64,000 nucleotides of DNA from a virus. The position numbers and the translations under genes were made by a program. Below are positions 1 through 64,000 of the stretch, in pieces (position 1 is the first letter of the stretch; each line of letters starts with the position of its first letter). The notes beneath the pieces are model-generated. The model did not search any database, was not told where the DNA came from, and saw nothing but the letters and a program-made list of their open reading frames with translations. The stretch lies in IMG/VR virus record IMGVR_UViG_3300045740_000163, positions 22,391 to 86,390 of that record; one strand, 5' to 3'.

Positions 1-1
1 C

Positions 2-640
2 GTGGTCCAGATCCAAGGTAAAAAGAAACTAGACGACCGGTATAACTTCAACCAAAGCTGGTACGACGCCCTTTTAAACACCGATATGGTGTTGTGCACC
101 CGCGACGAAGCGGCAGAACTGCGCCTAAACCCCGCTGAAAAGCGTCAAATCGTCGAAATCGGTGTTTACGAAGGTGCTTCTAGCTGTTTTTGGTCCGATT
201 TTTACCTCTCACACCCCGAATCCCGCTTAACTTCGATCGATCCGTTCACCGGAAGCTCTGAGCACCACGAAAAACCGGAAAATTACCCAGAACTACCCAA
301 TATCGAGTTGATTGCCCGTGGAAATATCGCCAAATCCGACAACGCAGCGAAAATCGAGATCATCAAAGGCTGCAGCTGGGACGTTTTTCCGGAACTGAAC
401 CGCCGAAATCAGGGCGAACCTTGGATCGACCTGCTTTATATCGACGGAGCTCACGATCCGACCTCTGTTGCAAGGGACACCACGCTGTTTGTCCCCATGG
501 TTAAGAGTGGGGGCGTCGTTATTTTTGATGACTACGGCCATCCCGATGTTCAGCGCGGTGTCGATATGGCGCTCAACGCTTTCGCCTCGATGAAGCTGGC
601 TGTGTTTACAGGCTGGCAACTCGTAACCAAGGTCGCATGA
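2..640 (+). CDS. Class I SAM-dependent methyltransferase (Methyltransf_24-like), possibly 5'-truncated by the window
   Basis: VEIGVYEGAS motif I, IDPF, DLLYIDGAH and GGVVIFDDY motifs. Confidence 0.85.
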   Translation: MVQIQGKKKLDDRYNFNQSWYDALLNTDMVLCTRDEAAELRLNPAEKRQIVEIGVYEGASSCFWSDFYLSHPESRLTSIDPFTGSSEHHEKPENYPELPNIELIARGNIAKSDNAAKIEIIKGCSWDVFPELNRRNQGEPWIDLLYIDGAHDPTSVARDTTLFVPMVKSGGVVIFDDYGHPDVQRGVDMALNAFASMKLAVFTGWQLVTKVA

Positions 641-852
641 GTTCTGAAGACATCTGCCGCAACTGCCGGTACTTCCAGTTAACGCACGATGCGGAAGTCA
701 ACGGGACAGGACAATGCCGCCGGTTTTCTCCTGTTCCCGTCTATATTCAATCTGCGCTGCTGCCACGGGCTCAATGGCCTCAGGTCAACGCAGACAAGGA
801 TTGGTGTGGACAGTTCAAACCCCTTAAATCAAATCTCAAACGAGACACATGA
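637..852 (+). CDS. Small Cys-rich hypothetical protein
   Basis: CxxCxxF...GxCRR...DWCG pattern; ATGA overlap with upstream gene. Confidence 0.65.
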   Translation: MSSEDICRNCRYFQLTHDAEVNGTGQCRRFSPVPVYIQSALLPRAQWPQVNADKDWCGQFKPLKSNLKRDT

Positions 853-928
853 GATTGGCGCTTAAGGGGTTTCGGCCCGCGCCCCACACCTTTCCCCACC
901 AGTAGCTGAGCACGTACGCAGTTTTTTC

Positions 929-1174
929 TTACACCCGCTGCCCTTCGTCTTCTACAGCTTGCTCCTTGGCCGCTTTTTTAGCATCCCAATCCGCTGGCTT
1001 TGTCCTTCGCGTCAACTGAGCTTTCCTCTCATCCACCAGGTGCCAGCTACTGACAAAACTCTGTTCTCCCCACGCTGCCTTAACCAAGATCCCGTAATCA
1101 TCAACCCCAATAACTTCGAAATCAGCCTCATCAAATAACACACAAGTCATATACTTTACTAACTCCCTGGGCAA
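929..1174 (-). CDS. Hypothetical protein
   Basis: 81-aa ORF filling an intergenic gap. Confidence 0.5.
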   Translation of the reverse strand: MPRELVKYMTCVLFDEADFEVIGVDDYGILVKAAWGEQSFVSSWHLVDERKAQLTRRTKPADWDAKKAAKEQAVEDEGQRV

Positions 1175-1222
1175 ACATAAATGCTAAAGTGATAATACAC
1201 CCTTAAAACTAAAGGGACTGAA

Positions 1223-2065
1223 GTGGCCAACGGAATTCAATACTTACCGACATATCGCTCTGGCTTCACTGGTCCTAGCGAACGGATTGGCGGCTCATCC
1301 CCGTATCACATCGACCTTAAAGTCTTACAAACCCTTCCGCTGCAAGAACGAGTCCGCGCGATGGATTCGCTTGCTAACCAATACAGCTCAATTGGACGCG
1401 AAATTGAATTCTCCAACCAAGCTGTTTCTGGTCGTCGATGGAACCCAACAGCGCCCCTAGAAGAAAAAGTTAACTTACTCGAAGCTGCTGCCAAGGCCCA
1501 CGCTCCGCGTAGCGGTTGGGATTCGTACGATTTTTACGTTCCCTTTAAAGGCAAATCCCGTTTTGACCCCGGCGCAGTCGAAGGTGCCTCAATTTATATT
1601 CCTGGTGTTCCTGGCGGCAAAATCACCCGTGGCTCAGGTGGTGGTTATGGGTTCTTCAGTGAAGCTGTAGACCCCGCCGGCCGTGTTGTGTTCCGTGTTG
1701 GCCACGGTGACATCAACCGCCCCGAAACCGAAACTGAACTTGCTGTCGCAGAACAAGCTGCACAACAAAACCAGACAGCACAAAAACAAGATAAATCTGC
1801 TGAAGATCTGCTCAACGAAGCAATCGCAGCAGCTCTGAAGCCCGCACCGCCTGAATTCAAATCAAGCTATGCGGGCCCTAGCGAAGAAGAATTCCGCCGT
1901 CGTCGCAACCAACTTGAGAGCACCATGCTCGAACTGATGCTCGATCAAGCATCGCGCCAACAAGAACAACCCGCCACGCCTCAGCTCGGCCAAAACACAA
2001 GCGGTGCTCAAGCGGCAGCTATGGGACTTCGCAGCTTTGGGCAGATTCCAAAGTCAACGATTTAA
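1223..2065 (+). CDS. Hypothetical protein, possible internal virion protein
   Basis: 280 aa; GGGYG...VGHG segment loosely like M23 peptidases; Q/A-rich tail; C-terminal motif shared with two other ORFs. Confidence 0.7.
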   Translation: MANGIQYLPTYRSGFTGPSERIGGSSPYHIDLKVLQTLPLQERVRAMDSLANQYSSIGREIEFSNQAVSGRRWNPTAPLEEKVNLLEAAAKAHAPRSGWDSYDFYVPFKGKSRFDPGAVEGASIYIPGVPGGKITRGSGGGYGFFSEAVDPAGRVVFRVGHGDINRPETETELAVAEQAAQQNQTAQKQDKSAEDLLNEAIAAALKPAPPEFKSSYAGPSEEEFRRRRNQLESTMLELMLDQASRQQEQPATPQLGQNTSGAQAAAMGLRSFGQIPKSTI

Positions 2066-2082
2066 GTCCGCTAAACCTCAAC

Positions 2083-2328
2083 TTACTCAGCCGCTTCGTA
2101 GCCCTCACCGGGAAACAGCGCGTGCAGGACGGACTCTACCTCAGATGCGGCTTTACGGCGACGATCAAGCTCCGCACATAATGCTTTTTTAATATTAGGA
2201 ATAAATTTATCAGCCATATCTTCATCAAAGTGTTCTAAAACACTTTCTTCTAACCTACTGTACACATTCTGCTCGTACGTTTCAGTTACGAACGACATCG
2301 TTCCAATGACGGATGACACCCGCAACAA
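2083..2328 (-). CDS. Hypothetical protein
   Basis: Helical acidic ORF coupled to the upstream ORF; true start probably an internal Met. Confidence 0.55.
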   Translation of the reverse strand: MLRVSSVIGTMSFVTETYEQNVYSRLEESVLEHFDEDMADKFIPNIKKALCAELDRRRKAASEVESVLHALFPGEGYEAAE

Positions 2329-2485
2329 TAAGGCAGTTCGTCACCAGATAGCTCACAAATATGAAAGTCCTGATCCAAGCCACACGGTCTGAGACCTTCG
2401 AGCACTCGTCAGCCTTAGGCCCCAGCGCACTCGCCCAAATCTTAAACGCCTTCTGCCTACGGCGCATAAATCGATCAAGTCTCAA
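2282..2485 (-). CDS. Small membrane protein of a cyanophage-type family
   Basis: WASALGPKA...DRVAWIRT followed by a hydrophobic helix ending IRHW. Confidence 0.65.
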   Translation of the reverse strand: MRLDRFMRRRQKAFKIWASALGPKADECSKVSDRVAWIRTFIFVSYLVTNCLIVAGVIRHWNDVVRN

Positions 2486-2767
2486 CTAAGTCTATCGACC
2501 TTAAAATTATCGAATATCCAGCTCGCCATCTTCGTCCCAAGTCATGCTGTGCATAAGTTGGTAGTTAGGTTCTTTCATGTGCCGTGTGGCTACAGGTGTC
2601 CCAGCACGGTTTGTATGAGCTCTAGGAGACAAAGCCAACAGCTTGCCAAATTGCGTCGTGATTCGATCAAACGCTTTACAGGGATCCCCCACAGCTTCCT
2701 TGCGTGTCCTTTACTCTAGTAAGCCTTGCGCCGCAGGGGATCTCAGCTTTGTAAAAACATTACGTAT

Positions 2768-3256
2768 TTACACACCACCCAAGGGGTAGCCCTGCTTCCT
2801 GAGGTTCCTGCGAGCGCGATCAATCTTGCCGCTTTCTCGAAGCTGCTGAATAAAGTCAGCCAACTGAGCAAAAGACTCAGGAGACTCAGGACCGCCTACA
2901 TCAACGTCAGCAGGGGCGACTCCTTTAAAAGGAACATAGCCAGCAACTAGTCCACGATCAAGCATAAACAGATCTAAAAATGTTTTAGCTGCACGATCTG
3001 CGTCTTCGATTTTCCTTATAAAGTCAGGGCCGAGAGAATCTACGGAAGCAGTACGAGGGATTTCACTAATTCCATAATCTGTAGGGGTATCGGCAATAAT
3101 CCCACCACCGCTACCGGGACCACGTCGACGAGCCCTATCAAGGAGATCAATCTCCATGGTGTACTTATCTTCAGGGCGAAAAACTAGATCTCTAGTACTG
3201 TAAGAATCTTCGCCAGGCCGAAAAACAAGGTCCCTCAACATGCTGCTCTTCGGCAA
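2768..3256 (-). CDS. Hypothetical protein
   Basis: 162 aa; internal duplication RDLVFRP x2; TAAAAT -10 element upstream. Confidence 0.6.
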   Translation of the reverse strand: MPKSSMLRDLVFRPGEDSYSTRDLVFRPEDKYTMEIDLLDRARRRGPGSGGGIIADTPTDYGISEIPRTASVDSLGPDFIRKIEDADRAAKTFLDLFMLDRGLVAGYVPFKGVAPADVDVGGPESPESFAQLADFIQQLRESGKIDRARRNLRKQGYPLGGV

Positions 3257-3466
3257 TAAACCTCAATCTATTTTAGAGCCTCCTAAAGGAGTTAAACGCT
3301 CCATAGTAGTTATTTTGCTGCTGTGGGCCGTAGGCTTTGTGATTATGTACTTAGACAATATCTGCCTACAAGTCATTCGCTTCAAGAATTACTGCTGCAA
3401 CAACAAGCATCAGTAAAACAAAAAGAGTGCCAATCAAAAAGATGACTGGCCAAACCACAGAGGTCA

Positions 3467-4315
3467 TTAAGCAGGCTCCGGCAACAATCCGCGCTTCTCA
3501 GCTAAGCGGTATGCAAGATCCGGATGTGCTTCGACCCAAGTCATCAGAGCTTCGGGGGACATGCCTTCAACAGCTCCACCCTCATAAAGACGGCGCTGAA
3601 GCTCGCCACCTTTAGCCATCTCAGCTCCCAGAACACGCTGGCGCGCATAGAGTTGGGCTAATTCGTTCATAGCCTGCGGCTGAGCCTGCGCTTGAGGCTG
3701 AGGTGTTGGAGAGGCAGGAACCTCACGAGTCACAGGAGGGCGCCGTTCTTCAACAGGACGTCGAGATGCCGGGGGTGTTGCATCACGTCGTGGCTGTACA
3801 TCCTGGGTCTCAGCATTTGCAACCCTAGGACTAAACCTATCAATACGATACTCACCCATTAATACTGTGCCGTCGTCGTACCTTACAGGACGCGGAGGGC
3901 CGTAATCGTCAGCAATATACACACCAGGAGGGCGTCGGTCTATAGCTTGCTCAAAAGCTTGCTGCTTAGCCACACGGGAAACCATGTCCTCGCGAGAGTT
4001 ATAACCAAGACGTTGCCAGTTGCTATACGGATCGTCCGATTGGGGAGTACTTCCGGCAAGACTTGCTGTGATATTAAGCGGACCAGAAGCAAGGTATAAT
4101 CCAGTATCTATAATCTTTTTAACAGGATTCTCTTTTGGCAAGAATTCACTAGCGACAATTCCTGCGATTTCCGGCCTGAAACCAATAGTAGGTCGCACAT
4201 AGCTACTACCTAAAGCCCGACCAGCTAAACGAACTGGTGCAGACTGAGTAACTGCCTGAACAGCTTGAGAAGTTTTAGCGGTTAGTGCTCTTTTAAGATC
4301 CTCAAGCCAGCTCAC
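3467..4315 (-). CDS. Hypothetical protein (Pro/Gln-rich linker), possible virion protein
   Basis: 282-aa ORF; TATAAT about 30 nt upstream; carries RLAGRALG motif. Confidence 0.7.
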   Translation of the reverse strand: MSWLEDLKRALTAKTSQAVQAVTQSAPVRLAGRALGSSYVRPTIGFRPEIAGIVASEFLPKENPVKKIIDTGLYLASGPLNITASLAGSTPQSDDPYSNWQRLGYNSREDMVSRVAKQQAFEQAIDRRPPGVYIADDYGPPRPVRYDDGTVLMGEYRIDRFSPRVANAETQDVQPRRDATPPASRRPVEERRPPVTREVPASPTPQPQAQAQPQAMNELAQLYARQRVLGAEMAKGGELQRRLYEGGAVEGMSPEALMTWVEAHPDLAYRLAEKRGLLPEPA

Positions 4316-4367
4316 TTTTAATCAAACTATCTCTCAGCAATAATTATAAGCGGGTTATAAGGCTAAT

Positions 4368-4390
4368 AAAAAAGGGGGCGTAACCCCCCT
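4368..4390 (-). terminator. Rho-independent terminator
   Basis: Minus strand AGGGGG-GTTACG-CCCCCT followed by a T run. Confidence 0.7.
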
Positions 4391-4533
4391 GAAGACCTTA
4401 TCCTCCGTCCCCTCGTAGGAGACATTTGTACGATAACAACTCAGAAGCCAGAGGCAAGAGGCAGTTACACAGGTTAATAAAAACCAAGGTGAGCTCAAAA
4501 CTCAGCTAGAGAGATCGTGCTGACTCAAGTGAA

Positions 4534-5439
4534 CTAGCGACCACCGCGAAGGTAATTACCGGGTGCCGAATGGCCTCCGCGAACATTCTTTTGGAAGATT
4601 TGATTCCCAATCCGTACATCAGCTCGCTGAAGAGCCGAAGCATCTACACCAGTTCCGCGCCGCCTTGCAATCTCCTCAGCCACGGCTTGCCTATTGATAG
4701 GCATACCCATGCGCAGAGCTAATGCGGGGTTCGCAGAAATATCATAATTGGACGTTACCGTCTCAGATCCAGCCTTACTCAGGGGATCGAAATTGGGATT
4801 GCGCTGAGTCTGGAACGCTGTAGCCCACTCGTTATAGCTACTAGGTGTCAACTTACCGGAGAAAGTAAATTGAGGATTGTTGATGGTGCCGCCACCAGTT
4901 ACATATTCAGGCATCATGCTGCCTGTAACACCACCGGCGGTTGTAGTTTGCCCAAACTGTTCAGGATTAGGATGAGGCATAAGGTAGCGCTTCATACCCA
5001 TTGAAGCGATACGTGCAGTATTTCTAGCCATCGCTTCGGACACTTCGTGCATCTTGCCTTTAAACGATCCATAGCCACGATTATCCTGCACATAAAATTT
5101 GCCATCACGCTGCTCGATTTTTGGCATAAAGCCCGCGTAGGACCCGTAAGGATCCAAGATAGTCTTGCCTTCAGCGGTTTTACCGAAGCCAATATCTCCT
5201 AAATCACCGACCATCGAACCGCCTGCAGGAGCACTGGCGGCATTTGTGCCAGCTTCCATCATGGTGGTGGGGTTAATCTCCTGGAATCCAGTAGAAGTTC
5301 CAGTAGATGCGGTATCAGGATTCGTTTTAACGGGAGTAAAACCCTGTAGATACTGGCTTAAAAAATCCTGTGGGCTGCTTGAAGAGCCAAAACCCCTACG
5401 AGAACGCTTGAAACCTGCAGAAGAAGGAGTTTGGGCCAC
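4534..5439 (-). CDS. Hypothetical Gly/Ser/Thr-rich protein, possible internal virion protein
   Basis: 301-aa ORF with GTG start; TATAAT upstream. Confidence 0.7.
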   Translation of the reverse strand: MAQTPSSAGFKRSRRGFGSSSSPQDFLSQYLQGFTPVKTNPDTASTGTSTGFQEINPTTMMEAGTNAASAPAGGSMVGDLGDIGFGKTAEGKTILDPYGSYAGFMPKIEQRDGKFYVQDNRGYGSFKGKMHEVSEAMARNTARIASMGMKRYLMPHPNPEQFGQTTTAGGVTGSMMPEYVTGGGTINNPQFTFSGKLTPSSYNEWATAFQTQRNPNFDPLSKAGSETVTSNYDISANPALALRMGMPINRQAVAEEIARRRGTGVDASALQRADVRIGNQIFQKNVRGGHSAPGNYLRGGR

Positions 5440-5487
5440 AACACTTAAGTATTTAACACCATTATAAACAACAATTTAATTGGTAAA

Positions 5488-5560
5488 TCGCGAGGGACGG
5501 AATCGAACCGCCCGTTTCTGAGCTATCTGCTCAGCGTTCTTCCTCTTGAACTACTCACGC
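5488..5560 (-). tRNA. Atypical tRNA-like gene, GAT (Ile) at anticodon position
   Basis: D arm GTTC/GAAC with GG; anticodon stem CTGAG/CTCAG, loop CAGATAG; T loop TTCGATT; non-canonical acceptor and T-stem lengths and A at position 33. Confidence 0.65.
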
Positions 5561-5592
5561 AGCCCGATACCAGTGGTAGAGCGGGAACTTTT

Positions 5593-5754
5593 TCACTTTA
5601 GCGTGGTGTTCTCGTGCGAATAACGAGGATCGATTTCCACGCCGCGATAGACACACCGGGGGCTTGCTTCACGGGTCGCTTTTTGCCACTCAAGCACCTC
5701 TTTCTGGTGCTCAACAGTGTCATACTGTTTGCCGCGATACGTTAAAACAGTCAT
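5593..5754 (-). CDS. DUF4278-like small basic protein
   Basis: MTVLTYRGKQY...CVYRGV, the twin YRG signature; ATG at 5754 preferred over 5829. Confidence 0.7.
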   Translation of the reverse strand: MTVLTYRGKQYDTVEHQKEVLEWQKATREASPRCVYRGVEIDPRYSHENTTLK

Positions 5755-5775
5755 GGGTAGCCTGTAACTCCCTAC

Positions 5776-5802
5776 ATTGTAAGATTTGGTAGCGATTGAT
5801 AC
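5776..5802 (-). promoter_or_regulatory. NtcA-type box GTA-N8-TAC next to a TACAAT -10 element
   Basis: GTAGCGATTGATAC at 5789-5802; minus-strand TACAAT at 5781-5776. Confidence 0.55.
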
Positions 5803-5886
5803 TGTATTACTGCTATACAAAACACACATTTAATTGTTGAGCCCACACTTCAGCCGTAGAATTTACGTGTACTCTGCATTCCTCCC

Positions 5887-6084
5887 GTGGCAAGGGAGTG
5901 GAACACGCCCGTCCGCGAGCCGTGGAACGGGATGATCAAAGCATCATTGGATGCGGTAGATCGCCACAACGACCATTATTTAAAGACAAATAACTATAAA
6001 CACCTTGTAGCCGCACATTACTTAAGGCAGTACGTAGCTTACGTAAAAGATATGATAATTGAGATAGAACTAACTCAAAACTAA
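5887..6084 (+). CDS. Hypothetical cyanophage-type protein
   Basis: MAREWNTPVREPWN start; TAGAAT upstream. Confidence 0.65.
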   Translation: MAREWNTPVREPWNGMIKASLDAVDRHNDHYLKTNNYKHLVAAHYLRQYVAYVKDMIIEIELTQN

Positions 6085-8444
6085 CGACCAAATAGTAACT
6101 CAGACAGGCCAAACTCACCTTTGCGTGGGTTAAAACGCTCTTTTGCAAGGTCCATACGACGTTGCAGCTCGCTCCGAGTCTGGTTTTTGTACATTTGCTG
6201 CTTTTGAGCCGCCGTTAATGGCTTGATTTCAGCCACGAGTGGCTTTGCGCCTTGTGTCACGGGCGCCGAAATGCCAGTTCGAGGCGCAGTTCCGAGGAAT
6301 TGACGCACTTTAGGCACGATACCTTCGCCAGTTTCCTGCCGAACCACTTCATTCAGCGCCCGAGCACCAGCAGTTCCGACCATCCCTGCACCAATTCCAG
6401 GTGCAAAAGGAGCTGCAACCGGCGTAGACAGCAACATTGCAGCACCAGCAGCAGTAGGTAAGCTTTGTGCAAACTCCTGCGCCATTTGTTTGCCCATAGC
6501 CACGGGGCCTTGAGCATATCCAGTGCGGATAGCTTCGGGGCTTGGGATTAAATCAGCTGCGCCAGGAAGGAGTGAGGAAGGGACGCGGCGGATATTAGAC
6601 AAAGCCTCAGCACCCCCACCTAGTACTGCACCAAAGACAGGATCTACGCCGTAATAACGCGGAGTAGCAGAAGCGGGTAACGCAGGCTGGAACACAGAAG
6701 CATCTCCAGCGTCACGAATAGCAACAATACCTCTTAGTGGTACTTCAGTGCGTTCTAATTGAATTGGTATAGCTTGTCCTTTATCATCAACATAAGACAC
6801 CTGTGTACCAGTTTTGCTTACAGGACCAAAACCAGCTGAGGTGTAAGCTAAACCACGCAGGTTAGGAAGTTGGCTATTTGCGTCAACAAAAGGTTGCAGC
6901 CTACGCAAGGTACTGCTTTCTTCTTTTGTCTTGCCCTCCTCGACTCGTTTATCTAAAAGATCACTAGAACTGAGTGGACTATTAGTAACTACTGTCCCCG
7001 GACGCAAGCCACTAAATGCTGTATCTGCGACAAATCCAGATACAGGGTTAACAAGCTCGGGAGGTAAAACCTTTGCACCATAACCAGTATCTCTGTAGCC
7101 AGGCTCTCTCGTGGAAAAACTTACGCTTGTGTTGGCCGTAACAGGATAATCAGCTAGAAAACGCAAGGCATTCTTAGATACTTCAGAGCCAAGGAGATTC
7201 TTATCTACCTCCATTAATGAAATATCGCTAGGCACATATCTACTGACATCAACTGCATAAGCGTCAGGATCGTCAAACGAAGCTAAAGACACTTCTCTAG
7301 TGTCTGGGTCTAAGTAAAAAGCTCCTTGACTACCGGTTCCACCTTGAGTTCTACGTAAACCAGGATACGTCTGAGCCAGCCGTTTTCTATCTTCAGCGTC
7401 TAATTGGTCATAGAGATCATTAAATTCTTTTGCTCGTTGGTTAATCCTCTTGATTAAAGGGTTGTCTTGTACAGACACGTAGCCACCGCCGCCGATTACA
7501 GGGCGATTTTCACGAAAAGCCGAGGTCTCGATTCGGTCCAGATCTGCAGGGTCTTGAAGGATGTTCCGTAAAAACTCACGTGCGCCTGCCTGCAGATCCG
7601 TTTCTCCACTGGTGTAGTCTGCCTCTGCTATCCTCAAAGCGTTGGCAACATCCGAGACGGCAAAAGCCTCGCCTGCAAGAGAATCAGACTCGGACAAAAT
7701 TTGGTTATAAAGAGCGGCACGATCCTCGGGAGAGGAGAACACTTGCTCTTTGTCTACATAGCTCAAATAAGGCTCAAACCCTGCCTTACGTACACGAGAC
7801 GCCTTACCTTTTAGCTCAGGTTCTGCAAGAAGAACCTTATCGAGTTCTGGATACTTAGTAAGAAGATCATCAAAAGCCTCAACAGTTCTTTGACTACGTA
7901 ATTTCTCTAACTCATCATTAATATCTTCGACCTGACTAAAAAGTCCAGGAATACCTGGCTGAAAGCCGGCAGAACCAAGTCCCCGGTAAGAAATAGGTTC
8001 AGGGAGTTGAACCGGTACAGTTACAGGAGTGCCGCGAAGACGATTGAGAGCTTCTCGGTCTGCCTCTTCTATACGTTGTAAGTTAGTTCTTTCGCTATTT
8101 TGACGTTGTTGCTCTGCATACGCATTTTGAACACCGTAATCACCTAGAACCTCTCTAACTTGAGGGAGAATCTGAGATTCGAAAAATTCCCTAGGGCTTA
8201 CCGGACGCGCAGGAGCAAGGTTAGGAGACCACGCCTGGGTAGGTCTAGGAGTAACAGGCTGAGCTGTTGCCGGAACAACATCCTCCGTTGAAGGATCGCC
8301 GAATACGTCGCCAGGTTCTATAGGTTGCGGTTGACCAGCAACACCCTCCGCTAAGGGCTCCTCGAATACAGTGCCGGGTGCAAATTGCCGTTGACGAGCA
8401 ATACGATCCTGAAGTCCAGGAACCTTATATCCGTACGAGTTCAT
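6081..8444 (-). CDS. Large hypothetical protein, possible virion/ejection protein
   Basis: 787-aa ORF; Gly/Ala-rich hydrophobic segment near C-terminus. Confidence 0.8.
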   Translation of the reverse strand: MNSYGYKVPGLQDRIARQRQFAPGTVFEEPLAEGVAGQPQPIEPGDVFGDPSTEDVVPATAQPVTPRPTQAWSPNLAPARPVSPREFFESQILPQVREVLGDYGVQNAYAEQQRQNSERTNLQRIEEADREALNRLRGTPVTVPVQLPEPISYRGLGSAGFQPGIPGLFSQVEDINDELEKLRSQRTVEAFDDLLTKYPELDKVLLAEPELKGKASRVRKAGFEPYLSYVDKEQVFSSPEDRAALYNQILSESDSLAGEAFAVSDVANALRIAEADYTSGETDLQAGAREFLRNILQDPADLDRIETSAFRENRPVIGGGGYVSVQDNPLIKRINQRAKEFNDLYDQLDAEDRKRLAQTYPGLRRTQGGTGSQGAFYLDPDTREVSLASFDDPDAYAVDVSRYVPSDISLMEVDKNLLGSEVSKNALRFLADYPVTANTSVSFSTREPGYRDTGYGAKVLPPELVNPVSGFVADTAFSGLRPGTVVTNSPLSSSDLLDKRVEEGKTKEESSTLRRLQPFVDANSQLPNLRGLAYTSAGFGPVSKTGTQVSYVDDKGQAIPIQLERTEVPLRGIVAIRDAGDASVFQPALPASATPRYYGVDPVFGAVLGGGAEALSNIRRVPSSLLPGAADLIPSPEAIRTGYAQGPVAMGKQMAQEFAQSLPTAAGAAMLLSTPVAAPFAPGIGAGMVGTAGARALNEVVRQETGEGIVPKVRQFLGTAPRTGISAPVTQGAKPLVAEIKPLTAAQKQQMYKNQTRSELQRRMDLAKERFNPRKGEFGLSELLFGR

Positions 8445-8495
8445 GCAGCTAAAAGCCCTGAAACTATCCTAAAACAAAAAATAAGAGCCGACCGC

Positions 8496-8523
8496 TTGAC
8501 AGACCCGCGCGACACTGTATACT
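8496..8523 (+). promoter_or_regulatory. Sigma70-type promoter
   Basis: TTGACA-N16-TATACT upstream of the ORF at 8554. Confidence 0.65.
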
Positions 8524-8553
8524 GGTCGTGTGCCCACATAAACACTGTATTAC

Positions 8554-8892
8554 ATGTCAAACGCCATGATGTCCATCAAAATCTACAAACACTGCGACAC
8601 CTGGGCCTTCACGGATTTATCCAAAGGTCTCAGAGACGAGCCTTTCGTCTGTGGAATCCCGGAAATTATCAATTACTTCATCGAAAACTTTAGCGATCCT
8701 TCTAAAGAAACGCACAGAATTATATTTTCAGCACGAAATTTCCCGCATTCACATGGAAAACTCGTAAAAACCGAGATGGAGTCCGGAGGAGCATGGTATT
8801 CCTACGAAAACTCTATGAAAGGCTGGCTTTGCCCCGCAACATTGGAGTTTTTTGAAGAACATCCAGACGAACTGTACGTAAGGTTTGAGTAG
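8554..8892 (+). CDS. DUF6717-like protein
   Basis: WAFTD..GL..EPFV.G and GWLCPA..FF motifs. Confidence 0.7.
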   Translation: MSNAMMSIKIYKHCDTWAFTDLSKGLRDEPFVCGIPEIINYFIENFSDPSKETHRIIFSARNFPHSHGKLVKTEMESGGAWYSYENSMKGWLCPATLEFFEEHPDELYVRFE

Positions 8893-8920
8893 AAAAAGGT
8901 AAAACAGAAAATTTTTCACC

Positions 8921-8947
8921 AATCGCTCCCACGCGGGGCGATTTTTT
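8921..8947 (+). terminator. Rho-independent terminator between the DUF6717-like gene and the convergent tRNA
   Basis: AATCGCTCC-CACGC-GGGGCGATT followed by T run. Confidence 0.7.
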
Positions 8948-8956
8948 GTATCTGTA

Positions 8957-9029
8957 TGGGGGTCGCGAGGATCGAACTCGCCTGAAATCGATTATGAGTC
9001 GACCGCTTTCACCAGATAGCTAGACCCCC
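8957..9029 (-). tRNA. tRNA with CAT anticodon (elongator Met or lysidine-type Ile2)
   Basis: GGGGGTC/GACCCCC acceptor, loop CTCATAA, T arm GCGAG-TTCGATC-CTCGC, discriminator A, CCA not encoded. Confidence 0.92.
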
Positions 9030-9179
9030 GTGCCTGCCACTATACTGACAATGGACCTTTTGGGGTCAGTTTACTCCGCCGAAAACCATAGGTATCTCGC
9101 CCGCGTCGTCGCGCGAGCTCTATATATAAAAAAAAGGCCGAATTGCGGGCAGATTGCGCCCACTATGTAACACAAACCT

Positions 9180-9300
9180 CGCGCGTGCGCGTATGCGCGT
9201 GCGTGTGTGCGTGTATGCGCGTGCGTGTACGCGTGTGCATGATGCGCGCGTGGGCGGGGGTGCGCGTTTTTCTACGCGCGTGTGCGCATGGCGTGCGCGC
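9180..9300. repeat. Alternating purine-pyrimidine tract (Z-DNA-prone)
   Basis: Perfect RY alternation 9180-9241 (62 nt) plus shorter runs to 9300. Confidence 0.85.
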
Positions 9301-9364
9301 TTCCTCTCCCTGCTGACTGAGCTTACCGAGCTCACCTAGTGTGCCAATCTGCAATCCGGTTGCA

Positions 9365-9443
9365 AGGGGTTGACCTAGTGCGCCGTGGTGTGATCTCATT
9401 AAGGGGTCGAAGGGCGAGAGCCCGATCGGCAGAACCTGGACAA
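9365..9443 (+). promoter_or_regulatory. Probable major early promoter followed by rrn-like boxB hairpin and boxA
   Basis: AGGGG-TTGACC -35 (weak -10); GAGA-tetraloop hairpin 9406-9430; GAACCTGGACAA at 9432-9443. Confidence 0.55.
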
Positions 9444-10350
9444 CCTGCAGCCCACGCGTCGCCACCCGGTACGATCCCGGCGGTTGATCAGCCAAGCCCT
9501 GCGAACCTACGCGTTCCCGCTTGTGCCGATCGCCAAACCGTCACTCCATCGTTCCGACAGGCTCCGCACCATGCTGTAGGATTCCAGCAACGGGCCGAGA
9601 GGCTCGACGACATAGCAGCTCAGCCATCGCTCAGCTGGCCGCAGACGGAACGTCGCCATAAGTAGGCTCCCCAGGGAGCCGAGACGGCGAGACGACGGAC
9701 TGTAGGCTAGGTGTTCCGACAGGCTGCGGACTGATCCCCCTGAGGCTAGTAGCCATAGGTGCGGCCGCCGAACCATTCAAGGCCCGCATCAGCACTAGAA
9801 TCTCCCGCCCACCCGGCGATGGCCAGCGCGTCACGCTAAGGGAAGCTCGGAGCTAGTGTCTCGCCCGGAAGGCCCTTAGTCCGCTGCTGTAGGTTTTTAA
9901 CTTCCTACAGTTGTGCTGAGTTACAATCGCCATACTCTGACGACAGGCAAGCCGGGTGGGACCCGTGAGAAGTCCAGGGATCGAGCGTGGTGAGAAGTAA
10001 CGCAATACCTAAACACTTTTTATCCGCAGGGATGTTGTGTCCGAGTACCTGCATCAAACACAGGTACGCTGGCACAAGCCGCAGGAAGTTATCTTCTACG
10101 GTCATCATCCCGGCGGGGCACAATTTAATAGCTTTTGTGCGCATTATGTGCGCCATAACTGACTTTAATTTGGGGTCAGTTTCCCGGATTCACTCTTTAG
10201 TGGGGCCTGGTATTACCTACCGGGCTCTACTTAGGGGTGTGTTTGTTTGTATCCGTGATCACGTTTGATCATGGTGCAAAGTTTCGTTTCTGCTTTTATG
10301 TCTGACGCTCTCCCTGTGCGCTATAGTGCACACTGAGGGCCTCTACCCTC
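9405..10350 (+). ncRNA. Candidate large, highly structured non-coding RNA (about 950 nt)
   Basis: No credible ORF; more than 10 local hairpins and about 10 long-range complementary segments of 6-10 bp, several crossing. Confidence 0.6.
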
Positions 10351-10372
10351 ACCTTTTACTACAGTTTCACAG

Positions 10373-10690
10373 GTGTATTTAAACATGACTGAACTGACAA
10401 TCAAGACCAACAATCAGCCACCCCCGCTGTTCAATCCCTGCGAACTTTCGCAGTCTCAGCGTGCCAAACTGCGCCGCCAATTTGATTGGATGAGCGACGA
10501 TGAGTTTGACCATAATTGTTCATTCTTTCTCTATCGCGGTTGGTATTACAACCTCTCTGACTTCCTGACTAACACTAACCCTGACGGTATGTTTAAGGGT
10601 TGGCACGGTATCGCTAGCGATTCCTATTTCACAGGAACGCTAGTCAAACTGTGCGGCAACGATGTTATCGTCGGCCGTTATTCTTCCTGA
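10373..10690 (+). CDS. Early hypothetical protein
   Basis: FFLYRGWYYNLSDF...WHG..SDSYF.G pattern; first gene of the early cluster. Confidence 0.7.
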   Translation: MYLNMTELTIKTNNQPPPLFNPCELSQSQRAKLRRQFDWMSDDEFDHNCSFFLYRGWYYNLSDFLTNTNPDGMFKGWHGIASDSYFTGTLVKLCGNDVIVGRYSS

Positions 10691-10724
10691 TTACTGTAAC
10701 TAACACCAACAACATCACAACACC

Positions 10725-10925
10725 ATGAACAACCTACGCTCAACCACGCTGCGTACAGCTCTTGTTGACTACCGAGCAGAACTTATCCGCATGATGGTTA
10801 AGTATCCAATGACTTTTTGCGGCAATAAAGAGATCATTAAAGAGATTGATGATGTTCTGCTTTCTATTGAGGGCAACATCACAACAGTCTGTGTAACCCC
10901 GAATACCTGTAACGCCAACATTTGA
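10725..10925 (+). CDS. Early hypothetical protein
   Basis: A/C-rich leader; co-oriented and tightly packed. Confidence 0.6.
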   Translation: MNNLRSTTLRTALVDYRAELIRMMVKYPMTFCGNKEIIKEIDDVLLSIEGNITTVCVTPNTCNANI

Positions 10926-11182
10926 TCATGAACTACACTTACACTCCTGCACATTTCCCCAACAATGTCAGTTGGTATCGCGAACTTGTGCACCTTGATG
11001 GTGAACTTGTCGGCGAGATTAGTGAACCAACCGACTCTACTTCCGCACGCAGAATCTATCGCGTCGGTAAGTACGTTCCCTTTCAAGTTGCCGATGGTTA
11101 TGTAGATCTTGTCAGTCTCGTGGCAAGGTTCGACACAGTATCTGAGTGCAAAGACTTTATCAACAACGGAGGTATCAAATGA
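10922..11182 (+). CDS. Early hypothetical protein
   Basis: Coupled ORF in early cluster. Confidence 0.6.
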   Translation: MIMNYTYTPAHFPNNVSWYRELVHLDGELVGEISEPTDSTSARRIYRVGKYVPFQVADGYVDLVSLVARFDTVSECKDFINNGGIK

Positions 11183-11439
11183 ACATGCAATCTCGTTTGG
11201 ATGAACTTTCTGCCCAGCTCGATGTACTAGCCACGCGGAAGCTTAACGCTCGCAAGAATCAACAATGGGATCTTGTGGACGCTTTGTATCAGCAGGAGTG
11301 GCTACTTGATCAAGAACATTACAAGATCAAGCAACAGTTACAGTTCCAAGCTGACATGCAAGCTATGGACGATTGGTATGACGACGACAAGAATCGCGAC
11401 GCATACAACGAACGTATTGTCTCTATGTATCTTGATTGA
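11146..11439 (+). CDS. Early hypothetical protein (start probably 11179)
   Basis: Coiled-coil-like ORF, ATGA coupling. Confidence 0.6.
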   Translation: MQRLYQQRRYQMNMQSRLDELSAQLDVLATRKLNARKNQQWDLVDALYQQEWLLDQEHYKIKQQLQFQADMQAMDDWYDDDKNRDAYNERIVSMYLD

Positions 11440-11441
11440 TC

Positions 11442-11609
11442 ATGAACATGCAACCTATTCCTAACTTCAACTTCATTAATCGTCGCGAGGTTGAGTTCAC
11501 TCTTGCTGCGCTTAATCGACTCGCACAATCTGGCGAGATTGATCCCATAGAGCAAGACGAGTTCTATAACTTCCTTGACGCTTTCCAAACATTCGCCCTG
11601 CAAATCTGA
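11442..11609 (+). CDS. Early hypothetical protein, 55 aa (below ORF-track cutoff)
   Basis: Hand-translated MNMQPIPNFNF...FALQI; fills the gap exactly. Confidence 0.55.
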   Translation: MNMQPIPNFNFINRREVEFTLAALNRLAQSGEIDPIEQDEFYNFLDAFQTFALQI

Positions 11610-11614
11610 TCACA

Positions 11615-11926
11615 ATGGCTTACACAATCGACACAGTTGCTGCACGCGAACTAGAAGTGTACGCAGTCAACTTCTCAGACTCTCACTACAACACAGTGGG
11701 CAAGACTCTATCTAAGTTCTACAAGCAAGGTACATTTAGTCTCGACCGGGCTATTGCTTACGTTGAGCGCTATCTGTTAGTGCCAGCCGCTAAAGATTAC
11801 CAACGCGAACACGGTTCTATGACAACAGCATGGAACACAATGTTTCCCAAACCTGAGCGACTTGTGGCCGCAGAATCTATCGCCCACAGCTTCGTTTCTG
11901 AGTTCCGTCTTGGTAACTTCTGGTGA
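11615..11926 (+). CDS. Early hypothetical protein
   Basis: ARELEVYAVN...AAKDY pattern. Confidence 0.7.
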   Translation: MAYTIDTVAARELEVYAVNFSDSHYNTVGKTLSKFYKQGTFSLDRAIAYVERYLLVPAAKDYQREHGSMTTAWNTMFPKPERLVAAESIAHSFVSEFRLGNFW

Positions 11927-12150
11927 CAACTAACAACATCGACGACAACTACATCATCATGGATGATCTCATCAACAGGCAATTCACCCTACAACGTGAT
12001 GTTCTAGCCAGCTGGAATGAACTGCACAAGATGAAGCTCAAGCACGAAGCTTTGCTATCCGAACTGCATAAGATTCGTGAGCAGATTAAGTATGAATCTG
12101 AGCCATCTTTGTTTGATCAAATGTTTGGCGAACTAGAACCTAACCGCTAA
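11923..12150 (+). CDS. Early hypothetical protein
   Basis: GTGA coupling; coiled-coil-like. Confidence 0.6.
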   Translation: MTTNNIDDNYIIMDDLINRQFTLQRDVLASWNELHKMKLKHEALLSELHKIREQIKYESEPSLFDQMFGELEPNR

Positions 12151-12185
12151 CGCGGTGCGCCCAATCACACAATACCAACAACATC

Positions 12186-12365
12186 ATGGAAACCTCAAAG
12201 CGTCAACAACTCACCTCTGACTACATTGATCGTGTACTCGATAACATGAGCACAAAAGATCTCGTGCGCATTGTATGGGAGCAACTCGAAGAGAATCTCG
12301 AAGGCTATTCAGACGAAGAGTTAGTTAGTGAGATTCAAGACTATTATCCTGAACTCCTAGACTGA
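12186..12365 (+). CDS. Acidic early hypothetical protein, 59 aa (below cutoff)
   Basis: Hand-translated METSKRQQL...YYPELLD, flanked by repeat leaders. Confidence 0.65.
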   Translation: METSKRQQLTSDYIDRVLDNMSTKDLVRIVWEQLEENLEGYSDEELVSEIQDYYPELLD

Positions 12366-12393
12366 CAACTCACACAATACCAACAACATCACC

Positions 12394-12675
12394 ATGAAAC
12401 TTTCCGTCTTTGATCTTCACCGTGGCTGCACAGAATACGTAGAGCTGCCATCAGGTAGGTGCGTTAATGTCCACGTTGCTCGCTTAGCTAACACCACAGA
12501 GGTTCACGTTCAAGCTAACAACGAACAGTGGCCGCAAGAATACAGCGACACGTTTCTACATTGCAAGCGTTGTGTGAATGTGTTTCACAGTGCATCGAAG
12601 TCACTAACTCACGAAGACATTGAGTATCTGCAGGATCGCTACTTCCGCCCTTACGAAGAACTTACCTTTGCTTGA
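12394..12675 (+). CDS. Early hypothetical protein
   Basis: Follows repeat leader. Confidence 0.65.
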   Translation: MKLSVFDLHRGCTEYVELPSGRCVNVHVARLANTTEVHVQANNEQWPQEYSDTFLHCKRCVNVFHSASKSLTHEDIEYLQDRYFRPYEELTFA

Positions 12676-12893
12676 TTATGTTTAAGCAACTCAAAGTAGA
12701 TCTAACAGTCTCCGCTGAACAACTCGAACTCTTGCACTTTCTTCTATGCAACGATCGCATGAGATTGTTTCGAGACAACCCAGACTCATTCAACAATCCT
12801 GGATCTTACGCAGAACAGATAGAACAACTGTGGGCTTTAGTAACACACACTCGTGACAACAACTTAACTACATCTAATGAGCGGGAGGATTGA
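12672..12893 (+). CDS. Early hypothetical protein
   Basis: Coupled ORF. Confidence 0.55.
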   Translation: MIMFKQLKVDLTVSAEQLELLHFLLCNDRMRLFRDNPDSFNNPGSYAEQIEQLWALVTHTRDNNLTTSNERED

Positions 12894-13041
12894 CCTTGCC
12901 TGAGTTCACTGTTGTTCTTAATGATCACCACTCGTTTGACATCTTCATCGACGGCGAGCGTTGTTACTTTGACTTCACTCCTGATGATCTCAAAGCGTTC
13001 AGCATAGCTTTCGCTCTTACACACGAATCTGAAGACTAATT

Positions 13042-13209
13042 ATGTACTACATCCAACGCCGTTCAATCAACCACAACTACTTAGAAACTGTGGATGAGTT
13101 CGAGTCTCACAAGGAGGCTAAAGCCACGCTGCATGAGTATCAAATCTGTGATTACTCAGCTGATTACTACATAAGCTCACGTTGCTGCAAAGCATGGAGG
13201 GATTCATGA
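13042..13209 (+). CDS. Early hypothetical protein, 55 aa (below cutoff)
   Basis: Hand-translated MYYIQRR...LETVDEF...EY...YYISSRCCKAW. Confidence 0.6.
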   Translation: MYYIQRRSINHNYLETVDEFESHKEAKATLHEYQICDYSADYYISSRCCKAWRDS

Positions 13210-13439
13210 AGCTAACTATTGAATACGAAGTAACAACATCGTTCAGAATCACCATCGAGCGTGACGCAATCCCAGAAAGTCACGATGCTTTGCTTGACTC
13301 AGTAACTCGTGATGAACTAGCTGAAGCTCCTATGGAAGTTAATGAGATTGAGTGGGGTCACATTAAAGAAGCGTGGCGATCTTCAAGCCCCGAGACTACT
13401 TACGTCTTTGACGAGAACAACGATGTTCTTTTCCCATGA
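13206..13439 (+). CDS. Early acidic hypothetical protein
   Basis: ATGA coupling on both sides. Confidence 0.6.
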   Translation: MKLTIEYEVTTSFRITIERDAIPESHDALLDSVTRDELAEAPMEVNEIEWGHIKEAWRSSSPETTYVFDENNDVLFP

Positions 13440-13651
13440 AACAATCAGCCAACCTAGTCCGTGAACAAACTAGAGCAACAGATCTGTGGACACTACTGCA
13501 CGATGCTGAGCAACTTGTAGTTAATCACGAGTATCTCCACGCTCGTATGCACCAACGTCTGCAGGATCTTATGAATGTCGTTGAGTCTTATCAAGAAGCG
13601 ATTGAGCTAAAGCTTGAGCAAGACAATCTAGACAGCGACTACCTAACCTAA
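13436..13651 (+). CDS. Early hypothetical protein
   Basis: Coupled helical ORF. Confidence 0.6.
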   Translation: MKQSANLVREQTRATDLWTLLHDAEQLVVNHEYLHARMHQRLQDLMNVVESYQEAIELKLEQDNLDSDYLT

Positions 13652-13695
13652 CCCGCTAACGCGGGGCCAACTCACACAATCACTTCAACAACACA

Positions 13696-14100
13696 ATGTC
13701 TTTCACACAACACTGCGCAATCGCTACCTGCAGCATTAACAACGTGCTCGACGTTAATGATCTCTGCTCTAATCTTTATGACTACTTGACTAACCACGAA
13801 GACGAGATCCCCGAAGCTCTGCAGGATTGTGCTTCCTTCGAAGAGTTTGCTGATCAAGTCTCAAACTATGTAGAACTTGTCGGCGACAAGCTCACAGTGA
13901 CAATGGACACGGAAGAGATCAATAGCGACAACGAGATCTTTGACTTCATCACTGATCACTACGCTTGCCTGATGACAAGTAAGTTTATGAAGATCGTGTG
14001 GACTTCATACGATAGTCGCGCAGGTATCTCTGCTGATTGCACTTACTACGACAACAGCAACAAACTAATCGACATCGAAGCGATCCTCAATGCCCGCTGA
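13696..14100 (+). CDS. Early acidic hypothetical protein
   Basis: 134 aa, bounded by two repeat hairpins. Confidence 0.7.
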   Translation: MSFTQHCAIATCSINNVLDVNDLCSNLYDYLTNHEDEIPEALQDCASFEEFADQVSNYVELVGDKLTVTMDTEEINSDNEIFDFITDHYACLMTSKFMKIVWTSYDSRAGISADCTYYDNSNKLIDIEAILNAR

Positions 14101-14124
14101 AGCGGGGCCGACTCACACAGAGCC

Positions 14125-14152
14125 TTGACTGTTCCGACAGGCATGGTATAGT
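14125..14152 (+). promoter_or_regulatory. Sigma70-type promoter
   Basis: TTGACT-N16-TATAGT; spacer contains GTTCCGACAGGC, also present twice in 9.5-9.7 kb. Confidence 0.7.
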
Positions 14153-14201
14153 GTGAGGGCCTCTCTTCTCATCACATCTTCTACGGTCATCATTTCGCAT
14201 C

Positions 14202-14426
14202 ATGGCAAATCACATCCCTTACGATCTTTACACCTTGAGCTGGCACTCTCTTGCGTATCACTCTCTCGCTCGCTTTAAGCAAATCGTGCGGAACGATTGC
14301 ACGATTCCCGCAGATGTAATCGAACAGATCGAAGACAACATCATCCCCGCACTTGAGTATCTCGAAGGGTGGGAACCTACAGATGACATGATTCAAGCTC
14401 ACATCGACTCACACGGGATGATCTGA
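14202..14426 (+). CDS. Early hypothetical protein
   Basis: First ORF after promoter 14125. Confidence 0.6.
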   Translation: MANHIPYDLYTLSWHSLAYHSLARFKQIVRNDCTIPADVIEQIEDNIIPALEYLEGWEPTDDMIQAHIDSHGMI

Positions 14427-14629
14427 TGATTCAAATTGTCGTTGACGATGAGTATGGCGCACCGTTCGCCATTGATACCTTCCTAACCATTGAGGATGCT
14501 CGTCACGCTCTAAATGAGCTGGAGTGCTCTCTTGAAGATTGCATGACACCAGCGCGTGCGCATCGCTTAATGCAGGCAATCGACCAGCTTAAACAATCCA
14601 TTGCAGACCATGAAGATGGTGACGATTAA
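14426..14629 (+). CDS. Early hypothetical protein
   Basis: TGATG coupling. Confidence 0.6.
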   Translation: MIQIVVDDEYGAPFAIDTFLTIEDARHALNELECSLEDCMTPARAHRLMQAIDQLKQSIADHEDGDD

Positions 14630-14981
14630 CACCAACGAAGGTGCTTTCAAGATCCCTACTAAATGGATGGGAGAAGCCTTAGCTGTCCACCGCCCGGTTG
14701 TTGGTTTCGGTGGCAAACTCAGCAAGGAGAAATGCACCTGGACAATCACTCACATTGAGTCAGGGATGACTGCCGGCAGGTATAACGGCCCCATGCAAGA
14801 AGCAATCAAACTAGCTAAAGCTTGGGATCTCACGTTCAGAGATGAACTACCTGGCCCGGATCCTGATGCGAAAGCTTGGATACGTAAAGACCAATGGCTA
14901 AATCAAATCCGCAAATTCAGTCCAATCGCTTCACCTAATTCGTTTGAGGCTGTGGTGAACCACTACACAAGCGATGATTAA
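14601..14981 (+). CDS. Early hypothetical protein
   Basis: WTITHIESG motif; co-oriented. Confidence 0.65.
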   Translation: MQTMKMVTINTNEGAFKIPTKWMGEALAVHRPVVGFGGKLSKEKCTWTITHIESGMTAGRYNGPMQEAIKLAKAWDLTFRDELPGPDPDAKAWIRKDQWLNQIRKFSPIASPNSFEAVVNHYTSDD

Positions 14982-15107
14982 CTTCTTCTGCTCAACAATT
15001 ACCTGTGTACAAATGTACACCGGAGTATCACCAACTTATACACAAACACCAAACAACTACTCAGCAGTTACCCAATCAAGCGTTATTACTTGTACTAAAT
15101 CAGGCCC

Positions 15108-15419
15108 TCAATACGCCTGCTCAAGTGCACGAAGCGCTTCATCAAGCGCATCTTCAGGAGCTCGGCCAACCATAGACGGCTTCCTTGACTGGTAGCCGAC
15201 ATAAATAGAGGGATCCATACCAGCAGATCCTCTGAAGATCAGCGGCGAATCAGCTCGCTGAATCTCTACCTCACCACGCGGAGTTATCGTGATCCTGCCG
15301 GTTTCATCCTGAAGCATCCCTTTCAGCAAGAGATTCTTCAGAGCTTCTCCTTCAGGAGGTAAGGTAACTTCCCCAGCCTTACGGACAAACTCACCGATTA
15401 ACTGATTACTTACGTCCAC
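15108..15419 (-). CDS. Hypothetical protein, antisense within the early cluster
   Basis: 103 aa with protein-like composition; GTG start. Confidence 0.55.
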   Translation of the reverse strand: MDVSNQLIGEFVRKAGEVTLPPEGEALKNLLLKGMLQDETGRITITPRGEVEIQRADSPLIFRGSAGMDPSIYVGYQSRKPSMVGRAPEDALDEALRALEQAY

Positions 15420-15451
15420 TTAAAAACGCCAACCTCTCAACAGTTTACGTC

Positions 15452-15817
15452 ATGAGAACCATCGAAAAGAAGATGCTCAGCGCAATCATCGAGCGAAAGA
15501 ATTTCAGCTTGGATAACACTCGCGTTGATTGCATTTATCTCCCACATCCTGCGGACTCTGAAGATCGAATCATCGACCGCTGCAATGTTTATCTGCACGG
15601 CAATCTGATTGCCACGGTGACTCCTGACGACGTAACAGTAAACAACTGTGGGTGGCGGACTAATACAACTAAGTCTCGCCTGCACGTTATCTTGCGTGAG
15701 TTCTGCGGTGCCTGTGTATCACAAACTAATTTCGAGTGGTTTCTGACTACGCAAAGCGATGTCATCCACATGATGGACAAACAGGATTACACTGTTAGCC
15801 GCGTTCCAATGCACTGA
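15452..15817 (+). CDS. Early hypothetical protein
   Basis: VYLHGNLIA...GW.TNTTKSRL pattern. Confidence 0.75.
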   Translation: MRTIEKKMLSAIIERKNFSLDNTRVDCIYLPHPADSEDRIIDRCNVYLHGNLIATVTPDDVTVNNCGWRTNTTKSRLHVILREFCGACVSQTNFEWFLTTQSDVIHMMDKQDYTVSRVPMH

Positions 15818-16071
15818 TGCCTCTGCCTAATCTGCGAACTAACCAACGTAACCTTATACGTTTGGTAGCACAACACGAACACCGCTATCCTGACGAACCT
15901 TGCTACCTCGGCAAAGTCACAGCAAGTAGGCAGAACGTCTTTCTAAAAGCTGTTGCTTCACTGGAAGAACGGAAACTTGTGGAAATCGACCGCACAAGTA
16001 ACAACTTCAGAGCCTGGACAATTAAGCTTCTAGTTCCTCTCGAAGATGTAATCCCTCAGTCTCTCAACTAA
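15817..16071 (+). CDS. Hypothetical protein, possibly winged-helix
   Basis: KAVASLEERKLVEI segment. Confidence 0.55.
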   Translation: MPLPNLRTNQRNLIRLVAQHEHRYPDEPCYLGKVTASRQNVFLKAVASLEERKLVEIDRTSNNFRAWTIKLLVPLEDVIPQSLN

Positions 16072-16073
16072 CC

Positions 16074-16352
16074 ATGAAACTCCTTACTTCCTTACTCCTT
16101 ACTTCTTTCGCTTCCCTTCTTATCGCCACGCCGGCTAAAGCTCAGTGGGCGATGACTTGCACTCGTGAGTACAACAGCTCAGTAAATCTTCGTACTCAAC
16201 CATCAACACGAGCAACAGTAATTGCTTCGATCCCAAACGAAAGCTACCTGCGTGCACTTACGTGGGTGTGGGGCGGAGACAAACTGCGCTGGTGGAAGGT
16301 TGAGTACAACGGCCTAGTTGGCTGGATGCGCAGCGATTACCTCTGCAGATAA
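16074..16352 (+). CDS. Exported bacterial SH3-domain protein
   Basis: Signal peptide ending AKA; VNLRTQPS...WWKVEYNGLVGWMRSDYL. Confidence 0.8.
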   Translation: MKLLTSLLLTSFASLLIATPAKAQWAMTCTREYNSSVNLRTQPSTRATVIASIPNESYLRALTWVWGGDKLRWWKVEYNGLVGWMRSDYLCR

Positions 16353-16794
16353 ACAACCAAACTCATCAACGATTATGTTTCGCAAACTAGGTTGGGTAGC
16401 TGTAGGCGTAGGCGCCTTCTTCGTTGCCTCTATTTGTGTGAGTCTCGGGGGCATGGTCATCTCGGCTTTGATACCCGGAGCTTCTAAAGACGAGCCAGGC
16501 AAGCTAGAGGCAGACCCACAACAGCAATCTAAAGCTGAGTGGCTCCAACAACTAGAAGGGGGTGGCCCAGCTAAGACTCAAGAGACTAAGACCGAAACTC
16601 AACAGAAGACAACATCAGAACCAACTCAACAACCAGCACCGGAGGTAGCGGCTGATTCAGCTCCCATGTTTCAACCAGCTAATACGGCTCCTGCTTCAGC
16701 TCCCCCAGCACCTAAGGTAGGACCGGGCAACTTTGACTCACCCTCACCCTACCAAGCTCCTCCAGTTATCCAGTCAGGCCCTGGCAACATGTAA
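16318..16794 (+). CDS. Membrane-anchored Pro-rich protein (start probably 16375)
   Basis: N-terminal hydrophobic helix; low-complexity P/A/Q tail. Confidence 0.65.
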   Translation: MAGCAAITSADKQPNSSTIMFRKLGWVAVGVGAFFVASICVSLGGMVISALIPGASKDEPGKLEADPQQQSKAEWLQQLEGGGPAKTQETKTETQQKTTSEPTQQPAPEVAADSAPMFQPANTAPASAPPAPKVGPGNFDSPSPYQAPPVIQSGPGNM

Positions 16795-16801
16795 CTAACT
16801 G

Positions 16802-17545
16802 ATGAACCTCAAAATGTACGCTTTAGTTGGCACCGTCAGTGGTCTCGCGCTGGCGCTAGGTGTTCACCACGGGCAACAGTTTTTCAAATCGAGAGCAGAA
16901 GTCAGCGAGTATCACCAACAGATGATGCTTGCAACAGAACAACCCTTAGAGTTGGGCGACAACCCAGCTCGAATCTATCCCGATGGTGGGCTACCTCTGG
17001 ATGCTACACCTGAGCCAGGTTATGAAAGCGAGCCAGGATCATTACGCCCGTCCATACAGTTCACAGATCAACCTCCGCCGCTTCCTCCACTATCTAACAC
17101 ACCGTTCCTCGTTCTTAAGAAATCAGCGCAAACGATCAAAGCAACTAAAGATCCTATTTGGACGCTCCAACTGATCAGTAAGGATGGCACTGTCCTAGAT
17201 AGCCTTCAGGCTGTGACGGGTAGAGCGTCCCGACAAGCAGTTAGTCGTCACGTCTCAGGTACAAAAGCACCTTTACCTGTAGGAACTTATCGGATCGACC
17301 GAGCTGGGATCGAGCGAGGCCCCTTCAGTGACCCTGAACTAGGTCGCGGCTACTGGATTCCCATCACTCCCCTGTTTTCCACGGGGCGATCTGATCTTGG
17401 CTTTCACGTTGACCCCTCATGGGGCAAGCTAAACGGAGAGTCAGGAACCAGCGGGTGCATCGGCCTTGAGAACGTTGATGCGACAGTGAAACTGGTTACC
17501 TGGATCAAGCACTTCAACGTATCTAAACTGATTGTTCAATCATGA
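16802..17545 (+). CDS. L,D-transpeptidase (YkuD-like) domain protein with N-terminal anchor
   Basis: PLPVGTY, GFH...GTSGCIGL catalytic His/Cys motif. Confidence 0.8.
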   Translation: MNLKMYALVGTVSGLALALGVHHGQQFFKSRAEVSEYHQQMMLATEQPLELGDNPARIYPDGGLPLDATPEPGYESEPGSLRPSIQFTDQPPPLPPLSNTPFLVLKKSAQTIKATKDPIWTLQLISKDGTVLDSLQAVTGRASRQAVSRHVSGTKAPLPVGTYRIDRAGIERGPFSDPELGRGYWIPITPLFSTGRSDLGFHVDPSWGKLNGESGTSGCIGLENVDATVKLVTWIKHFNVSKLIVQS

Positions 17546-17703
17546 CACGCAGCATTTACAAGAAGTTTCAAATCCTTGCTCTGACTTTCTCAGCATCAGT
17601 TCTTCTGAGTGCAGTAATGCGCGGAGGTACTGTTTCTAAAAGTCACTCCATGCAGTGCCCTGTAGCACCCAATGGTAAGCTCTACCTAGCTCCGGGGTGC
17701 TAG
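17542..17703 (+). CDS. Small exported peptide, 53 aa (below cutoff)
   Basis: Hand-translated; signal-like N-terminus and two Cys; ATGA coupling. Confidence 0.45.
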   Translation: MTRSIYKKFQILALTFSASVLLSAVMRGGTVSKSHSMQCPVAPNGKLYLAPGC

Positions 17704-18006
17704 TGACATCACCAATCACAGTTGTATTGCATTCACAGATTAGCAACAAACACATCACCTATACGAACTTAAGTCCCTCCGCTCTGCTCGCTCTAGTCAA
17801 GGGAAGCAAAAGCAAACAAGCCAAAGAGTTAGCAAACCGACTCATCCCTGTCTTGGAAGATCTCGCCAAGTAGACTTTCCTCTTACTTCTCCCTCCATGA
17901 AGCTTCTTACCGATCTCATTCTGATCTCATTCAGCGTCATCTGTTTAAGCTCTGTGGCTGCCCACGCGCATCACAACGGTCATCACCCTGAAATCACCCA
18001 AGACCA

Positions 18007-18204
18007 ATGTCAGAAGTAAGCTTCACTAAAGACGAGATCCTCACTCTCCGTCGCGCCCTCAACGCACTAGTCACTCGGCAAGAACTCAACTTGCTGTCGG
18101 CTTCGGAACCTATGAAGCGAGAGATCAGGGAGACTCTCTCGAACTTACATGATCTTGACATTAAATTACTACAGCTAAAACCTCAATGCTCTCACGCGTT
18201 ATAG
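18007..18204 (+). CDS. Hypothetical protein
   Basis: Helical ORF coupled to the MarR-like gene. Confidence 0.55.
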   Translation: MSEVSFTKDEILTLRRALNALVTRQELNLLSASEPMKREIRETLSNLHDLDIKLLQLKPQCSHAL

Positions 18205-18500
18205 AACCCTTCGCTCGTTACAATCCACGCGAAGTTTCCTGTACTACATTTCTTATCTTTCTTGCTGTCGGGGAGTCTCACGAGGGACTCCTTCAGACAG
18301 ACCTAGCTCGCAAGCTCAACATCCCGAAGTCAAGCGTTAGTCGAAACTGTAGCTTGTTGGATACACAAACTCAGAAGGGTGAACCTGGCATGGGCCTGGT
18401 GACCCGAGAGCCCTGGCACGCAGACCAAAGAGTCAAGCTTGTAAAACTTACAGCTAAAGGTCGTGAATTGTTTGATGAAATTCACAGCCGCTTAGGTTAA
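18186..18500 (+). CDS. MarR-type winged-helix transcription regulator
   Basis: QTDLARKLNIPKSSVSR...DQRVKLVKLTAKGR. Confidence 0.85.
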   Translation: MLSRVIEPFARYNPREVSCTTFLIFLAVGESHEGLLQTDLARKLNIPKSSVSRNCSLLDTQTQKGEPGMGLVTREPWHADQRVKLVKLTAKGRELFDEIHSRLG

Positions 18501-18515
18501 TCTCACTGGAGTCTC

Positions 18516-19040
18516 TTGATGTCTGTGGTCTTACCTGACTGGCGGATCAAATCTCTATGCGAAGAAGGGATGATCACTCCCTTTGATCCCACGCTGGTCA
18601 ACCCAGCAAGTTTAGATGTGACTCTCGGCACTAACCTTTACGTCGAGACGGAGAAAGGTGGGCTCCTGCCTAAGGACATCTCGGAGAACACGAGAAATAA
18701 CCCTTATCTCCTGATGCCTAATGAGTTTGTCTTAGCTGAGACGTCGGAAGTATTTAACATCCCTGACTTCATTAGCGCACAGTTTGTGCTTAAGTCTTCT
18801 CTCGCTCGCGCAGGCTTGGAACATCTTCTTGCCGGCTACATCGATCCAGGCTTTCACGATTCTGTTTTAACTCTTGAGTTCAAGAACGCTAAACAATTCA
18901 GTCCCTTTCCGATGTGGCCCGGTATGCGCTGTGGTCAGATCGTGTTCACTGAGATGACTGATGTTCCTCAAGCTAGCTACAGGTACACTGGTCGATACAA
19001 TCATGATGCAAAGGTAAGCAGATCGAAAGGTATTCTGTAA
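18516..19040 (+). CDS. dcd: dCTP deaminase
   Basis: NPASLDVTLG, KSSLARAGL, AGYIDPGF, LTLE motifs. Confidence 0.92.
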   Translation: MMSVVLPDWRIKSLCEEGMITPFDPTLVNPASLDVTLGTNLYVETEKGGLLPKDISENTRNNPYLLMPNEFVLAETSEVFNIPDFISAQFVLKSSLARAGLEHLLAGYIDPGFHDSVLTLEFKNAKQFSPFPMWPGMRCGQIVFTEMTDVPQASYRYTGRYNHDAKVSRSKGIL

Positions 19041-19206
19041 CTCACTGGATCTCATACGAGATCCTTTGAGTCTTAGGTGAGAAAGATAAAAGTATTTAAG
19101 TGTGTCTAAGTTTGTTGCTAATCTTACTTATAGAAAAAGTTTTCTTATTAAGAAAAGTTGCACTTACTAGCTCAGGGTATGCACAGGATAAATACCTGGA
19201 GAGGGG

Positions 19207-19235
19207 TTGACACTGTGCTTTGAACGATGTACATT
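19207..19235 (+). promoter_or_regulatory. Sigma70-type promoter of the AAA+/VWA operon
   Basis: TTGACA-N17-TACATT, preceded by AGGGG as at 9365. Confidence 0.75.
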
Positions 19236-19292
19236 GCTCTGCATGGGCGGCACCGGCCCCAAACGTGGTGCGGAACCATCGCATAACATCAC

Positions 19293-19718
19293 ATGACTAA
19301 GATCACTACACAAGCTTTAGTTAATCAAGGACGCATCAGTGCTGAGCGTTATGACTCCTGCGACACAGCTTTAACTGAGTTGAATGACAGCTTTGGCGTC
19401 GAGTACGAAGCATCAAAAAGCAACCTGAACTCGATGCTTTGGCAGGCAGACACAAACGAGATTGATCTCTCAGTATTCCAAGGAGAAGATTCTCTTTTTA
19501 AGTTTCCTGAGTTCAAAACCAACATCGTGGTGAGGATTGATCGCATCCCCACGCCGCATCAAAAGATCGACAAGCTCGATGACAAGATCGCTGATCTAGA
19601 GCTCAAGCTCAAGCTTGCCAAGGCTGAGCGCAAGGCACTGATCGAGCAGCTAATTCTCAAGGGTCAGGTCGATCTTCTGACTGACAAAATCACCGCCGTC
19701 TTCCGTCGCCTCAAGTGA
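19293..19718 (+). CDS. Hypothetical protein with C-terminal coiled coil
   Basis: 141 aa; heptad-like KIDKLDDKIADLELKL. Confidence 0.75.
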   Translation: MTKITTQALVNQGRISAERYDSCDTALTELNDSFGVEYEASKSNLNSMLWQADTNEIDLSVFQGEDSLFKFPEFKTNIVVRIDRIPTPHQKIDKLDDKIADLELKLKLAKAERKALIEQLILKGQVDLLTDKITAVFRRLK

Positions 19719-20932
19719 TCATGAACACCGACAAGATCTTTTTGCTTCACTGCTCTGTTAGTGCTTCAGTTCGGCAGAGCACGCAGATCAAGATGGCTGA
19801 TCTTCAGCTGCCAAACTCTGTGATCGACGTTCTTGAGAAGCAGCAATCCGTTTCTGTGCGGCCCACTCTTTCAGGCAAACTAAAAGATTTCCTGAACCTG
19901 CTGCGTATAGAACAACGGAAGTTGTATGACGAATGCACAATCCATAATGGTGATGTGCACTTCCTCCACGAGGATTACTTTGAGGAAGCTATGGAGCGCA
20001 TCGCCAAGATTCGTTCTGATGCCAACTCTTACAACGAGCAACTCAATGAACTGTGGTTGCAGGAATACACTAGGTGGAGCAACACTGTTGAAGGATTTCT
20101 TGAGCCTCTCTTCCGTGATGACCCTGAAGGTTTCAAGCTGGCGAAGGAAGCTTATTTAACTATCTTTCCTACCAAGCAGGAGTTTGAGAATCCGATTCAG
20201 GTGTTCGTGGTCGGGCCGAATCCTGTAAGCATGGTTGTCTCTGAGAGCAAAGAAGAGCACTCAATCTCATCTGCGATCCAAGAAGCTGCGATCTTCAACA
20301 CCACGCAAGTGTTGGAAGCTGCTCGTGAAAGCGCAGCCGATCGAGCACTAGCTAAAGCGGCCGAGCTTATTGATGATCTCGATGTTCGTGTGTCCAGCAA
20401 GGTGGGTGAACGTCAGACCGGCGGCACCAAGCGCCGAGGATCTTGGCAGATCACTGCAGAAACTTTGCAGCTAATCACCAGACACTGCCCTGGCTTTGAG
20501 AATCTCTCAAAGCTATCAGACGATCTACTTGAGGTTGGTGTACGTCTTCAATCCGAATCCGCCAAGATAAAGAATCAGGCGTTTAAGGATTACACGGACA
20601 TCAAGGCAGAGATCCGGAGTGAGCTACAAGCAATTGTAGACTCGCGAAGTTCTTCTAATGGCTTGGAGTCTCTTAAAAGATCCTTGGCACTCTCGGGCAC
20701 GTACCGAGATTTGCTTGGCAAGATCACCAGCGCTGAAAACCAGGAGCAGCTCGATGAGCTTTACCACGAGCTTCAGATTGAAAAAGATGTGTATCACCAG
20801 CGAGCCAAGCACCTACAAACGTTGTTCGATCAGCGTCTTGAACTTGTTAAAGCTCAAGCCGTGGGCCTGGACGACTTGATTGATGAAGTTAAATCAATTG
20901 AAGCGGAGACTACGGATGACCTTGACTTCTAG
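19715..20932 (+). CDS. Helical hypothetical protein, loosely DUF3150-like
   Basis: 405 aa; position before AAA+/VWA pair; resemblance by eye only. Confidence 0.75.
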   Translation: MIMNTDKIFLLHCSVSASVRQSTQIKMADLQLPNSVIDVLEKQQSVSVRPTLSGKLKDFLNLLRIEQRKLYDECTIHNGDVHFLHEDYFEEAMERIAKIRSDANSYNEQLNELWLQEYTRWSNTVEGFLEPLFRDDPEGFKLAKEAYLTIFPTKQEFENPIQVFVVGPNPVSMVVSESKEEHSISSAIQEAAIFNTTQVLEAARESAADRALAKAAELIDDLDVRVSSKVGERQTGGTKRRGSWQITAETLQLITRHCPGFENLSKLSDDLLEVGVRLQSESAKIKNQAFKDYTDIKAEIRSELQAIVDSRSSSNGLESLKRSLALSGTYRDLLGKITSAENQEQLDELYHELQIEKDVYHQRAKHLQTLFDQRLELVKAQAVGLDDLIDEVKSIEAETTDDLDF

Positions 20933-21052
20933 ATTCAGTCTTAAAGATCTTGTTTTTCTACGCGTCAACAACAGTCTAAGTAAAGGCTATAGATCTCGAA
21001 AACGAGATCGTTTAAAGAAACTACTCAACTGCATCTTCACTATCTTCGACTA

Positions 21053-22237
21053 ATGAACGACAAACTTTTTGCTCAGCTTCAGAACTTTCGCTCCAGCCTC
21101 AACACTGTTTTTCTTGAGCGTGAAGATGTCATTGATGGGTTGCTCGCTTCCCTGATCACCAAGCAGAATAGTTTTCTGTTTGGTATGCCTGGTACCGGTA
21201 AGTCTGAACTGGTGCGAGCAGTATCAAATGGTTTTAAAGGATCACACTTCTTTGGCTATTTACTTTCACCCACAACAGATCCCTCTGAGCTGTTCGGTCC
21301 AGTCGCAGTCTCCAAACTGCTGAAAGATGAATACGTTCGTGATGTCAAAGGGTATCTCCCAAGCGCCAACATCGCATTCCTTGACGAGCTGTTTCGTGGC
21401 AGCTCAGCTGTTCTCAATTCACTGCTTACGATTCTCAACGAACGTACTTTTAACAACGGACGGGATGTCATTGAGACCCCGATCCAATCCATCGTTGCTG
21501 CAACTAATAGCTTTCCTCAAGAAGAATCACTTCAAGCTTTCTGCGACCGATTCCTCTTCAGGCCCACAGTGGATCTTCTAAAGAAACCAGCTTCCAAACG
21601 CCAGCTTGATGCGTGGGCTCTTGGTATTAAGGAACGCCCAACCGCAACGTCAGAACTCACCTTCGAAGATTTACAAACTCTCCAGCAGGAAGTTACATCT
21701 GTCCAAGCAAGCGATGAGTTTCTCGATTCGTTTACTCAGGTAATTGATCTACTCGCAACCAGAGGTATCACCATTAGTGATCGCCGTCGCGTTCAGATTC
21801 TGAAGTTCTTGCGAGGCTGGGCGATCGTACAAGGTGATGAAGAGCTGTACCCGGAACATCTTCATCGTTCTCTTGTTCACATCGTTTATCAAACGACAGA
21901 CGATGTACAGTCCATCAAGGATGTGTTAGAGCAAGTAGTACCTACTGCTGAAAAACTTCTTGAAAGTATCAAGCGGGCTCACAACGGAATCCTTACGGAA
22001 TACCACGCCGTCCACGCTCAAGAATCTAAGAGTGTAGATGATCTGAATCGTCTTGTAGGGAAGCTCCGCAAGATGCACCGAGACCTTGATACTTTAAATA
22101 ACAAGCTGGATAACATTCTCGAATCTGGTCAGTACAGAATCTCAGCTCACGCTCGACAGACAGCAACCAAACTCGCTCAAGCAATTGAGTCGTCATCACA
22201 ATCAGTAGCTAGCTCTATCTCAAACATCTCCTCATGA
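21053..22237 (+). CDS. MoxR-family (RavA-like) AAA+ ATPase
   Basis: Walker A GMPGTGKS, ELFGP, Walker B FLDE, LNSLLTILNER, DRFLFR, ISDRR. Confidence 0.92.
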   Translation: MNDKLFAQLQNFRSSLNTVFLEREDVIDGLLASLITKQNSFLFGMPGTGKSELVRAVSNGFKGSHFFGYLLSPTTDPSELFGPVAVSKLLKDEYVRDVKGYLPSANIAFLDELFRGSSAVLNSLLTILNERTFNNGRDVIETPIQSIVAATNSFPQEESLQAFCDRFLFRPTVDLLKKPASKRQLDAWALGIKERPTATSELTFEDLQTLQQEVTSVQASDEFLDSFTQVIDLLATRGITISDRRRVQILKFLRGWAIVQGDEELYPEHLHRSLVHIVYQTTDDVQSIKDVLEQVVPTAEKLLESIKRAHNGILTEYHAVHAQESKSVDDLNRLVGKLRKMHRDLDTLNNKLDNILESGQYRISAHARQTATKLAQAIESSSQSVASSISNISS

Positions 22238-23775
22238 AAACCAACACCGAGTTCCTCCGCCTTGTAAACAACGATCCTCTTGTACTAGCGGTCTCTGCTC
22301 TGTCTGACTTTTTGTGGGATGACTTTATTCGAGATGCTCGTCCTATCGTCAAGTACATCGAAGATCGCTACAACATCCGTCAGCTGTCTCGCTTTGGGAA
22401 AGAGCTGTTCGATTTTCTATACAACGGCGGACAGGTAACTACGGTCATCACTTTGGATGAAGCCGAAACTTACTTCCGAGCAAAACAAAACGGCCAAAAC
22501 CCTGAACTGCCTAAGAACTACAAGCCTGAATATGCGTTCTGGGTAAATCTGTTCATTCAGATTTGCGAGTCGCCTGCTTGGCCACGGCTCGTATCCCTTT
22601 CAGTTGGAGATCAGTTCACTGCAGGTAATAACGCTATCAACGTCCTGAATGAGCTAAGCGAGGTTATCGATAAGCAGATCGAGCAGGGTTTTATCGATGC
22701 TCACATGCTTGCTGATGCTGGGCAAGAGTTACAGAACATACGAGAACAGTTCATGCAAGCTAAGGCTCGCGGTGACCTTGCCAAGGCTGCGGAACTTCGC
22801 CAAAAGGGTAAAGAACTCGGTCAACAGATCGAACAGGCCATGCAAGAAGCTGCAGAAAACATGCAGCCTCAGGTGGGTAAAGCTGTCGACCGGGCTCATC
22901 AGACTGCTAAAGATGTTCAAGATGCTATGAGTCAGTTGGCTGGCTCGGAAGCAGGAAAAGGTCTTGCTCTCAACGACATAGCACAAAAACGAAACCTAGC
23001 TCGTAAACTCTCAGCCAACCCTGGGTTACGCGAACTGGTCCGTCGACTGGGTGCATTCAGGCAAGCTTGGGCGGATCGCAAGCGTGCTCGCAAAGGCCGT
23101 TCAAACTACAGCGACATCGTAGGAGCCAAGTTCTCGGATGAAGTGATTAAAGCTTTCCCTGCCGAAATCGCTCTTGCTGCCACAGAGCATGGTCGCGCTT
23201 TGTTCGCCCTGAAATACAGCCAGAAAACGTTACTCACAAAAGACTACGAAGCAAAGATCAAGGAACTCGATAAAGGTCCTGTCGTTATGTACATCGATAT
23301 CAGTGGCTCGATGGCTGGTGAGTCTGAGCTGTGGTCGAAAGCACTTGCTTACGTCGTTGCGGAAGAGTGCTTAAAGCAGAACCGGGCTACTCATATTCAC
23401 TTGTTCGACACCGTAATTCAAAAGAGTATTCATCTCGATAAGAACAGAAGTGACAACGAACGTCTTCTTAACTTTGTTCTCAGCTGGACCACACGCGGTG
23501 GTACGTCGTTTTGCTCTGTAATCGATCATGCCTTAAGTAAGGTAAACCATGTCGACAAAGCTGACATTTTGATGATTACTGATGGTAACGCTGAAGTGTC
23601 TGACCCTTTCATCAGACGCCTAAATGCTTTCAAGCAAGAACACGGAGTCCAATGGAACAGCTTTTGTATCGGAAAGAAATCACGTGTGCTGAGTCAATTC
23701 AGTGATGCTGTGCACACTGTAGATCCTTCAGACGACTTTAGTAGTGCAGAACTGTTCCAAAACGCTTTAAACTAA
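22234..23775 (+). CDS. VWA-domain (ViaA-like) partner of the MoxR ATPase
   Basis: MIDAS DISGS, GGT, ITDG; ATGA coupling to the ATPase. Confidence 0.9.
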   Translation: MKTNTEFLRLVNNDPLVLAVSALSDFLWDDFIRDARPIVKYIEDRYNIRQLSRFGKELFDFLYNGGQVTTVITLDEAETYFRAKQNGQNPELPKNYKPEYAFWVNLFIQICESPAWPRLVSLSVGDQFTAGNNAINVLNELSEVIDKQIEQGFIDAHMLADAGQELQNIREQFMQAKARGDLAKAAELRQKGKELGQQIEQAMQEAAENMQPQVGKAVDRAHQTAKDVQDAMSQLAGSEAGKGLALNDIAQKRNLARKLSANPGLRELVRRLGAFRQAWADRKRARKGRSNYSDIVGAKFSDEVIKAFPAEIALAATEHGRALFALKYSQKTLLTKDYEAKIKELDKGPVVMYIDISGSMAGESELWSKALAYVVAEECLKQNRATHIHLFDTVIQKSIHLDKNRSDNERLLNFVLSWTTRGGTSFCSVIDHALSKVNHVDKADILMITDGNAEVSDPFIRRLNAFKQEHGVQWNSFCIGKKSRVLSQFSDAVHTVDPSDDFSSAELFQNALN

Positions 23776-23828
23776 CCTGGTCTTTTTGAACATGCGGAGT
23801 AGATTGAGGGTCGTCGACTACTCCCCGC

Positions 23829-24257
23829 ATGGATAGACGAACTGAAGCAGCGGCAATCCGAAAATTAGAGGCTGAGTACTCGCCTGCCACGGAGAGATTT
23901 GAACTCGAAGACTGGTTAGCTCAACAGTTGTTCGAAACTTATCACAACATAAATGAAGGTAACGCAGAACTATTTAAGTTCAGGGAGGCGGTAATTCTTT
24001 ATGTTCCATCTACAGAATTGATCAACGCTACAAGACTAATCGGCAGCGACATAACAGAACATTGTGTTCTACTCAGCGGATTCTTATACAAAAATTATGG
24101 AGTAAAAAAACTAGGAAACAAAGCTGACGTTGAGATGGAGCTTATGCTTAGCGAGTTTGATTTTGAATTAATGGCACTTCAGATAGCTGACGACTTGATT
24201 GCGTGGTACGACAATATGAGCTTAGTGAACGATGTGCTTTCAGTGTACAGTAAATGA
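23829..24257 (+). CDS. Hypothetical protein
   Basis: 142-aa acidic ORF. Confidence 0.65.
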   Translation: MDRRTEAAAIRKLEAEYSPATERFELEDWLAQQLFETYHNINEGNAELFKFREAVILYVPSTELINATRLIGSDITEHCVLLSGFLYKNYGVKKLGNKADVEMELMLSEFDFELMALQIADDLIAWYDNMSLVNDVLSVYSK

Positions 24258-24338
24258 CGGAAACCTTAAGATAAACTGAAGTCCTCTTGCTTCCAAGCAT
24301 TGGAACGATAGTCTCTACTCGTTCCGCTTCACTTCAAC

Positions 24339-25151
24339 GTGAACTTCAAATTCAAAATCGGCGAGACGACTCTCGACAACAATGAGGCAAAAGCTCTTCT
24401 GAACGCGGCCGGCCGAAACCAAGCAATCGTTGTGGACATCGCTGACCACATCGACCCGACAATGATTGATGCAAAAAAGCTGTTCTCAATCAGCGTAGAG
24501 ACCAAGAACCCTACCCTTGCATCTCTGGCAGCTCGGTTCGCAATTGAGGGAGTCGAAACCCCTAAGAAAAGAACTTACAACCGAACAGACGCCAACAGGA
24601 TCTCGCGGATCGAGCCGACCACAAGCATCAATGCACCAGATGAAGCTATCGAGGCTCTGTGCAAGATGACAAGCCTCAAGGCAATTGGGGCGGCGATGAT
24701 TCTTGATGGGATTTGCGACGGAAACAGTCGGACTCTGCGTCAGATCGCTACCAGCTGCGTAAATAACATGGCTTATCGCGGCTCAGTAAGTCCGGATTCC
24801 CAGTGCTTCATGGGCTTCTGTAAGGATGGTGAAGGGCACTACCGGACGCTGAATCAGGGGCCGAACGTCCCTAGAAGTGCTTGCTACCACGCGTCTCCGA
24901 TGTACACAGCTATCCGTGATGGCGCTGCTCTTCTTAAAGAATGGGGCCTGCTTGAGATGAAAGAGATCATCGAGTTCGGAAGTAAGGACAAGGTGCTCAA
25001 CGAAAACAGCAAGCGGCTCCGTCGCACCGTTTACGCTGTTGCACCTACAGCCATGGGTCAGAAGGTAGCCCGCGAGTGGGGAGACATTAAAGATTTCATT
25101 AGTCGTCGTTGGAGCACCCGCATTCGGGAGCGGAACGCTTACGCTGCATAA
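24339..25151 (+). CDS. Hypothetical protein, possible winged-helix DNA-binding protein
   Basis: 270 aa; TLRQIA...LKEWGLLE...YAVAPT; followed by terminator. Confidence 0.7.
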   Translation: MNFKFKIGETTLDNNEAKALLNAAGRNQAIVVDIADHIDPTMIDAKKLFSISVETKNPTLASLAARFAIEGVETPKKRTYNRTDANRISRIEPTTSINAPDEAIEALCKMTSLKAIGAAMILDGICDGNSRTLRQIATSCVNNMAYRGSVSPDSQCFMGFCKDGEGHYRTLNQGPNVPRSACYHASPMYTAIRDGAALLKEWGLLEMKEIIEFGSKDKVLNENSKRLRRTVYAVAPTAMGQKVAREWGDIKDFISRRWSTRIRERNAYAA

Positions 25152-25174
25152 ACTCTTTCCTCGTCAACCCAGTT

Positions 25175-25199
25175 GGGCGTCGAAAGGCGCCCTTTTTTT
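25175..25199 (+). terminator. Rho-independent terminator
   Basis: GGGCGTC-GAAA-GGCGCCC followed by T7. Confidence 0.85.
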
Positions 25200-25204
25200 A
25201 TCCC

Positions 25205-27100
25205 ATGAAAATCTTTTACGCAACTACCCAAGAGCAGTTCAAGCAAGCACTTAATGAACTAACGCAGATACCAAAGATGTGCTTAGACTTCGAAACAACG
25301 GGTCTGGACTCACACGTCTCTAAACCTCGTTTAATTCAACTTTGTACTACCGACGAAAAAATAGAGAATAGGACTGTTTACGTTCTCGATTTATTTAAAG
25401 TCCCTGATGTCACGGGGCTTAAGGAGCTAATTGAAAGTCGTGAAATGCTCCTGGGTCATAATCTTAATTTTGACTTACAGTTTCTTTTATCTTTAGGTAT
25501 CGATTACAAAGGAAAAATCTTTGATACTTACATTGCAGAGCGCTGCCTACGAGCTGGGTTTAAGGAGAAAAAGGTTTCCCCGAAATTACAAAAGCCTTAT
25601 TTCGATGACGTCAGCTGTTCACTAAAAGCTGTAGTGAGTCGGCGTCTTGAATTAGACATCAGTAAAGAACAACAGGTATCTGACTGGAGCAAAGAAGAAC
25701 TGGATATAGAACAGATTGAATATGCTGCAAAAGACGTAGACCTGCTGCCGAAAGTCGCTGCAGATCAACTAAAAGAGCTAGTCGAAGAGTCGCTTATAGA
25801 CGTTTACTCTCTTGAATCCAAATGCGTCCGCCCCGTGGCGCGTATGTGTCACAGAGGATTCAACGTTGATGTTAATAAGCTGATCGCATTAAGAAACGCT
25901 ATACAAGTAAAGCTGGATGAGGTTACTCTAGAATTCTGCACTAAGCTCGACGCTGCTTTACCACCGGAACTCAAGCTTCCTAGGAGGATTGATGGCTCAC
26001 TGGCAATCGGGAAAAACCTTCGAAAAGAATTCAACCCTGGCTCAGGAGTTCAGTGCACAAAGTGTTTCGAAGCACTTGGCGTTGCACTTCCAACAAATCC
26101 AGGAACAGGAAAATCGACACTTAATCAGATACAGCTCGCAGAGTTCGACAGTGACGATCCCTTTCTCAATCTTTACCGTAAGCGCACAAAAATTGAAACG
26201 CAGCTGGAACACGCTGAAAAGCTTATTGCAAATATAAATCCTATAACTCATAGAATTCACTCAGGCTACAACCAATACGGAGCGAACTCGGGTCGATTTA
26301 CCTCTAGCGGGGCAAAGAAAACTAGCGCAAAAAAAGTTAAGGATCAGTTTGCGATCAACGCTCAACAGATCCCTCGCGATAAAGAATTTCGTGAGTGCTT
26401 TGTAACTACTCCGGGTTATCAGCTAATCATTTGTGACTTCAGCCAAATCGAGTTAAGACTCGGTGCTGAGTTAATTGGAATCCCTCAAATGATTCAGGCG
26501 TTTAAGGATGGACATGATCTACACACAGTTACAGCCAGTTTAATTTACAAGATACCATTAGACGAAGTTCAAAAACACCAGAGGCAAGAAGGAAAAACTC
26601 TAAATTTTGCGTTGTTATATGGAATGGGGTACCGCAAGTACAAAACTTACGCTGCGCAGAGTGGAAAGATAATTTCATTATCTGAGGCTAAAGTCGCCCA
26701 CGCTGCGTTCCACAACGCGTATCCTAGGTTGCGCCAATGGCACAGAGAAAGATCTGCGATGGTTGAAGACGGGTGGACTTACGTAAGGACACCCCTAGGC
26801 CGTAGGCGTCTCCTCTCTTACGATGACGCGGTGATGACTGCTTGTGCCAACACACTGATACAAGGAGCCGGAGCTGATATTCTTAAGCTGTCTCTAGCCA
26901 AACTCAACCCTCACCTCGGGGATGAAGCTCACTTAGTTGCTTGTGTTCATGATGAAATTGTTCTCGAAGCTATTACAGAAAAGGTTGAGTACTACAAAGA
27001 AGTGCTTGAAGGCTGTATGAAAGAAGCAGCCGAAACGATCTTAAAAGAAGTCCCTGCTAAAGCAGACGCCAGTTACGGAGATTCTTGGTCTGAAAAATGA
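25205..27100 (+). CDS. polA: Family A DNA polymerase with 3'-5' exonuclease domain
   Basis: ExoI DFETTG, ExoII HNLNFD, ExoIII YAAKD; motif A DFSQIELR, B KTLNFALLYG, C VHDE; ATG at 25205 after the terminator. Confidence 0.95.
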   Translation: MKIFYATTQEQFKQALNELTQIPKMCLDFETTGLDSHVSKPRLIQLCTTDEKIENRTVYVLDLFKVPDVTGLKELIESREMLLGHNLNFDLQFLLSLGIDYKGKIFDTYIAERCLRAGFKEKKVSPKLQKPYFDDVSCSLKAVVSRRLELDISKEQQVSDWSKEELDIEQIEYAAKDVDLLPKVAADQLKELVEESLIDVYSLESKCVRPVARMCHRGFNVDVNKLIALRNAIQVKLDEVTLEFCTKLDAALPPELKLPRRIDGSLAIGKNLRKEFNPGSGVQCTKCFEALGVALPTNPGTGKSTLNQIQLAEFDSDDPFLNLYRKRTKIETQLEHAEKLIANINPITHRIHSGYNQYGANSGRFTSSGAKKTSAKKVKDQFAINAQQIPRDKEFRECFVTTPGYQLIICDFSQIELRLGAELIGIPQMIQAFKDGHDLHTVTASLIYKIPLDEVQKHQRQEGKTLNFALLYGMGYRKYKTYAAQSGKIISLSEAKVAHAAFHNAYPRLRQWHRERSAMVEDGWTYVRTPLGRRRLLSYDDAVMTACANTLIQGAGADILKLSLAKLNPHLGDEAHLVACVHDEIVLEAITEKVEYYKEVLEGCMKEAAETILKEVPAKADASYGDSWSEK

Positions 27101-27990
27101 GCAAATCCATTAAGCGAATTCGCCCCATGTCCCCTAGCAAATTTAAAGTGGGGGATCGAGTAACAGAGAACATAAAGAACATCGCGTTTGTGAGTCCTTT
27201 TGCCGAGCAAAAGGTAAAAGACACTGTCGCAAATTATGTGCACGATACTCGTGTAGGTACGGTTAAAGAAGTTTTTGTTAAAACAAATAGTCGGGGTGAC
27301 AGACGTCACTACGCTTCAGTTCTGTGGGACTACCTACAGTCGACCACAGAGCACGAGCAAGGCCGTTTAAAGCTTCACGCTGCCTCGTTGCAAATGGCAA
27401 GCGTGAGTAAGAGTCCAGAACAACCTAAACCAAATGTAACTACAAAGAGGTCAAAAGCATCGGTGGAGATCCTGAACTTAGATTCAGTTAAAGAAAAAGA
27501 CATATTCACAGCTAAAACCGAGAACGGTTACGTAGGTTGTGCCCGCACACAGACAGGTGTTTGTTTCACAGTCGAAGTGTTCGAAAGCGCTCTCGAAGCA
27601 GCAAACAAAGCCCGAAGCTTAAAACGACAACTAGAGTCGAAAGAAGCCCAAGAATGTAAAGAAACCAAAAAAAAGTCAGAAGAAATAAAAAAATGTGTAG
27701 TCAGAAAAACTAATAAAAAGGTAACCTTGAGATCGAGACTGTACACACTCGACGAGACCAAGGCAATGCCGCTTCTGCGTTTCCAAGAGGTGTGGGTAAT
27801 TATAAAAGACGCTATGTATGTGAGCGACTGCCTAGACCGCGAAAGAAAGAACTTAGTAAGCTACACAAGCAATAAAGAAAAAGCAATGTACTTTACGTGT
27901 CATGAAAAAGCTAAAATGACTATGAGAGTATTAAAGGGTACAGTCGGTCCTGGATTTGACTTGAAGCGTTTTTTTATAGAGAATAAGTAA
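27097..27990 (+). CDS. Basic hypothetical protein (N-terminal KOW/SH3-like barrel)
   Basis: FKVGDRV start; Lys-rich; coupled to polA. Confidence 0.7.
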   Translation: MSKSIKRIRPMSPSKFKVGDRVTENIKNIAFVSPFAEQKVKDTVANYVHDTRVGTVKEVFVKTNSRGDRRHYASVLWDYLQSTTEHEQGRLKLHAASLQMASVSKSPEQPKPNVTTKRSKASVEILNLDSVKEKDIFTAKTENGYVGCARTQTGVCFTVEVFESALEAANKARSLKRQLESKEAQECKETKKKSEEIKKCVVRKTNKKVTLRSRLYTLDETKAMPLLRFQEVWVIIKDAMYVSDCLDRERKNLVSYTSNKEKAMYFTCHEKAKMTMRVLKGTVGPGFDLKRFFIENK

Positions 27991-28010
27991 AAGCAGTCAG
28001 GTGTAGTTGA

Positions 28011-28259
28011 GTGGCCACACGGTACGCTGGTGATTACTTTGGGATCTCTCTGGCTGATAACTACGGCACCGAAAGGTCTCAGCTACTCTCCTATTACCCA
28101 GAACTGCGTAAAGCTAGTTCGCCTAAAAAAGCGGATAGACCTCAGACAGTCACAAAAGAAGTAAGAGCTGTGGGCCCTTTCGCAGGGTTTAAAACTCTGA
28201 GCAAAAAAGGAGATTACAAGGCAGTGCCTGTCTTCAGCGGATTCAAGACTGTCAAGTAA
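28011..28259 (+). CDS. Small basic hypothetical protein
   Basis: RYAGDYFG motif; FxGFKT repeated. Confidence 0.6.
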   Translation: MATRYAGDYFGISLADNYGTERSQLLSYYPELRKASSPKKADRPQTVTKEVRAVGPFAGFKTLSKKGDYKAVPVFSGFKTVK

Positions 28260-28318
28260 TCAAGGACGACAAGGTTTATACTATCTAAATAGATCGAAAA
28301 GACTAGCGGGCTAACCTA

Positions 28319-29203
28319 ATGACCTATTCCCTCCCACAGTTTGCAGGTAATCTGTTTGGGATTGATCTGGCTGGTCTGTTTAAGGACAACGAAGGTAGCG
28401 GAATCCCGGAGGGGTTCATGCCAGGCTTCAACTTTACAGCAAACGTGAAAGGTCGTAGCCCCGGTACTCTCACATACAAAACACCAAAGATACCTTCAGG
28501 TACTGTTGAGTTTTCACTGGTTCCTAAACTACCAGACATAGTCAACCAACCTACAGCACCTGTAACTCCTGCTCCTGCTCCTGCTCCCGCTCCCGCTCCC
28601 GCTGCTCGGTCCCTTCCCACGTACGCGCCTCAGTACGCCTCTCTTTTCAGTGGTACTCCTACTTACACGCCTCCTAGAAATCGTCAACAACCGACACCTG
28701 TTGCAGCTGCCCCAGTAACACCTACCCAGCCAGCGCCTGCAGTCACTCAACCCGTAGCACAAACGCCGACAAAACCAACATACGGCTCCGGCTTGGTGGA
28801 TCAAATTAAAGCAGGGGGTGACATTCTTTCTAAAAAAGAAGCCGTTCGAATCGCGGGCGAGACTAAGAAAACAGTTGCTGAAGTGATGTCAAAAGCTCTG
28901 AACGTTGGAGTTGGCTTGGGGACTAATCTTGTTAACGCATATAGCAAAGGTAATTTAGGACCTAACGCAAAAAATCTATATGGTGACTATGTTATTGGAC
29001 CATACAGCAAAAATGTTGCAAAAGCGCTTCAAAACCTGGCTCCTTTAAAAAACCTAGAACTTCCTCAAGGCACTGCGTATGTAGGAAGCAGTAAGTATGT
29101 CACTCCTGCGAAATCCACCTACTCGAAGGTCGGAGGAAGTGTTTATACACCTGCTTCGACTGTCTACAATCCAATTATTATTCAACGGCAACTGAATAAA
29201 TAA
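28319..29203 (+). CDS. Pro/Thr-rich hypothetical protein
   Basis: 294 aa; (PA)n repeat encoded at about 28568-28603; QFAGNLFG motif. Confidence 0.7.
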   Translation: MTYSLPQFAGNLFGIDLAGLFKDNEGSGIPEGFMPGFNFTANVKGRSPGTLTYKTPKIPSGTVEFSLVPKLPDIVNQPTAPVTPAPAPAPAPAPAARSLPTYAPQYASLFSGTPTYTPPRNRQQPTPVAAAPVTPTQPAPAVTQPVAQTPTKPTYGSGLVDQIKAGGDILSKKEAVRIAGETKKTVAEVMSKALNVGVGLGTNLVNAYSKGNLGPNAKNLYGDYVIGPYSKNVAKALQNLAPLKNLELPQGTAYVGSSKYVTPAKSTYSKVGGSVYTPASTVYNPIIIQRQLNK

Positions 29204-29380
29204 GTTAATAGCGTTATCGAAGAGAGGGGCTATGCTGAACATAGCCTATCTCTTCCTACATGAATCGCTACATTAAATTTGTTTTTGAGAGAGCGGCAAA
29301 AGCTTTTGGTCTTTATGTAATTTTTGCCGTAAACGAAGAAGACAGAAGGTGCATAATCGAAGCATCAAATTTCCAGCCGA

Positions 29381-29956
29381 ATGACGTGTACTGATTACTG
29401 TCTGTACGTAGAGCGAAAAGGAAAACGCCTCCGCGTCGCGATATCTGCTAACGAATCAAACCACGCGCAAGCGCAAGCTTCAGACATCACAAGGGCTCTA
29501 CAAGCGGATACGTTCTCCCTCTCGTACGAAAGCGTAAAAGAAACAAACTTATCTATATTGTTCAAACGCCTAGCTTCTAATAATTTTACACACAGCGCAT
29601 GTGACATTTGGGAAGGATCCCTCTGTAACGGATCTCCCGTGATGTACGCACTTAATAGAAAGTACTACATACGCCCATTGATACTAGATTATCTTGAAAT
29701 AAATAAAGACGGCTGTGTCAAACCATCCTGCGGCACTCCCGCTTGTATAAATCCGTATCACAACTCTTACAAAAAAATGAAGGCGTCAAAGCTTGGGGAC
29801 GCCGACACGAATTTAGTACTAGCATTCTCCAGCCAAGGCGTCCCGGTCCGGGAAATTGCCAAGGCACTCAAGGTACACCGATCAACGATTTACCGAGCAT
29901 TAAACCGTGAACATTTTCACTCTGGGACTTCGCATCACAGATGCGGCCGAGACTGA
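29381..29956 (+). CDS. His-Cys/HNH-like Zn-loop plus C-terminal HTH protein
   Basis: CGTPACINPYH; VREIAKALKVHRSTIYRAL. Confidence 0.75.
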   Translation: MTCTDYCLYVERKGKRLRVAISANESNHAQAQASDITRALQADTFSLSYESVKETNLSILFKRLASNNFTHSACDIWEGSLCNGSPVMYALNRKYYIRPLILDYLEINKDGCVKPSCGTPACINPYHNSYKKMKASKLGDADTNLVLAFSSQGVPVREIAKALKVHRSTIYRALNREHFHSGTSHHRCGRD

Positions 29957-30554
29957 CGAAAACAAAGTCGTGCATGTCTTAGCTGAGTCTCTGCCTTCAA
30001 GCGACAAGCGTGTCGCTACGAAAGTGCAGCTCTCAGTTAAGGAAGACCAGTACAACGCAAAAGTACTTAAAACCCTTCAAGAAAAAGAAACTGTGCTGGC
30101 CATCGGGCCAACAAAGACAACTCCCGATGGTGTCCTACAGATGCAGCCCATGCTTGTCGTCGCCAAAGATAACTGGGACGATCTGCTTGCTGTCAATCTT
30201 TTCGTCTCCACGGGTGGTCTTGGTCCAGCTACTGAAGAAACTCAGCTTGGAGACAACACCGTAACCAACCGCTCTCTCGCGTGGCAGGACGAAAAAGGTG
30301 AAACTTCCTGGTTTAAACTGAGCGCATGGGACGCATTATCTGCACAACTTGCTGAGCTTGCGCCTGGCACGCCAACAATTGCTGTCGGTCGCGTAAGCAC
30401 TAGCGAAAAAGAAGATCGGAAGTATCTTAACTACGGGGTTGAGAAAATTCTCTACCTGCCACGCAGCAAAAAGGCTGCACCTGCCAAAGCTGCTGATCCT
30501 GACAAAGGCACAGTGTCTACGGCCGCTCTCGGATCACTGGACTTCTCTCTCTGA
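29907..30554 (+). CDS. ssb: Single-stranded DNA-binding protein (OB-fold)
   Basis: ETSWFKLSAW...GTPTIAVGR pattern; DFSL tail; replication context. Confidence 0.7.
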   Translation: MNIFTLGLRITDAAETDENKVVHVLAESLPSSDKRVATKVQLSVKEDQYNAKVLKTLQEKETVLAIGPTKTTPDGVLQMQPMLVVAKDNWDDLLAVNLFVSTGGLGPATEETQLGDNTVTNRSLAWQDEKGETSWFKLSAWDALSAQLAELAPGTPTIAVGRVSTSEKEDRKYLNYGVEKILYLPRSKKAAPAKAADPDKGTVSTAALGSLDFSL

Positions 30555-30563
30555 TTAACAACC

Positions 30564-31394
30564 ATGGTTTTTATCGCAGGCAAATTTTCGGCTGATGAAA
30601 TCCTCTGCCAGATTCCGCCGCACACGCTACGTATCGACCTTCAAAGCCGTTATTGGAAATCCGATTCTGATAGTGAAGCGGCGATCGTCGACAGCAACGG
30701 CAATGGGATTCCGATTTCGTTCGTGCTTCTTGGGTTCACGCCGTATTTCGGTAACCTCGGTATGCGCAACCACGAGGAATTTATTCGTATTGCTTACATC
30801 GGTGTCACTCCTAATCACCGTCTGCTTCCGCCTCGCTGTGTGTGCACTAGCATCATCAGTGGTAAGTCATCTCAAAGGAACTTCATCTCGTACTTCCAGA
30901 CGCTCTACAACAATCGTATTAACGTAGGCGAAGTAATCACCGAAACGAAGTTCGTTCAAAAATCCTTCAACGAGAGGGATCCGATGACTGGTGCAGATGG
31001 CGCCAAGATTAACTACAACGTCTTAGAGTTTCGGGATCGCCCAGCTCAAACGGATGAAGAGCAGAAGCTCATTGAAGATATCAGCGCGTGGCTTGAATCT
31101 GGTTCAGGAGATTTGGTGGCATCTGCTTTACGCAGTACTATCTCCGGCGCTCATTTGGTTGAGTTACCTCTGGGAGAAGACCACGCGGCCATTAAGGAAG
31201 CGTTTATTGAAGCTAACCCGAAAAGGTTAGAGGGCTCAGCTCCCGCCGGCTTAGCTGCACTTCCCGCAGGTGCTGGCGCTCCGGGAGCCAAAGCCGAACC
31301 TGCTGCTCCTCCTGAGCCCAAGAAAGCTACCAGCAAAAAGGAGCTGACAGAAGAACAAAAAGCTGCTTTACAGGCTGCTGGTCTGGATTTCTGA
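30564..31394 (+). CDS. Hypothetical replication/recombination protein
   Basis: 276 aa; flexible tail ending LDF as in SSB-like proteins. Confidence 0.7.
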   Translation: MVFIAGKFSADEILCQIPPHTLRIDLQSRYWKSDSDSEAAIVDSNGNGIPISFVLLGFTPYFGNLGMRNHEEFIRIAYIGVTPNHRLLPPRCVCTSIISGKSSQRNFISYFQTLYNNRINVGEVITETKFVQKSFNERDPMTGADGAKINYNVLEFRDRPAQTDEEQKLIEDISAWLESGSGDLVASALRSTISGAHLVELPLGEDHAAIKEAFIEANPKRLEGSAPAGLAALPAGAGAPGAKAEPAAPPEPKKATSKKELTEEQKAALQAAGLDF

Positions 31395-31424
31395 GCTAAG
31401 CTCTTCCTGGATTGTTCACGCCAG

Positions 31425-31449
31425 AGGACGCCGCAAGCGTCCTTTTTTT
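31425..31449 (+). terminator. Rho-independent terminator
   Basis: AGGACGC-CGCAA-GCGTCCT followed by T run. Confidence 0.85.
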
Positions 31450-31453
31450 GTGC

Positions 31454-31687
31454 CTACAGCTCCAGCAAGTCACCAAACGAAGGGAGATTGACACCATATG
31501 CAATACAGTACTTTATAATATTCTCAAGTAACTTAGCCCTTATTAAATAATTAGCATATACTACTTCAAGCACCTCCCTGGACTCTTCAGCACTAAGCTT
31601 ATCCATGCCATCGAGAAAAGCTCGGTGGGTGAATTTTTGCTCAAGCGTTAGGTGAGACTTAAGCTTATCCAGCAACTGTTCTGACAT
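31454..31687 (-). CDS. nblA: NblA-like phycobilisome degradation protein
   Basis: LTLEQKFTHRAF...MDKLSAEESREVL..VY..YLIR aligns by eye with NblA LSLEQQFSIRSF... Confidence 0.65.
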   Translation of the reverse strand: MSEQLLDKLKSHLTLEQKFTHRAFLDGMDKLSAEESREVLEVVYANYLIRAKLLENIIKYCIAYGVNLPSFGDLLEL

Positions 31688-32222
31688 GTCAAACTTCTAC
31701 CGTGTGCCTCGCTACATATTCGATCCTATCCGTGAATCGGGTTTGGTTGATGGAGTAATTCTCTTACCGTACGACCCCGAAGGGGCTCTTGAGAAACAAG
31801 TACGTAAAGCAAAAGTAGATGATGTAATAACAAACAACTGTGAAGAGAACCTAGTAGATCTTGACTGGTGGGCAAAACAAAAAGGTCAGATCGATTGGGT
31901 AGTGGCCATAACGCAAGGTATGAAAGACTACACTAAATGGATTACTGAGTGCGGGCTACAAGCAGCAAAAAAGGGTGTTTGTATTCTTGACCGCTTGACC
32001 TTTCTTGAGCCCACACGGGCACGAGAAGAATTTTTGCAAAACTCATCGCTAACAAACCTTAAGATCCTGTCCCCTAGGCCATCATTTCGTGCGGATGGTA
32101 CAAATTCAAAAGATCCTGTAACTTCTGCGTGGTTCTTGTTTCAAAAACCAGGCGCGGCGCAAGTTAACACCTGCATTGACTTCGAGGTATCGTGGCATCG
32201 CCCACAAAACCTAAAACTGTGA
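31686..32222 (+). CDS. Degenerate phage DNA adenine methyltransferase-like protein
   Basis: GVCILDRLTFLE, RPSF, TSAWFLF family motifs; NPPF replaced by ITQG. Confidence 0.6.
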   Translation: MSNFYRVPRYIFDPIRESGLVDGVILLPYDPEGALEKQVRKAKVDDVITNNCEENLVDLDWWAKQKGQIDWVVAITQGMKDYTKWITECGLQAAKKGVCILDRLTFLEPTRAREEFLQNSSLTNLKILSPRPSFRADGTNSKDPVTSAWFLFQKPGAAQVNTCIDFEVSWHRPQNLKL

Positions 32223-32542
32223 GTAAGCGTCTCTTCAAGCAACTAGATCAACTTATTGAACTTCAGATCGAACAAAACCGTCAGCTCGATAAAATCACTG
32301 CATTACTCGTAGGGCAGCAGCTGCTGACTGAGTGTGTCGATTATCAAGGGAACGCTCGCTCACCTGAGGATTGCGCAGAAATAACAATTGAGAGTTTCTC
32401 GGCTGCTCTCTGTCTAATGTCTGAGCTGGACCAGCGGAATCGGGATTACCAGTATCAAAAGTCTGAGTTCTTCCTGTATGAAGAAAACGACGAAGATGAC
32501 GAAGATGAAGATGATGGTCCTGTAGTATCTAGTTCGTTCTAA
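32192..32542 (+). CDS. Hypothetical protein with acidic tail
   Basis: Coiled-coil start; D/E-rich end. Confidence 0.6.
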   Translation: MASPTKPKTVSKRLFKQLDQLIELQIEQNRQLDKITALLVGQQLLTECVDYQGNARSPEDCAEITIESFSAALCLMSELDQRNRDYQYQKSEFFLYEENDEDDEDEDDGPVVSSSF

Positions 32543-32568
32543 AATATTTAGGAATTGACACTAATTCT

Positions 32569-33348
32569 GTGTCCGATACACGAGTAACTATTAACGGTTT
32601 AAGGCATTATCTCTGTGCTGGTGTTCCTAAACCTCTACCGTCTGTAACGTCCGTACTCAGTGCGACGCAATCGGAGACAACACGTAAAAAACTTGCGCAT
32701 TGGAATCTAATGAATCCAGGCGCAGCAGATGCTGCCGCCACTAGAGGAACTTGGATTCACAACAGTGTAGAAGATTACCTACGTGGCTTAAGAGTCATCC
32801 CATCAGAACAGTACAAACCGTATTGGGATGGTGTGCCCGAACTTCTAGACGAGCTTCTCGAAGGAGGCCGCGTACTTTGGAGTGAGAAGCCGTTCAATCA
32901 ACCACGGTGGTCAAAGTACGTCGGCGACGATGGTGTGGGAAGGATACATTACTACAACGAACACACAGGTCACGGGTACGCAGGATGCTGTGACTTGATT
33001 TATATGAACTCAAATGCCGATATCGTTTTGGCTGACTTTAAAACCAGCAATGGACCTTACTCGGCTAGGTTCCCTAACAAAAACCAGAACATCGATGAAA
33101 GAACTAAAAAAGCTCTAATCTCTGGCGTGTTCAAAACTAAGAAGACTAGACTACAGCTCGCTGCCTATAAACTTGCAGCTGAAGCTTGTCTAGGAATTAA
33201 AATTGCTAAAACACAAATTATAGTTACGACAGCCATACCTGAGTTCAATACTCAGATATTTACATTCGGCTCTGAAGAGGTTGAAAAAGACTGTGAAAGT
33301 TGGCTCGAAGTTCTAAAAAGTTACTACGAACTCCATCCTCAGGCGTAG
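32569..33348 (+). CDS. PD-(D/E)XK exonuclease
   Basis: PSVTSVLS, RGTWIH, YAGCCD, ADFKTS, QLAAY. Confidence 0.88.
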   Translation: MSDTRVTINGLRHYLCAGVPKPLPSVTSVLSATQSETTRKKLAHWNLMNPGAADAAATRGTWIHNSVEDYLRGLRVIPSEQYKPYWDGVPELLDELLEGGRVLWSEKPFNQPRWSKYVGDDGVGRIHYYNEHTGHGYAGCCDLIYMNSNADIVLADFKTSNGPYSARFPNKNQNIDERTKKALISGVFKTKKTRLQLAAYKLAAEACLGIKIAKTQIIVTTAIPEFNTQIFTFGSEEVEKDCESWLEVLKSYYELHPQA

Positions 33349-33450
33349 AATCAAACCCACCAGACGGCTGTTCCTGAGAGGGTTCTTCAACTTTTCTTAG
33401 GGTTCACTCGCCCATTTTCGGGGCATACTAGAGGCGCTCAGCGACATCCC

Positions 33451-36222
33451 ATGAAGTTCATTTGCTCTGTAAACCTTGGGGTCGCGTCTCATCTCGACCC
33501 GATCCAGGGCAAAATCGCGAGCGGCGGTAACTTTGCTGCCTTTAACTCGGGCTGGGATGCTGTCGAATACGAAACAACAGAGCTAGCTGATGTTTTAGGA
33601 AAACAAGCTGGCTTATGTGCGTGGCACCTTCAGGATGGAAAAAGACAAAAGAACACAACAGGAGTAATTAAAGCTGGCCTAATTATTGTCGATATTGATA
33701 ACCAAGCGGATCACAAAGACGAACAGGGAAACAAAGTACAAAAGCAAGAACTAACAGTAGAGCAGGCGCTTGATTTAGATATATGTAAAAAGTATTTAAC
33801 GCTTGGCTATTACTCTCCATCTACCACGGAAAAGTGGCCTCGCTTTCGATTGGTATTTGGTTTAGAAACAACGGTCATCAATCCAAGTTTCTACCAATGG
33901 TTCTGTAAACAGATCTACGCACAGATACCAGGATCTGACGTCCGTGCGACAACAATCCCAAATCTCTTCTACGGACCGAGGGGACCGGAAGAAATCTTTG
34001 CGCAACCAGGGCGCTTTATCCCTACCGAGAAAATTAACGAAGCCATTCGGGCTTTTGCCTCCCTACCTGTCGATGAGACGGACGCTGGGGGAGACCCTTC
34101 GGAGTTTTTAAACCAGGTAACCATTCGTCAAAACGGAATGGACTTGGTTCGACTGGTATCGAACACCGTCCGTTCGGTGCTCAATGGCGACGAAGTCGGA
34201 GACCGCAGCTCCACAATGGCTGCAGTATTTAAAGAACTGCTGGGCTGGTCCAATTGGTGTCACAAGCATGGAGTGGCTCTAAACACGTCACCATTGACTG
34301 TGGCACGTGATGCGTTCTATAATATCTATGGTTACCCGCACGACATCGATGGAAAGTTTGACCGGATCCTGAATTCCATCAGGAATCCCGAGGAGCTGCA
34401 GCCTGCAGTGTCATTAGCTTCAGAGCTGGGAGAGCTCGGTACCTGGAAAAAGATCCGACGAATCAGCCGCTCTGTCTTTGACACCCACGCCTCGGCAGAG
34501 GTAAAGGAAGCTCTCGAACAAGCCAAGCGAGATGCAGCTGTAAACGCTGTGCTCGACATGTCTGAATTTGATCTCAGCTCTCCGGAGCCTGAAGTATCTA
34601 CATCAAAACCCAAATTAAAAGCAAAAACTAAAGAGATGGACGTTCCTTCCACACCGACTCAGCTTGTAAATCTTCAAGGCAGTGCAAAAAGCCGAGAGTT
34701 TTCGGAGAACGATGTTGCTGACATTATTGTCACTAACCAGGGTGACCAGTTTATTTACGATAGTTACTTAGATCAATTTTATCATTATGATGAAGACCAA
34801 GATATTTGGTATCACCAAGATGAACAACATATCAAGCGACGCATAGTCAAAGCTCTCGACTCATTTGTGACTGCTGGTGTGCTAGCTAAGTACAACGCAG
34901 CCATGATTAATAGTGTCTTTTCGATCCTCAAAGCCAAATTGCTGAAATCGGCAGACGGTGGTCGCCGCAGCATATGGACAAAGTCTCGTGGTTGTATTCC
35001 TTTTAAGAACGGTGTTCTCGATACAACGACTCTTGAGTTTGAACCAGGTCAACATAAAGAACTTTATCTACGTCACAAACTTCCATACGATTACGACGCT
35101 AAAGCTCAGTGCCCTGAGTTCATGCGGTGGATTACTTCTGCACTAGATAAAGGACAGGAGATACTGATTCAAGCTTTCGCTAGGGCTCTACTTACTGGTT
35201 ACACCGCAGGTGAGAGGTTCTTGCACCTTGTAGGTCCGGGTGGTACGGGCAAATCGACGATGCAGCAACTGATGGTAGCTCTCGCCGGTTTCCACGGAAC
35301 CCACACGTCGAGCTTGGAAGTCATAGAGACAAACAAATTTGAGAGCTACAACCTGATTGGCAAGAAACTTCTTCTGCTGACAGATGAATCGAACTACAAC
35401 CGTCGTATGGACGTGTTGAAAAAACTGACGTCTGCATCAGATACTCTGCGTGCTGAACGTAAGTATGGCAAGGAAATTATTAGTTTCAAACCAGAATGTT
35501 TAGTGTGTATCGCAAGTAACGAGCATATTACTTCAAATGACTCCAGCAGCGGTCTAGAGCGTCGTCGTCTGACGATTGTGATGGACAAAGTCGTTGAACC
35601 GAGCCTGCGCAAAGAACTGATCAGTGTTTTCGATGATCACATCGAAGGAGCTTTTGTGCCTGAGATGAGCGGCATCGTGACCTGGGCGCTCAGTATGGAC
35701 TATGCAACGATGAAAGATGTACTTGCCAATCCAACTAAGCACGTTCCTTCCCTAAACCGCACAAACATCGAAGCTCTTTTGTTCAATAATCAGTTTGTGG
35801 CGTGGCTCCACGACTGCTGCTTGTATGCACCTAACAGTGTCACGCCGGTAGGCCAAGGAGCACGAAAACCAAACACAGACGAAGCCGAAAAAGGAATGTA
35901 TGTAGCTAATGCTTACGGTGCTTTGTATCCTAGTTATGCAAACTTCTGTAAATCGTGTGGGTACAAACCTGCTGCGAAACATCGTTTCGTAGAACGTACC
36001 AAAGAAGCTATGGTAAACATCTTGAAATTACCGAATGTAAAAATAGTGTTGAATGATGGTATTGCCGGCATCAAAGGGCTGCGGATCAAAGCATATGACT
36101 TACAATCCGACCGTGCAGCAAAAGGTCCTGATCGCCTGCCTAGTCCGGTGGAATTCGCTCAGGACATGAACAGCAACCGTTGGGATTCAGCTTTCCAAAA
36201 ACATGATCCGGTTAAACCCTAA
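33451..36222 (+). CDS. Primase-helicase (N-terminal primase domain plus D5/P4-type SF3 helicase)
   Basis: VDIDN and YSPS...RFRLVF; IPFKNGVLD; Walker A GPGGTGKS; Walker B LLLTDE. Confidence 0.9.
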   Translation: MKFICSVNLGVASHLDPIQGKIASGGNFAAFNSGWDAVEYETTELADVLGKQAGLCAWHLQDGKRQKNTTGVIKAGLIIVDIDNQADHKDEQGNKVQKQELTVEQALDLDICKKYLTLGYYSPSTTEKWPRFRLVFGLETTVINPSFYQWFCKQIYAQIPGSDVRATTIPNLFYGPRGPEEIFAQPGRFIPTEKINEAIRAFASLPVDETDAGGDPSEFLNQVTIRQNGMDLVRLVSNTVRSVLNGDEVGDRSSTMAAVFKELLGWSNWCHKHGVALNTSPLTVARDAFYNIYGYPHDIDGKFDRILNSIRNPEELQPAVSLASELGELGTWKKIRRISRSVFDTHASAEVKEALEQAKRDAAVNAVLDMSEFDLSSPEPEVSTSKPKLKAKTKEMDVPSTPTQLVNLQGSAKSREFSENDVADIIVTNQGDQFIYDSYLDQFYHYDEDQDIWYHQDEQHIKRRIVKALDSFVTAGVLAKYNAAMINSVFSILKAKLLKSADGGRRSIWTKSRGCIPFKNGVLDTTTLEFEPGQHKELYLRHKLPYDYDAKAQCPEFMRWITSALDKGQEILIQAFARALLTGYTAGERFLHLVGPGGTGKSTMQQLMVALAGFHGTHTSSLEVIETNKFESYNLIGKKLLLLTDESNYNRRMDVLKKLTSASDTLRAERKYGKEIISFKPECLVCIASNEHITSNDSSSGLERRRLTIVMDKVVEPSLRKELISVFDDHIEGAFVPEMSGIVTWALSMDYATMKDVLANPTKHVPSLNRTNIEALLFNNQFVAWLHDCCLYAPNSVTPVGQGARKPNTDEAEKGMYVANAYGALYPSYANFCKSCGYKPAAKHRFVERTKEAMVNILKLPNVKIVLNDGIAGIKGLRIKAYDLQSDRAAKGPDRLPSPVEFAQDMNSNRWDSAFQKHDPVKP

Positions 36223-36778
36223 TTTGACCCTGGCAGTGGTTGCTTCCGCTGCCGTAGGCGTCGCCACAGCGATCACGGCTCCTCAGTTTGTAGGGGCATC
36301 TCTAGCCTTCGCTGGCGGTCTGATAGGTGGTGCTGGTATTGGACGTGAGCGTGCTTTGCGTCAAAAGCAAAACGAAGAGGCAGCTACCCGCGTAACCTCC
36401 TGCTTCGCTGCTCTCTACGAAGCAAATAGAGGGATCATCGATCCGATGCAGCTCGGAGTTCTTGCAAATATTCCGGGAGAACGAGCTCACGCTTTCCTGA
36501 CCGGTTTAGCAGAGACAACAAACGGGCAGAAAATTACTGTTGCTCAGGGAGCAGGTGTCGTCTTTGCGTTTCCGCATTCGCAATCGGCCTTAGACGAATT
36601 AACTGTCAATGCTCGCAATTGGGCTGAAGCGCAAACTCAGCAATTGAGCGCTGAGTTAGATCAACACAAACAAGCTCTTCAGTATCTTCAACTACAGCAA
36701 GCTGCTGCTGCAATGCCTAAAACACCTGCTCCTCGCATGGAGCCAAGTCCTTGGGAGAACGTCGCTCCGCCCGCTTAG
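36203..36778 (+). CDS. Membrane protein with two N-terminal helices
   Basis: Hydrophobic N-terminus, coiled coil, Pro-rich tail. Confidence 0.7.
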   Translation: MIRLNPNLTLAVVASAAVGVATAITAPQFVGASLAFAGGLIGGAGIGRERALRQKQNEEAATRVTSCFAALYEANRGIIDPMQLGVLANIPGERAHAFLTGLAETTNGQKITVAQGAGVVFAFPHSQSALDELTVNARNWAEAQTQQLSAELDQHKQALQYLQLQQAAAAMPKTPAPRMEPSPWENVAPPA

Positions 36779-36797
36779 TCATTACCACTAATCACCC

Positions 36798-37160
36798 ATG
36801 ACACAGCAACACCCCATCACCCCACCACCGGAGCTGGTGCAGCAGTGGGACTGCGAATGGAGGGAGCAGCAAAACGCCCCAGTTATCGGCTGGTCGGCCA
36901 ATCTTCTTGCCTATGTCGCTGCTCGCGCCGCACAATGGGGCGCCGACCAGGAACTGGAGGCGTGTTGTGAGTGGCTTCACTGGCAAAACCTGGCCACACA
37001 TCCCGAACTGATCCCTTCGCTCCGCGCCGCCCGCCGCCCCAAGGCACCGAGCTTGAAGGAACAGGCGCTTGAGATGCTTGAGAACGCTTGGGAAGGTGGG
37101 CACGTCAACAACAACGCCGCCCAAACCATCCGCCGCGCCCTGGAGGCTCTCAATGACTGA
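36798..37160 (+). CDS. Hypothetical protein (GC-rich island, family A)
   Basis: PPPELVQQW...AAQWGADQELEACCEWL. Confidence 0.75.
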   Translation: MTQQHPITPPPELVQQWDCEWREQQNAPVIGWSANLLAYVAARAAQWGADQELEACCEWLHWQNLATHPELIPSLRAARRPKAPSLKEQALEMLENAWEGGHVNNNAAQTIRRALEALND

Positions 37161-37638
37161 TTACAAAGCAACGTCCGATCAGTGGAATCAAGTTCAGCGA
37201 TGTGCCGATGTAGTTGGCAGCTCTGATTGCTCTGCAATTCTTGAACTCCGCGCCAGGATCGAGATACTAGAGGCTGCAGCTAACAAGCACATCGTCGAAA
37301 CCAATTCCAACATCGTGGCCTTGGCGAGCCGCGTCGAAGCGCTGGAGGCTGTCAAGCGCCCAGCATCAAAGGTCTACGAGATCAGCGAGCCGCTGAAGTT
37401 GACGCCTGAGCAGGCGCAACAGGTCAGGGATCTGCTCGCACCCAACTCCAAGCCAATTCCTAATTCCTCCCAAATTAGGAGTTCGCTGGTGGAGCGGGTG
37501 CAGGGCGCGATCCACGATGTGGAGTTCCCACACGGCGACGACGAAGCCCGCGCCGCGATCCGCGAGGTGGCGGCGTGGTTGGACGAAAACACCGGCGGTG
37601 ACGCCGCCTGGATGCTGACGCAGGAGGCCAAGCGATGA
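37153..37638 (+). CDS. Hypothetical protein (GC-rich island)
   Basis: MTDYKAT...ILELRARIE.LEA...EARAAIREVAAWL; internal Met start preferred. Confidence 0.7.
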   Translation: MTDYKATSDQWNQVQRCADVVGSSDCSAILELRARIEILEAAANKHIVETNSNIVALASRVEALEAVKRPASKVYEISEPLKLTPEQAQQVRDLLAPNSKPIPNSSQIRSSLVERVQGAIHDVEFPHGDDEARAAIREVAAWLDENTGGDAAWMLTQEAKR

Positions 37639-37910
37639 CACGCCTACTTTCACCACCCGCCAAAATCATCCGCCAGTGGGAAGCCGAATGGGACACCAAC
37701 GGTGCCGCCCATTGCGACAGCGTTCTCTACATCGCCGCCAAAGCTGCAACCTGGGGCGCGAAGGCTGCCATTGAGTGCGCTCTCAGGGACACCGCTTCAT
37801 GCCACTGGCGCGTTGCTGATGGCCCTGAAGATGGAGTGCAACTGGTGCGTGCCAGTGATCTGGTGGCTTGGGCTGCTGCCATCGGCAAGCGTTATGAGGT
37901 TGAAGAATGA
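37635..37910 (+). CDS. Hypothetical protein (GC-rich island, family A)
   Basis: PP.KIIRQW...YIAAKAATWGA shared with the 36798 ORF. Confidence 0.7.
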   Translation: MTRLLSPPAKIIRQWEAEWDTNGAAHCDSVLYIAAKAATWGAKAAIECALRDTASCHWRVADGPEDGVQLVRASDLVAWAAAIGKRYEVEE

Positions 37911-38140
37911 CTGACCTATCACCCGCCGCGCAGGCGGTGCTGGATGCCGTTGAAGACGACTGCATACACCCCACAGACTTGCACCATATTGCCGCCGCCG
38001 CCCTGCGAGCTGCTGCGGATCAGGTGGTGCCAGAAATGGTCAACGCTGTTGGCGACGAACACGACAACGCCCGCCGTGAGCAGTGGATTCGCATTCGGCG
38101 CAAATTCCTTGCCATCGCTGACGAACTAGAAAACCAATGA
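37907..38140 (+). CDS. Hypothetical protein (GC-rich island, family B)
   Basis: MTDLSPAAQAVLDA...AAALRAAADQVVP. Confidence 0.75.
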   Translation: MTDLSPAAQAVLDAVEDDCIHPTDLHHIAAAALRAAADQVVPEMVNAVGDEHDNARREQWIRIRRKFLAIADELENQ

Positions 38141-38373
38141 CTGAACTCTCACCCGCTGCGCAGGCGGTACTGGATGCTGCCAACGGCGCTCAATGTTATG
38201 GTCCTGACGACTGCCTCAATGAATCTCGCTGGATTGCTGCTGCCGCCCTGCGGGCCGCTGCAGATCAGGTGGTTCCAGCACTACGTCTTCCGTATGATTC
38301 TTGCTGTGATGTAAGTGCATCAGCAATACGAGCCGAACTTCTGGCCATTGCTATTGAACTTGAAACCCAGTAG
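38137..38373 (+). CDS. Hypothetical protein (GC-rich island, family B paralog)
   Basis: MTELSPAAQAVLDA...AAALRAAADQVVP. Confidence 0.75.
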   Translation: MTELSPAAQAVLDAANGAQCYGPDDCLNESRWIAAAALRAAADQVVPALRLPYDSCCDVSASAIRAELLAIAIELETQ

Positions 38374-38382
38374 TCACCTTCA

Positions 38383-39081
38383 CTACTGCGGCAGGTAGCG
38401 AATAAAATCCCAACCTTTAAGAGAAGGATCTTCCGATTCTTTAACAGCTTTAACAACAGTTGGAAGCTCGCGGGCGAGACGATACCCAATCGAACGCGCA
38501 ATCTCACGATGCTCTTTTTGTGTGTCGTCCTTGCCTCTTAACCCAACATAATGAATAAAACTACGAACTGTGCCGCTCATGTGCATACGAGTCGGTGTAT
38601 ATAACGGAAGAATATTCCTTGCGCATTCACGAGCCACGCCTGCCTGAAGCATCTCGTCGTAAAGACCTTGAATCTGACTGTCGACAATCTCCAGCCTTTC
38701 CCAGAAAGATTCACACATGTAAGTCGGCAGACGGTCGACACTGCTCTGCCGATTCTTCTGAGCTTGAAAACGAAGCTCAAACTGATAAGGTTTTTCCTCT
38801 AGGTCGAGTGTTTCGCTAGGTGCGCAATACCTCTGCGACAGTTCCTGAAATACGAAACTCCGATGCCTAAGAATTTGAGGAGAAATAGCCCGTGTCGTTG
38901 ATATCTCAAAGCTCGCAGAAGCCTGCTCGAAGACACTCCAGTGTGCGTGCTTAATACAATAAGTTAGAAGCTTCTCGTACTCGTCACGATCAGGATCTTT
39001 TGTGGAGACCCTGGCATGTCTAGCAATTACTTTTTCCGCATCTGGTGTAATCCAATCTAACTGAGCTGTATGCAGTTGCAT
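38383..39081 (-). CDS. thyX: FAD-dependent thymidylate synthase
   Basis: HWSVFE, RHRSFVFQELSQRY signature, ARECAR, TQKEHR. Confidence 0.95.
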   Translation of the reverse strand: MQLHTAQLDWITPDAEKVIARHARVSTKDPDRDEYEKLLTYCIKHAHWSVFEQASASFEISTTRAISPQILRHRSFVFQELSQRYCAPSETLDLEEKPYQFELRFQAQKNRQSSVDRLPTYMCESFWERLEIVDSQIQGLYDEMLQAGVARECARNILPLYTPTRMHMSGTVRSFIHYVGLRGKDDTQKEHREIARSIGYRLARELPTVVKAVKESEDPSLKGWDFIRYLPQ

Positions 39082-39090
39082 AAAATTAAA

Positions 39091-39690
39091 TTAGGGTAAG
39101 CTAGAAGCGAAAGAGTTTAATTCAACAATATTAGGCTCATACGCTTCTTCTGGCCACAAATCAATAACGGCTTTGTTACGAGCAGCCGCAGCTTCTTGTA
39201 TGGTTTCGTAATATCCCAAATTTTTAGGCGTACCTTCAATCGTTATCTGCGCTATCCATTTTGACCGCTTACTATTCCAGTGAACTCCTTTCACGCCAGA
39301 AGTATTATTTTTACGCAGTCCTTGATTTTTCTGTGTAAGGCCCACGGTGTCTTTTCGTAAATTGGATACTGTATTGTTTAAACTATTCCTGTCTATGTGG
39401 TCGATCTGATGAGGGTAAGGATCTTCCCCATAAGCTAAAAGATAAATAACTCTAGAAGCTAGAAATCTTTTTTTGTCGATTACGACACCCCAAACACACC
39501 TACCGTCAGAACGTCTGGATATAGAGCCAGTCCACTCATCTTGCTTTGCATTGTTCGCTCGGGTGATTTTATTTTTTAACCCACTCTGCGTATTCAATTT
39601 ATTAATATCCGGAGATTCTATATAAAATAACTTGTTTACATAATCAACATCAAAAGGAAGCGGTTTAATAACAGCCATGCTTGTTATCAC
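39091..39690 (-). mobile_element. Free-standing HNH-AP2 homing endonuclease gene
   Basis: IDHIDRNSLNNTVSNLR plus NTSGVKGV.W...KW.A.I...LGYY...EAA.AR; AT-rich relative to flanks. Confidence 0.85.
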
Positions 39691-39717
39691 ACACCTAGCG
39701 ACTATAACAGCTTTTCT

Positions 39718-39855
39718 CTAAGATTTTGGGAACGTCTGCTGATACCGCAATCTAGCAGTGATCTCACTCGGATTCGACACCATTCGAGCAAGGTCTGCAG
39801 GACCGAAGCCAAGCTTCATACCAGCCATGCGCATGTTATCGGTTTCGCGGTGCAT
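39718..39855 (-). CDS. Small hypothetical protein, 45 aa (below cutoff)
   Basis: Hand-translated MHRETDNMRMAGMKLGFG...; TGATG coupling. Confidence 0.5.
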   Translation of the reverse strand: MHRETDNMRMAGMKLGFGPADLARMVSNPSEITARLRYQQTFPKS

Positions 39856-40370
39856 CATTTGAGAGGCTTTGCAGGAAGCTGAAGAGGCAACATGCCCGGA
39901 GTGTTGTAATTTTGAATCATGGTCGCTGCAGACAGGTCTGGAGCGTTCAAGAAATTCTGATTAAGAGACGTTGTAAGAATTTTGAGCTGATTACGAAGCT
40001 CAGGATTCAGCGTATTTTGAGTTTTGACTAAGTACTCACCTTTGCTCATGTCCGCAGCGCGGTCAGGAATCACGAGCTGATCGCGGTGGTTGTAGCCAGC
40101 AGGCCCTGTCAACTGCTGGCTCGGAACGATATTCCCAGGCTGCATGTCGGTGGGTCCCACGGCCTCCCGAGTGTGCTCACCCCGATCAACTTGATATTGC
40201 GAGTAGATGCGATTGATATTATCGAGTTGAGTAGCTCGATTAAGTTCAATCATCTCAGGAGTGTTCTGGTACAACGCCGGAACACCAGTAGCCAAGCTAC
40301 CAAGAGGCTTAACGCGCTCAGCTGAAGGGCCTAAGCCACCAGGGCGCTGCAGGAAGTTAGAGCCAGTCAT
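39855..40370 (-). CDS. Hypothetical protein
   Basis: 171-aa ORF; TAAGAT upstream. Confidence 0.7.
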   Translation of the reverse strand: MTGSNFLQRPGGLGPSAERVKPLGSLATGVPALYQNTPEMIELNRATQLDNINRIYSQYQVDRGEHTREAVGPTDMQPGNIVPSQQLTGPAGYNHRDQLVIPDRAADMSKGEYLVKTQNTLNPELRNQLKILTTSLNQNFLNAPDLSAATMIQNYNTPGMLPLQLPAKPLK

Positions 40371-40384
40371 AGTTTTATCTTAGC

Positions 40385-40618
40385 TCAATCAGGGTTTCTG
40401 GTTCGATTTCGTGAGGCATCAATAGCCCTTAGATTTGAAGGACTGTTGTTATGAGGGTTGCCATCCTTATGGTCGACATCCTTACCATCACCCTTATGGA
40501 CGCGACCTTCGCGCATCATATATCTCCTCGCTTTATTTCTAGCTGCACGACGTTTTTTCACCTTTTCGGTGCCGTCGTAATTCTCGTATTCTTTCTCGTA
40601 ATCTCTCTTATACGCCAT
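40385..40618 (-). CDS. Small HNH endonuclease
   Basis: KRRAARNKARR...DVDHKDGNPHNNSPSNLR...NR. Confidence 0.85.
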   Translation of the reverse strand: MAYKRDYEKEYENYDGTEKVKKRRAARNKARRYMMREGRVHKGDGKDVDHKDGNPHNNSPSNLRAIDASRNRTRNPD

Positions 40619-40633
40619 CAGCTCACTAAGTTT

Positions 40634-40867
40634 TTACAATTCTAATCCAGCTTTAAACAGATCCTCGACGGCATATCCACGGTGGGTCACCAAGTGACGT
40701 GCAAAATCAGCCAAGTCTGCTTGGAACCGCTGAAACAGTCCCGTGTAGCAGCCATTGCCAGGAGCATAAAACTCATACAAAGCATCTAAAAAGAAAGCTT
40801 TGCTCTGCTCATCATCAACGCTCCAATTATCAAGGATCGTCTGATAGTCAAACTCGACAGACGCCAT
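40634..40867 (-). CDS. Hypothetical protein
   Basis: FLDALY...YTGLFQ pattern. Confidence 0.65.
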   Translation of the reverse strand: MASVEFDYQTILDNWSVDDEQSKAFFLDALYEFYAPGNGCYTGLFQRFQADLADFARHLVTHRGYAVEDLFKAGLEL

Positions 40868-40896
40868 AAGAGATTGGCAAGGGTTCGTACTCTAGC

Positions 40897-42132
40897 TCAC
40901 TTGGCCAAGATGACCCATCCCGACTTGGGTCCTTCAACCAAGAACCTCGGTCCTAGATTCTTTTTCGAGTACAAACGATATTTACCATCAGTAGACACGT
41001 AACCGCCGTTAACAAGATCCATCTCACCGAAGGGATCGTGAACCCAAAGCTTCGACTTATCAGCGGTGATGCCCACGCAGCAAATCCAGTGGCCTCCACC
41101 TGTTGGCCGTGACACCGGGCCCTTGTGAAGCACGCCCATAGGAACAGGAATTCCCTGTTTCAATTGCGACTCAATCAGAGCCCAATCGGCGTTCTGTACA
41201 AACTGTGCATCAACGCCAAAGTGCTTCAATGCTTTAAGCTGAGCAGAAGCTTCTGTGGTGTCACCAAACCTATACACCTCTTTAATATATTCATCGTCAC
41301 TACTAATAGCGTCAGGCTCCAGGCTCTCTAAGAGCATCGCACAGCTGCTGCTAAAGCAGGTGCGCATGGGATCTTTGCTGTTATCCCGCTGCGAGAAATA
41401 AGGAACAATAAGCTTGATCTCCCCATCAGGCTTAGGGGGATTCTCTTGCGTTTCCACATCGTTGATGATCTTCCAGTGATCTGGGAAAATCCACCACTCT
41501 TGATCAGGACGTTGCTCTAGGAAAACTCGCTGATGAGACTCGCCCGCATACATCCTCAGTTCGATCCACTGCCACGCGCTGCCTTTGGGGACAAACAGCT
41601 TCTCCTCAGCAGCCAAGCTGCCTGAATCGACGGGACGTCGCTTGAGCCAGGTATCCCGTTTAGCCAGAATCGACTTAGACAACAGTGGATGCTTGCTCTG
41701 CTCTAAGAATAACTTCTTCTCTTCTTCGCGACGACGAACCAAACCGGGAACCGGTTCGTCACTATCCGCTCTGACCCAACGTCCAAACTCACCAGCAACA
41801 ATTTTCCGATCAGCTCCGTGGTTCAGCAAACGTAACAGCGTGCTGTTAACGAATGCCGTGGGGCCAACGTTAAACGTAAACGACACCAAAGCGTCGTATT
41901 CGTTCTGATTTAGCTTAACGCTTACAAAGCTACTTACTGTTTGCTGTGCGCTTTCGGTGTCTCGCCACAGCAGTTTTTCCGCTTCCTCCTCGGTAATACG
42001 CATACCAGGAGTAACGTCAGGACCAGTATGTCCGTAACCTATTGTGTCGACGCCGGCAGAGCATTTATATGCCGTCAGGCGAAGACCTTCGAATCTCTTA
42101 ATCAGATCGATGCCTTTTTGAGAGACTCGCAT
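40897..42132 (-). CDS. Endolysin: GH24 lysozyme plus C39-like peptidase domain
   Basis: FEGLRLTAY...TIGYGHT, ALVSFTFNVG, GLVRRR; VPYFSQRDN...CFSSSCAM...GHW...HDPFG. Confidence 0.9.
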   Translation of the reverse strand: MRVSQKGIDLIKRFEGLRLTAYKCSAGVDTIGYGHTGPDVTPGMRITEEEAEKLLWRDTESAQQTVSSFVSVKLNQNEYDALVSFTFNVGPTAFVNSTLLRLLNHGADRKIVAGEFGRWVRADSDEPVPGLVRRREEEKKLFLEQSKHPLLSKSILAKRDTWLKRRPVDSGSLAAEEKLFVPKGSAWQWIELRMYAGESHQRVFLEQRPDQEWWIFPDHWKIINDVETQENPPKPDGEIKLIVPYFSQRDNSKDPMRTCFSSSCAMLLESLEPDAISSDDEYIKEVYRFGDTTEASAQLKALKHFGVDAQFVQNADWALIESQLKQGIPVPMGVLHKGPVSRPTGGGHWICCVGITADKSKLWVHDPFGEMDLVNGGYVSTDGKYRLYSKKNLGPRFLVEGPKSGWVILAK

Positions 42133-42193
42133 TGCTTAACTTCCGCCATTAATACTCTGGCAGAAGAGCAACAATTTCGGTATAAAGCTTTAA

Positions 42194-42592
42194 TTAAGCG
42201 GCCGTAATTGTTACGTAGTACTCAGTCTCGCTACGGCCACTGCGGAACACATAGATAGTCGCAGTATCGCCAGAAGTGACGTTGTAAGCGAAGCTGGGGA
42301 AATCGCGGCGGCTTAACTTAGAAGCCTCAACGGATCCTCCCAGAGTACCGTTAGCCTTATAAGCTGCGACACCTTTAACAGCAAAAGCTTCAGGCTGGAT
42401 TGTCACAGTCGCCACGCCAGTGGTGCCGAAAGTCACTTCAAACACGTCAGCAAGGCTAAGGCTGCCGTCGCCAGCAAAAGAACGGTAGCTGTTGATTGTG
42501 ACGTTGTTACCGTTGCTGGTACGGATTTGGCCGAAACGCGTGATTCCTTCGGGAGCAGCACCCAACTCACGGTTGAAAGTAACTTCAGCCAT
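42194..42592 (-). CDS. Beta-rich probable virion structural protein
   Basis: Thr/Ser/Gly-rich 132 aa; TAGAAT upstream. Confidence 0.65.
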   Translation of the reverse strand: MAEVTFNRELGAAPEGITRFGQIRTSNGNNVTINSYRSFAGDGSLSLADVFEVTFGTTGVATVTIQPEAFAVKGVAAYKANGTLGGSVEASKLSRRDFPSFAYNVTSGDTATIYVFRSGRSETEYYVTITAA

Positions 42593-42630
42593 CGCTAAGG
42601 TAAAAACACTTCGTATATCAATTCTAAAGT

Positions 42631-42993
42631 ATGACGAACAAAAAAAATTACAACACCGTAAACGCGCTCATTTACGAATTAATCATCTTTTTATGTCGTT
42701 TTTACCCTCTTAAACAGAAAGCATGGATTAGAAAGATTCTTGATTATTGCCGTCCTGATTGGGCTGCTTTCAGAGCGGAAGTTGCCATGCAGGAAGTTGA
42801 TAAACAAGTTGAAGAGCTCCACGCGCAATGGGACGCGGAAGAAAAAGAAAAACAAAAACCTGTATACACAGAACTTCCGCCTGACGGATCTAAAGCGCAG
42901 GATCTGCTAGGTGGAGAGATGCGACTCAGCGCGCCTTGGACGGTTGAGACTTCTTATAAGACTGAGCCTTCTTCTTCGCACGAACGCAATTAG
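42631..42993 (+). CDS. Hypothetical protein
   Basis: GSKAQDLLGGEMR...PW pattern. Confidence 0.6.
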   Translation: MTNKKNYNTVNALIYELIIFLCRFYPLKQKAWIRKILDYCRPDWAAFRAEVAMQEVDKQVEELHAQWDAEEKEKQKPVYTELPPDGSKAQDLLGGEMRLSAPWTVETSYKTEPSSSHERN

Positions 42994-43066
42994 GTACGTT
43001 CCGCCCGTCTTTCTTCTTATACCCCTCTTGTACGTAACCGTCCCAACAGGGTCCTTGCTTAGCCAT
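42926..43066 (-). CDS. Small basic protein
   Basis: PCWDGY..G.KKK.GR.VPNCV motif; Met start at 43066. Confidence 0.65.
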   Translation of the reverse strand: MAKQGPCWDGYVQEGYKKKDGRNVPNCVRAKKKAQSYKKSQPSKAR

Positions 43067-43274
43067 TGTTCCTAGAGCGTTTGTAAGCGCGTGCTTTTCG
43101 GCCAGCACGCTTGGCTGCTTCAGTGTTTTCGACGTGAGTGTTCACTGGTCGGCCACGGGTGGCCTGTTTTTTCTTTTCGTCAGTAGCGCGGCGCTCCTCG
43201 GCTGACAGTGCCGCCCAGGCTGACTTAGGTAAATACCGCTCAGTGCGGCCTTTTTCCCGTGCTAGATCAGCCAT
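43059..43274 (-). CDS. DUF5872-like protein, C-terminal half
   Basis: RYLPKSAWAALS.EERRATD.KKK. Confidence 0.65.
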   Translation of the reverse strand: MADLAREKGRTERYLPKSAWAALSAEERRATDEKKKQATRGRPVNTHVENTEAAKRAGRKARAYKRSRNNG

Positions 43275-43705
43275 CAGCGAATAGGACCTCCATACAACCA
43301 GGCATCACAGCTGCGTTTTGCCGCACACTTAAATTTAAACAGCTGACAGTAACCTAAGTCCGCTAACTCAAGTACGTTGTGAGGATCAGCTGCTTCTGTT
43401 TCGTTGATCCCTTGAATTATGCAGTCTAGAACTCGTGGCGACTGATCAAACGCAGCACAGTTGCCGCACAAAGCAGTCTGCGCGTGCTCGACATCGGTAT
43501 TCCAAATGTCGGCTTTATGCTCCCAGAATCCAGGATCTGGATAATCGGGATTTAAGGGACCATAGGCAAACTTATCGATAGTCCAATTACGGTTTTTAGT
43601 GTTCTCCTCGACGTTTAATGTCGCCGATGGGCAGCTCTCCGACTGAGTAGTAATTTCTTTCTCAAGAAATACTTTGGATCTAACAGGAGTGTCGTAATCC
43701 ATCAC
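43274..43705 (-). CDS. Cys-rich hypothetical protein
   Basis: CP.AT, YGPLNP, CGNCAAF, GYC...FKCAAKRSCDAW. Confidence 0.75.
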   Translation of the reverse strand: MMDYDTPVRSKVFLEKEITTQSESCPSATLNVEENTKNRNWTIDKFAYGPLNPDYPDPGFWEHKADIWNTDVEHAQTALCGNCAAFDQSPRVLDCIIQGINETEAADPHNVLELADLGYCQLFKFKCAAKRSCDAWLYGGPIR

Positions 43706-43926
43706 TTGTTCTTTTCGTACTCTTCACGTGTTTGCCAATCCTCATCGCCCCACTTTTTCAAGCGATTTTCTGAGGACTTCTTGCCTACATAAGTCCCACC
43801 GGCTTCTTTGTAGTATTTAGTCGCAAGCTGCATGGCGCGTGCAGAGTGCCCTCCGAGCTTTTTACGTGCCTTAGCCTTAGCTCGTGCCCATTTTTCAGGG
43901 TCTCTTTTTTTGGCAACTTCAGCCAT
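43702..43926 (-). CDS. DUF5872-like protein, N-terminal half
   Basis: SARAMQLA..YYKEAGGTY.G...LKKWGDEDWQT. Confidence 0.65.
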   Translation of the reverse strand: MAEVAKKRDPEKWARAKAKARKKLGGHSARAMQLATKYYKEAGGTYVGKKSSENRLKKWGDEDWQTREEYEKNK

Positions 43927-44186
43927 CAGTCGCGACCTTCCGTATTACGCTTATCTCGCTTGCCTCGTTCACGTTCTGTTTTATATTTCCGAGCGCGAGT
44001 TTTTGCCCTTGTGGCAGCACTCATCTCGCCACGGCGGTCACCTTTTTTAGTTGCTTCTTGAGTTCCTTCTTTTAAATCTCCAGATTTCTGAAGAGTTTTA
44101 GTAGCGATTGCATAAGCCCTGGACTTATCCATTCCAGGGTTTTTTTTCATAATCGACTTAACAGCGTCGTCGAGTATGGCGGGCAT
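43926..44186 (-). CDS. Small basic protein
   Basis: SRAYAIAT..LQKSG; Arg/Lys-rich. Confidence 0.65.
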   Translation of the reverse strand: MPAILDDAVKSIMKKNPGMDKSRAYAIATKTLQKSGDLKEGTQEATKKGDRRGEMSAATRAKTRARKYKTERERGKRDKRNTEGRD

Positions 44187-44230
44187 AAAACTACGATTGC
44201 TCCTAGAATTCTACTAGCTGAAGTACTACC

Positions 44231-44410
44231 ATGATTAACCACCTTTCTGAGAACTGGGCTGAAATTGCTGGAATTTTAGCCGCCCTCCACGTGCTTGCCC
44301 TGGCGATTGTCAATGCAACGCCTACTCCTCGTGACGACGAGCTTTACGGCAAACTGTATAAGGTTATCGAAGTTATCGCTGGCATCATCACCAAGACCGC
44401 TAAGCGATAG
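44231..44410 (+). CDS. Small membrane protein, possible holin, 59 aa (below cutoff)
   Basis: Hand-translated MINHLSENWAEIAGILAALHVLALAIVNATPTPRDD...; hydrophobic helix plus TPTPxDD. Confidence 0.6.
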   Translation: MINHLSENWAEIAGILAALHVLALAIVNATPTPRDDELYGKLYKVIEVIAGIITKTAKR

Positions 44411-44411
44411 T

Positions 44412-44777
44412 TTAAACAGCTATCGGGGTTGGGTCCCAATAAAGAGGCACTAGCGAAAGAGGATCGGTATCCGACTGGTTAACCCAGCGCAGGATCCGAT
44501 CCTCTCTTTCTGACGTCCAGAATTCTTGAGACCTAAACCAAGAATACCAATCTTCTGAACTTTTCATAATGTTGCAGTCGCCACAGGCTGCAATCAGGTT
44601 TTTTCGAGTCGTCGAACCGCCGCGTGCCTTAGGAACAACGTGATCTAACGTGGTTGGGTTTGCTTTTCCGCAGTAACCGCAGCACCCCCAATCTTCAAAA
44701 ATTTGTCTTCTGAATCGTTTTTTGGCAAACCGTTTCTGTAAGCAAGTGAGATCAAACAAAAGATCTTTTTCGCTCAC
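44412..44777 (-). CDS. HNH endonuclease
   Basis: CGYCG...TLDHVVPKARGG...NLIAACGDCN..K. Confidence 0.9.
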   Translation of the reverse strand: MSEKDLLFDLTCLQKRFAKKRFRRQIFEDWGCCGYCGKANPTTLDHVVPKARGGSTTRKNLIAACGDCNIMKSSEDWYSWFRSQEFWTSEREDRILRWVNQSDTDPLSLVPLYWDPTPIAV

Positions 44778-44836
44778 ACAAAAGTGCGCGGCTTGTATTT
44801 AGTCTATGTCAAAAAATTATTGGCTTCATTATTTAT

Positions 44837-45619
44837 TTAGGCTGAAGGAAATGTGATTGTTCCACTGCCTGTGAAGCGATAGACGCGATAACCGGAGCGG
44901 GTGGGTGTTGTATAGGTTCCGGTGATAGAACTTGGCGCAGCGTAAGTATCAAGGTAAGCAATTACGATGATGCCTGAACCCCCTGCGGCACCCGAGCCAC
45001 TATTCCAGCTAGGTGATGAGGCTCCGTTGCCAGTATTAGCCGTACCAGCTACACCAGTTGCTTGTGCACTGGCACCGCCGGCGGCGTAGGTTGCCGATGA
45101 ACCAGTAATAGAACTTACCAGGCCAGATCCATCACTACCTCCTGCACCACCTCCTGGAGTGCCGTAATAAACACTGCTCGTACGACTAGCGCTAGCAGAA
45201 GAAATTGTCGTCGCTGAAAAGAAACAATCTGATGTCAAGGTTCCATCAGCGCCACCCGCATCAGTAGCCCCAGCCCCACCTGCGCTACCGGCATTAACTC
45301 CACCAGGAATTGGACTGATATTCCGACCAGGGTATGCCCCAGGACCACCGCCACCTGCAAAGATTGTTTGACTGAAGGAGCTAGTGCTGCCAAAGGCAGC
45401 GTTTTTAGCGCCGCCAGCACCAATCGTCAGCGTGTAGGAAGATCCGCCAGTGACCGAAGTACTCATAAACAGAAACCGTCCAGAACCGCCGCCGCCGCCG
45501 ATGTTGTATTGGGCTAGGGGATCCCAAGTACCTCCACCACCACCAACAACCAGCAGCTCAATCGGGATGCCTGAGCTTCCGCCGCTACCCGTGCTAAAAA
45601 ATTGACTTAAGGTAGACAC
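44837..45619 (-). CDS. Glycine-rich tail fibre/tip protein
   Basis: LLVVGGGGG, TIGAGG, GGSGIIVIAY, YRFTGSGTITF. Confidence 0.8.
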   Translation of the reverse strand: MSTLSQFFSTGSGGSSGIPIELLVVGGGGGTWDPLAQYNIGGGGGSGRFLFMSTSVTGGSSYTLTIGAGGAKNAAFGSTSSFSQTIFAGGGGPGAYPGRNISPIPGGVNAGSAGGAGATDAGGADGTLTSDCFFSATTISSASASRTSSVYYGTPGGGAGGSDGSGLVSSITGSSATYAAGGASAQATGVAGTANTGNGASSPSWNSGSGAAGGSGIIVIAYLDTYAAPSSITGTYTTPTRSGYRVYRFTGSGTITFPSA

Positions 45620-45673
45620 GCCAAATTATTCCGCTTGCTATAAGTTTAACCGGCAAACTTAAATCCCGAGAAG

Positions 45674-46039
45674 TTAATTAATTCGAACCCAGCTCTGCGT
45701 TTCTTCATCCCACTTGTACTCGTGACCATCTTCAGGATAAGGAACAGGGGCTTCCCATTCGTAATTAGATGTATTTAAAACCCAAGAAGGATAAGGTTTC
45801 GGCAGCAAGAAAACATCATATTCTTCGCTATAAGTGCAGCCGATTCCGGCATAGCGATATCTAAAATTGCTGTTATAACTGGTTTGTTTCCAAATCGTAT
45901 CCGCGCCAAACAAAGACTGGCAGAACGCTATGCCCACAGCTTCTGATTCGTTACCTTGACTGTCTAAACAGTCTTTATTACCGATAACAATTACTTGCGT
46001 AACTGTATTCGAAGTGTCGAGCTTAGCGAAGTGGGCCAT
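45674..46039 (-). CDS. Tail fibre-associated protein
   Basis: MAHFAKLD...WKQTSYN...YAGIG...PKPYPSW. Confidence 0.75.
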   Translation of the reverse strand: MAHFAKLDTSNTVTQVIVIGNKDCLDSQGNESEAVGIAFCQSLFGADTIWKQTSYNSNFRYRYAGIGCTYSEEYDVFLLPKPYPSWVLNTSNYEWEAPVPYPEDGHEYKWDEETQSWVRIN

Positions 46040-46047
46040 AACTAACT

Positions 46048-46236
46048 CTAGGGATTATTCAGAAGATTGCCAGTGGGAGGGTCAATCCACTGACCGTCAA
46101 ACCACATCTTGCCAAGCAGACTCTCATCGCATGAGTCGATGCGAATCATATCAGGTCGGTCAATCTCACCAGCAGTTTGTGTAACTGCGTAGCAGATGTT
46201 GTTTGCCCCGATTTGAGCGTAATAGAACTCTTGCAT
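46048..46236 (-). CDS. Small tail-associated protein
   Basis: Context; LLGKMWFDGQW. Confidence 0.6.
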   Translation of the reverse strand: MQEFYYAQIGANNICYAVTQTAGEIDRPDMIRIDSCDESLLGKMWFDGQWIDPPTGNLLNNP

Positions 46237-46238
46237 GG

Positions 46239-46520
46239 TTAGTTAAACTCGATTACTTCGTAAGAGACCACAGTCTCGCTAACGCCCTCAGTGCTATGTT
46301 TAGTTGCTGTTACGGTTGTTGCATTTGTCAAACCAACTCTACCTAGTAGGAAAAGGCCGGAGCCACCGGTGTTAGACCCAAGAAAACTCACCATGGATTT
46401 CGACGTATTGACACTTGAAATTGTTGCAGTAGCGCTAGTATTGTTTCCTGCTATGGTTATCGTTCCCCTCTGAATAGATTTTATCGGGCTTCCGCCGACG
46501 AATTGAGTAAGTGTAGACAT
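46239..46520 (-). CDS. Small beta-rich tail tip protein
   Basis: IKSIQRGTITI...TISSVNTSKS...YEVIEF. Confidence 0.7.
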   Translation of the reverse strand: MSTLTQFVGGSPIKSIQRGTITIAGNNTSATATISSVNTSKSMVSFLGSNTGGSGLFLLGRVGLTNATTVTATKHSTEGVSETVVSYEVIEFN

Positions 46521-46541
46521 GGCTAAAACTCCAGATAAAAA

Positions 46542-47144
46542 TTAGTAAATACGCCAACCAAGGGTCGCATTAACGTATACAAGGGATACGTTAACGTTGG
46601 CCACATCAATGGTCATATTCTCAGCCAACTGCATAATTCGTGCGCCGTTTCCAGAAACCACGGTGGTTGTGATGCCACTTGCGTTACCCACTGCGACCTC
46701 AGCGCCCGTGGTAACAGAAGCAGGTAGCGTAATAATAACACCACTCGTTAAAACGGTTGTGCGCTCTCGCGTAGCGATCGTGCGGTTACCGGAAGAAAGT
46801 GTGTAGTTATAACTAAAAGCGGCGAGAGCAGCGTTGCCTGAAGCTAAAGCGGTGGTGCCGAGTGAAAGGGCGGCGTTACCAGAAGATAAAGCAGCAGTAC
46901 CAGAAGCTAGAGCAGCGACGCCTACCGATAAGGCGGCGTTACCGGAACTCAGGGCTGTATTTGCTGTTGTTTGGGCAGCTTGACCTGAGACTAACGCAAC
47001 ACCATCGATGCCTAATTTAGAACCCTCAAGCAAAAGGCCGCTAGGGTTTGGCAAAAGCGAAGGGTTGGCGCCAACAACCGTATCACCTTGAGGTAACTCA
47101 GAAAGAGAACCACTTACTAATACGAGTGGCCGGCGAGTCGTCAT
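46542..47144 (-). CDS. Tail fibre protein
   Basis: ALASGNAAL repeats; ITLPA...LVYVNATLGWRI C-terminal module. Confidence 0.75.
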   Translation of the reverse strand: MTTRRPLVLVSGSLSELPQGDTVVGANPSLLPNPSGLLLEGSKLGIDGVALVSGQAAQTTANTALSSGNAALSVGVAALASGTAALSSGNAALSLGTTALASGNAALAAFSYNYTLSSGNRTIATRERTTVLTSGVIITLPASVTTGAEVAVGNASGITTTVVSGNGARIMQLAENMTIDVANVNVSLVYVNATLGWRIY

Positions 47145-47190
47145 GTCTACCTCTTTTGCTTAATTATAGACTAGAAAAATATCTTGCAAA

Positions 47191-47694
47191 TTAACTGTAC
47201 AAGGTAACAGGAGCTTCAACTTCAACTTGCAGCTCGTTAGTGCTTAAAGCAAGACCCAAGCCAACAAGCGCAGCGTAACCGTCAGCAGCAGACACGGTTC
47301 CAGAAGCTGTGCTGTAACGAGTGACCTCACCTTGATATTTTGATAAGTAATAATACTGACCAGGAATCAAGGCGCTGTCGGCTGTGATGTTTACATCGTT
47401 AATCACAGCGATATCGTCTAAGTTAACCGCCACGCCGCTTCCTAAAGCTGCGGCTTCGGCTGTGATCCCGATAACATTAAAATTAGCGGCATCCGTGCCG
47501 CTAGCGGCTATCGCAGGTAGCGCATAGGTGCCACTAACATAAACCGGCTGACCTTGTAGCAGTACAGCTCCTGCTGTGAACTGCTGAGTATTAACAGCAG
47601 TGGTCGTAACACCGGCACCATTAACCAGCCAGACCGGTGAAGAGCCCGGTGTAAACGACGTGTAACGTCGATTGAAAATGGCTCTATCTGTCAC
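47191..47694 (-). CDS. Virion structural protein
   Basis: GQPVYVSG...LIPGQYYYLS...G.ALSTNEL; paralog of the 51325 ORF. Confidence 0.7.
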   Translation of the reverse strand: MTDRAIFNRRYTSFTPGSSPVWLVNGAGVTTTAVNTQQFTAGAVLLQGQPVYVSGTYALPAIAASGTDAANFNVIGITAEAAALGSGVAVNLDDIAVINDVNITADSALIPGQYYYLSKYQGEVTRYSTASGTVSAADGYAALVGLGLALSTNELQVEVEAPVTLYS

Positions 47695-47743
47695 CGGCCC
47701 TGACCTCTTTTTATAAATTATAGATCAATTGAAAAATCAGTTT

Positions 47744-48241
47744 TTACGCATAAACACCAGAGGGTGTGTAAACAGGCCAAGAGCTGTAATCCGAAGGTGA
47801 TCCACCAGAAGGAGTCACATAAGTGATGTAGTCAGCAAGTTGGTCAGTTGTTGCCGTTTGTTCGATCTCGTAAACTTTGCTTCCGCAAGCGAGTCGAACG
47901 GCCTCACGCCAAGACTTAATGGCAGGCTCAGCGGCCACGCCGTTGTCTGCCTCACGGATAATTATCCAATCCGTAGGATTCAGGAGGCTATTCGCGGTTT
48001 GCCGCGTGTTGTCCGACCACAACGAGACTAACTCAGTGTGATCTTTCGGGATTAACGTCCCACTCGCTGTGTAGCCCCAGTAAAACCGCTGATCATAAAT
48101 CAGAGGATCAGGTTCCTCTGTAATTCCAATCGCAGCACGCTCCTCAGGAGTGGCTAAGCGAAGCCAATTTGCAGGATACGACGTTCCGTTGGCTTCAAAA
48201 GGAGTGTCTAAAGGGATTGGTTTCCCGTCAAGAATGAACAT
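47744..48241 (-). CDS. Tail fibre assembly/chaperone-like protein
   Basis: YPANWLRL...AIGITE, YDQRFYW, LL.PTDW...R..VR. Confidence 0.75.
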   Translation of the reverse strand: MFILDGKPIPLDTPFEANGTSYPANWLRLATPEERAAIGITEEPDPLIYDQRFYWGYTASGTLIPKDHTELVSLWSDNTRQTANSLLNPTDWIIIREADNGVAAEPAIKSWREAVRLACGSKVYEIEQTATTDQLADYITYVTPSGGSPSDYSSWPVYTPSGVYA

Positions 48242-48261
48242 GGCTCGCTAATGGGTAGGGG

Positions 48262-50652
48262 TTACCTGGCACGAGCCAGGGCGAAAGGCGCTTCTGCGAA
48301 GGCGGCGTAGATGTAGGTTCCTGCGCTCGCATTAACAGAAGCGGTTCCGCTCCGAAGCTTGAAGCCATTGCTCAGGATGTCGGCAAGATCATTTGGATTC
48401 TCTGAATCAGCAGTATTTGGAAATAGCGCATCGTTATCGACGTTATAGCCTTTACGGACTGTGTCAATAATAGACCAATTGCTTGCAGTATCGGTGCGCT
48501 TCAACATGATCCAGCGAGGGCGCATGTTTGTGAACACCATTGGCCCATCTGCGCTGCCGTTGCCGGTGTAGGAACCGAAGGCGCTGTAGCCCGCGACTGG
48601 GGCGAAGCAGTAGGCAACAAAATTAGATCCATTGCCGTTGGTTGCAGCACCACTTCCAACAGAAAAAACTGAAGCTGTTGGGTCACTATTTGCACTTCCC
48701 CATGTAGCGTTTGCGCTACCACCTGCAGCCGAAGTATCAAACAGCAAATAGAACGCACCACCCAATGCACGGTGGTAAATAACCCAAGAGTTTGATGTAC
48801 TTCTACTTTTTACAATTAAAAACGACGGTGCAACACCCAATCCATGTCCTACTGTTGCACTTGCCCCGTTGCCAGTCCAAGTAACCACCGAAAACCCCGC
48901 ACTTGGATTAGCCCGCACCTGCGAGCTGATGGTGCCGGAGGTGTTGGTGACTGTTGAGGAGCCGGCATCAAACGCCCATCCTGCATAGGTCGCAGCGTTG
49001 GTGTTGACTTTTGCCAGCGTGCCAAGGCTGAAGCCGTCGCTGTTAAATGCCGTTAATCCCTGTGTTTGCGTCGTCTCAGCGGCAGTGCTGTTGCTAACAA
49101 GATCAATGGTTGCACCACGCACTGAATCATAGAGCGCGTGGTCGGTCGCACCAGAGCGCCCTTTAATCCATACCAGGTCAGGGTTGAAGCCAAGTCCTGT
49201 AATGCTGAGTGCCGAACCGTTGCCAGTCCACAGCGCGACATCCATCACGGTGCTGGGCTTGGTGATGGTGGGGGCAGGCAGGTTCGTTGTGCAGAGCGCC
49301 TTGAAGCCGCTGGGGGCGGTGTAGGCAAAGGGGCGTTGGCCGAAGTTGACATAAGCAGTGCGAGTTGCACTATTACCAACACCAACTGCAGGAAAGTAAG
49401 AGGCGGTTAATCCCGTAAATGCAGTCCCTTGACTTGCACCATTCTTGTAAAAAGTTAAAGTGCCGTTGTCAGCGTCGAATGCTACACCGACAACATCGGT
49501 ACTTGTGTAAGACGCTCCATAGCTTGTTCCTGTTGTCGTAGGCCCTTGCCATTTTGTGCCTGCGGAGTAGTACCCATAAGAAATGGCGGTTTGAACAAAG
49601 TAAGTAGCTGCCGCCGACCCGAGGTTGGCAGCGGCACTAATGATACCAACAAATGTTTCTTGATTGGATGGATTGACTTCGTAATACCATTTACCTGCAG
49701 AAGGATATGCAATAGTACCAAAGGAGCTATTCCAGCCTGTGGTAGATAGTTGAAGATTTCCATTCGCCAGCGTAGTTCCTGCGCCTAGAACGAGAGGATT
49801 AAACGTGCAATAGTTCCCCCTGACCTCACCGCCGGCGCCGGTGTCGGGCTGCGTGCCATTGACGGGTACGTCTACGAGGCTGTCGTTGCCTGCACCTGCG
49901 GTGACACTGAGGTTATTCGGCGTCCAGTTGTTGCCATTGCCGCTGGTGTCTTTGCCCAGCGTGATGGCGGTGGCGGCGCTGTTGTCCGCGAACGCAAGTT
50001 TGAACCCGTTGGTGCCGTAGCTGCCGCCGTATGCCTTGGGTTGCCAAACGCCGTTGATGTCCGTCTCCCCGAAGCTGCTGGGGGTCAGGGCTTGGCCGTC
50101 GATGAAGTGGACTTCGGCTAGGTAGTAGTTAGCGTAATTGTCGCCAGGATCCACCCGGCGTCCTATGTTGTGCGCGCTAGTGCGATTTACACCAGTATCA
50201 GCGTTTTGCGAGGGGTTGTTTAGTACGTCAAATGTCGTTATCTCTGACCCGTTTATATATAATCTAATCCGGCTATTTGCGGCTGCCAGTGTAGTGTCAA
50301 CACTGATCAGAACATGATACCAAGCGCTTGGATCTCTGTAGACAGCAGTTGTTGTTCTAAATGAAACCGCTCCTCCGTCTACAGCCAGCTTATTGTCAGA
50401 ACCGAAATACAAAAGCAGCCTTCCAGTATCTCCATCAGTGTTCAGGCCGACTGAAAGTAACACAGTGGTCGCGCTTATCGCGGACCTCTTAACCCACCCG
50501 CTCCACGTCCACGTCTTCCTGTTGCCCGCTGATGCCGGGGTGCGGCTCAGGTAGTTGGATGAAGCTGAATCAAATCGTAGGCTGCGCTCAATCCTATACC
50601 CACTGGAACCAGCGGCACCGAAAAACTCAGGAGACGAAGAACCTGGGATCAT
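48262..50652 (-). CDS. Long tail fibre/receptor-binding protein with LamG-like and SPRY-like domains
   Basis: RSLRFD, WTWSGWVKR, RDPSAWYH, GKWYYEV, PDLVWIKGR, YIYAAFAE. Confidence 0.85.
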   Translation of the reverse strand: MIPGSSSPEFFGAAGSSGYRIERSLRFDSASSNYLSRTPASAGNRKTWTWSGWVKRSAISATTVLLSVGLNTDGDTGRLLLYFGSDNKLAVDGGAVSFRTTTAVYRDPSAWYHVLISVDTTLAAANSRIRLYINGSEITTFDVLNNPSQNADTGVNRTSAHNIGRRVDPGDNYANYYLAEVHFIDGQALTPSSFGETDINGVWQPKAYGGSYGTNGFKLAFADNSAATAITLGKDTSGNGNNWTPNNLSVTAGAGNDSLVDVPVNGTQPDTGAGGEVRGNYCTFNPLVLGAGTTLANGNLQLSTTGWNSSFGTIAYPSAGKWYYEVNPSNQETFVGIISAAANLGSAAATYFVQTAISYGYYSAGTKWQGPTTTGTSYGASYTSTDVVGVAFDADNGTLTFYKNGASQGTAFTGLTASYFPAVGVGNSATRTAYVNFGQRPFAYTAPSGFKALCTTNLPAPTITKPSTVMDVALWTGNGSALSITGLGFNPDLVWIKGRSGATDHALYDSVRGATIDLVSNSTAAETTQTQGLTAFNSDGFSLGTLAKVNTNAATYAGWAFDAGSSTVTNTSGTISSQVRANPSAGFSVVTWTGNGASATVGHGLGVAPSFLIVKSRSTSNSWVIYHRALGGAFYLLFDTSAAGGSANATWGSANSDPTASVFSVGSGAATNGNGSNFVAYCFAPVAGYSAFGSYTGNGSADGPMVFTNMRPRWIMLKRTDTASNWSIIDTVRKGYNVDNDALFPNTADSENPNDLADILSNGFKLRSGTASVNASAGTYIYAAFAEAPFALARAR

Positions 50653-50659
50653 GATGTTA

Positions 50660-51316
50660 TCAAGGGCGGTAGTTTAAAGTCGCGATAGTCTGTATCTCCC
50701 TTGGACTAGTTACGTAATACGTAAGTATGTCCACGCCGCTTGCCGTAGTTGTCAAAGTAGGCGCCGCTCCGCCTGCAAACTGCCACCCGCCCGAATATGC
50801 CAACGTTCGACTTCCAGTACCATCTTGACGAACTGTTATAGCTCCGCACTGGCCTCCACTAGGTCCGATCGGTGCAGCTAGTGTGGAGTTCAAGCCAAGA
50901 GTGATGTCAAAATTATTACATGACGAGAAATCTAAGGTAATAACTCCACCCACGAGGCCACCTGCTGCAGGTCTGCCTACAGACTGAGACAGAATAGTCA
51001 CAGGTCCGCTAATAGGACCTCCAGTTTTATCGTACTTACCAGTTAAGCCGGACAGCGCGGCGTTACCCGAAGCAAGAGCCGTATTGGAACTGACTTGAGC
51101 AGCACTGGAGCTGACTAACGCAGCATTACCAGAAGCTAAAGCTGTGTTGGCTGTAGTTTGAGCAGCTACACCGCTTGCTGCTGAAGTATAACGAACATCA
51201 AGTACACCTACGTCTACTCGTTTGTTCGTAGAGCTTGATGCTTGAACAACAGGAAAATAATCACCGCTAGCGACTGTCGTAATCGCTGTCAGTTGAGAGA
51301 TTTTCTGACTAGCCAT
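50660..51316 (-). CDS. Tail fibre protein
   Basis: KISQLT start; ANTALASGNAAL repeats; QDGTGSRTL...APTLTTTA. Confidence 0.75.
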   Translation of the reverse strand: MASQKISQLTAITTVASGDYFPVVQASSSTNKRVDVGVLDVRYTSAASGVAAQTTANTALASGNAALVSSSAAQVSSNTALASGNAALSGLTGKYDKTGGPISGPVTILSQSVGRPAAGGLVGGVITLDFSSCNNFDITLGLNSTLAAPIGPSGGQCGAITVRQDGTGSRTLAYSGGWQFAGGAAPTLTTTASGVDILTYYVTSPREIQTIATLNYRP

Positions 51317-51324
51317 TGCGATTA

Positions 51325-51801
51325 CTAAACAGCGGTCTCTAAACTAATTGTAGAGCCATCTTCCAAAAGGATAGCATCAAAATTTATAGAGGGTGATCCC
51401 TCTAAAAGTAAAACCTCAGTAGGATTAACAATATACTGAGGCTTACTGATTTCAACAGAAATACCTGATGTAGATACAGCACGGCCAACTAATTCTAAAT
51501 ACGCATCAATAGCTGAGTTACTTAACTGTGTTTCCCAGGTTGTGTAATTAACAAGTTGTCCCGAAGCTGTTATCGATAAGTACTGCAGCTCTCCTGGAGT
51601 CAAACCGGAGTAGCCCGTATAAAGAGAGTCAGTATTAACTCGAATTAAATCACCGAACGCACCAGCGTCAATGGCGATGCCGGCCACGCTGGCTTGATCG
51701 CTCGTAAGCGCACTGGCTTTATAGATTAAGCCAGCGGAAGAAACATAAATAGCTTGGCCGGCCGAGATGGGTTCACCGGCTATAAAAGAAGCGATTGCCA
51801 T
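51325..51801 (-). CDS. Virion structural protein
   Basis: AGE.ISAGQAIYVS...GLTPG..YLS; LLEDG tail. Confidence 0.7.
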   Translation of the reverse strand: MAIASFIAGEPISAGQAIYVSSAGLIYKASALTSDQASVAGIAIDAGAFGDLIRVNTDSLYTGYSGLTPGELQYLSITASGQLVNYTTWETQLSNSAIDAYLELVGRAVSTSGISVEISKPQYIVNPTEVLLLEGSPSINFDAILLEDGSTISLETAV

Positions 51802-51825
51802 CTCGACCTACTGAGTAACTTAAGT

Positions 51826-51948
51826 TTAACCCTTACCTTGGCCTCTCAGCTTCTTGCGTCCATGAGACGGTTTGCTGTGCAAGCCATTACCCTGGCGAGT
51901 TTTTTTCGGCTTGCCTTCAATCAGCTGTGTGACTTTGGGTTTAGACAT
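51826..51948 (-). CDS. Small basic peptide, 40 aa (below cutoff)
   Basis: Hand-translated MSKPK...PKKTRQGNG...RGQGKG. Confidence 0.6.
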   Translation of the reverse strand: MSKPKVTQLIEGKPKKTRQGNGLHSKPSHGRKKLRGQGKG

Positions 51949-51993
51949 AGGTCTAAAAGAAACCAGGAAAGCTTAACAGCTTAAATAAAAACG

Positions 51994-52704
51994 TCAACTA
52001 ACATTATTTACTGTAACAATCACAGAAGGTATATCGGGCCGTGTCGGAGAAGTCAAACCACTAGCTGCTACTAGGCGCACGTTACTATCAGAAGAACACC
52101 ATCGTATTTCAGCGGTGTCATTAGCATCCAACGAGATAAAGGTATTCCACGCGGCAACGGCTTTTTCGGAGGAACCCTCTACAACTATCCGAGTGTTGGA
52201 CCAGCTGATGTTAGAACCATTTTTAGCAAACCATATATCAACATTTTCTTTATTAGCTGAGGTCTTATCTAGTTGCAGAGAAAACTGCAAATCATAAACA
52301 CCTGAATTACTGACTTTAATTAGATAACCTGAAACAACACTAACTCCATTTGAAACATCAGTGGTGTTTAAATAAACAGGTAGCGCTGTGCTGGGTGAAC
52401 TATTCAGCTGTACGGTCGTGTCGAAAAAGCTTCCGTAGTATCGAGCTGCTCCGACTCCACTAGGGCCCACCGGGCCTGTAGGTCCAACTGCGCCACTTGG
52501 ACCGACAACGCTGGCACCGCTTGGACCTAAAGCTCCACTAGGTCCTGTAGGACCAGGAATCCCATTATTAATTAGAACTAAAGCGCCATCGTCACGAGTC
52601 GTATAAAGATAGCCAGATGCTGTATTAAGAACTAACTCCCCTATTGCGGGATCTCCAGTCGAGACACCAGAAGCTGTACGCTTTAAACGTGCAAAATTAG
52701 CCAT
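51994..52704 (-). CDS. Tail protein with collagen-like G-X-Y stretch
   Basis: GELVLNT; GPTGPSG repeats; C1q-like GVYDLQFSLQ domain. Confidence 0.8.
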   Translation of the reverse strand: MANFARLKRTASGVSTGDPAIGELVLNTASGYLYTTRDDGALVLINNGIPGPTGPSGALGPSGASVVGPSGAVGPTGPVGPSGVGAARYYGSFFDTTVQLNSSPSTALPVYLNTTDVSNGVSVVSGYLIKVSNSGVYDLQFSLQLDKTSANKENVDIWFAKNGSNISWSNTRIVVEGSSEKAVAAWNTFISLDANDTAEIRWCSSDSNVRLVAASGLTSPTRPDIPSVIVTVNNVS

Positions 52705-53609
52705 CAGTAAACACCTCCATCAATATCGATATCAGACCAAGTAGATCCGTTCCATACTTTAACTTGATTAGTTCCGCTGTTAAACCAACCAGCACCTTGT
52801 GCGCTTGGTGCGGGCGACGCATTATTGTAAGCAAAAGTCCTCGAAGTACCTGTCTCGTACCACCCTGAAGTTGTTGCGTCATAGACGAACAACGAACCCA
52901 TCAAGGTGTTAAACCAGACCGAACCATCTCGGGGAGGTGCGTTCAGTCCTGTGCCTGACGGTGGTGCCTCGCCCTTGGACACAAGTGCTTCTGCGTTTGT
53001 CTGGTACCACGCGGGATCGGAAACGCTTCCGCCGCTCGCGTACACAAACAAACGACCTTCGTTGGTGTCGAACCAAAGAGATCCTGTGCTGTAGCCAGCT
53101 TCGGGCTCCCCAGACACCGTTACGCTAGCTCCGCCGCCTCCTCCGCCAGCTGCTGCTCCACTGATCAGTGCAAGACTACCGCTGTAGTTGACTGTGACAC
53201 TACCTTGACCTTCCGCATACAGATTAATCTTTGTATCGTTATCAGATAGATAAATACCAGAACCAGCCGTATAAACAATTCCAGACGCCGAAACTACCGA
53301 CGCATTAATAACCTCAAAAGATCCGCTTTGTGTGATGTAAATACCAGAACCAGCGACAATACCACTAGCTGTAGCTCCTCCAGTAGTTATTCCGCTAATA
53401 CTCGTATTTAGATCTTCTAAAGCGCGTACAACGCCTTCAAAGTTCCAGGGGTAACCGTACGGACAACGAGAGTAGCTTACAGTTCCCACGCCGCTAACAG
53501 TTCCGATGAGTTCTTCAATGACTTCAACAATTCCCTGAAAAGACTCACTATGGAGAGCTCGGGGAAGTGAGCCATGGGTTGGACAGGCGGGTACGTTAAT
53601 TTCAGTCAT
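52704..53609 (-). CDS. Tail/baseplate structural protein
   Basis: G.LWFDT..GRLFVY repeats; AGSGI repeats; IDGG end. Confidence 0.8.
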   Translation of the reverse strand: MTEINVPACPTHGSLPRALHSESFQGIVEVIEELIGTVSGVGTVSYSRCPYGYPWNFEGVVRALEDLNTSISGITTGGATASGIVAGSGIYITQSGSFEVINASVVSASGIVYTAGSGIYLSDNDTKINLYAEGQGSVTVNYSGSLALISGAAAGGGGGGASVTVSGEPEAGYSTGSLWFDTNEGRLFVYASGGSVSDPAWYQTNAEALVSKGEAPPSGTGLNAPPRDGSVWFNTLMGSLFVYDATTSGWYETGTSRTFAYNNASPAPSAQGAGWFNSGTNQVKVWNGSTWSDIDIDGGVY

Positions 53610-53661
53610 CTAAAACGTAAGCCCTCCCGTATTCTCCAGTTTAACTGAGAGAAATTAAATT

Positions 53662-53829
53662 TTACGTCTTTGTTCTCTCCAGAGAAACCTTAAATACGAG
53701 CTCGCCGTCTCGCTCATGAAACGCGAGCTGTTCAGCAAGCTGCCAGGCAGGAATACCAAGCACAGTAGCTCTACGACGCAAGCCCTCCCAAGTAACCTCT
53801 TCTACTGGCTGGACTGTAGTATTGGACAC
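53662..53829 (-). CDS. Small hypothetical protein, 55 aa (below cutoff)
   Basis: Hand-translated ...WEGLRRRATVLGIPAWQLAE... Confidence 0.45.
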   Translation of the reverse strand: MSNTTVQPVEEVTWEGLRRRATVLGIPAWQLAEQLAFHERDGELVFKVSLERTKT

Positions 53830-54206
53830 AGTGCGTCTCCTGGTTTTACAAAGTCTATAGCTTTATAAGAGTATATGTAAACCACGGGCTAGCCGTACCC
53901 CTGTGAACTGCGTTCGAAAAAAATCCTTCCAAAAAGTTTCTCTAAAATCAACCTCTTACAACCAAACTGGACTAATCAATCAAAGATAAATTACTAGAGT
54001 CGAATTTAGATAAATTTATTAAAGATAGAGTCTTGTAAAACTATTAGGAAAACGTTTAAGCACTACTCTTACAAAAGATAAAAACTGCAGTCTCAAGTTA
54101 GTCTCGTTGTAGACTCCCTTTTAAAAGAAAGTATTATTTCTAAGGCGTTTTACACCTTCCCTCCTTTTGTGCGCTGAGTACTCTCTGGGAGCTACATGCT
54201 TTCTTA

Positions 54207-54950
54207 ATGGTCTTTCAAGCGCGCAGGATGCTACGATGCGCCCAGAATGCGACCCTTGGTATGGCTTTAAACCTCCGGGCAGTAGCACTGCTAGGTCTTC
54301 TCGATTTAGACGAATCAACGTGCCTCCGTCCCACGGGGTCTCCTGAGACTCTTGAGAGGCTGGGCCATTGGCAGGTCGAACACCACTCAGACGTCTCTGT
54401 CTGGCGCTGCCTCTGCGGTCGTTCTGAGCCTCTCTTAGTCCCGGCTGACTTTCGCAAGCGGGTTCGCCTTCCTCACGACCTTGTCCCAGCCTGTGAGGTT
54501 TGCCGCAACGAGCTCGCTGCTTGCTCAAGCCGTGCTGCACGGCTACACGCTTGGCTTGAGCGCCATCGGCCCCTGATCGATCGGACGCAGCACCTTGAGT
54601 ACCCCGAGGACAGGGGCTTTACCTACAGTGAGGATGATGGCCAGTCCACGCGGACTCGGCGCTTCATCTACGAGGCGTTCTTTAAGACAAAGCTAAGATC
54701 AAGTGACTTCGTGAGCTCCAGGTGCTCTAATCCATTCTGTATCAACCCATACCACTTGTGTATCAAAGCAACCCCGAATCAAAAGGCGTCTCCGGACATC
54801 GAGAAATTTGTAGGCCACCTACAGGAAATGGGTATCTCCGCCAAGATCACACAGAAAGTGGTAGCGGAGAAATTCGGAACGAAATTATCCCTTTCTACAA
54901 TCCAAGGGCTCAGGGGCGCCTCCAGGCGATTACTCACTACAGCGGTTTAA
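54207..54950 (+). CDS. Zn-finger plus His-Cys/HNH-like loop plus HTH-like protein
   Basis: WRCLCG...ACEVC; CSNPFCINPYHL; KLSLSTIQ. Confidence 0.7.
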   Translation: MVFQARRMLRCAQNATLGMALNLRAVALLGLLDLDESTCLRPTGSPETLERLGHWQVEHHSDVSVWRCLCGRSEPLLVPADFRKRVRLPHDLVPACEVCRNELAACSSRAARLHAWLERHRPLIDRTQHLEYPEDRGFTYSEDDGQSTRTRRFIYEAFFKTKLRSSDFVSSRCSNPFCINPYHLCIKATPNQKASPDIEKFVGHLQEMGISAKITQKVVAEKFGTKLSLSTIQGLRGASRRLLTTAV

Positions 54951-55159
54951 TTCTTGACTTACATCAGATACAACCTGCTAGCATCACCGAGATCGCTGAG
55001 ACAGTCGGTCAATCTACGAGTACAACTCGAAATCACCTGAGGCGGCTCATGCAGCTAGACCTCGTAATTAAAACCTCATTCGAGCAACACTCTCTTTATT
55101 GTTTAAATGGCTGTTACAACATACACATCGCCCGCATACTCACAGAGTTCTACAACTGA
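54929..55159 (+). CDS. ArsR-like winged HTH protein (start uncertain)
   Basis: SITEIAETVGQSTSTTRNHLRRLMQLDLV; no nearby canonical start codon. Confidence 0.6.
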   Translation: MTHYSGLILDLHQIQPASITEIAETVGQSTSTTRNHLRRLMQLDLVIKTSFEQHSLYCLNGCYNIHIARILTEFYN

Positions 55160-55562
55160 ACTTAAGCGTCCCTGTCTTTGGGACGATGAGTACAAGATTG
55201 AAAACCTTCCAGCCTGGATCTACACAGACAACCAGCCTCCTAAAAGTATTCAAGATTGCGAGGCTAAGCTCAGCTCTCTGAACTACACCATTCGAGATAT
55301 CGAGCTGCAGATTGAGATCCGTGAGCTTGAGTTAAAGACTGGCTACAGTCGCCACGGAAACGCTTTTGACTTCGAACGCTGGAAGGTCGGCGCTCTCAAA
55401 GCCAAGCAAACTCACCTTTACCTCCTAAACGCATATACCTATTGGTTGATCAAGAACACACCTAAAACGCTTGACACCTCCTCAAAGGTTGATAAGCTAA
55501 TCGCGTTGCTAATTGAGGATCCAGCCGACTTCGAACAAAAAGCTACGGCGCTCCTAGACTAA
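55107..55562 (+). CDS. Coiled-coil hypothetical protein
   Basis: 151-aa ORF. Confidence 0.7.
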   Translation: MAVTTYTSPAYSQSSTTELKRPCLWDDEYKIENLPAWIYTDNQPPKSIQDCEAKLSSLNYTIRDIELQIEIRELELKTGYSRHGNAFDFERWKVGALKAKQTHLYLLNAYTYWLIKNTPKTLDTSSKVDKLIALLIEDPADFEQKATALLD

Positions 55563-55692
55563 ACAGATCAGCGTGTAACAAGGGCCACGCTGGTATGAGG
55601 GGTGTCATGTTCCTTTTCGCCCTTTCGGACTGACAGTAATTCGCTCTGACTGCCTGGTACCAGGTGGTCGTGAGGGGCCCCTCCAAAATTCA

Positions 55693-56013
55693 ATGGAAAT
55701 CACCAGAGAAATTAAAGACATTCGAGATGCTCTTAGAAGCATCGAAATTTCACTTCAGCTTCTTGTCGCCCAAAAAGACGGCAAAGTAACAACTGCTTTT
55801 GTATCTAAAAAAGCGATTAGTCAACGCTTGAATATCCCATCAGTCACAATCGATAAACTGATTCACCAAGGGATCGTCTCCCAGGGTGAGTCAGGTCTTG
55901 TGGAAGGAAAACACTATTGCAAAGTAGATCCTTCTGAGCGAAACTCATCTAAGTTTTTGTACGACCCGCACGCCATCCTGCAGGCCGCTTGGAGTAACTT
56001 TTCTTATGTCTAA
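55693..56013 (+). CDS. Probable HTH DNA-binding protein
   Basis: KKAISQRLNIPSVTI...EGKHY. Confidence 0.65.
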   Translation: MEITREIKDIRDALRSIEISLQLLVAQKDGKVTTAFVSKKAISQRLNIPSVTIDKLIHQGIVSQGESGLVEGKHYCKVDPSERNSSKFLYDPHAILQAAWSNFSYV

Positions 56014-56425
56014 TTTTTCTCGCGGCGCAACTGCCCTTGTTAAAAGTCTTTTCGGTGGTAACGAAACTGAGCGCATGATTAGCGCTGGTGTCGTACGCAC
56101 GATTCTGTCAGATATGACACGACTCTATTTTGAGAATCGTGCAGCCAGAGGCGACGGTATTCTTGTTTTTAATCCAGAGAACCCTGAGGCATCGAGATAC
56201 CTCACAAAGTCAGATCTTGAGAACGATCTAGCAGTAGCCCAAGAAGGTATGGATGAAAGAGCTGAAGCTCTGTTCAGCAAAGTTATTCGTGTGATTGAGA
56301 AAGAATCTGACTCAGACCTTGCTTTAATCGCGATGATTCAATCTAATGAAATCTGTGTACATCTAGTTGACCCTGTAGAGGCGAATAAGAAGATCGATGA
56401 ACTCTCAAGTAGTCTCTTACTCTGA
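56006..56425 (+). CDS. Hypothetical protein
   Basis: 139-aa coupled ORF. Confidence 0.65.
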   Translation: MSNFSRGATALVKSLFGGNETERMISAGVVRTILSDMTRLYFENRAARGDGILVFNPENPEASRYLTKSDLENDLAVAQEGMDERAEALFSKVIRVIEKESDSDLALIAMIQSNEICVHLVDPVEANKKIDELSSSLLL

Positions 56426-56984
56426 AGACGACTTTATTTCTCCTCCAGATCTTGCCGCTACCACAGCGGCTTTTTTTGGAGGATCGATAGATTTAGACCC
56501 GGCTTCAAGCGACGACGCTAATTTAATTATTCAAGCCGATAGGTTTTTTACCTGGCGCGAGAACGGACTTAAACAACCGTGGAAAGCAGATAGCGTCTAC
56601 TTGTTTCCTCCAAAAAGTACTCTTAACGGAGAGGAGCAGCCCAAAGATATAAGACTCTTTCAGAAAAATCTAAGGTTCAAAAAATCAGCACAGCGTGTTT
56701 GGCTTGAGCTCTGTTATAAGAAGTGGCTACGCAACGAATTCGGACACGCTGTAATATTTTTAACTTCTTCTGAAGTAGCTTTATTAGTCACTCAAAAGAT
56801 AGGTTTTGACTTTCCGCTCTGTGTTCTTGCAGAAAGACCTAAGCTCTTAAAAGAAAAAGACTTAAAGCCAGTAAAGGCTAAAGTGTTTGGTTTTGTTTAT
56901 TACTTACCTTCGCAGTTAAATTACGAAGATAGTATCAGAAGATTTACTGAACACTATAGTAGCTTGGGGAGGGTATATACCTAA
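56397..56984 (+). CDS. Phage Dam-like N6-adenine methyltransferase homolog with altered catalytic motif
   Basis: IDLDPASS..AN, NGL.QPW, VYLFPPK in place of NPPY. Confidence 0.7.
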   Translation: MNSQVVSYSEDDFISPPDLAATTAAFFGGSIDLDPASSDDANLIIQADRFFTWRENGLKQPWKADSVYLFPPKSTLNGEEQPKDIRLFQKNLRFKKSAQRVWLELCYKKWLRNEFGHAVIFLTSSEVALLVTQKIGFDFPLCVLAERPKLLKEKDLKPVKAKVFGFVYYLPSQLNYEDSIRRFTEHYSSLGRVYT

Positions 56985-57237
56985 TAGGGTCTTTAGTATC
57001 CCAAGAGTCATCTGGTCCGTAACTATCTTTCTCACCGAAACCTATGCCCACGGGGCGTACTGATTGGAGTCGTGTGCGTGATTCTTTCTCTTGTCTTCGT
57101 GCTCTATCTCTTGGTTCTACTCCAAAAATCTCACCAGCAAACCGATGAGAGCGAGGCTCTCGGTCAACGTGGTGCTGACGACGTTGACCAAAAGACTCAG
57201 CTCTTTTTTCGATTCCCAGCTTAGAGATACTCCTCAT
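56944..57237 (-). CDS. Small basic hypothetical protein
   Basis: RFAGEIFG motif; Arg-rich. Confidence 0.6.
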   Translation of the reverse strand: MRSISKLGIEKRAESFGQRRQHHVDREPRSHRFAGEIFGVEPRDRARRQEKESRTRLQSVRPVGIGFGEKDSYGPDDSWDTKDPIRYIPSPSYYSVQ

Positions 57238-57989
57238 TAAGCAAGCGTTCCGTAGTTCATAAGCCCTGCTACATCACCACTAGTGTTGTAATACCTACCT
57301 ACAGCGTCTGCTGTTCCTCGGTTGCCGTAAATAAACTTAGAGGCTTGTGGACCGCTGTAATCCATCATCATTCCATATTGGGATGCAATCTCAGGTGCAG
57401 TCCAATCGGCAGCTTTTCGAATAGATCCAACATCCATAGATACCACGGCGGGATCGAGTGCTAATTTCTCGTAACCACCCAAACGATTAGCTAAGGAGTA
57501 TTGGTTTTGAATGTCATCAATTCGTGTATTAAGCAAGTTGTATTGTTTTGAGATATCAGGATCCATAGTTAAATCACTACGGCCCTGAGCAACAACATCT
57601 TTTACAGTGTTTGCAAACGCATCGTAATACTTGTTTAAAGCTTCCTCGCCAGTCATACCGGTCAAGGCAGGATAAATATTTGCAATACGCTCATCAATTT
57701 TTCTTGTAGTTCTTTTACTCATCTTATTCAGTTGTTTTACAGAGGCCTGAGTATCAATACCAGCAGTACCAGGACTAAATAAGTTACCAACAGTTCCAGC
57801 TAAACGAAATACATTAGACAGACCACCTAAAGCTCCTAAAAAATCTCCGCCGCCACCACCACCTAAAGCACCTGTGCCACTGAGGTTACCCAGAACAGAC
57901 TCAGAGCCTGGAATAGACTCAGTGCCAAAAGGTCCACTCGGTGCTTGAGTTGTAGACCAGTCGTAATTTGAGGGCAGTGAGACAGACAT
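57237..57989 (-). CDS. Probable internal virion/ejection protein
   Basis: Gly-rich amphipathic N-terminus then helical region; downstream of virion lysozyme. Confidence 0.7.
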   Translation of the reverse strand: MSVSLPSNYDWSTTQAPSGPFGTESIPGSESVLGNLSGTGALGGGGGGDFLGALGGLSNVFRLAGTVGNLFSPGTAGIDTQASVKQLNKMSKRTTRKIDERIANIYPALTGMTGEEALNKYYDAFANTVKDVVAQGRSDLTMDPDISKQYNLLNTRIDDIQNQYSLANRLGGYEKLALDPAVVSMDVGSIRKAADWTAPEIASQYGMMMDYSGPQASKFIYGNRGTADAVGRYYNTSGDVAGLMNYGTLA

Positions 57990-58013
57990 GACTTTGAATT
58001 CGAGAAGTACTAC

Positions 58014-58307
58014 TTAGATTACAGACTGAGGAGTCTGAAAAGACCGCATAGCCAGAGCTAGTAAGTTCTGCATATTGTTTTGCGTTTGATTCGTATAAGG
58101 TCCCCTTTGGTAAGCACCAGCATCTGTGCGAGCAAAGCCTCCTGTTCGACTATCGAGAAGACCACGGCCAAATCCTTCAAGTAAACTTCCAATACCTTCG
58201 CTAGTACTAGGCCCTCCGAAAAAGTCGCCGGTATATCCTGACCCAACATCCCTATAACTAGGGACATTAGGCCCAAACCCAATAGCTCCTCCTAAGAACG
58301 AATCCAC
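58014..58307 (-). CDS. Gly-rich probable virion protein
   Basis: GTG at 58307 after AAGGAG; ends RSFQTPQSVI. Confidence 0.6.
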   Translation of the reverse strand: MDSFLGGAIGFGPNVPSYRDVGSGYTGDFFGGPSTSEGIGSLLEGFGRGLLDSRTGGFARTDAGAYQRGPYTNQTQNNMQNLLALAMRSFQTPQSVI

Positions 58308-58338
58308 AAACTTAAAAGCTCCTTTATCGATTATACGT

Positions 58339-59208
58339 TTAAATAACTGAGTTAGGAGCAGTAAAAGCACTGAGAGCCTGAGCCAGTAACTCAGTCTTTG
58401 CCTGCTCCATAGCTGCTTGATTCCGCTGAAGCTGTACTGCAGCCTCAGCTTGAGCTAAATCTTCTACGTCTTTCCGCTGTTGGCTGGATTTATATAAATC
58501 AACTAACAACTCTGAAGCTGGATCAGTCGCAGAACCACTTTCTGAGTAATCAATAAGGTCTGGCCTGCTCAATGAAGATTGAGGACCCATTCGCTGGAGA
58601 GCACCTGTAATACCAAGCAAATCAATAAACTTATTTAAAAACCCTAGATTAGTTTCTTGCTTACCTGTTGTAGGTGCAGCAGGTTGTGATGCCGTCTGTG
58701 CTGCTCGGCGTGCACCTTCATCAAACCACGCGGAAACCTGAGATGCTCGTTTAACGGGTTGCCCATAGGCACTCGCGCCAGTAGCAGTAGGGATCGAAGC
58801 CCACTCAGGAGATAGATAAGCTTGAAGCCGTGGTGAGAGAGTACCTTCTTTAGTGAGTGCAGCAAGACCGCCGGCAGGCATTAAACGCTGCCGAACTTTA
58901 TATAACATCGCCAAGTCTTGACTTGCTGGGCTGAAATCTTTCAGACCTAACGCACGAGCAGCTTCTGCATAAGTTTCAGGCATGAACTGGTAAGCACCAG
59001 CAGCTGCGCTCGAATAACCTGGTGTGCGAACTACTTTGTCTGGATGCCTTGAATAATCGCTGAACTTACCGCCGCCAAATAAAATGTCGTAACCAGGTTG
59101 GTTAGCTCGCCAAGTACCCTCGGCACGACTAAGAGCCTGCTGCAGACCTCTAAAAAGACCTGGATTTTGCTGACGCCAAGCTTCTAGTTGAGCCCTGGTT
59201 TGAGACAT
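58339..59208 (-). CDS. Virion-associated lambda-R-like lysozyme/transglycosylase with helical C-terminal extension
   Basis: AEGT...YDILFGG...HP...SAAAGAYQF...DFSPASQD...EWAS.P...YGQP. Confidence 0.88.
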   Translation of the reverse strand: MSQTRAQLEAWRQQNPGLFRGLQQALSRAEGTWRANQPGYDILFGGGKFSDYSRHPDKVVRTPGYSSAAAGAYQFMPETYAEAARALGLKDFSPASQDLAMLYKVRQRLMPAGGLAALTKEGTLSPRLQAYLSPEWASIPTATGASAYGQPVKRASQVSAWFDEGARRAAQTASQPAAPTTGKQETNLGFLNKFIDLLGITGALQRMGPQSSLSRPDLIDYSESGSATDPASELLVDLYKSSQQRKDVEDLAQAEAAVQLQRNQAAMEQAKTELLAQALSAFTAPNSVI

Positions 59209-59239
59209 CGTATTTATAAAGTTTTCGGTACTCTCTAAT

Positions 59240-59479
59240 TTAATCCGTCTCGTAGCCTGAGTCGTCGAAAATATCAACGTTAGTATCTATAGCCACGCCG
59301 ATTTCCTCCATAACTGATTTGTAAGCCCTCTCTCGGCACACAAATCTAAAAATTGTTTTCCACAAATACTGGTCCCTGGCTTCCCCTTTAAGAGAATGAG
59401 CAACATTTTTAAGACGAGTCAAGGTGAAATCATCTTCAAGAGTCAGACCGACTCGGATGTGCTCATGCTCGTCTTTCAC
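59240..59479 (-). CDS. nblA: Second NblA-like protein
   Basis: LTLEDDFTL.R...AHSL..E.RDQYL......RERAYKSVM matches the NblA helix-loop-helix pattern. Confidence 0.55.
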   Translation of the reverse strand: MKDEHEHIRVGLTLEDDFTLTRLKNVAHSLKGEARDQYLWKTIFRFVCRERAYKSVMEEIGVAIDTNVDIFDDSGYETD

Positions 59480-59533
59480 CGTTCGATGTGCATCTTCTAA
59501 GAGTCTAAATCAATTTATTATTTGACATCAAGT

Positions 59534-59782
59534 TTACCAAGACTTACAGGCCCAGTAACGTGCTTTGAGCTTACTTCCAGGGTTGTCACAGTTATGACGT
59601 GCTCTAAAGTTCTCTCTACGCTCAGGGATGTGCTTCTTGATCGTCATGTTTGGGTCACCAAACCGCACTAAGCGCACTTGATCACCCTCCTTTGCTGCAA
59701 CAGCAAACTTCTTGCCTCCGTCTGAGTCGCGACGAGGTTGGTTGTACCCTTTAAAAACTTCTCCTGCGATCCTGATAGCCAC
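59534..59782 (-). CDS. Small basic phage protein
   Basis: KKFAV...LVRFGDPNM...RRENFRARH.C...ARYWAC. Confidence 0.75.
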   Translation of the reverse strand: MAIRIAGEVFKGYNQPRRDSDGGKKFAVAAKEGDQVRLVRFGDPNMTIKKHIPERRENFRARHNCDNPGSKLKARYWACKSW

Positions 59783-59917
59783 GGCTCTGGTCCAGTGCGT
59801 CTCCTCAGTCTACCCGGTTCAAACCTAAAATTAACCTTAAGACAAGATTCACAGATTCACTTTATGAAGATTCCTGCTAACCTTTTCGCGTTGTCTTCAT
59901 TCACAACGCCACATTAA

Positions 59918-60169
59918 ATGGAATCCGCAAGGCTCTTGACCATCGCCCAGACCGCTGAGCTGCTGAACTGCTCTGCAGGCTTTGTACGTAAGCGTATCTC
60001 TCTGACCGAGTCCAACCAGCCCGGCGGCTGGCCCAAGGGTATTTTCGTGAACCTTCAGCCCAACGGCGCCAAGTCGCTGTATCGCATTAATAAGGATGCT
60101 CTTGAGGCTTACCTTAACTCTGCAGAAGAAGAGGCTAAAGTAGAAGAAAGTGCTGCTTGCGCTGTCTGA
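59918..60169 (+). CDS. Excisionase-like (HTH_17/MerR-fold) DNA-binding protein
   Basis: LLTIAQTAELLNCS...YRINKDALEAYL. Confidence 0.8.
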   Translation: MESARLLTIAQTAELLNCSAGFVRKRISLTESNQPGGWPKGIFVNLQPNGAKSLYRINKDALEAYLNSAEEEAKVEESAACAV

Positions 60170-60178
60170 TTGCTGACG

Positions 60179-60721
60179 ATGAACACCTCCTCTTTAGCTA
60201 ACATCTTTCAAAACGCCGCTCAGGCGCCGACTCAAGAAGTCGTTAAAGAGGAGGTGATTATTACAAAGGAGGCCACGCCTGATAACCTCGTTTATCGGAT
60301 GGTCTCCTTTGCCTCTTATTTATATCAACTGAACATACAAGCGCACTTACTGCACCTAAATATCGAGTGTTCTAACTTTTTAGCTGTTCATGAGTTCTTG
60401 AAAGAACAGTATGAGCAGCATATTGGTGACTTCGACACCATGGCTGAACTAGTCCGCAGCATGGACTATCTGATGCCGATGTGCCAGTGCGGCCTTATGG
60501 ACGCCTTTAAAAAGTTCCCATCAGTCAAGACTTACGACGCCCGCGAAGGTTTAACTCTCTACACCAAGAATCTTGAAGCCGGCGCGATGATGGCTAAAGA
60601 TCTCACGGAAGCTGCACGGGAAACCGGAGCACCAGATGTAGAAAACTTCGCAGCTACCGTTTGCGGGAACCTATTCAAAGGTGCCTGGATGTTAAAGGCC
60701 ACACTCCGTGGCTCTATGTGA
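60179..60721 (+). CDS. dps: Dps/ferritin-like protein
   Basis: HLNIECSNFLAVHEFLKEQY...D..AE; AWML C-terminus. Confidence 0.8.
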   Translation: MNTSSLANIFQNAAQAPTQEVVKEEVIITKEATPDNLVYRMVSFASYLYQLNIQAHLLHLNIECSNFLAVHEFLKEQYEQHIGDFDTMAELVRSMDYLMPMCQCGLMDAFKKFPSVKTYDAREGLTLYTKNLEAGAMMAKDLTEAARETGAPDVENFAATVCGNLFKGAWMLKATLRGSM

Positions 60722-61226
60722 GAATCCAGCCGCCGTTAGCTGAAACATATAAGCCACTTGCACCGGCATTTAAGTAAACGAGGCCGCCTGTATAAGCAGC
60801 AGGAAGCGACGTAACCACATCAATACCGCTAGCTACAACTGCAGAATTAGCAACTGTAGCTGTGTTAGCGGACAAAGCTGTAGTTGCTGTGTTTGCTGTT
60901 GTCGCAGAGTCAGCGAAACCAGCACCTACTTTTTGCCACGCTGCTCCTGTCCAAACACGTAAGTAATAACTTGCAGTAGACGAATCAACCCATGTTTCTC
61001 CTACAGAGTTACCAGGAGACCCAACTGGGCTTGAGTTAGGTGCGGTTGTCCCGTAATGATTCGAACCGAACTTACGAATCGATCCAGCGGAATCTTTGAA
61101 GTAAAGGCCAGGGTCTGCGGAGCCGAAGCTCATCGCAGCTTCCCCTGCCTGAACCGTGGAACTATTGGGGCGGTCAGAAGAATTACCACTCCGTTTTTGG
61201 AGAAGAATTACAGGAGTCGAAGCCAT
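60714..61226 (-). CDS. Tail structural protein
   Basis: KRS...RP....GE.A, LYFKD, GETWVD...VWTGAAW; A.TA repeats. Confidence 0.75.
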   Translation of the reverse strand: MASTPVILLQKRSGNSSDRPNSSTVQAGEAAMSFGSADPGLYFKDSAGSIRKFGSNHYGTTAPNSSPVGSPGNSVGETWVDSSTASYYLRVWTGAAWQKVGAGFADSATTANTATTALSANTATVANSAVVASGIDVVTSLPAAYTGGLVYLNAGASGLYVSANGGWILT

Positions 61227-62770
61227 TAGTAAACGCCGCCGTTTATCAAAGAAGGATAAGAGGGGTATGGAATTAGAGCACCATTTGAGTATTGGCCGCC
61301 GTCATAAACTAACGTAGCCCCACTTACCAGTACACCATTATTGTATGTACCGCCATCTACCTTAGGTGTTACAGCAGGATCAGGCGGAGCGAAAGGGTCG
61401 TATTGATCGATAGTAAACATTTCAAAACCACTTGCTGTCATAGCAGTGGAAGTGCCTGAAGCAAGCGTGTCAAAATTTAGAGTTTTGACCATAGTAGGGT
61501 GCATATCAGGATACATCATGTGTACCGGCACCGTATTCTTGGAAGGAGAATATTTCTCCCACCAACGGAGATGCTTCTGCCGCTTTTCAAATGTTGTTTG
61601 CTTGGCGAGATTTAAATCAAATTCTTCTCTGTACCTATCGTCCATAGGCTCGTCAGTTGGTTGAGCGAGCCACGCTTCGGGGAACATGTCCGTACCAAAA
61701 CGGTTTTGCATATCCCAGAAGGACGCATAAATATGTTTACACCACCTAGGAGCAAAATAGATTAAATTAGGATCTGAATAAGATTTACTGCCATCTGTAT
61801 AACTAGGCAAGTTCAACAAGCGTTTAACATATAGAAAACCAAAGTCACGAGTAAAACCTGGAAAATCTCTTGTACTCTCGGTTCGCGAAGGTAGGAAATC
61901 TTGACCTGCGTCATACAAACCAGGCTTTAAATCTTGAGGAAGAGTGTACGGATATTTTCTTTTCAAGCTGTATTCATACAAATTAAAGTCTTCACGAGCT
62001 AAATAATCAGGGCAGTTACAACCGAACCGCATCTCAGTTGTAAAGTAATCACCTGGTGTAGGTAGAGAAGCAGGAGCCGATAAGGTTTCATTGTTTATAG
62101 TTGACCAACTATTATTAGTGTCAAGAGAAATAAAGATACTGTTAAAAACAGGAGCAAAACTAGGAGTCAGCGGAGTCGTGCCATTACCCACGCCGACGAC
62201 GACATAGTTGTTGTACGTTGTCTTTTCGGTTCCGTCAGAAGCAAACCGATCTGAAAGAATCTCGCCAGTAAAGAACGATATAGGAGGGCCGAAGTTACTC
62301 GATAACTCAACGGCATAAACAGTCCCACTAGTTTGGGTAACAGACTTTATTGAATATCCAAAATCAAGGAAGTTAAACGAATCGCGTGGCCGTACAGCAA
62401 CCATCCGCATGGCCATGTCCTGGCTCATGGATGGGTACATGTAACAAACACCAGGGAGAGCCGCCCCTACGCCGACCTTTCCTGTAGTCCAATAGCGAAA
62501 AGAATAATTTAAACCTACGTATGCTTGATTAGCATACATATACAGTTCATAACCTCTACGCCACCTAGTCCACATAGAGGCGTAATTATAGTCATATAAA
62601 ATGCTGAAGTCTTTTAAATTAAAGTCAGGTCTAAACTTTCGTTTAAACGGCATCGGCGTTGATAGCTGATGCTCTGAACTGACGCCTTGAAAAGACGAAA
62701 ATTTAAACTTAGATTTCTTTGGCTGGTGGTTATGCCAGCCAAAGTCATCTGACCCTTTTCGCCTGGCCAC
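61226..62770 (-). CDS. Hypothetical protein with split SWIM-type Zn motif
   Basis: CNCPDY ... WCKHIYA; DGG.Y repeats at C-terminus. Confidence 0.75.
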   Translation of the reverse strand: MARRKGSDDFGWHNHQPKKSKFKFSSFQGVSSEHQLSTPMPFKRKFRPDFNLKDFSILYDYNYASMWTRWRRGYELYMYANQAYVGLNYSFRYWTTGKVGVGAALPGVCYMYPSMSQDMAMRMVAVRPRDSFNFLDFGYSIKSVTQTSGTVYAVELSSNFGPPISFFTGEILSDRFASDGTEKTTYNNYVVVGVGNGTTPLTPSFAPVFNSIFISLDTNNSWSTINNETLSAPASLPTPGDYFTTEMRFGCNCPDYLAREDFNLYEYSLKRKYPYTLPQDLKPGLYDAGQDFLPSRTESTRDFPGFTRDFGFLYVKRLLNLPSYTDGSKSYSDPNLIYFAPRWCKHIYASFWDMQNRFGTDMFPEAWLAQPTDEPMDDRYREEFDLNLAKQTTFEKRQKHLRWWEKYSPSKNTVPVHMMYPDMHPTMVKTLNFDTLASGTSTAMTASGFEMFTIDQYDPFAPPDPAVTPKVDGGTYNNGVLVSGATLVYDGGQYSNGALIPYPSYPSLINGGVY

Positions 62771-62773
62771 GGT

Positions 62774-63331
62774 TTAATAGAAACCGCCCTGCGCAAACAC
62801 CGAAACCCCGGAAACACTTAAGCCACCAGAGACGGCTGCGGGCCCGTTTCCAAGATAACCAATGCAAAGAATATAACCTTTCTCTAAGTACATCGCCTCA
62901 GATTTACCGCGCTCAATCGGGTAAACCAAGCTTGTATCACCTGTTTGCGGCGTGGGCGCCACGGTAGCCGGGAGCTCGATTCGTTGAATCAAGCCTTCAG
63001 TGTCGCCAGATAGGCCGACTTCAAACTTACTGACAAGAAGTGCAGCAGAAGTAGAAGGAGCAGCTTGGTTTGGTGCATACACATACACGCCAAACGCTGC
63101 CGACCGCACACCTCCGCGATTGGGGTAGCCCTCATTAGAGACTACAAAAATATCCTCGACTAGCGCTCCGTCCTCAGAAGGAAGATCGCCCACACGGACA
63201 AGCTGAATCAAATCCCCGAAATCAGGATTGCTTGCGTCAGCAATTACAGTGGTGCCGTTGTTGATCTTTGCGCCCCTAAAAAAGGGACGATCCACCATCA
63301 GGGGCTGCTTGTTTGTGGAAGTACTAGACAC
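62774..63331 (-). CDS. Probable virion structural protein
   Basis: TSTNKQPLMVDRP start; beta-rich; AQGGFY end. Confidence 0.7.
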   Translation of the reverse strand: MSSTSTNKQPLMVDRPFFRGAKINNGTTVIADASNPDFGDLIQLVRVGDLPSEDGALVEDIFVVSNEGYPNRGGVRSAAFGVYVYAPNQAAPSTSAALLVSKFEVGLSGDTEGLIQRIELPATVAPTPQTGDTSLVYPIERGKSEAMYLEKGYILCIGYLGNGPAAVSGGLSVSGVSVFAQGGFY

Positions 63332-63362
63332 GGATAGTGCTCTCTATGAGATTGACAGGTTG

Positions 63363-63917
63363 TCAGCGTGCCGGTGTGGCGGCGGTTGGAGGAGTTAACG
63401 GCTCCTGGGCCGGAGCACCGAAGTTAAACTCTCCGGTCTTCAGCGCTTTAAGCGCATCTTCAAAAGGTATCTTATTAGCTCGTACGCCTTCCAGGATCAA
63501 CTGGCGCTCTAAATCTTTTTGACTAGCTGCTTCACGATCCGCACGAGCTTGGATCGCCTCTTGCTCGTTACGCTTCATCATCTGCTCATACACCTTAAAG
63601 ATGAGAGCGTCACCAGCCATCCGGGCATCCTGAGGGCTACGACCTGGCAGAGGCAAGCCTTGGTAACCCCGCTTGAAGCTTAAGGCGACCTCAGCTACGG
63701 GAAGGAGGGCTCCAGCAATATCGTTGATCGTTTTGACCAGCCCACCGGGTGCGTTGCCCGGCGTGGAACCCATGGATACACCGTAAGCGTCTCCACTTTG
63801 AGGCTGAGTTAAACCAGCAGCAGCGGAGTCAGCTTCAGAACGAGTTGGGAAAAAATAAGGCACACGCTCGCCACCAGAGTAAGCGTAACTCGCTGGTGCC
63901 ATTGAAGGGCCGTTCAT
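63363..63917 (-). CDS. Hypothetical protein
   Basis: 184-aa ORF; RMAGDALI motif. Confidence 0.65.
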   Translation of the reverse strand: MNGPSMAPASYAYSGGERVPYFFPTRSEADSAAAGLTQPQSGDAYGVSMGSTPGNAPGGLVKTINDIAGALLPVAEVALSFKRGYQGLPLPGRSPQDARMAGDALIFKVYEQMMKRNEQEAIQARADREAASQKDLERQLILEGVRANKIPFEDALKALKTGEFNFGAPAQEPLTPPTAATPAR

Positions 63918-64000
63918 ACGCTTACTCTAAACGCCTCAAATCCTGCAATTATTTTACTATCAATATCCAGCGTACATCGCAGCACGAGGCGCTTGTTGCT

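Follow-up and report, generated by a model that had tools for sequence, protein, structure and literature searches.

The early leader of coliphage T7 carries a boxA and RNase III sites, and lambdoid phages carry nut sites. Among large folded RNAs, the functions of the phage RNAs GOLLD and ROOL are to our knowledge still unknown, and we know of very few bacterial or phage RNAs longer than 500 nt with a conserved, covariation-supported fold. The portions of the published accounts that we drew on place GOLLD in phages and prophages near tRNA genes, and give the boxA consensus of the cyanobacterial 16S-23S spacer as GAACCTTGAAAA. We analyzed a window of 64,000 nt from an uncultivated, NblA-bearing freshwater cyanophage (NblA scored 30.9 bits, with the cut-off at 25), whose DNA polymerase is 29% identical to its closest cultured counterparts, from Pseudanabaena phages. 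The + strand of positions 9405-10110 is a conserved multi-domain structured RNA that continues into a structured leader at 10113-10384. We put a probability of about 0.6 on the reading that a large non-coding RNA has its folded core at 9405-10110 and continues to 10384, core and continuation together forming the first ~0.7-1 kb of a boxA-assisted rightward early transcript.

Alignments of homologues separated conserved from variable parts of the core between 9444 and 10077. The 5’ domain (9444-9548) is variable: at least three unrelated sequence versions occur, modules are exchanged among variants, and the alignments gave no consensus helices within it. It is followed by the most conserved part (9549-9620, 84% mean column identity in 19 sequences), which contains a hairpin at 9572-9589 with the invariant loop UAGGAUUC and a second hairpin at 9591-9606, whose loop is mostly GNRA and in which one pair reads GC in nine sequences, CG in six, GU in four, UG in two, and UA in one. 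The core model built here (R1) scored 98.6 bits at 9549-9620 and had no other match in the genome. A multi-branch domain (9621-9726), with the hairpin 9665-9680 inside it, is closed by a helix of 9621-9628 with 9718-9726; four of the seven pairs in this helix changed on both sides, such as one that reads AU in 13 sequences and CG in eight, and the helix encloses either of two unrelated interior modules. The following domain (9726-9884) is closed by the long-range helix GCGGACUGA/UUAGUCCGC, formed by 9726-9734 with 9876-9884. At least eight of its nine pairs were present in all 22 sequences, with the arms 122-173 nt apart and with compensatory changes, pair 2 being CG in 13, GC in eight, and UA in one, and pair 3 GC in 16 and AU in six. 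Inside this domain, the helices 9792-9798/9853-9859 and 9802-9808/9845-9852 showed seven pairs changed on both sides, and a GNRA-type loop lies at ~9867-9872. The hairpin at 9886-9911 (z = -1.8) keeps a conserved UUUAAC-containing loop constant on three stems (CUGUAGG/CCUACAG, UCAAAG/CUUUGG, and CUGUAGAA/UUCUACAG). The 3’ domain (9912-10032) is again variable, with at least two unrelated modules and inserts of 25-85 nt in some variants. Last comes a hairpin of ~19-20 bp at 10035-10077 (z = -2.4), with internal mismatches that include A-G. Kept in all 21 sequences that cover it, with alternation of UG and CG, this hairpin is the most widely kept element and is also present in more distant relatives that have no core (L003, L007, L017, and L021).

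The fold was evaluated by covariation and by folding energy. The homologues, 22 distinct sequences drawn from IMG/VR and from metagenomes, were gathered by an exact 19-letter core seed and are therefore biased to close relatives; in them, 98.3% of cells paired compared to 92.2 ± 0.4% after shuffling. Both sides changed at 18 pairs versus 10.3 ± 1.5 in shuffled alignments, none of 500 shuffles reaching 18, and the covariation score was 0.223 versus 0.112 for shuffled alignments and 0.03-0.06 when partners were slid. Using 20 shuffles per strand, 9405-10350 (MFE -404.9 kcal/mol) folded with z = -7.0 on the + strand and -3.96 on the - strand. Among its pieces, 9615-9735 (z = -3.1) and 10190-10335 (z = -6.8) were more stable than shuffles, while 9549-9620 (z = 0.07) and 9736-9875 (z = -0.5) folded no better than shuffles, so support for the core comes from covariation and not from energy. 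The RNA was shown to be read from the + strand: G-U accounted for 122 of 1316 paired cells, which the opposite strand could not form, and the loops read GNRA or UUCG on the + strand. Since the alignment contains swapped non-homologous modules, the global architecture and the helices beyond the conserved ones are uncertain.

An earlier note, made from the sequence of this phage alone, had described the region as pseudoknotted and had listed nine long-range pairings. Of these, the helix 9726-9734/9876-9884 was well supported, two were compatible with the 22 sequences, and six were not kept. The compatible pairings, 9550-9556/9646-9652 and 9623-9630/9816-9823, could form in most sequences; the latter is the sole helix that crosses others and is in competition with covarying nested ones. 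No pseudoknot was demonstrated. The pairings that were lost begin at 9519/10071, 9808/9951, 9564/9758, 9472/9977, 9452/9985, and 9497/10025. The last (9497-9503/10025-10031) and a CCUG/CAGG pairing had also been considered as leader-trailer pairings of the 5’ and 3’ flanks, and neither was kept in the 22 sequences. An outer helix, 9559-9567/~9913-9922, predicted in the subset of the window type, was discarded on visual inspection, as neither the other subset nor this phage itself supports it. The same note also proposed local hairpins. Those at 9591-9606, 9665-9680, 9887-9910, and 10316-10332 showed compensatory changes on both sides. The hairpin at 10045-10067 was kept with one-sided changes only, the one at 10157-10181 was kept with altered arms (judged by eye and uncounted), and at 10253-10273 the sequence was kept with no covariation.

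A promoter-like site was read from the sequence at 9370-9398 (+), where TTGACC precedes a weak, TG-preceded -10-like hexamer. Most homologues keep a -35-like TTGAC, TTGTC, or TTTAC and have better -10-like hexamers (GATGAT, CATACT, GAGAAT) at the same spacing; the -10 of this phage is poor, and a consensus scan found no sigma-70 site at 9370-9398. Next comes a 5’ hairpin with a GAGA tetraloop at 9406-9430 (MFE -15 kcal/mol, z = -2.2), in a boxB-like position, the place of which is taken in homologues by a different hairpin with a GAAA, GACA, or UUCG-type loop. The boxA-like motif GAACCTGGACAA follows at 9432-9443, with no more than two changes in all 21 homologues that cover the site. It agrees with the cyanobacterial spacer consensus, as given in the part of the source used here, at ten of 12 positions, and the motifs of the homologues are one to four positions off GAACCTTGAAAA. 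The order of hairpin and then boxA, shortly past the promoter-like site, was found in 21/21 homologues and in two otherwise different relatives (L017 and L021), and more distant relatives have GCACCTAGACAA or GCACTTAGACAA following a hairpin. Sites with three or fewer mismatches to boxA numbered 75 in the window versus 73 expected. A match of this quality is therefore common by chance, and the weight of this motif comes from its conservation and position. Contrary to what had been proposed, the RNA does not follow the motif but contains it in its 5’ end. A second boxA was sought, and the sole candidate, a site with three mismatches at 9960-9971, was not conserved.

The structured leader (10080-10384, +) runs from the core to the first early gene, whose ATG is at 10385. 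It contains hairpins at 10138-10152, 10157-10181, 10191-10239, and 10246-10280, the last with TGATCA-N4-TGATCA, and a conserved stem-loop at 10304-10343. In the 14 sequences compared, 95.3% of leader cells paired versus 89.8% after shuffling, and seven pairs changed on both sides versus 4.1, a value reached by two of 500 shuffles. Five both-side-changed pairs and an invariant U-G pair were found in the helix 10304-10320/10327-10343 itself. Covarying + strand stems thus extend to 10343, ~40 nt upstream of the ATG, with no convincing promoter or terminator between the fold and the gene, so that the RNA makes up at least the 5’ portion of the early transcript. A free-standing non-coding RNA, as first envisaged, is only a possibility. 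A second promoter may lie in the loop of 10304-10343, since a -10-like TATAGT sits there in close relatives. The position ahead of the early genes suggests that the RNA would be made first on infection.

RNA libraries also contained the region. One riverine metatranscriptome yielded a 471-nt contig identical to 9385-9855, and contigs of variants were present in three other RNA libraries, one of them bridging the core and the first gene. These are assembled contigs of depth 2-16, in which DNA carry-over is possible and strand, ends, and level are unreadable, and some begin at 9347, 9382, and 9385, before the point at which transcription is proposed to start. Four of the 24 sequencing runs listed were recorded as RNA, and the parts they left uncovered are uninformative.

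The mechanism that we infer from this arrangement, from start point and boxA function to co-transcription, processing, and any function of a released RNA, would proceed as follows. Host RNA polymerase would start near 9400 and transcribe the small hairpin and the boxA-like element first. By analogy with host rRNA operons, the boxA-like element may recruit a NusB/NusE-type complex, and the polymerase so modified would resist pausing and termination and favor correct co-transcriptional folding. It would then make the GC-rich multi-domain RNA and continue into the early genes. The ~20-bp hairpin at 10035-10077 would be the likeliest site for a double-strand-specific RNase to part the folded RNA from the early mRNA. 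This hairpin has the features of an RNase III-type duplex of the T7 early type (~20 bp, a mismatch, and a location between transcript segments), and we regard it as a candidate RNase III-type processing site at which cleavage is predicted.

What becomes of the RNA afterwards can be read in two ways. We tentatively consider that the 650-nt core, cut free at the 20-bp hairpin, could become a stable, abundant, trans-acting early RNA that would either assemble with itself like GOLLD and ROOL or titrate a host factor or a defence as a decoy or sponge, with its peripheral modules under diversifying exchange among co-occurring strains. It is likewise possible that the whole 1 kb is a purely cis-acting front of the early mRNA, in which the folds time or gate the genes through attenuation, stability, or sensing of the host state, and no separate RNA exists. 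The unbroken course from fold to first gene, the covarying stems close to the ATG, and the RNA-library contig covering core and gene all fit such a leader. However, a 700-nt multi-domain fold with long-range helices far exceeds known leader devices. Moreover, distant relatives replace the core wholesale and keep the downstream leader and genes, as would be expected of a separable module more than of a gene-specific regulator.

We think it improbable that the region is instead a row of independent small elements, such as terminators, operators, processing hairpins, and promoter pieces, in a recombination-prone intergenic region. The exchange of modules among variants would agree with this, as would the recurrence of pieces at the promoter at 14125-14194, the conservation of TGATCA-N4-TGATCA in sequence without covariation, and the two core pieces without excess stability. 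But helices whose two sides lie 100-170 nt apart covary whichever interior module they enclose, so that 9621-9884 at least must fold as one molecule. Structured RNAs also act as primers or in R-loops, as in ColE1 RNA II and the T4 origin transcripts, and a replication-origin transcript made where the two arms diverge would account for the location between divergent units, the A/T tract and the long alternating purine-pyrimidine tract just upstream (9110-9300), the GATC pair at 10257-10272, and an iteron-like repeated motif in more distant relatives. We give it only a slim chance, because the cumulative GC skew does not turn here, and the boxA and the continuation into genes suit a transcription unit.

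The chance that the models overlooked a diverged representative of GOLLD, ROOL, the group I or II introns, RNase P, or tmRNA is slimmer still. The RNA is large, phage-borne, and beside tRNA genes, as GOLLD and ROOL are in the accounts consulted, which also divide GOLLD into one conserved and one variable half. The tRNA gene noted earlier as its neighbor is a tRNA-Met at 8957-9029 on the strand opposite to the RNA, and a tRNA-Ile lies at 5488-5561. However, Rfam 15 gave no family at gathering score, at E ≤ 10 in the 1.9 kb at 8800-10700, or at E ≤ 1 in 11 homologue loci, which leaves GOLLD, ROOL, introns, RNase P, and tmRNA without a match; the matches obtained were tRNA and low-complexity chance ones on the alternating GT/GC tract. 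ARAGORN found no tmRNA. The RNA family at 9405-10110 is absent from Rfam 15 and uncatalogued, and with covariation, a + strand reading, and a place at the head of the early arm, the earlier proposal of a new or divergent large structured RNA was borne out.

Our searches showed the family to be confined to one phage clade. A blastn search in 'distant' mode with 9030-10372 found nothing among GenBank phages. In IMG/VR, three exact-pattern scans, each with a different conserved block, all recovered the same six contigs along with two contig ends; with a 16-letter pattern, 15 of the 21 matches were due to chance. GTDB species-representative genomes gave 14 pattern matches, of which none extended past 20 nt. 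R1 had no match in 29 other loci, among them distant relatives including L017 and L021, in the genome behind L102, or in 151 genomes of that genome's phylum (a sample, searched with stricter filters). The portions consulted of the literature on GOLLD and ROOL, structured RNA of cyanophages, and boxA and RNase III in phage early transcripts held no description of this RNA, and the 10,006 candidate viral RNAs of PMC10690425 may include pieces of it.

Finally, 9405-10350 was confirmed as non-coding, in agreement with the original observation of ~1 kb without a credible open reading frame. The longest frames inside are 108, 110, 93, and 89 aa, and none matches PHROG or Pfam; across ten frames in and around the region, the sole match to PHROGs and Pfam was DUF6717, in the upstream gene at 8554-8892. 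A protein-coding or pseudogenised region is highly unlikely, because the open frames vary from homologue to homologue, variable sites in the homologue alignment have no 3-base periodicity, and just 53 of the 217 distinct indels are multiples of three. The one point in its favor, stop-free minus-strand runs of up to 159 codons in some homologues, is expected at 62% G+C. G+C is 60-67% over 9150-9850 compared to ~47% in the genome, and a further GC-rich island at 37001-38000 has no similarity to 9405-10384.

Together, these results make the family a new case of a large RNA with a clear transcriptional context, placed first in an early operon behind a host-type boxA. Its more than 20 natural variants with swapped modules should be useful to define the essential core and for structure work, and studies of cyanophages and their hosts gain a concrete target. 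Should boxA and large early RNA prove to be linked across phages, this would point to a common and undescribed phage use of the host rRNA transcription machinery, and if the RNA is released and acts in trans, boxA-driven, rRNA-style production of giant RNA would be a general strategy of early infection.

With GOLLD and ROOL, as far as the accounts used here describe them, the RNA shares a size class of 0.6-0.8 kb, a phage-borne location adjoining tRNA genes, many covarying helices, and a division into one conserved part and other variable ones. It differs in that neither covariance model matches it, and in that it heads an early operon and comes with a boxA. With the T7 early leader and lambdoid nut regions it shares a host-type boxA soon after the early promoter and a long hairpin before the first early gene, whereas here a conserved fold of 600-700 nt separates the two. 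The antitermination signal of rrn leaders and spacers likewise has a small hairpin directly before the boxA (here a 12-nt match at 10/12), lies just past the promoter, and is followed by a long RNA that is highly structured and untranslated. Unlike in rrn operons, the product here is not rRNA, one boxA-like copy was seen, and no flanking leader-trailer helix is supported. The order of the elements, hairpin and then boxA, is that of rrn and not that of the lambda nut site.

The stretch at 9405-10350 is bordered by a tRNA-Met gene (8957-9029, minus strand) and by the first early gene (ATG at 10385, plus strand), which opens a long series of small plus-strand genes. Its description in the earlier note as lacking a credible ORF was upheld. 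ORFs of the stretch (up to 110 aa) had no match in PHROGs or Pfam. Among 22 distinct aligned versions, variable sites favoured none of the three phases in any 90-nt window, so that no 3-base periodicity was seen, and only 53 of 217 distinct indel events (37 of 167 for indels up to 12 nt) came in threes. The longest stop-free runs varied in frame and strand between homologues. With no family matches, no phase bias, indels not in threes and inconsistent frames, a protein-coding reading is excluded for practical purposes. G+C was 60-67% over 9150-9850 versus about 47% for the genome.

Relatives in IMG/VR were found via flanking proteins (8 and 17 loci). A homologous interval was recognisable in six IMG/VR contigs at 67-88% identity, and three exact-pattern scans of this database returned the identical six contigs plus two contig ends. 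Scanning metagenome contigs with one 19-letter pattern yielded 52 stretches, 25 of them true homologues by blastn; none of the 14 pattern matches in GTDB species-representative genomes was real. After duplicate removal, 24 distinct versions besides the window were retained, and 21 of these were aligned with the window (alignment A2), the short fragments L050, L051 and L086 being left out. Because a single conserved block served as the seed, the set is biased to one clade.

Folding of 9405-10350 was more stable than that of shuffled sequence, with z = -7.0 on the plus strand and -3.96 on the minus strand (20 shuffles per strand). The signal was uneven piece by piece: z was -2.2 for 9405-9445, -3.1 for 9615-9735, -1.8 for 9885-9925, -2.4 for 10020-10085, -2.3 for 10085-10200 and -6.8 for 10190-10335, and near zero for two core pieces, 9549-9620 (+0.07) and 9736-9875 (-0.5). 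The decisive evidence for structure is comparative. RNAalifold on A2 gave a consensus of 61 pairs in 15 helices, in which 98.3% of 1316 cells paired (shuffled, 92.2 +/- 0.4), 18 pairs had both-side changes (shuffled, 10.3 +/- 1.5; reached in 0/500 shuffles) and 82 cells had such changes (shuffled, 25.2). The covariation score was 0.223 versus 0.112 for shuffles, a comparison in which kinship among sequences can outscore shuffles without structure; it was 0.03-0.06 when partners were slid by 1-3 columns, and these controls, together with pairs of multiple types, argue against kinship as the only explanation of the excess. The best plus-strand helices were the hairpin 9591-9606 and the pairings of 9621-9628 with 9718-9726, 9792-9798 with 9853-9859, and 9802-9808 with 9845-9852. 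Helix 9726-9734/9876-9884 kept at least 8 of 9 pairs in 22/22 sequences, with both-side changes at two positions (one-column register corrected). Covariation of helices joining sites 100-170 nt apart, whichever of the unrelated modules lies inside them, means that 9621-9884 at least folds as a single molecule. G-U pairs (122 of 1316 paired cells) and GNRA or UUCG loops on the plus strand point to plus as the RNA strand, for a structure itself predicted on that strand.

Folding energy and covariation thus bear out the large structured RNA proposed in the earlier note; six of its nine long-range pairings were not kept. Helix 9726-9734/9876-9884 is the one well-supported pairing, and two more were compatible in most sequences. 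One of these, 9623-9630/9816-9823, changed on one side only and is in competition with helix 9621-9628/9718-9726 as well as the local hairpin 9816-9836, both of which covary; the other, 9550-9556/9646-9652, is confined to the 14 sequences having that module. Given this outcome, no pseudoknot is demonstrated.

The 5' end has a TTGACC at 9370, with which most homologues combine a -10-like hexamer at a spacing of 17-18 nt; in the window itself the -10 is poor, and a consensus promoter scan reported no promoter at this site. A hairpin (9406-9430, plus strand) and a boxA-like motif, GAACCTGGACAA (9432-9443, plus strand), come next. Two changes or fewer separate the motif from its counterpart in 21/21 homologues, and in the more distant relatives L017 and L021 GCACCTAGACAA or GCACTTAGACAA follows a hairpin, the sequence beyond being otherwise different. 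The boxA of the cyanobacterial 16S-23S spacer is reported as GAACCTTGAAAA (10.1101/2021.01.08.426015). The phage motif is identical to it at 10/12 positions. A match of this quality is not significant taken alone, so the argument is carried by conservation and position. BoxA recruits NusB/NusE, and the rrn antitermination complex also helps co-transcriptional RNA folding. To our knowledge cyanobacteria have no Rho, which makes Rho protection an unlikely purpose here. A candidate second promoter lies upstream at 9318-9345 (CTGACT, 18 nt, TAGTGT), near which, at 9347, an RNA-library contig of a variant starts; ACCTAGTG[T/C]GCC occurs in duplicate at 9334 and 9373. A different GC-rich stretch occupies the equivalent place in L017 (5130-5720) and L021 (5290-5720), in the order promoter-like TTGACA/TTGACG, hairpin, boxA-like motif, several CTTGTCAG-like copies and a shared long hairpin.

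No element is kept more widely than this hairpin (10035-10077, about 20 bp), which distant relatives also have and which is a natural candidate for a processing site. Plus-strand hairpins go on downstream of it. Across 14 leader sequences, two distant relatives among them, 95.3% of cells paired (shuffled, 89.8%) and 7 pairs had both-side changes (shuffled, 4.1; reached in 2/500 shuffles), five of them, plus an invariant U-G, in stem-loop 10304-10343. A -10-like TATAGT in its loop is present in close relatives and absent from distant ones, and a transcript begun there would be without the conserved 5' arm. The terminator scan gave no convincing terminator in 9400-10385; its sole listed site, 10334-10351, loses the T-tail in homologues, and its other match in the gene-free interval (9244-9267) is upstream of the RNA start. 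Because stems continue downstream without a convincing terminator, the fold and the early genes most likely belong to a single transcription unit. TGATCA-N4-TGATCA (10257-10272) is kept in sequence in 14/14 relatives without covariation, and in distant relatives (L003, L020) three copies containing GATC are spaced 10 nt apart; these sites may serve as an operator for a protein or as a methylation cluster. The leader 18-mer 10092-10109 recurs at 14177-14194, 30 nt downstream of a strong promoter (TTGACT...TATAGT, 14125-14154). The spacer of that promoter holds the third copy (14131-14142) of a core 12-mer (9551-9562, 9713-9724); three copies were reached in 0/100 shuffles.

Contigs identical to 9385-9855, 10111-10261 and 10319-10558 were found in a riverine metatranscriptome, and variant contigs in three other RNA libraries; one, of 1164 nt, extends from the core across a replaced module into the first gene. 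These contigs show presence in RNA libraries, as distinct from transcription, strand or ends. Homologue alignments showed whole sub-domains between conserved helices (9444-9548, the interior of 9629-9717, 9760-9790 and 9912-10032) swapped for unrelated sequence in varying combinations. Contigs of L002, L006, L010, L012, L014, L018 and several metagenome loci end or start inside the tRNA-to-first-gene interval, which fits high strain-level diversity and mosaicism; assembly failure at the upstream low-complexity repeat tract would look the same. That tract (9110-9300), where two arms diverge, comprises TATATATA plus A8, then about 120 nt of alternating purine-pyrimidine repeats (GTGCGC-like, a 25-nt family in 5 copies); it is longer or shorter in relatives and replaced by unrelated sequence in L013 and L011. 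An exact 14-nt direct repeat (9059-9072, adjoining the tRNA-Met gene, and 10169-10182, within the early leader) forms in each copy the 3' arm of an ACTGAC...GTCAGT hairpin; two such matches arose in 26/100 shuffles.

The source record (86,390 bp, IMG/VR), of which the window covers positions 22391-86390, has direct terminal repeats. An NblA gene is present at 31454-31687 on the minus strand (Pfam 30.9 bits, cut-off 25), the phage's DNA polymerase is closest to those of two Pseudanabaena phages (29% identity), and the DNA runs containing the stretch come from riverine, wetland and freshwater-sediment metagenomes. From these features the phage is read as an uncultivated freshwater cyanophage. 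The NblA family acts in phycobilisome degradation, and the gene's start overlaps head-to-head with a plus-strand gene start at 31686. A small ORF (5593-5829, minus strand) matches DUF4278 slightly under the Pfam cut-off (23.6 versus 25.3 bits). A second island of 60% G+C (37001-38000), which has no sequence similarity to the RNA region, is probably coding, since its G+C by codon position is unequal (0.69, 0.56, 0.56).

Rfam 15, searched for known families, matched nothing other than tRNA. A covariance model of the most conserved core part (R1, 76 positions) scored 98.6 bits on the window and had no other match in the phage genome, in 29 other loci, distant relatives included, or in a sample of 151 genomes from the phylum of a cyanobacterial MAG under strict filters. 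Since R1 misses L017, the window RNA represents a distinct sequence family at the equivalent genomic position. We conclude that the RNA is genuine, large and structured and belongs to a new family; it is best interpreted as a folded, boxA-led head to the early transcript. The GOLLD and ROOL models do not match it; it resembles those RNAs in size, phage origin and tRNA neighbourhood, and its 5' signal is like that of an rrn leader.
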